DNA of 24,441 nt from positions 1-24,441 of the forward strand of contig NW_021836373.1 in NCBI RefSeq assembly GCF_006345805.1, written 5' to 3'. The position numbers were made by a program, and so were the translations under genes. This document shows, one piece after another, positions 1 to 24,441 of the stretch. Within the stretch, counting starts at the first letter, position 1; every line of letters starts with the position of its first letter. This DNA is from Octopus sinensis. Taxonomy: Eukaryota. A model generated the notes under the pieces. The model saw nothing but the letters and a program-made list of their open reading frames with translations. It searched no databases and had not been told where the DNA came from.

Positions 1-351
1 TGGTACTACTTAATTTACTCGAAACACAATCGACCATAGTGGGGGGCGTGACAGACCCAGAAAGGATGAAAGGCAAAGTCAACCTCATTGAATTTGAACT
101 CAGAATGTAAGAAGACGAAAACCTATTTCTTTACTGCCCACAAGGGGCTAAACACAGAGGGGACCAACAAGGACAGACATAGGTATTAAGTCGATTACAT
201 CGACCCCATGCTAACTGGTACTTAATTTATCGACCCCGAAAGGATGAAAGGCAAAGTCGACCTCGGCGGAATTTGAACTCACAACGTAGCGACAGACGAA
301 ATACCGCTAAGCATTTCGTCCGGCGTGCTAACGTTTCTGCCACTCGCCGCC
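1..351 (-). mobile_element. tRNA-derived SINE array (two units visible, cut by the window start); duplicate of the array at 5798-6579
   Basis: Same sequence as ~6258-6579 but with many small indels. The minus-strand head GGCGGCGAG..TGGCAGAAACGTTAG has a B-box GAGTTCAAATTCC. Followed on the + strand by tttttaatacc. Confidence 0.85.
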
Positions 352-563
352 TTTTTAATACCGGTATTCCGCAGCCAGTCACATGCTCGGAGAAAAACTT
401 GTCAATTTTGATATAAAAACAGCTGAATAAAATATGACTGGCGTGAATATGTCGACCAAAATCCCGGAAATTATAAAATAAGTGAATTACAAAAATCCGT
501 ATTTATGAATACCTCTCATATTTTGCATAATTCCTCTTCATGTAAAACCAGTCTTATTCATTC

Positions 564-877
564 AAAAATGGTTATAATGAATGGTCCTACTCTAAATATG
601 CACCTGTTGATTGGAGAGCAGGCGAGAGGGATCGTACATTGGTGGGTAGAATAATCCTGGATCTGTGGGATTACTTGATTGGCCCTAGTTGAATTTCCTC
701 CTGTATCAGGACTGTTTCATTGATTTATCACATGATAATAGTATTTCACTGTGTTTTCCTTCCTTCCTTCTCCCCATCTTTTACTTAAATCCTCACACGC
801 GAATTGTTGTCTGTCCTTGTAACGTTCTTCTCATCTATGCCCTGAGGCTAATAAAAGAAATGATTATTATTATTATT
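564..877 (+). mobile_element. 5'-truncated Tx1/L1-clade LINE 3' fragment (second subfamily) ending in (ATT)n
   Basis: From 568 it translates MVIMNGPTLNMHL, resembling the ORF2 C-terminus MARMNDEATLTMIL of the LINE at 18307. A pyrimidine-rich UTR follows. The terminus ctgtccttgtaa...gccctgaggctaataaaagaaa resembles the LINE terminus ctaccttgtaa...gccctgtgtggctaataaagaaa. Confidence 0.7.
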
Positions 878-1185
878 GCTCTTGTTGTTGTTGTTGGCTT
901 TACAACGCAGTAATCTTTAAAGAACTGCTCCAGCAGATGGCGCTGGAAGCCGACATGTCGAAATCATTCCCTAGTGACTTTCTCAATTAGCTGTCATTTT
1001 GACTGGATATTCTAATGATTGATACCGAATTCGGATCACTTTCTCCGGTTAAAAGATGGGTCGCTACGTCCTTAATTTTCTTCATCGCTTGTTCTCAGCT
1101 TCTGACAGATCACACAACATCATCGACGTAACATTCCAGCTCCTGGCAGCAAACCCCCACTTTCTCTCGTTTCCCGCCACTCATC

Positions 1186-1202
1186 ATCTATCTATCTATC
1201 TA

Positions 1203-1274
<72 letters not shown>

Positions 1275-1304
1275 ATCTATCTATCTATCATCTATCTATC
1301 TATA
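1186..1304. repeat. (CTAT)n microsatellite
   Basis: Visible tetranucleotide array; counterpart at ~7420-7517. Confidence 0.95.
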
Positions 1305-1419
1305 TTATTGTCTGTCTCCTTGTTTATTTAACAGCAGACAGCTTCAATCATCAACTCTAAATGAGATCAAGCTTTCAACACTGAAAAACAAGCAAAATAT
1401 CCCCTACTATCTGTGGGCC

Positions 1420-1451
1420 TATCTATCCAATCTATCCAATCTATCTGTCTA

Positions 1452-1518
<67 letters not shown>

Positions 1519-1670
1519 GTCTGTCTGTCTGTCTGTCTGTCTACCTATCTGTCTGTGTCTGTCTGTCTTGTCTGTGTGTCTGTGTATCTGTCTGCCGTTT
1601 GTCTGTCTCTCTTACACACCAACACTCTCTCTTCTTTCCCCTCTCTCTCTCTCTCTTCATCTCTCTTTCT
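1420..1670. repeat. Compound (CTAT)n/(CTGT)n/(CT)n microsatellite
   Basis: Visible; source of the SIYL/SVCL pseudo-ORFs. Counterpart at ~7634-7870. Confidence 0.9.
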
Positions 1671-1677
1671 ATCAATC

Positions 1678-1852
1678 ATGTTACAACTTCGCTATTATTT
1701 TCTGTTTATTCGCTTCCCCTGTCACCTCACTCACGGCACACCTACACACACTCACACACATACACCCATACATATATCATACATATATATGTATATATAC
1801 ACACACATACATATATATTCATATGCACTTACATATCTATATTAGACTATGC

Positions 1853-1898
<46 letters not shown>

Positions 1899-2100
1899 TA
1901 TAATTATATTTTACTTACAACACACACATGTGTATATAAGTATATATAGAGAGAAATATAGATATGTATGTGTATATGATATAATGTTATGCGTGGATAT
2001 ATATATGTATGTATATATATGTGTGCGCGTGTGTGTGTTTGAGTGTTGGGAGGTGGACAGAAGAAGAGATGAACAGAAAATAATAGCGAAGTTTTGACAT
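1678..2100. mobile_element. Degenerate foldback/MITE-like element with long inverted arms
   Basis: Left end atgttacaacttcgctattattttctgtttat is the near reverse complement of right end atgaacagaaaataatagcgaagttttgacat. Inner segments are also inverted (tatatattcatatgcacttacatatctatatt vs aatatagatatgtatgtgtatatga..). Confidence 0.65.
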
Positions 2101-2149
2101 ACACACTCACCATACACATATGCGCATAAGCAATCTAAGCACACAGCCA

Positions 2150-3523
2150 TCTTATATAAAAATGACAATTTCTGTCCGTCTGTTTTTTACCATCTTGTTG
2201 CCTATATCAGCGAGCCAATTTTTACGAAACTTTGCATACATTTAAACTAACATCCAGTTCAATATAAACTAATTGGATTGCAATTAAAATTTATAAATGG
2301 GCCCCCTACGGGCGTTGGGTTATTATATGATAAAATGAGAAGAAAAATGTGGTGGCATAATGAGGGTGGCTGATATCAGGGAAGAGAAGGAGACGACAGG
2401 AAGAAACAGTGAGACAGGGAATATGAGAGATAGAGAGAGAGAACAGCGATAGGGATAGGCAGGAGAGAATGTGTTTACCGAGGGAACAACGAATTTAATA
2501 CTTTGTTCTTTAATTTTACCTGTCATTTTACTTATCGCATGCTCAGTCAAAAATTTTTTTAGTGAAAAGTAAAGTGTTTTTATATTGTTTTCAAACCACT
2601 GTTTAAGATTTATTAAAACTTTACCAACGTACTGAAACAATAAAACTATAGAAATTCGTTTTATTTTCTTCCATTGATGAATAATAGCCCGTCGTTGTGA
2701 GGCATTTTTACAATAGTATGTCTTATACATTTTTGTTTATCCATGTCAGACCATGCTTTCCCCTTTCCCCAACAGATAGGCCTCTTGATCAGGACAGATT
2801 TGTGCAATTTTTCGGAAAAAAGTTCGTTCGCGATCTTTTTCCTTTTAAAATTACCTGCATGTTTGTTCGACCCGTTTCACATGACTTTATTCATTAAAAC
2901 TTATTAAAATATCAGAAGTTCTAACAACTTGGTCGTTGTAATGCCTAGCTTTCGTTTGTTTAATAAAAAGTCCCTCACACTAATGATTTGCTTTCATTTG
3001 TGATAAACACTTATCATGCAGAAAATGCTAACTTCCAATCGTGTTTTCTGATTAGGTAAAAGTGATTAAATTTTAAACCCCAGTGACATTTTTACTGCAC
3101 TATTTCTAGAGCAAATAAATAAAAAATTCGGATTTAACGTGGAAAAGTATTTCAATATACCAAATTTGAACATTTTGAGCTAATTTTAAATTTCACAATG
3201 TGACAGTAATGGGAAAACCCCCCAAAATTGATAATATTCAACCTTCAATTGTTTCATAGTCGCACATCGTCATCCCCTCAACATTCTAACCATCCACCAA
3301 TTCAACTTTGATATTACCTTACCATTACAAATCAATCATTATGATTTAAATATTTTACCTTGCAGTATTTGTAAATATATCCCACGTCACGTGTATTTGT
3401 AAATTTATTTGTAATTTAAACGGAAACTGAACAGGGAACGGGATAGGATATGCAACATTGTAATGGGAACGGGAGCTGGAAATACCCTCGACTTTTCCGG
3501 GTATTACCGGGTAATTCAGCTAG
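2150..3523 (+). mobile_element. Non-autonomous Helitron
   Basis: Starts A|TCttatataaaaatg and ends CTAG|T. GC-rich hairpins lie just upstream of the end (aataccc..gggtatt; ccgg-gtatta-ccgg). No TSD. The 5' part has tctgtccgtctgt..ccaatttttacgaaactttg, of the kind seen in short Helitron-derived repeats. Confidence 0.75.
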
Positions 3524-3913
3524 TATTCTATAAAGAATACATGTCTATGCACAAATACATGTGTGTGTGTGTGTGTGTATTGTACAAACATATGTATGTA
3601 TACAAACACACACGCACACATACACCTTGAATGTCAACATTCACATCGATATCAACGAGTACTCGTACATGCTCACACATGTTCGCACGCCCAGGTGATT
3701 CAGTGCGCGCGCGAACATGTGTGTAGGGAGGGTGATGGTGATAGTTGTGTGTGTGTGTGTGTGCCTCTGTGTGTGTGCATGCATATCCGTCCATCCCTGA
3801 GTCTGTGCGCGCGCGCGTGTGTACATGGGGTGGGGTGGGGTGGAGATTATATGCGTACGACCGTAAATATGGATGAGTGCCTGATGAAATTCTGGGTATG
3901 ATTTTCCTCCACT

Positions 3914-3970
3914 GTTAGTTGAAGGCTACCAAACCTGCCATACACAGACAACTTCAGCTTTATATATTAT
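3914..3970 (-). mobile_element. Possible 5' terminal fragment of another Helitron-like repeat at the duplication junction
   Basis: Minus strand reads ataatatataaagctgaagttgtctgtgtatggcagg, similar in style to Helitron 5' ends. Only ~55 bp are present. Confidence 0.3.
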
Positions 3971-4199
3971 TTTTTACTGTCCACAAGGGGCTAAACATAG
4001 ATGGAACACACAAGGACAGACAAAGGGAACAAAGGGATTAAGTCGATTAGATCGACCCCAGTGTGTAACTGGTACTTAATTTATCGACCCCGCAAGGATG
4101 AAAGGCAAAGTCGACTCCAGCGGAATTTGAACTCAGAACGTAAAGCCAACGAAATACTGCTAAGCATTTCGCCCTGCGTGCTAACGTTTCTGCCAGCTG
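3971..4199 (-). mobile_element. tRNA-derived SINE, single diverged copy of the 5798-6579 family (resembles octopus OR-type SINEs)
   Basis: Aligns end to end with the array monomer; B-box (ggaatttgaactc on +) present. Confidence 0.85.
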
Positions 4200-4446
4200 A
4201 TGAAAAGACATACAAAATTGCTTCTAATTTCAGTTAAATAACTACTTGACAAGAAACATAAAAATAAATGGGGCATACTGCGTATTAAAAATGCATCGAT
4301 TCGCGAGTAATCAGCAGACTGACGAAGTAGAAATGAGCCGGCCCAAATAATCCTGTGGACCCCAATCGAAATTAAGCTCTGTTAAGTCGAGTTTGTTTTT
4401 ACTTAATCTATGGTGTTGCTGCAATTTAACTTACCTTTTTCTTTTT

Positions 4447-4872
4447 CGTTTTACTTGTTTCAGTCATTGACTGCGGCCATGCTGGAGCACCGCATTTGAA
4501 AGGTTTTGATCGAACAAATCAACCCCAGCACTTATTTTTTAAGCTTGGTTCTTATTCTATCGGTCTCTTTTGCCGAACCGTTGAAGTTACGGAGACGTGA
4601 ACACACTAACACCGGTTGTCAGGCAGTGGTGGGGGACAAACACAGACACAAAGACACACACACACACATAAATATATACATATATATTATATACATACAT
4701 ATATATGTATGTGTGATACACGACGAGCTTCTTTCAGCTTCCGTCTATCACTAACAAGGCTTGGTCGGCCCGATCCTATAGAAGACACTTGTCCAAGGTG
4801 CCGCGTAGGGGGACTGAACTCGAAACCATGTGGTTGGGAAGCAAGCGTCTTACCACACAAACCACCAGCAAA
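4447..4872 (-). mobile_element. Second tRNA-derived SINE family, near full length
   Basis: Minus-strand head gtggtttgtgtggtaag...gagttcagtccc (A/B-box-like), then ccttggacaagtgtcttc, an internal (TG)/(TA) tract and the tail cagtcaatgactgaaacaagtaaaa. A second copy lies at ~11797-12092. Confidence 0.8.
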
Positions 4873-4889
4873 CGCCATATATATTAAAT

Positions 4890-5048
4890 ATACTGATCAC
4901 AACTGTCCGACGAACGGTAACATGAAACTCTGAGTAATGAGTAACAGTTTGTGAAGATTTTTTCAGTTGTAATAAAAGCATATTACTCTACCTTCGGTAT
5001 TCGAGTACTATTTTTTCCACCTTGTTTTGCATTTATGCGCTCACTCGT
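4890..5048 (+). mobile_element. Short PLE-terminal-repeat-like fragment with a decayed hammerhead motif (4901-4949)
   Basis: aactgt-CcGACGA-acggtaacat-GAAA-ctctgag-TA-[7-bp tgagtaa duplication]-acagtt; runs into (TG)n/(TA)n. Confidence 0.45.
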
Positions 5049-5073
5049 GTTTGTGCGTGTGTGTGTGTGTGTA

Positions 5074-5113
<40 letters not shown>

Positions 5114-5224
5114 TGCGCGTCTATATATATAAAAGAGAGAGAGTAAAGAGTATATATATATAATAAATATATATATATATATTATATATATATATATATT
5201 ATATATATATTATATATATATATT

Positions 5225-5255
<31 letters not shown>

Positions 5256-5338
5256 ATATATATATATATATAATATAATATATATATAATATATATATAA
5301 TATATGTATGTATGTATATAAATACATGCATATACATA
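5049..5338. repeat. (TG)n, (AG)n and degenerate (TA)n microsatellites
   Basis: Visible. Confidence 0.9.
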
Positions 5339-5797
5339 TCCCGTGTACGCAGTTGAGTCAGTATTTAATTAAAATAGCTTTCTATGTAACATACTTAATG
5401 TATACACACAACCTCGATAGGCCAATTACTGCAGTATTTGTCTTGAGCTAGAATCATTTATGGACTTGCTGTTTTAAAAAGCACAATGCCGTATTTTCCA
5501 GCATAGATACTGACGTAATATACCAAGTAAACTTGCAGTGCAAGCGTCCAAACATCGTCACTGTCTTTCCAAATTTTGTTGCATTTCACAGGCAATTTTT
5601 GGTCCTCAAAACTCGTCGCTTTGGTCATCAAAAAACGGTCGGCCTACGATGAGGGTGGGGCGGGCAGTTGGAGATTTTGGTCTGAAAAAAATTCGACTTG
5701 TATGCTGCAGAATACCGTAAAATATCAGAGAAAGACGAAAATTCAGCCAGCGTGAACGCCAGATGCATTTCTGTTATTTTGGGACCTTTTTAATACC

Positions 5798-6579
5798 TAT
5801 TTCTTTATTACCCACAAGGGGCTAAACACAGAGGGGACAAACAAGGACAGACATAGGTATTAAGTCGATTACATCGACCCCAGTGCGTAACTGGTACTTA
5901 ATTTATCGACCCCGAAAGGATGAAAGGCAAAGTCGACCTCGGCGGAATTTGAACTCAGAACGTAACACAGACGAAATACCTATTTCTTTATTACCCACAA
6001 GGGGCTAAACACAGAGGGGACAAACAAGGACAGACATAGGTATTAAGTCGATTACATCGACCCCAGTGCGTAACTGGTACTTAATTTATCGACCCCGAAA
6101 GGATGAAAGGCAAAGTCAACCTCAGTGGAATTTGAACTCAGAATGTAAAGACAGACGAAATACCTATTTCTTTACTGCCCACAAGGGGCTAAACACAGAG
6201 GGGACAAACAAGGACAGACATAGGTATTAAGTCGATTACATCGACCCCAGTGCGTAACTGGTACTTAATTTATCGACCCCGAAAGGATGAAAGGCAAAGT
6301 CAACCTCAGTGGAATTTGAACTCAGAATGTAAAGACAGACGAAATACCTATTTCTTTACTGCCCACAAGGGGCTAAACACAGAGGGGACAAACAAGGACA
6401 GACATAGGTATTAAGTCGATTACATCGACCCCAGTGCGTAACTGGTACTTAATTTATCGACCCCGAAAGGATGAAAGGCAAAGTCGACCTCGGCGGAATT
6501 TGAACTCACAACGTAGCGACAGACGAAATACCGCTAAGCATTTCGTCCGGCGTGCTAACGTTTCTGCCAGCTCGCCGCC
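5798..6579 (-). mobile_element. Head-to-tail tetramer of the tRNA-derived SINE, flanked by one 11-bp TSD
   Basis: On the + strand, units begin at 5798, 5981, 6165 and 6349 (periods 183/184/184). Only the last unit has the complete tRNA head. TSD tttttaatacc at 5787-5797 and 6580-6590. Confidence 0.9.
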
Positions 6580-6795
6580 TTTTTAATACCGTATATTCCG
6601 CAGCCAGTCACATGCTCGGAGAAAAACTTGTCATCTTTGATATAAAAAACAGCTGAATAAAATATGACTGGCTGTGAATATGTCGACCAAAATCCCGGAA
6701 ATTATAAAATAAGTGAATTACAAAAATCCGTATTTATGAATACCTCTCATATTTTGCATAAATTCCTCTTCATGTAAAACCAGTCTTATTCATTC

Positions 6796-7109
6796 AAAAA
6801 TGGTTATAATGAATGGTCCTACTCTAATATGCACCTGTTGATTGGAGAGCAGGCGAGAGGGATCGTACATTTGGTGGGTAGAATAATCCTGGATCTGTGG
6901 GATTACTTGATTGGCCCTAGTTGAATTTCCTCCTGTATCAGGACTGTTTCATTGATGTTATCACATGATAATAGTATTTCACTGTGTTTTCCTTTCCTTT
7001 CTCCCCATCTTTTACTTAAATCCTCACACGCGAATTGTTGTCTGTCCTTGTAACGTTCTTCTCATCTATGCCCCTGAGGCTAATAAAAGAAATGATTATT
7101 ATTATTATT
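6796..7109 (+). mobile_element. Duplicate of the Tx1-type 3' fragment at 564-877
   Basis: Part of the duplication; same terminus and (ATT)n tail. Confidence 0.7.
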
Positions 7110-7419
7110 GCTCTTGTTGTTGTGTTTGCTTTACAACGCAGTAATCTTTAAAGAACTGCTCCAGCAGATGGCGCTGGAAGCCGACATGTCGAAATCATTC
7201 CCTAGTGACTTTCTCAATTAGCTGTCATTTTGACTGGATATTCTATGATTGATAACCGAATTCGGATCACATTTCTCCGGTTAAAAGATGGGTCGCTTAC
7301 GTCCTTAATTTTTCTTCATCGCTTGTTCTCAGCTTCTGACAGATCACACAACATCATCGACGTAACATTCCAGCTCCTGGCAGCAAACCCCCACTTTCTC
7401 TCGTTTCCCGCCACTCCTC

Positions 7420-7517
<98 letters not shown>

Positions 7518-7665
7518 ATTATTGTCTGTCTCCTTGTTTATTTAACAGCAGACAGCTTCAATCATCAACTCTAAATGAGATCAAGCTTTCAACACTGAAA
7601 AACAAGCAAAATATCCCCTACTATCTGTGGGCCTATCTATCCAATCTATCCAATCTATCTGTCTA

Positions 7666-7724
<59 letters not shown>

Positions 7725-7878
7725 GTCTGTCTGTCTGTCTGTCTGTCTACCTATCTGTCTGTGTCTGTCTGTCTGTCTGTGTGTCTGTGTATCTGTCTGC
7801 CTGTTTGTCTGTCTCTCTTACACACACACCATACTCTCTCTTTCTTTCCCTCTCTCTTCATCTCTCTTTCTATCAATC

Positions 7879-8053
7879 ATGTTACAACTTCGCTATTATT
7901 TTCTGTTTATCGCTTCCCCTGTCACCTCACTCACGGCACACCTACATACACTCACACACATACACCCATACATATATACATACATATATATGTATATATA
8001 CACACACATACATATATATTCATATGCACTTACATATCTATATTAGACTATGC

Positions 8054-8107
<54 letters not shown>

Positions 8108-8302
8108 TTTTACTTACACACACACAATGTGTATATAAGTATATATAGAGAGAAATATAGATATGTATGTGTATATGAATATATATGTGTATGCGTGGAT
8201 ATATATATGTATGTATATATATGTGTGCGCGTGTGTGTGTTTGAGTGTTGGGAGGTGGACAGAAGAAGAGATGAACAGAAAATAATAGCGAAGTTTTGAC
8301 AT
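7879..8302. mobile_element. Duplicate foldback/MITE-like element
   Basis: Same inverted termini as 1678-2100. Confidence 0.65.
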
Positions 8303-8352
8303 ACACACTCACACATACACATATGCGCATAAGCAATCTAAGCACACAGCCA

Positions 8353-9738
8353 TCTTATATAAAAATGACAATTTCTGTCCGTCTGTTTGTTACCATCTTG
8401 TTGCCTATATCAGCGAGCCAATTTTTACGAAACTTTGCATACATGTTAAACTAACATCCAGTTCAATTATAAACTAATTGGATTGCAATTAAAAATTATA
8501 ATGGGCCCCCTACGGGCGTTGGGTTATTATATGATAAAATGAGAAGAAAAATGTGGTGGCATAATGAGGGTGGCTGATATCAGGGAAGAGAAGGAGACGA
8601 CAGGAAGAAACAGTGAGACAGGGAATATGAGAGATAGAGAGAGAGAACAAGCGATAGGGATAGAGCAGGAGAGAATGTGTTTACCGAAGGGAACAACGAA
8701 TTTTAATACTTTGTTCTTTAATTTTTACCTGTCATTTTACTTATCGCATGCTCAGTCAAAAATTTTTTTTAGTGAAAAGTAAAGTGTTTTTATATTTGTT
8801 TTCAAACCACTGTATTAAGATTTATTAAAACTTTACCAACGTACTGAAACAATAAAACTATAGATAATGTCTTTTATTTTCTTCCATTGATGAATAATAG
8901 CCCGTCGTTGTGAGGCAATTTTTACAATAGTATGTCTTATACAAATTTTTGTTTATCCCATGTCAGACCATGCTTTCCCCAACAGATAGGCCTCTTGATC
9001 AGGACAGATTTGTGCAATTTTTCGGAAAAAAAGTTCGTTCGCGATCTTTTTCCTTTTAAAATTACCTGCATGTTTGTTCGACCGTTTCACATGACTTTAT
9101 TCATTAAAACTTATTAAAATATCAGAAGTTCTAACAACTTTGGTCGTTGTAATGCCTAGCTTTCGTTTGTTTAATAAAAATTCCCTCACGTAATGATTTT
9201 GCTTTCATTTGTGATAAACACTTATCATGCAGAAAATGCTAACTTCCAAATCGTGTTTTCTGATTAGGTAAAAGTGATTAAATTTTAAACCCCAGTGACA
9301 TTTTACTGCACTATTTCTAGAGCAAATAAATAAAAAATTCGGATTTAACGTGGAAAAGTATTTCAATATACCAAATTTGAACATTTTGAGCTAATTTTAA
9401 AATTTCACAATGTGACAGTAATAGGGAAAACCCCCAAAATTGATAATATTCAACCTTCAATTGTTTCATAGTCGCACATCGTCAATCCCCTCAACATTCT
9501 AACCATCCACCAATTCAACTTTGATATTACCTTACCATTACAAATCAATCAATTTTATGATTTAAATATTTTACTTGCAGTATTTGTAAATATATCCCAC
9601 GTCACGTGTATTTGTAAATTTATTTGTAATTTAAACGGAAACTGAACAGGGAACGGGATAGGATATGCAACATTGTAATGGGAACGGGAGCTGGAAATAC
9701 CCTCGACTTTTCCGGGTATTACCGGGTAATTCAGCTAG
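8353..9738 (+). mobile_element. Duplicate non-autonomous Helitron
   Basis: A|TC start at 8353; CTAG|T end at 9738. Confidence 0.75.
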
Positions 9739-10782
9739 TATTCTATAAAGAATACATGTCTATGCACAAATACATGTGTGTGTGTGTGTGTGTATTGTAC
9801 AAACATATGTATGTATACAAACACACGCACACATACACCTTGAATGTCAACATTCACATCGATATCAACGAGTACTCGTACATGCTCACACATGTTCGCA
9901 CGCCCAGGTGATTCAGTGCGCGCGCGAACATGTGTGTGTAGAGGGTGATGGTGATAGTTGTGTGTGTGTGTGTGTGCCTCTGTGTGTGTGCATGCATATC
10001 CGTCCATCCCTGAGTCTGTGCGCGCGCGCGTGTGTACATGGGGTGGGGTGGGGTGGAGATTATATGCGTACGACCGTAAATATGGATGAGTGCCTGATGA
10101 AATTCTGGTATGATTTTCCTCCACTTTTTTGGCTTCAGTATTCATTGTTTAACTATGTGTATTTCATACTTAAAGTATACACATAGTTAAAAGCCTTCTA
10201 AATTGCAATATTTGTGTCAAAAATACTTTTATAGACGTATAGTGTTAAAAAGCACAGAAATATATCAGCAGTAGGCAAAAATCTACTCACTATATATGAA
10301 TCATTAACGTAATTCACACAAACCTTTGAAGATATTTCAAATTATATCTACTAGTTGTTTACGTTTATTCATTCCAAGGATTAACATGAGTAGATCTGAT
10401 TATTTTCAGTTACAATAAACAACAATAGATGTAAAAATAATAAATTTTCGGGCATCTCTGTGCCTCCCTTCTATCTTTTGCTTTATCCTTCTTGCAGAGA
10501 AGCTCAATTCTATTCTCAGCTTAACTGCAAGTATTCTGCAAGTGGAAGATTTTATATGGTTAAATGAGTCGTTAAAAGTTGAAACATTTCATACCTCAGT
10601 TTGCTAATTCAGGGAATGTATTATTACGATTATGCTGCTTTATATACATCTTGTCATACGTTTCTTTTGTAGAAAAGGATTTGCTCAGTTCCAACGTCAA
10701 TAGATCTTCATTTCTGGTGATCTGTTGCTGCGAAGTAATTTGGCACACCATCAAATTGTGTGTGTGTGTGTGTGTAAAAATA

Positions 10783-10789
<7 letters not shown>

Positions 10790-10818
<29 letters not shown>

Positions 10819-11407
10819 TGTATGTATGTATGTATGTATGTATGTATACAGGTATGTTTGTATGTATGTATGTATGTATGTATGTATGTATACAGGTATG
10901 TATGTATGTATGTATGTATGTATGTATGTATGTATGTATGTATGTATGTATACAGGTATGTATGTATGTATGTATGTATGTATGTATGTAGTATGTATGT
11001 ATACAGGTATGTTTGTATGTATGTATGTATGTATGTATGTATGTATGTATGTATACAGGTATGTATGTATGTATGTATGTATGTAAGTATGTATGTTTGT
11101 ATGTATGTATGTATGTATACAGGTATGTATGTATGTATGTATGTATGTATGTATGTATACAGGTATGTTTGTATGTATGTATGTATGTATGTATGTATGT
11201 ATGTATGTATGTATGTATGTATGTATACAGGTATGTATGTATGTATGTATGTATGTAAGTATGTATGTATGTATGTATGTATGTATGTATACAGGTATGT
11301 TTGTATGTATGTATGTATGTATGTATACAGGTATGTTTGTATGTATGTATGTATGTATGTATGTATACAGGTATGTTTGTATGTATGTATGTATGTATAC
11401 AGGTATG

Positions 11408-11438
<31 letters not shown>

Positions 11439-11598
11439 GTATGTATGTATGTATGTATGTATGTATGTATACAGGTATGTTTGTATGTATGTATGTATGT
11501 ATGTATACAGGTATGTATGTATGTATGTATGTATGTAAGTATGTATGTATGTATGTATGTATGTATGTATACAGGTATGTTTGTATGTATGTATGTAT
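10790..11598. repeat. ~800-bp (GTAT)n array with recurrent variant units (higher-order structure)
   Basis: By eye, 15 gtataCAGgtatg interruptions, 4 GTAAGT variants and several GTTT variants. Confidence 0.95.
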
Positions 11599-11796
11599 AT
11601 ACCATAAAAAGGCAGGAGGTACGAGAAGGGGAATATATTTATTTAACCCTTTGACATCCTTAAAATTACGGCCGTTTCTTATTTTCAGCTTCGTGGTAGA
11701 GTATTAAACCATATTCGAACATTTTGCTATCTGCAAGAATATTTATTTTGCATTGATGATAGTACCTTGAATATAAATAGTTATCATACCTTTTAT

Positions 11797-12092
11797 CTTT
11801 TACTTATTTTAGTCATTAGGCTATGGCCATGCTGGGGCAGCGCCTTGAAGGACTTTTTAGTCGAATGAATCGAACGCAGCGCATATTTTTTTTAAAGACT
11901 GGTACTTATTCTATCGGTTTCAGGGACATAAATACACCAACATCGGTAGTCAAGCGTTATGTGTGTGGGAAAGGACTAGCACAGATACGCGCGCGCGTAC
12001 ACACATACATATGTGACGGGCTTCTTTCAGTTTTCATGTATCAGATCCCAAAAGGCTTTGGTTGGCACAAGGCTGTAGTAAAAAAACACTTG
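11797..12092 (-). mobile_element. 5'-truncated, diverged copy of the second SINE family
   Basis: tttacttattttagtcatt..ggccatgctgggg..cttattctatcggt..gacgggcttctttcag..acacttg aligns with 4450-4790. Confidence 0.75.
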
Positions 12093-12202
12093 TAATTGCA
12101 CAATACGTAGCATGCATATTGGGGCAGACATGTAAAATGATTTATAATACACTGAAATTATTATTACATGATGAAGGCTGCGAAACGGCCGTAATCCTAA
12201 GG

Positions 12203-12263
<61 letters not shown>

Positions 12264-12309
12264 GATCGTACTGCATTACCTCTGGATATCCTTGTTGCTT
12301 ATTTTGATT

Positions 12310-12360
<51 letters not shown>

Positions 12361-12622
12361 TACGTGTGTGTGTATGTATGTGTGTACATATGTGTGCGTG
12401 TGTGTATTAAAAGGTAGTTTAGTTTTACGAACCTACGTAATTTTAAGTTGCATAGAGCAAAGTCACACTGCTATTAAATAATATGCGACTCAATAACAAC
12501 ACCACATTTACTTCTAGAGGTGACGCAATACTAAGACAAGCATTAAAATATTTTCTCCTAAAAGCTTATTCAACCAGCGACTAATTGTGCTACCACTCCC
12601 ACACAATGATGTGCATATTATA

Positions 12623-12661
<39 letters not shown>

Positions 12662-12662
<1 letters not shown>

Positions 12663-14784
12663 CATTTATACACTACATCGTTAATATCACAATTATTATT
12701 TAATATACAATTAGATTTATCTCTACATGTACAATAATATAAGTCTTATCATTATTAATATTATTATCAAATAATTTCTTTTTATAAAAATTATTCAGTT
12801 ATATTTATTAAATGAAGAAATAATGTTACCAACATTATTAGTGGTAGAGTAACCAACCAACTCCAAAATTATTAAAAGAGAAAATGTTTCTATATTTACG
12901 ATTATCTCTAATAAATTGTCTATAACATCTAAAATCTCTTTAATAATATTCGTTTTACTTGATCTCCATAAGGAACTATTAACCAAATTTTATTCTTATT
13001 AACCTTATTATTATTATCATTATTATAAATATATTTAAATTCTTTATTTTATTAAATTTATCAGAATTATATCTATGTACAGCATTTAAGGAATTATTAA
13101 TATTATTAAATTTATCAATATAATTATTATAAATTTTTAAATTTATTTTTATTTATATTATCCTTATTTATATTATTATTATTATATTTATTATTATTAT
13201 TATTATACTTATTTATATTTTTATCATTTTTATTATTTTTTTTATAATATCTATTATTTTTACCACTAAACCTAACAAAATTATAATTATTATTAGAAGT
13301 ATCTCGAAAATTAACAATTAAATCTTTATCGCTAATATTATAAAATTTAATATTCCTATTATAACCTGCCCCTCTAAGGGCCTCATTATAATAATTAGCA
13401 TGTTTATTAAAAATCTCTATATCATAAGAGAGTAATGAAATACGTTTACTTATATTATTAATCAACGATTTTTTAATAGAAAATGGGTGATTACTATTAA
13501 TTTATATATCTAAGGTTCTCATTAAGTTTATGATATGGTTGTGTTTTACCTGTAATAAGATTAAAATTAACATCTAAATAATTAACATTATAATTCTCCT
13601 TATATATAGTAATACGTAAACCATATCTTTTAAAGAAACTATATAGTTTTTTCTTATATACTTCTAGATTCCTATTAGTACAATTCTTTGTAACTAGTAG
13701 AAGATCGTCTCTATATAAACCACCCTCTATCTTAAGATTTTCTAATTGGAGTTCAGATAAAAGAAAAATACCTACTAAATCAGTAGCCTGTGCAGAATCT
13801 GGTGCTCCCATAGGTATATCAAAACAATCTCTAGTATCATTCCTAGCCATATTTATTTTTATATTAATTAGCGATTTCCTAGCCATTTTAATTACATTAA
13901 CTTCTTCCGTGACATGCCCACTTTATTCATTGCGAAAATAAGCGCTTTATTAAACACAATTTCATTAATAGAAGAATAATAATTATCTATATCTATTTGA
14001 ATAAATTTATAACGATTTTTATCTTTAATATTATTAAACCATTTCAATGTATTATTATTACTAAACCATAATTTTAAATAATTAAGTTTATTTAACTTAT
14101 CAATATATTTATCTAAAATAAATTTACTTAATTTACCTAGGTCCGATTTACATGGGCAAATTAATCTAACTTTAGGGTCTGAATAAAAATTATCTTTATG
14201 GTCTTTAAGAGTAATTCTGGGGTGCAGAGGTACATAAGGTTCAGTTTTATTATCCAACTCATATTTTAACATACTACTTTTTTAGAGGCCTTATTAATAT
14301 TATAAAGAATATCATCTGGAACAATTTTATATTTTTTAATTATTTCTTTCCCTAATAGTTTATCATATAATTTAACATCTAATATATATAAGTTCCTTGT
14401 TTTATCAGATTGTACTATAATACCATCCATATTTCTCATATCTTTAATTTTAATTGCTAAATTCCTTAAATATTCATTATTTCTATTTGGGTATTTATGG
14501 AATTCAATATTTTTTACCACCTTCCATATACTATCTTCAAGTAATTGTAATTCTTTATAAATGGAGGTTCCTTTCTAGATTTAAATTTAGAGGTATAATT
14601 ATCATTCCTACTATCAATATCATTAATAAATAAAAATTATAGTAAAAAGCTTTCCATTTAATTCTAGAAATAAAATCTTTACATTATTAACAAGTTTCAA
14701 GATAAATTCCTTTCTAGAAGGAATAGGAATATCTTTCAAAGATGAATCCCAAAACAGCGGTTCTATCTTACCTGTAAAATCCAT
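12662..14784 (-). pseudogene. Penelope-like element ORF (reverse transcriptase plus the start of a GIY-YIG endonuclease), frameshifted and 3'-truncated at (TA)n
   Basis: ATG at 14784. Motifs in order: SLKDIPIPS..SRIKWKAF, SDKTRNLY, RITLKDHKDNF..VRLICP, FIQIDIDNYYSSI, MGAPDSAQATDLVG, GLYRDD, NYLDV, SNHP..KRIS, YSTTNN, CTCRDKSNCILNNNC..VVYKC. DKT in place of DKG and GLYRDD suggest a non-Poseidon clade (possibly 'Hydra'; recalled, not verified). Confidence 0.88.
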
Positions 14785-15017
14785 AATTTACGAAATTGAG
14801 GTATTACACTCAATATACAAAATTATCAATATTATATAAATAATAAATATTAGGGAATAAATCCAAATTTACAGGGAAAAAATCAGATTTAGGATTAAAT
14901 CCAATTTTATAGTAAAATATTATAAAATATTATTTGAGACAAAACCACTATTTTGCAAAACAAACAAAGAAAGACTTAATCAATACATAAAATTTTAATA
15001 AATAGTCAAAAAAACCG

Positions 15018-15060
15018 CCACTACAATCGTTTCTTGTCTTGATCGACAATCTTCAGGTGG
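15018..15060 (-). ncRNA. Minimal type I hammerhead ribozyme in the PLE 5' region
   Basis: Minus strand: ccac-CUGAAGA-uuguc(gaucaa)gacaa-GAAA-c(gauu)g-UA^-gugg. All core nucleotides are intact; stem I 4 bp, stem II 5 bp. Predicted cut between 15022 and 15021. Confidence 0.85.
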
Positions 15061-15181
15061 ACTTCCAATCTAAAAAATCAAAATTTTAAAATATAAAAAT
15101 AATAATTTTAAATAATTAAAGTATAAATGAAAAAATAAGTATATAATCCATATAAACCTATATATAATCCATATCGAAAAT

Positions 15182-16206
15182 ATAGACAAATTACCACGAA
15201 TTCCCTAAAAAAAACCATAATAAAACAAAACTCTTAAAAACATATAACGATAAAATCTCCCTTGCTAAACTCTATAACAAACCTATAAAGTAATCCCCCT
15301 AACCTAAACATTCACACACAAATACACACACGTAAACCACAGACCCACGACTTATACACATACCTATACTAACTTATAAACCTCAATATACACCAAAACC
15401 CACTCCCTCCCCACACAGACAAATTAACACATACATCCCAAAACCTAAATAACAAACCCATATACACATTCACACACAAACACACACACACACGCAAAAC
15501 ACGCACACACAACAGATACATATACTCCTCACATACACGCATATACATACTCACTAAACTCGACATATACAACAATACTTACACACCCACAAAAAACATT
15601 ATATACATTTATGAGCTTTAACTCACCTTAGCAGCTCTAACAAACAACTTGCAGTAACCCAATCCCATTCTCTATGCCTACCTCACTACTACACTATTCC
15701 ATTCACAATTCCAAGCAACGCTAGTCCACCACCCGGTTATTCACGTGGCAAAACGAACATCACTCAAAAATTATGAAAGAAACAATGTAAAAAAATAACC
15801 AACATCTAAAATAGACAAATTACCACGAATTACCTAAAAAACCATGATAAACCAAAACTCATAAAAGCATATAACGATAAAATCTCCCTTTGCTAAACCC
15901 TATAACAAACTTATATAGCAATCCCCCTAACCTAAACATTCACACACAAATACACACACGTAAACCACAGACCCAAGACTTACACAAACCTATACTAACT
16001 TATAAACCTCAATATAACACCAAAACCCACTCCCTCCCCACACAGACAAATTAACACATACATCCCAAAACCTAAATAACAACCCAAATACACATTCACA
16101 CACAACACAACACACACGCAAAACACACCACACACAATACATATACTCCCTCACATATACGCATATACATACTCACTAAACTCGATATATACAACAATAT
16201 TTACAC
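15182..16206 (+). repeat. ~400-bp direct repeat A (15182-15585 and 15811-16206)
   Basis: Both copies start atagacaaattaccacgaatt and end acaacaata(c/t)ttacac; high similarity by eye. Confidence 0.9.
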
Positions 16207-16752
16207 CCAAACTCATACAGATAAATAAATTAATTATACAATTAAAAAACTCACAACCAATCTCATATACATAAACACACCTATGAAAACAACATTAAAT
16301 ACATCGTAATTAACCAGAATATCAAATAACAATATGACATAAGGATAAATCAAATACATACTTACAATTCAGTTACAAATTATGAAGTGAAATTAAATTC
16401 TTATCCGTTAAAAAACCAAACAAAAATTACGTTACCATAGAAATAACTTATGTAAAAAAAAGAATACGCGCCATAGAAAGTAAACGTCATTCAAAGTATG
16501 AATGGAGAAATATAATAAATGGAACTAAAAACTATATCCACGTAGCAAACAACGCTACTTAAAAAAAATTTATTATGAATGGATTCTTTAAAAACTACCA
16601 TGAAAAATCAATTATATACATTTATGAGCTTTAGCTCACCCTAGCAGCTCTAACAAACAACTTGCAGTAACCCATAACTATTCTCAATGCCTACCTCACT
16701 ACCACACTAATCCATTCACAAATCCAAGCAACGCTAGTCCACCACCCGGTTA
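15598..16752 (+). repeat. ~140-bp direct repeat B (15598-15739 and 16611-16752)
   Basis: attatatacatttatgagcttta...ctagtccaccacccggtta occurs twice. Confidence 0.9.
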
Positions 16753-17489
16753 CAATTCCCAACTCCACCCATACATTCACAATTTAAACGACGTTCCCTT
16801 CCACAACGCTACATATAAGCCTCAACATATACACCGGAGATACACTTACACATCCGTGCGGATGGGTGAGAGTATACATTAAGTGTAGTGATGGGGCTCC
16901 CATTTCATACATTTGTACCTGTGTGGTAGTCTCCATGTGTATATTCACGCACGGGTATAAATACATATTCGTGTATATACTGTCTGTGTGGATGTGTGCG
17001 TGTGTAAATGCATAGATGTATGCATGTATTAATACATGTACATCAGAAAAACCATAAATTTCACACATTGGCTGTAATTTAATTGCCTTCTACAACTGTT
17101 TCGACGGCATATAGCATCATTATTTATGAAATTATATAACTAAAATAAAAGTGAAGCAGCAACTATGCTCTTCGGGAAGAAACAAAATGGTAGAACACCG
17201 TTAGTGATTTCATTTTCTCTTTGTATATTTTGTATTAAAATCTGTAAAGGTGTTCCGATAGCCATTTTTCTCCCGACGATATGGATAATTCATCGCTTTT
17301 AAATTTATTAATTATATGAAGCAATTAAATAAATAATGATGTTTTATGCCACTGAAACAGCTGTAGAGAACAATTCAATTCTGAAATATGTGTGGGTTTG
17401 TGTGTGTATAAATATTTGTTTGTGTGCGCGCGTGTGTGTGCTTGTGTATATTGCATATTATATATTCGAGGTCACGAATAGATTGACAT

Positions 17490-17603
17490 ACAGAGATAGA
17501 TAGACAGATAGAGAGGGAGAGAGCGAGAGAGAGAGAGATAAATAAACAAATAGACAGACAGACAGACAGACAGACAGATAGATAGATAGATAGATAGATA
17601 GAC

Positions 17604-17643
<40 letters not shown>

Positions 17644-17648
17644 GGATG

Positions 17649-17699
<51 letters not shown>

Positions 17700-17700
17700 G

Positions 17701-17777
<77 letters not shown>

Positions 17778-17867
17778 GTAATCGGTTAGACAGAGAGACA
17801 TTTAGGTAACTGGGTAGACAGACAGACAATTAATTAGTTTGTTAGATAGATAGATAGAGAGATAGAG

Positions 17868-17944
<77 letters not shown>
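17490..17944. repeat. Long compound (GATA)n/(GACA)n microsatellite abutting the LINE 3' end
   Basis: Visible. Confidence 0.95.
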
Positions 17945-18306
17945 TGTTTCTTTATTAGCCACACAGGGCTGCACACAGATAGAACAAATTACAAGGTAGA
18001 GCTTTTCTTTTGAAGTTTAAAAAAAAAAAGGAAGGGGAGTTTCGATCAAAAGGGATCGTAAAAGGAGAGAAAGAGGACAAAAAAAGGGGGGTTAAAAAAA
18101 AGGGGGAGAGGAAAAAAAATTGATCAATAGGGATCGTTATAACAGAATGTCAATATGAAGTGTAAAGGGGAGGACAGGTGGTTTACCCGTGGAAAGAAAA
18201 GCCTACGGAAAAGACCACGGTAACCTCGGTCAATGAAGTCACATTTTATATTTCTTTTTTTTTTTTTTTTTGCAAATAAGCAACTCTCTGTTTTCGATTT
18301 CTGGGT

Positions 18307-21300
18307 TCATAGGATCATAGTCAAGGTGGCTTCGTCATTCATACGTGCCATTCTTGCTACATTCACCCATCTTTTTTTAAAACATTCGCTAGACAAAACT
18401 TGCCTCTCTACTCTCACTTTCCTTTTCAAGTGGTACTTGAAGAGTTGATGAGAGATTGACCAGAGAGGAAAGTGTTTGTCTCCAATCCTTTCAGACGCGT
18501 CCACCAGATACATTCTTTCGCCATAGCCACAAGGATGATGAAAATAGCTCTTCCTTCCCGTTTGAAGGAAGGAGGCGTGACAATATTGACGATAGACTCA
18601 GCTGATAAACCGACTCGTCCCACACGTGACAGCAGTTGTTCGACATAAGCCCACAGGTCGGAAATTGTTGGACACTGAACGAGTGCGTGCAGAACGGTTT
18701 CGTCGCTCTGACCGCATCTCGGCAGGTCGGCCCCGTGTTTCTCGAGCCGTGTCTGTAGAGCTTATCCCGAACGGGTAGCGCTTCCCGGTAGCACTGCCAG
18801 GCCAGGGATCTCTGGAAGTTGTCCATGGGCCCTGGCCCGAAAGTCGTCCTGAACAGGCGGGTCAGGTACTCCTCGTCGACGTCCAGGTTCGCCCCGAGCT
18901 CGTCGTCGTACCTCCCCTCCACTAAACCCCTATAGAATGCTTTGGTTGTGTTGAAGTCACTTAAGGTCGACCCAGGACGGCAGAGTTGCTTGAGAGCAAC
19001 GCGACACTCGCGGTGCCATTCGCCCTTCCTCGGCCTCTTTTTGATCCACGACTGCAGTTCGGTCATGGAGACGAGCTGCGGGAAAGCGTGCCTCACAAAA
19101 GGCGACCACACCTGTTCACCGTCGTCTACATAGAGCCAGAGATGTCGCAGTCTCAGCGCGTGTCTGCGCATCATCAACCACGGCATGCCCAGCCCTCCTT
19201 TTAACGGGTGTTGACAGCAAATGGATCGCCTGACCAGCGGGACGCACCCTTTCCACAAGAAGCGAAAGAGGATGCGTTGTAGTTTGGTGATGGTAGGGTC
19301 GGGACAAGGTACGACGGTCAGGCGGTAGTAGATGACGGACGCGATGTACGTGTTCGCCACCTCCGCTCGACCTCTTAGGGACAGTTTCCTCTCGGCCCAT
19401 TGCTGGGCGAGAGTGACCACCCTACTCGTTATCTCGTTCCAGTTCTTCTCCACTTGGAGGTCCGGACCAAACCAGACCCCGAGCAACTCAACCGGGCCGT
19501 CGGTCCAGCGTCCCACGACGGGGGCGCAGGTGGACGGCATGGGCTTGCTTCTCCAGGTGCCTAGTCGCAAGCCCACTGACTTTTCCCGGATGATTTTCGC
19601 TCCTGTCACCGCTTCGTAGTTTTTCAGTGTCTCGCCGACCAGCTCGATGTTCTCGTGGCTAGACACTATGACGGTGACGTCGTCCGCGTATGCAGACACG
19701 CTCGTCCCGCATCCCAATTCTCGCGGGATGCCCCTAGAGTCGCCAGCTTCCGCAGTAGTGGCTCAAGAGTCAATACGTATAGAAGCGCCGAGAGGGGCAT
19801 CCCTGACGGACCGAACGTGCAATGTCGAAAGGTCTCGATAGATGTCCATTTACGCGAATTACCGAACGGATGCCTCTGTACAAGGCAGCTATCCAGCCGC
19901 GGAAGACGGGACCGAAACCAGCCACTCTCAGGACTGCCTCCAAGTATCGATGGTCTACCCTATCAAAGGCTTTCGATTGATCCAGTTGATCAGGGCGCCA
20001 CCCATGCCAGGTTCGTTAACTACCCTGTCTATGATGTAGCGCATCAGATAGAGGTGTCATGGATGGTCCGGCCTGGCACGGCGCATGTTTGCGCCTTGTC
20101 GACCAGTTTCTCGATGACAAGCGCCAACCTCTTGGCTAGCACCTTGGCCAAAATTTTCAAGTCTGCATTAAGCAGAGTGATGGGCCTAAAGTTATCTATT
20201 ACATTTCCTTGTTTAGATCTTTCTTCAGCAGTGTTACGGCTCCTCGGCTCACAAAACCAGGAATGCTCCCGTTTTGCTGCCAGTTGCAGTACACCGCCGC
20301 CAAGAGATCTCCAAACAAGTCTGGCATTCAATTGTAAAGCTCGTAGGGTAGACCATCCAAACCCGGTGATTTGTCCCTCGAGCATTCTGCCATCGCTTCC
20401 CGCACTTCCGCCGCCGTGATGGCACCTTCGCAGCACCCTGCCTTCTTTTGTCGAGAGTCGTGGTAGGCTATGTAGGTAGGCACTGAAGTCCACCCTACGT
20501 TCTTGCCCCCACTCGTTCCGAACAGTCGGGCAAAATGCTGCTGAAAGGCCTCACACATTTTACTTGGCTCGAGCAATTCGCGCCCCTGTTCATCTACCAG
20601 TGACCGAATGGTGGCTTTGTTGCCCTGTTGCGCCTCTGCCACCCGGCCTCTCTCGCGGCTCCAACACCTTCGTTCCTTAGAGCACGCATCCTAGCTCTGA
20701 CAGCACATCCTTCGTGTTTGGCGTTGAAGTGTTGGTCGAGGGCCAACCTCGCCGCCAAAACGTCGGATGCGATGCCGCTTCTAATTGCCTCTTCTAGCTT
20801 CTTAACTAGCTCACCCTCTACTCTATTTCTATCTATGGCTAGTGCTTTGCTGTACCTAATCGCTTCTGCTTTTTTACTGCTCTCTTGAGGGCAAACCACC
20901 ATTTGTTGTTGATGATGGCTCCCGTCAAAGCCCTCTTTACTAGTGTGCTAATCCGGTCTCTGAAAACTTGTCTCGATGGAAAGACGCGTTTAGTTTCCAG
21001 TATCCGGGACCCTGCCTAAGTGTCTTACCTAAGTCTAGCGTACATGTCACAAGTTTGTGATCCGTGTAGCTGACTATGTGGAATTGTGGACATCCTATGC
21101 TATCTCTATCTACTGTCCTACACAGTATCCTATCTAGATACGATCTCGACGAGCCGATGCGGTTGCTCTATGTCCACGTTGGCGCATTCGGGTGGTCTAG
21201 TCGGAACCTGTCAGACAGTTGAAAGCGTCTGAGCAGGTCTCTGAGGCATTTGCATCCCCGTCTATTCCTCTATCTCTACCCACGTAGTCTACATGCGTGT

Positions 21301-21737
21301 CCAAGGTAGCATTCCAATCCCCCACTAAGAGTAAAGGACGAGACGTTCCCAAAAAACTTCTAGACGTTGAAAGAAGTCCGCCCGACCTGTAAGGGCGGTG
21401 CGTAAACTGATACGAGTCGAAAAGCGCACACCATTGCTGCCGTCGACATCCAGGACGACCAGTCTACCCTCCGGGTCTACGAATATTGTCCTTACTTTGA
21501 GATCCAGACTCTTGTGAAAAAGTACCGCGGTGCCACTACCGCCCATTCTCGGCAGACAGGGGGGAAAATAAATGTTGAACTGTCCGCCAAACATGGTCTT
21601 TAGGGCCCGCGGATTGTGGAGTTTGGTCTCGCTTATGGCTATGATTTCTAACTTATGTGACTTTATGTCATTTAAGAGGTACCCTGTTTCCAAGGGGACC
21701 CCAAGCCACGCGCATTTACACAACCAATCTTGATCAT
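18307..21737 (-). pseudogene. LINE ORF2 (APE endonuclease, reverse transcriptase, C-terminal CCHC), broken by several frameshifts
   Basis: Motifs: MIKIGCVNARGL, IIAISET, DPEGRLVVLDV, KSPGLDGLPYELY, FRPITLLNADLKILAKVLAKRL, QGCPLS, SAYADD, LLGVWFG, KGGLGMP, ETVLHALVQC. Stop at 18307. Confidence 0.92.
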
Positions 21738-21768
21738 AGTTCTAATGAATTAGAATACAGAGGGTTAC

Positions 21769-21953
21769 TTACTGCTCGAAAGTTTTTGCTTTCTCCTCCG
21801 TTGGTTTGTCCTCGAGAAGATCCCAGTACAGTTTCTTTGTGAGATATTTTTGGCATTTACCAACCGCACTGGGGAAAATGCCTTTGAGTGTGTGGTGCAG
21901 ACTTTTGGAGATGTGTAATATTTGGATGTGGTCTGGTGGTGTTGTGTATGGGT
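21769..21953 (-). pseudogene. Putative C-terminal remnant of LINE ORF1
   Basis: Open frame HPYTTPPDHIQIL...EKAKTFEQ* ends ~30 bp upstream of the ORF2 ATG. The call is positional only. Confidence 0.5.
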
Positions 21954-21980
21954 GATAGATAGATAGATAGATAGATAGAC

Positions 21981-22051
<71 letters not shown>

Positions 22052-22110
22052 CAAACTGACGGACAGGCAGGAAGACAGATAGATAGATAGTCAGAGAGAT
22101 AGAGAGATGG
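21954..22110. repeat. (GATA)n microsatellite at the LINE 5' junction
   Basis: Visible. Confidence 0.95.
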
Positions 22111-22287
22111 AAACACAGATGGACTGTTAATGAGAAGGGAGAAAAGGAAAGTGAGAAGGAGAGAGTGAGGGAGGTGATTGACAGATAGCAAAATACGGAG
22201 AAAAGCAGAGAGAAAGGGAGGGATAAGATAGTCACTTTAGAGAGATCGAAAAAGGAAAAGAAAGTAAAGAGAATATATATATATATA

Positions 22288-23335
22288 AAAAACTTGATGG
22301 AAATATTGACCTTCTGTGTACAAACTACCTATTTCAGTTTGGACACTGGTATATATCGACATGAAGAGGTTTAGCTATGGTTCGCCGTTATCACCGATAA
22401 TAGCCAATATATACATGAGAATTTGGCGTTAGGATCAACACCACTAAAACCAATACTATGGCTGCGATATATTGATGACAGCTTTATACTCTGGCCTCAC
22501 CAAGAAGATGTCCAATTGCTGTTAGATCATATGAACTCAATAAAACCATCCATGCATTTCACAATGGAAAAGGGAAAAAAGGACAATCAGCTAGCATTCC
22601 TGAACGTATTAATAACACGCACTAAGTATGGATTGAAGACATCCGTATATCGCAAACCGACCTTCACTGGACGGTACCTCAACTTCAATTCCCACCATCC
22701 ATACAGTGTAAAGACAGGGATTGCTCAGTGCATAAATCACCGTGCAAAGAATATAAGTAGCGATCGTAATTCACACCACGAAGAAATGATCAAGCTCAAT
22801 AACAATCTATTAAGCAACAACTACCCCAAAAACATACTATCAACTCCAATTATGAAGAAAAGAGAGAGTGAAAACAATAAACTGTCTACAGTCTGTCTAC
22901 CCTATGTCAAATGCCTTTCCGAAAAGATACAAAAGATATGCAGCCCATATGACATCAGGATAGTATTCAAGAGGAATACAACACTTCACAAACAACTCCT
23001 CAACTCCTCCGGGTAAAACCACCAATAGAAGAGAATATGACCAAAAACTGTGTGTGCTCCATCCCATGCAGCTGTGGTAGCTTATACAAAGGCGAAACAT
23101 GCCGCCACTTCACGAGGAGATATTGTTATTCGAGTATAGCAGATCACATGGAAAAATGGAGATCACCTCCTCCAGTGGGATGAAGTTAAAATAATAGACA
23201 GAGAACACCACTGGAAAGTACGAAAACTAAAAGAAGCAGCACATATGCTAGGACACAACAACCTCCTAAGCAGACCGAGTGCAGATATGAATAGCATATG
23301 GGAACCGGTATTAAGGAAGGATAGGAATACGAATG
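22288..23335 (+). pseudogene. 5'-truncated Penelope/Poseidon-type PLE ORF (RT C-terminal half, thumb, GIY-YIG)
   Basis: GLAM(G)SPLSPIIANIYM (frameshifted), WLRYIDD, LAFLNVLI, SVYRKPTFTGRYLNFNSHHP, LPYV, NCVCSIPCSCGSLYKGETCR, REHHWKVRKLKEAAHM. Begins right after (TA)n at ~22273-22287. Confidence 0.9.
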
Positions 23336-23631
23336 TGCATATGTAACAAAAAATACAAGTGATTTGCTCCCTTTAAAAGCCATTGTAGATCTAAAGGTCA
23401 TTAAACATGACTCAAAAATAAATCATTTGTCAGCGATTGCCATTGACATGTAAAGAATTGATAAATACCACATATGTAGAATCAATGTAGACAGCAGTTT
23501 GAAATGTTTCACCAAAAAGGAAAACTGTAATCATCACTAAATGTGACTAGGGTGTTAGAAACACCTACATTGCTACATATAAGGGCTAACATGCTCTAAT
23601 GGTGTAGTCAAAGCAGATAATTGTATACATG

Positions 23632-23675
23632 TATACTGACAGGGACAGTTATCATCCGAAAACACCGTTCGTGTA
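23632..23675 (+). ncRNA. Decayed sense-strand hammerhead motif downstream of the PLE
   Basis: tata-CTGACag-gga(cagttatca)tcc-GAAA-ac(acc)gt-TC-gtgta; core and stem I are mutated. Confidence 0.45.
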
Positions 23676-23677
23676 TT

Positions 23678-23727
23678 CTTTATATTGACAGTCAGTTTCG
23701 GCAATTTCCGTTGCCTCATCAGTAAGG
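23678..23727 (-). ncRNA. Antisense hammerhead motif with intact core
   Basis: Minus strand: cctta-CUGAUGA-ggcaa(cggaaa)uugcc-GAAA-c(ugacu)g-UC^-aauauaaag. Perfect core and stem II; weak stem I. Confidence 0.65.
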
Positions 23728-23759
23728 ACTAATAGTCGCCATTCTTGATCGCTAAATCC

Positions 23760-23923
23760 ACAAGTTTTATTCTCTCTCGGTTTATTTTCTCTTATACCTT
23801 TCTGTTGAAGACTAGACTCGAAACGTAAATGTCTTTCTCACCTTCCAGAGCATCAAACTAATACACTTGCTTGTTGTTCATACACCTGTCTTCGTCTTTT
23901 GTTTCTCTGTAAATTTCAACAAC
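23760..23923 (+). mobile_element. Short interspersed-repeat-like fragment ending in (TA)n, possibly PLE-terminal
   Basis: T-rich segment containing ctgttgaagactagactcGAAAcgtaaatGTC (hammerhead-like spacing), running into (TA)n. Confidence 0.35.
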
Positions 23924-23935
23924 TATATATATATA

Positions 23936-24430
<495 letters not shown>

Positions 24431-24441
24431 ACATGCATGCA

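Follow-up and report, generated by a model that had tools for sequence, protein, structure and literature searches.

A SINE in a 24,441-nt stretch of the Octopus sinensis genome (contig NW_021836373.1, positions 1 to 24,441; hereafter the window) carries a 3' tail with homology to LINE 3' ends of the L1/Tx1-like type. The tail homology extends across a cephalopod clade of these LINEs, the element ends are fixed and free of poly(A), each LINE family has landing sites of its own, and one of them (lineage C) inserts at position 51 of the SINE. From these comparisons, we consider it fairly probable that the SINE, with its clade-shared tail, is reverse-transcribed in trans mainly by lineage C, whose GGTA site lies in the SINE head, and not by the LINE family of the window (family A), which a sequence-only reading had named as the partner.

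The LINE and SINE copies of the window

The window holds a 5'-truncated, frameshifted copy of the L1/Tx1-like family A (17945..21956, minus strand), covering roughly the final 4.0 kb of the 6.1-kb element and 98% identical to a near-full-length copy, L221, starting at L221 position 2038. It consists of an ORF2 remnant (APE endonuclease and reverse transcriptase, RT), with ORF2 pieces across all three frames, followed by the 3' UTR; the domains Exo_endo_phos and RVT_1 are below cut-off in this copy and above cut-off in sister copies. The 3' tail, delimited by alignment and by comparison of copies (17945..17996, minus strand), comprises a pyrimidine/GT stretch, a hairpin, AATAAAGAAA and a terminal CA, without poly(A). 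The target is a (TATC)n microsatellite, which stands on the 3' side of the LINE at 17560..17944 (left edge approximate) and on the 5' side at 21957..22050 (both minus strand).

The best matches at 30 family A loci (from 40 listed among 1,061 candidates, the window copy included, with a query that held 4 flank bases) all stop at one and the same base, with no poly(A), and TATC repeats follow directly in 29; the 5' starts of the near-full-length copies L221 and L223 also lie within TATC repeats. In a random 1 Mb of the genome (100 evenly chosen 10-kb stretches), the A-lineage was the commonest class among non-SINE tails (8/16), and its seven readable ends stood before TATC (five), a CA repeat (one) and a TC repeat (one). 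The family is young, with copies about 96-98% alike. Divergence values for older A and for family B were left aside, as they mix subfamilies and contain mis-sorted rows. Family A is a microsatellite-targeting element, and the copy in the window is an ordinary broken member of a family that is sister to lineage C.

The SINE is a short (about 235 nt), high-copy, non-coding element, represented in the window by an array of the youngest subfamily, S1a (5798..6582, minus strand), with one head-bearing unit (6349-6582) and three units of 183-184 nt that lack the head, each starting again at SINE position 51. The tail that was originally taken as the SINE end (5798..5846, minus strand) belongs to the final unit of this four-unit array; further tail copies end at 5981, 6165 and 6349. 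The tRNA-like head (6496..6569, minus strand) contains what we take to be an A-box-like stretch (6559-6569) and a B-box (GTTCAAATTC, 6496-6505), both assigned by eye from the box consensus, and the SINE body presumably resembles the Meta domain. Searches with Rfam and ARAGORN returned nothing relevant, and gave no tRNA call for the SINE head. The head also contains the landing site C/GGTATTT (6526..6535, minus strand; SINE position 51 corresponds to window position 6532), as defined by lineage C and SINE copies. The array is bounded by a 13-nt target-site duplication that starts with GGTA (3' copy, 5785..5797; 5' copy, 6578..6590, overlapping the first head bases; minus strand). A duplicate SINE locus lies at 54..362, within a duplication of 6.2-kb period, and an older, diverged copy (87% identical) at 3968..4198 (both located by alignment, minus strand).

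Other features of the window were noted in passing. Positions 54-3913 and 6275-10125 are segments duplicated in tandem (96.5% identical, with a period of about 6.2 kb); the duplicate has related copies on two other contigs and may represent haplotype or assembly redundancy. A near-perfect palindrome with 129-nt arms occupies 23976-24236; a similar sequence also interrupts the lineage C copy in L203, which suggests a MITE-like repeat. Broken ORFs at 12900-14600 (minus strand) and 22300-23330 (plus strand) resemble, by eye, what we take to be remnants of Penelope-type RT/GIY-YIG elements; Pfam gave no match for either.

The shared 3' tail and its predicted hairpin

Both tail strings from which a link between LINE and SINE had been read are present in the window (LINE, 17947-17996; SINE, 5800-5846), and their collinearity over about 50 nt was confirmed, the 50 columns holding 39 identical and 8 mismatched positions plus a single gap of 3 nt (sense = minus strand). 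The tails are also more alike than shuffled controls (score 53; dinucleotide shuffles averaged 17-22 and peaked at 39-42); none of 5,000 shuffles reached 53 with any of three query lengths. With the AATAAAGAAA block removed the score was 33, matched or beaten in 11 of 5,000 shuffles. The AATAAA described after the hairpin is present, but is variable in the SINE, reading AGTAAA in 19 of 34 exact-pattern tails of the random 1 Mb. Despite AATAAA, no genomic poly(A) was found at any SINE or LINE junction inspected.

The LINE of the window is not the best match to the SINE tail, as C2 and older A copies score higher. Local tail scores against the window's SINE subfamily were 62 for C2, 61 for older A copies, 54 for C, 53 for the window copy of A, and 50 each for young C and for family B (shuffle maxima, 24-31); over the last 35 nt, the identities were 31 (C2), 29 (C), 29 (young C), 28 (A) and 21 (B). 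C2 and older A are inseparable by tail sequence alone, and are separated by landing site.

The module is present on a third element of the window, family B, an older L1/Tx1-like family recognised by ORF2 homology, whose 3' end (6790..7092, plus strand; duplicate at 558-862) carries the same tail, ending near 7092 and 862, followed by (ATT)n; homology to the ORF2 C-terminus lies upstream of this end in other copies. More module-bearing ends were found in the random 1 Mb, one of them (L289) with ORF2 upstream. The tail module is therefore clade-wide and not specific to the LINE/SINE pair of the window. In a quick RT tree of 64 rows (18 octopus-type and 46 of 120 listed homologues, none of them a named Tx1 element such as Tx1L, Kibi or Koshi), a single clade with SH-aLRT 100, set in a polytomy, unites the RT pieces of families A, B, C and E; the nesting of family B within A likely reflects short, degraded rows.

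The ORF2 domains above cut-off (Exo_endo_phos and RVT_1 in A; RVT_1 and zf-RVT in C) place these elements in the L1/Tx1 group of APE-type LINEs; the best solved relative is human L1 ORF2p. Family A matched the zebrafish pol-like protein BAC82613 with 185 bits and human L1 with 109 bits (different databases), and we take BAC82613 to be from the Kibi/Koshi/Dewa series. Among named proteins, those nearest to these LINEs come from Argonauta hians (59%) and a cuttlefish (46%). Membership in Tx1 proper is likely because insertion is target-specific (A in TATC at 29 of 30 loci, C at SINE position 51 at 26 of 30). Family E, the fourth of the clade (L229:590-660, 6700-6790), is located within the head of the other abundant SINE of the genome, and short fragments of the two SINE heads stand at its 5' end.

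The hairpins first described for the LINE (17957..17970, minus strand; stem AGCC/GGCT, 6-nt loop) and for the SINE (5810..5822, minus strand; stem GCCC/GGGY, loop CTTGT) were reproduced as the predicted folds of 31-nt tails; the stability of 58-nt tails showed no excess over shuffles (z = 0.44, -1.25, -0.21). The pairing was said to survive sequence change; between the window LINE and SINE the stem shifts register by one base with no compensatory change, and true double changes appear only once other families are added. In an ungapped MAFFT alignment of 15 tails, hand-picked because the motif was visible and including two other tails borne by the same SINE body and some ends whose LINE origin is unconfirmed, a 4-bp helix was paired in 54 of 60 cells, with three of four pairs changed on both sides and the closing C-G pair invariant throughout. 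Paired cells amounted to 90% (69.8% when shuffled) and covariation to 0.562 (0.187 when shuffled; 0/500), slid-register controls were 20-47% paired, and RNAalifold recovered the same helix unprompted. Roughly four independent changes underlie the covariation, and family A fits the alignment only with a register shift. The covariation supports a hairpin that would act as a recognised RNA structure. Two marks of a stringent SINE/LINE pair are seen, namely a homologous 3' end and a 3' stem-loop with compensatory changes, the latter from few independent events in a hand-picked set.

The same SINE head and body also occurs with two other tails, ending in (ATT)n (L073:2267-2314, L314:8795-8841); both keep the CTTGT loop, and their stems differ yet are fully paired. 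Two related non-SINE ends in L298 (minus strand) carry the same hairpin as alternative tail 1; no ORF2 match lies close to them, and they are possibly non-autonomous members of the clade.

Landing sites and the probable mobilising LINE

A 29-nt pattern of the SINE tail had 76,944 exact matches in the genome (reversed control, 0); GGTA stands directly after 39,660 of these, and TATC after almost none. Among 67 complete SINE tails in the random 1 Mb, 16 were nested at SINE position 51 and one at position 18, and 50 were classed by script as 'other', a class that contains a few nested copies on inspection; of these 50, 10 precede AGAA, 9 GGTA and 6 TATA. TATC-type repeats followed 2 of the 67 by a loose pattern, L320 being one of the two. 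For the young subfamily of the window, GGTA followed six of eight non-nested copies in the same sample.

Target duplications measured 13-18 nt in 18 resolved SINE copies, as obtained with a method that is blind below 13 nt and mostly from sets chosen by 3' flank or by likeness to the window copy; a pyrimidine stands just before the cut in 15 of the 18. Between the two copies of the duplication there were no mismatches at positions 1-3 (0/54) and four at positions 4-5 (4/36). GGT is part of the target, because it stands in both duplication copies; no clear sign of GGTA as a part of the SINE, or of an RNA read-through that overwrites the target, was seen in these 18 duplications, and both ideas were set aside, tentatively in view of the small sample. 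Two adjacent SINE units of the window are 99% identical, and the duplicate locus holds three units, not four; SINE arrays can grow at the DNA level, which supplies part of the genome-wide GGTA count.

Some copies show other arrangements. Older SINE copies in L045, L048, L218 and L142 are joined at AGAA at SINE position 18, near the A box, and one non-SINE end (L253:1241-1335) joins the SINE a few bases beyond position 18. L049 contains the first 100 nt of the SINE three times in tandem inside a single target duplication. L320 (minus strand) is a full SINE copy in a TCTG/TATC repeat with the terminal CA of family A, and proved real on inspection. Family A was then considered as the mover of a CA-ended SINE subset, and rejected when TATC repeats followed none of 30 tails inspected from 4,005 CA-ended tails.

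Two pattern searches for a partner matched SINE tails and not LINEs; the 30 loci of the second pattern were judged to be SINE variants by their matched text and because an ORF2 C-terminal match was found in none. Lineage C was seeded from one of 30 junction-pattern loci, in which a LINE end is joined to SINE position 51, and its loci were gathered by searching with the 3' UTR of this seed. Among 30 C loci (the seed and one duplicate pair included), 26 run into SINE position 51 (25 by script, and L196 by eye), one runs into the SINE after a deletion, two run into non-SINE sequence starting with GGTA, and one is without a readable end; both copies outside the SINE thus also precede GGTA. The long copies L219 and L215 are preceded by the SINE head up to about position 65-67 and followed by the SINE from position 51/52 onward, and show a 15-17-nt target duplication. 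Inspection of the first 20 TT-type junctions gave 15 C-lineage LINE ends and five SINEs, correcting one label of the script and settling two that it had left open; ORF2 was confirmed in 14. Seven young C copies differ by 0-0.5% from their own majority sequence over 400 nt, and C2 copies show 2-7% divergence in six cases and 29% in one, where exact-pattern selection of C junctions favours young copies. The lineage has at least 338 first-look candidates and at least 253 exact junctions, by a pattern that also catches SINEs.

Family A is not supported as the partner of the SINE, as the tail is clade-wide, the sites differ (TATC against GGTA) and lineage C shares the SINE site; the window family is probably not the main driver. 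The SINE does not show the insertion signature of family A, whereas it shows that of lineage C in the young subfamily and the nested copies, though not in older copies at AGAA or TATA. Lineage C fits better because it is closest in the last 35 nt (31/35, against 28/35 for A), uses a GGTA site in the SINE head and has near-identical young copies; as C inserts within the SINE head, the SINE likely owes its mobilisation to an element that parasitises it. The broader proposal of a non-poly(A) Tx1-type LINE as the mobilising element keeps the support of tail homology and hairpin covariation, and loses the window family as the partner.

Several observations speak against lineage C. The young C tail scores no better than that of the window family (50 against 53), older A-lineage tails are on a par with C2 in their match to the SINE (61 against 62), and C is much stricter in site than the SINE, for which GGTA followed only 9 of the 50 non-nested random tails. 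L320 sits in a TATC repeat with the family A terminal CA, and C looks scarce beside the SINE, its counts being lower bounds. The hairpin is not unusually stable, and the GGTA count comes in part from arrays that can grow at the DNA level.

In the mechanism that we favour, Pol III would transcribe the SINE from its A and B boxes, and ORF2 would bind, just before the A-rich end, to a conserved hairpin that is closed by a C-G pair and has GT at the end of its loop; the endonuclease would nick Y/GGTA-like sites and then prime reverse transcription. Because the head of the SINE contains the landing site, copies would nest in one another at position 51, and each new SINE would give C another place to land. 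For older SINE subfamilies at AGAA or TATA, the mover was probably a different member of the clade. The landing site should reflect the enzyme, because the Tx1L endonuclease is described as sequence-specific in vitro in the accessible text of PMC1950540; reading the partner from the site assumes that specificity resides in the endonuclease. The further idea of a self-feeding SINE-LINE loop, in which the tail came from a site-specific Tx1-type LINE that targets the promoter region of the SINE and repeated swaps of hairpin tails within one Tx1 clade each shifted the landing preference, appears to us evenly balanced.

If an RNA 3' extension guided landing, several families could share SINE mobilisation. 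Under this alternative, which we regard as unlikely, several families of the clade, A included, would recognise their shared hairpin and each mobilise the SINE, and annealing of the extension would partly set the site. It would accommodate the clade-wide tail, the loose SINE sites (GGTA, AGAA, TATA, GATA), a pyrimidine before the cut in the SINE (15/18), the C site and the A site alike, the L320 copy, and inspected genomic junctions free of poly(A) in spite of AATAAA; however, the target shows no clear RNA-derived overwriting (0/54 at positions 1-3, 4/36 at positions 4-5), the pyrimidine at -1 is unlike the last base of the SINE (A), and the youngest subfamily is concentrated on GGTA (6/8 non-nested). 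That family A is the dedicated partner of the SINE is less probable still, and seems quite doubtful: its tail match is significant, the pyrimidine/GT stretch that its older tails have in common with the SINE is longer (score 61), its ends are the commonest class of non-SINE tails and the family is young, but A lies in TATC (29/30) where the SINE hardly occurs (2/67; 0/30 for CA-ended tails), and the 3'-most bases of the SINE (GTGGG, terminal T) match C and not A. Least probable, and very much so, is that the tail is an old template-switch relic, with another LINE moving the SINE without tail recognition and nesting due to DNA-level duplication, since the weakness of the hairpin alone and the evident unit duplication are outweighed by a SINE end point fixed as in the LINEs, target duplications of similar length, the use of the exact site of C, and two alternative tails of the same SINE that keep the helix with changed pairs.

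Relation to known SINE/LINE systems

The proposed mobilisation by lineage C resembles several known systems in part. SINEU elements of crocodilians were assigned to Tx1 families (Tx1-Mar) by a shared insertion site in an abundant transposon (Kojima 2015, PMC4494074). As far as this source is accessible, SINEU and Tx1-Mar are alike to the octopus system in their tandem insertions at the site and in other Tx1 families of the same genome that target microsatellites; SINEU has snRNA heads, poly(A) tails and a third element, Mariner-N4, as target, and for SINEU-1 no LINE with a matching 3' end was found. The octopus SINE, in contrast, has a tRNA-like head, a LINE-homologous tail without poly(A), and itself as target.

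Stringent pairs of the L1 clade are known from maize (ZmSINE2/3 and LINE1-1_ZM) and Chlamydomonas (SINEX-3 and L1-1_CR) (Ohshima 2013, PMC3747384). These also share about 50 nt of 3' end and a hairpin with compensatory changes within the L1 superclade, but come from plants and algae and not animals, and site specificity is not reported for them in the accessible part of that review. Xenopus Tx1L lands in Tx1D (PMC1950540), and Kibi and Koshi target (TC)n and (TTC)n (PMC4494074). Like C and A, these are sequence-specific APE-type elements that land in a mobile element or a microsatellite; a passenger SINE is not mentioned for them in the accessible text of these papers. No TATC target of such elements was found in the published literature.

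Mollusc SINEs carry CR1, CR1-Zenon, L2 or Nimb tails, and include the octopus elements OR1, OR2 and OK (PMC11481361, PMC4758252, PMC4824008). They resemble the present SINE in the tRNA head and the swapped LINE-derived tails, and bivalve arrays have one head and truncated inner units; the accessible portions of these papers name no Tx1 or L1 partner for mollusc SINEs, OR1, OR2 and OK included, and those of PMC3531059, PMC5786205 and PMC13282606 likewise name no Tx1 partner for SINEs. Thirteen recently active L1-Tx1 families are reported for Octopus vulgaris (PMC13282606, accessible text). A shared-tail SINE/Tx1 pair, from octopus or other organisms, was not found in the literature; Repbase, Dfam, SINEBase and the octopus SINEs of 1994 lay outside the comparison, and may hold the SINE.

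Within the L1 superclade, SINE/LINE pairs with a common tail are rare (L1-tailed SINEs make up 3 of 58 in the accessible text of the review, in plants and algae; Ohshima 2013, PMC3747384), and none was found for Tx1 in the literature as far as it was accessible. A pair of this kind in an animal, and without poly(A), is relevant to the question of whether the ancestors of L1-like elements already recognised 3' ends stringently. With one hairpin, several targets and very young copies, the clade forms a natural series in which RNA recognition and target choice could be studied apart. The system may explain how the SINE reached at least 77,000 copies and came to form arrays; if the self-feeding loop is true, the LINE would multiply its own landing sites by copying the SINE.
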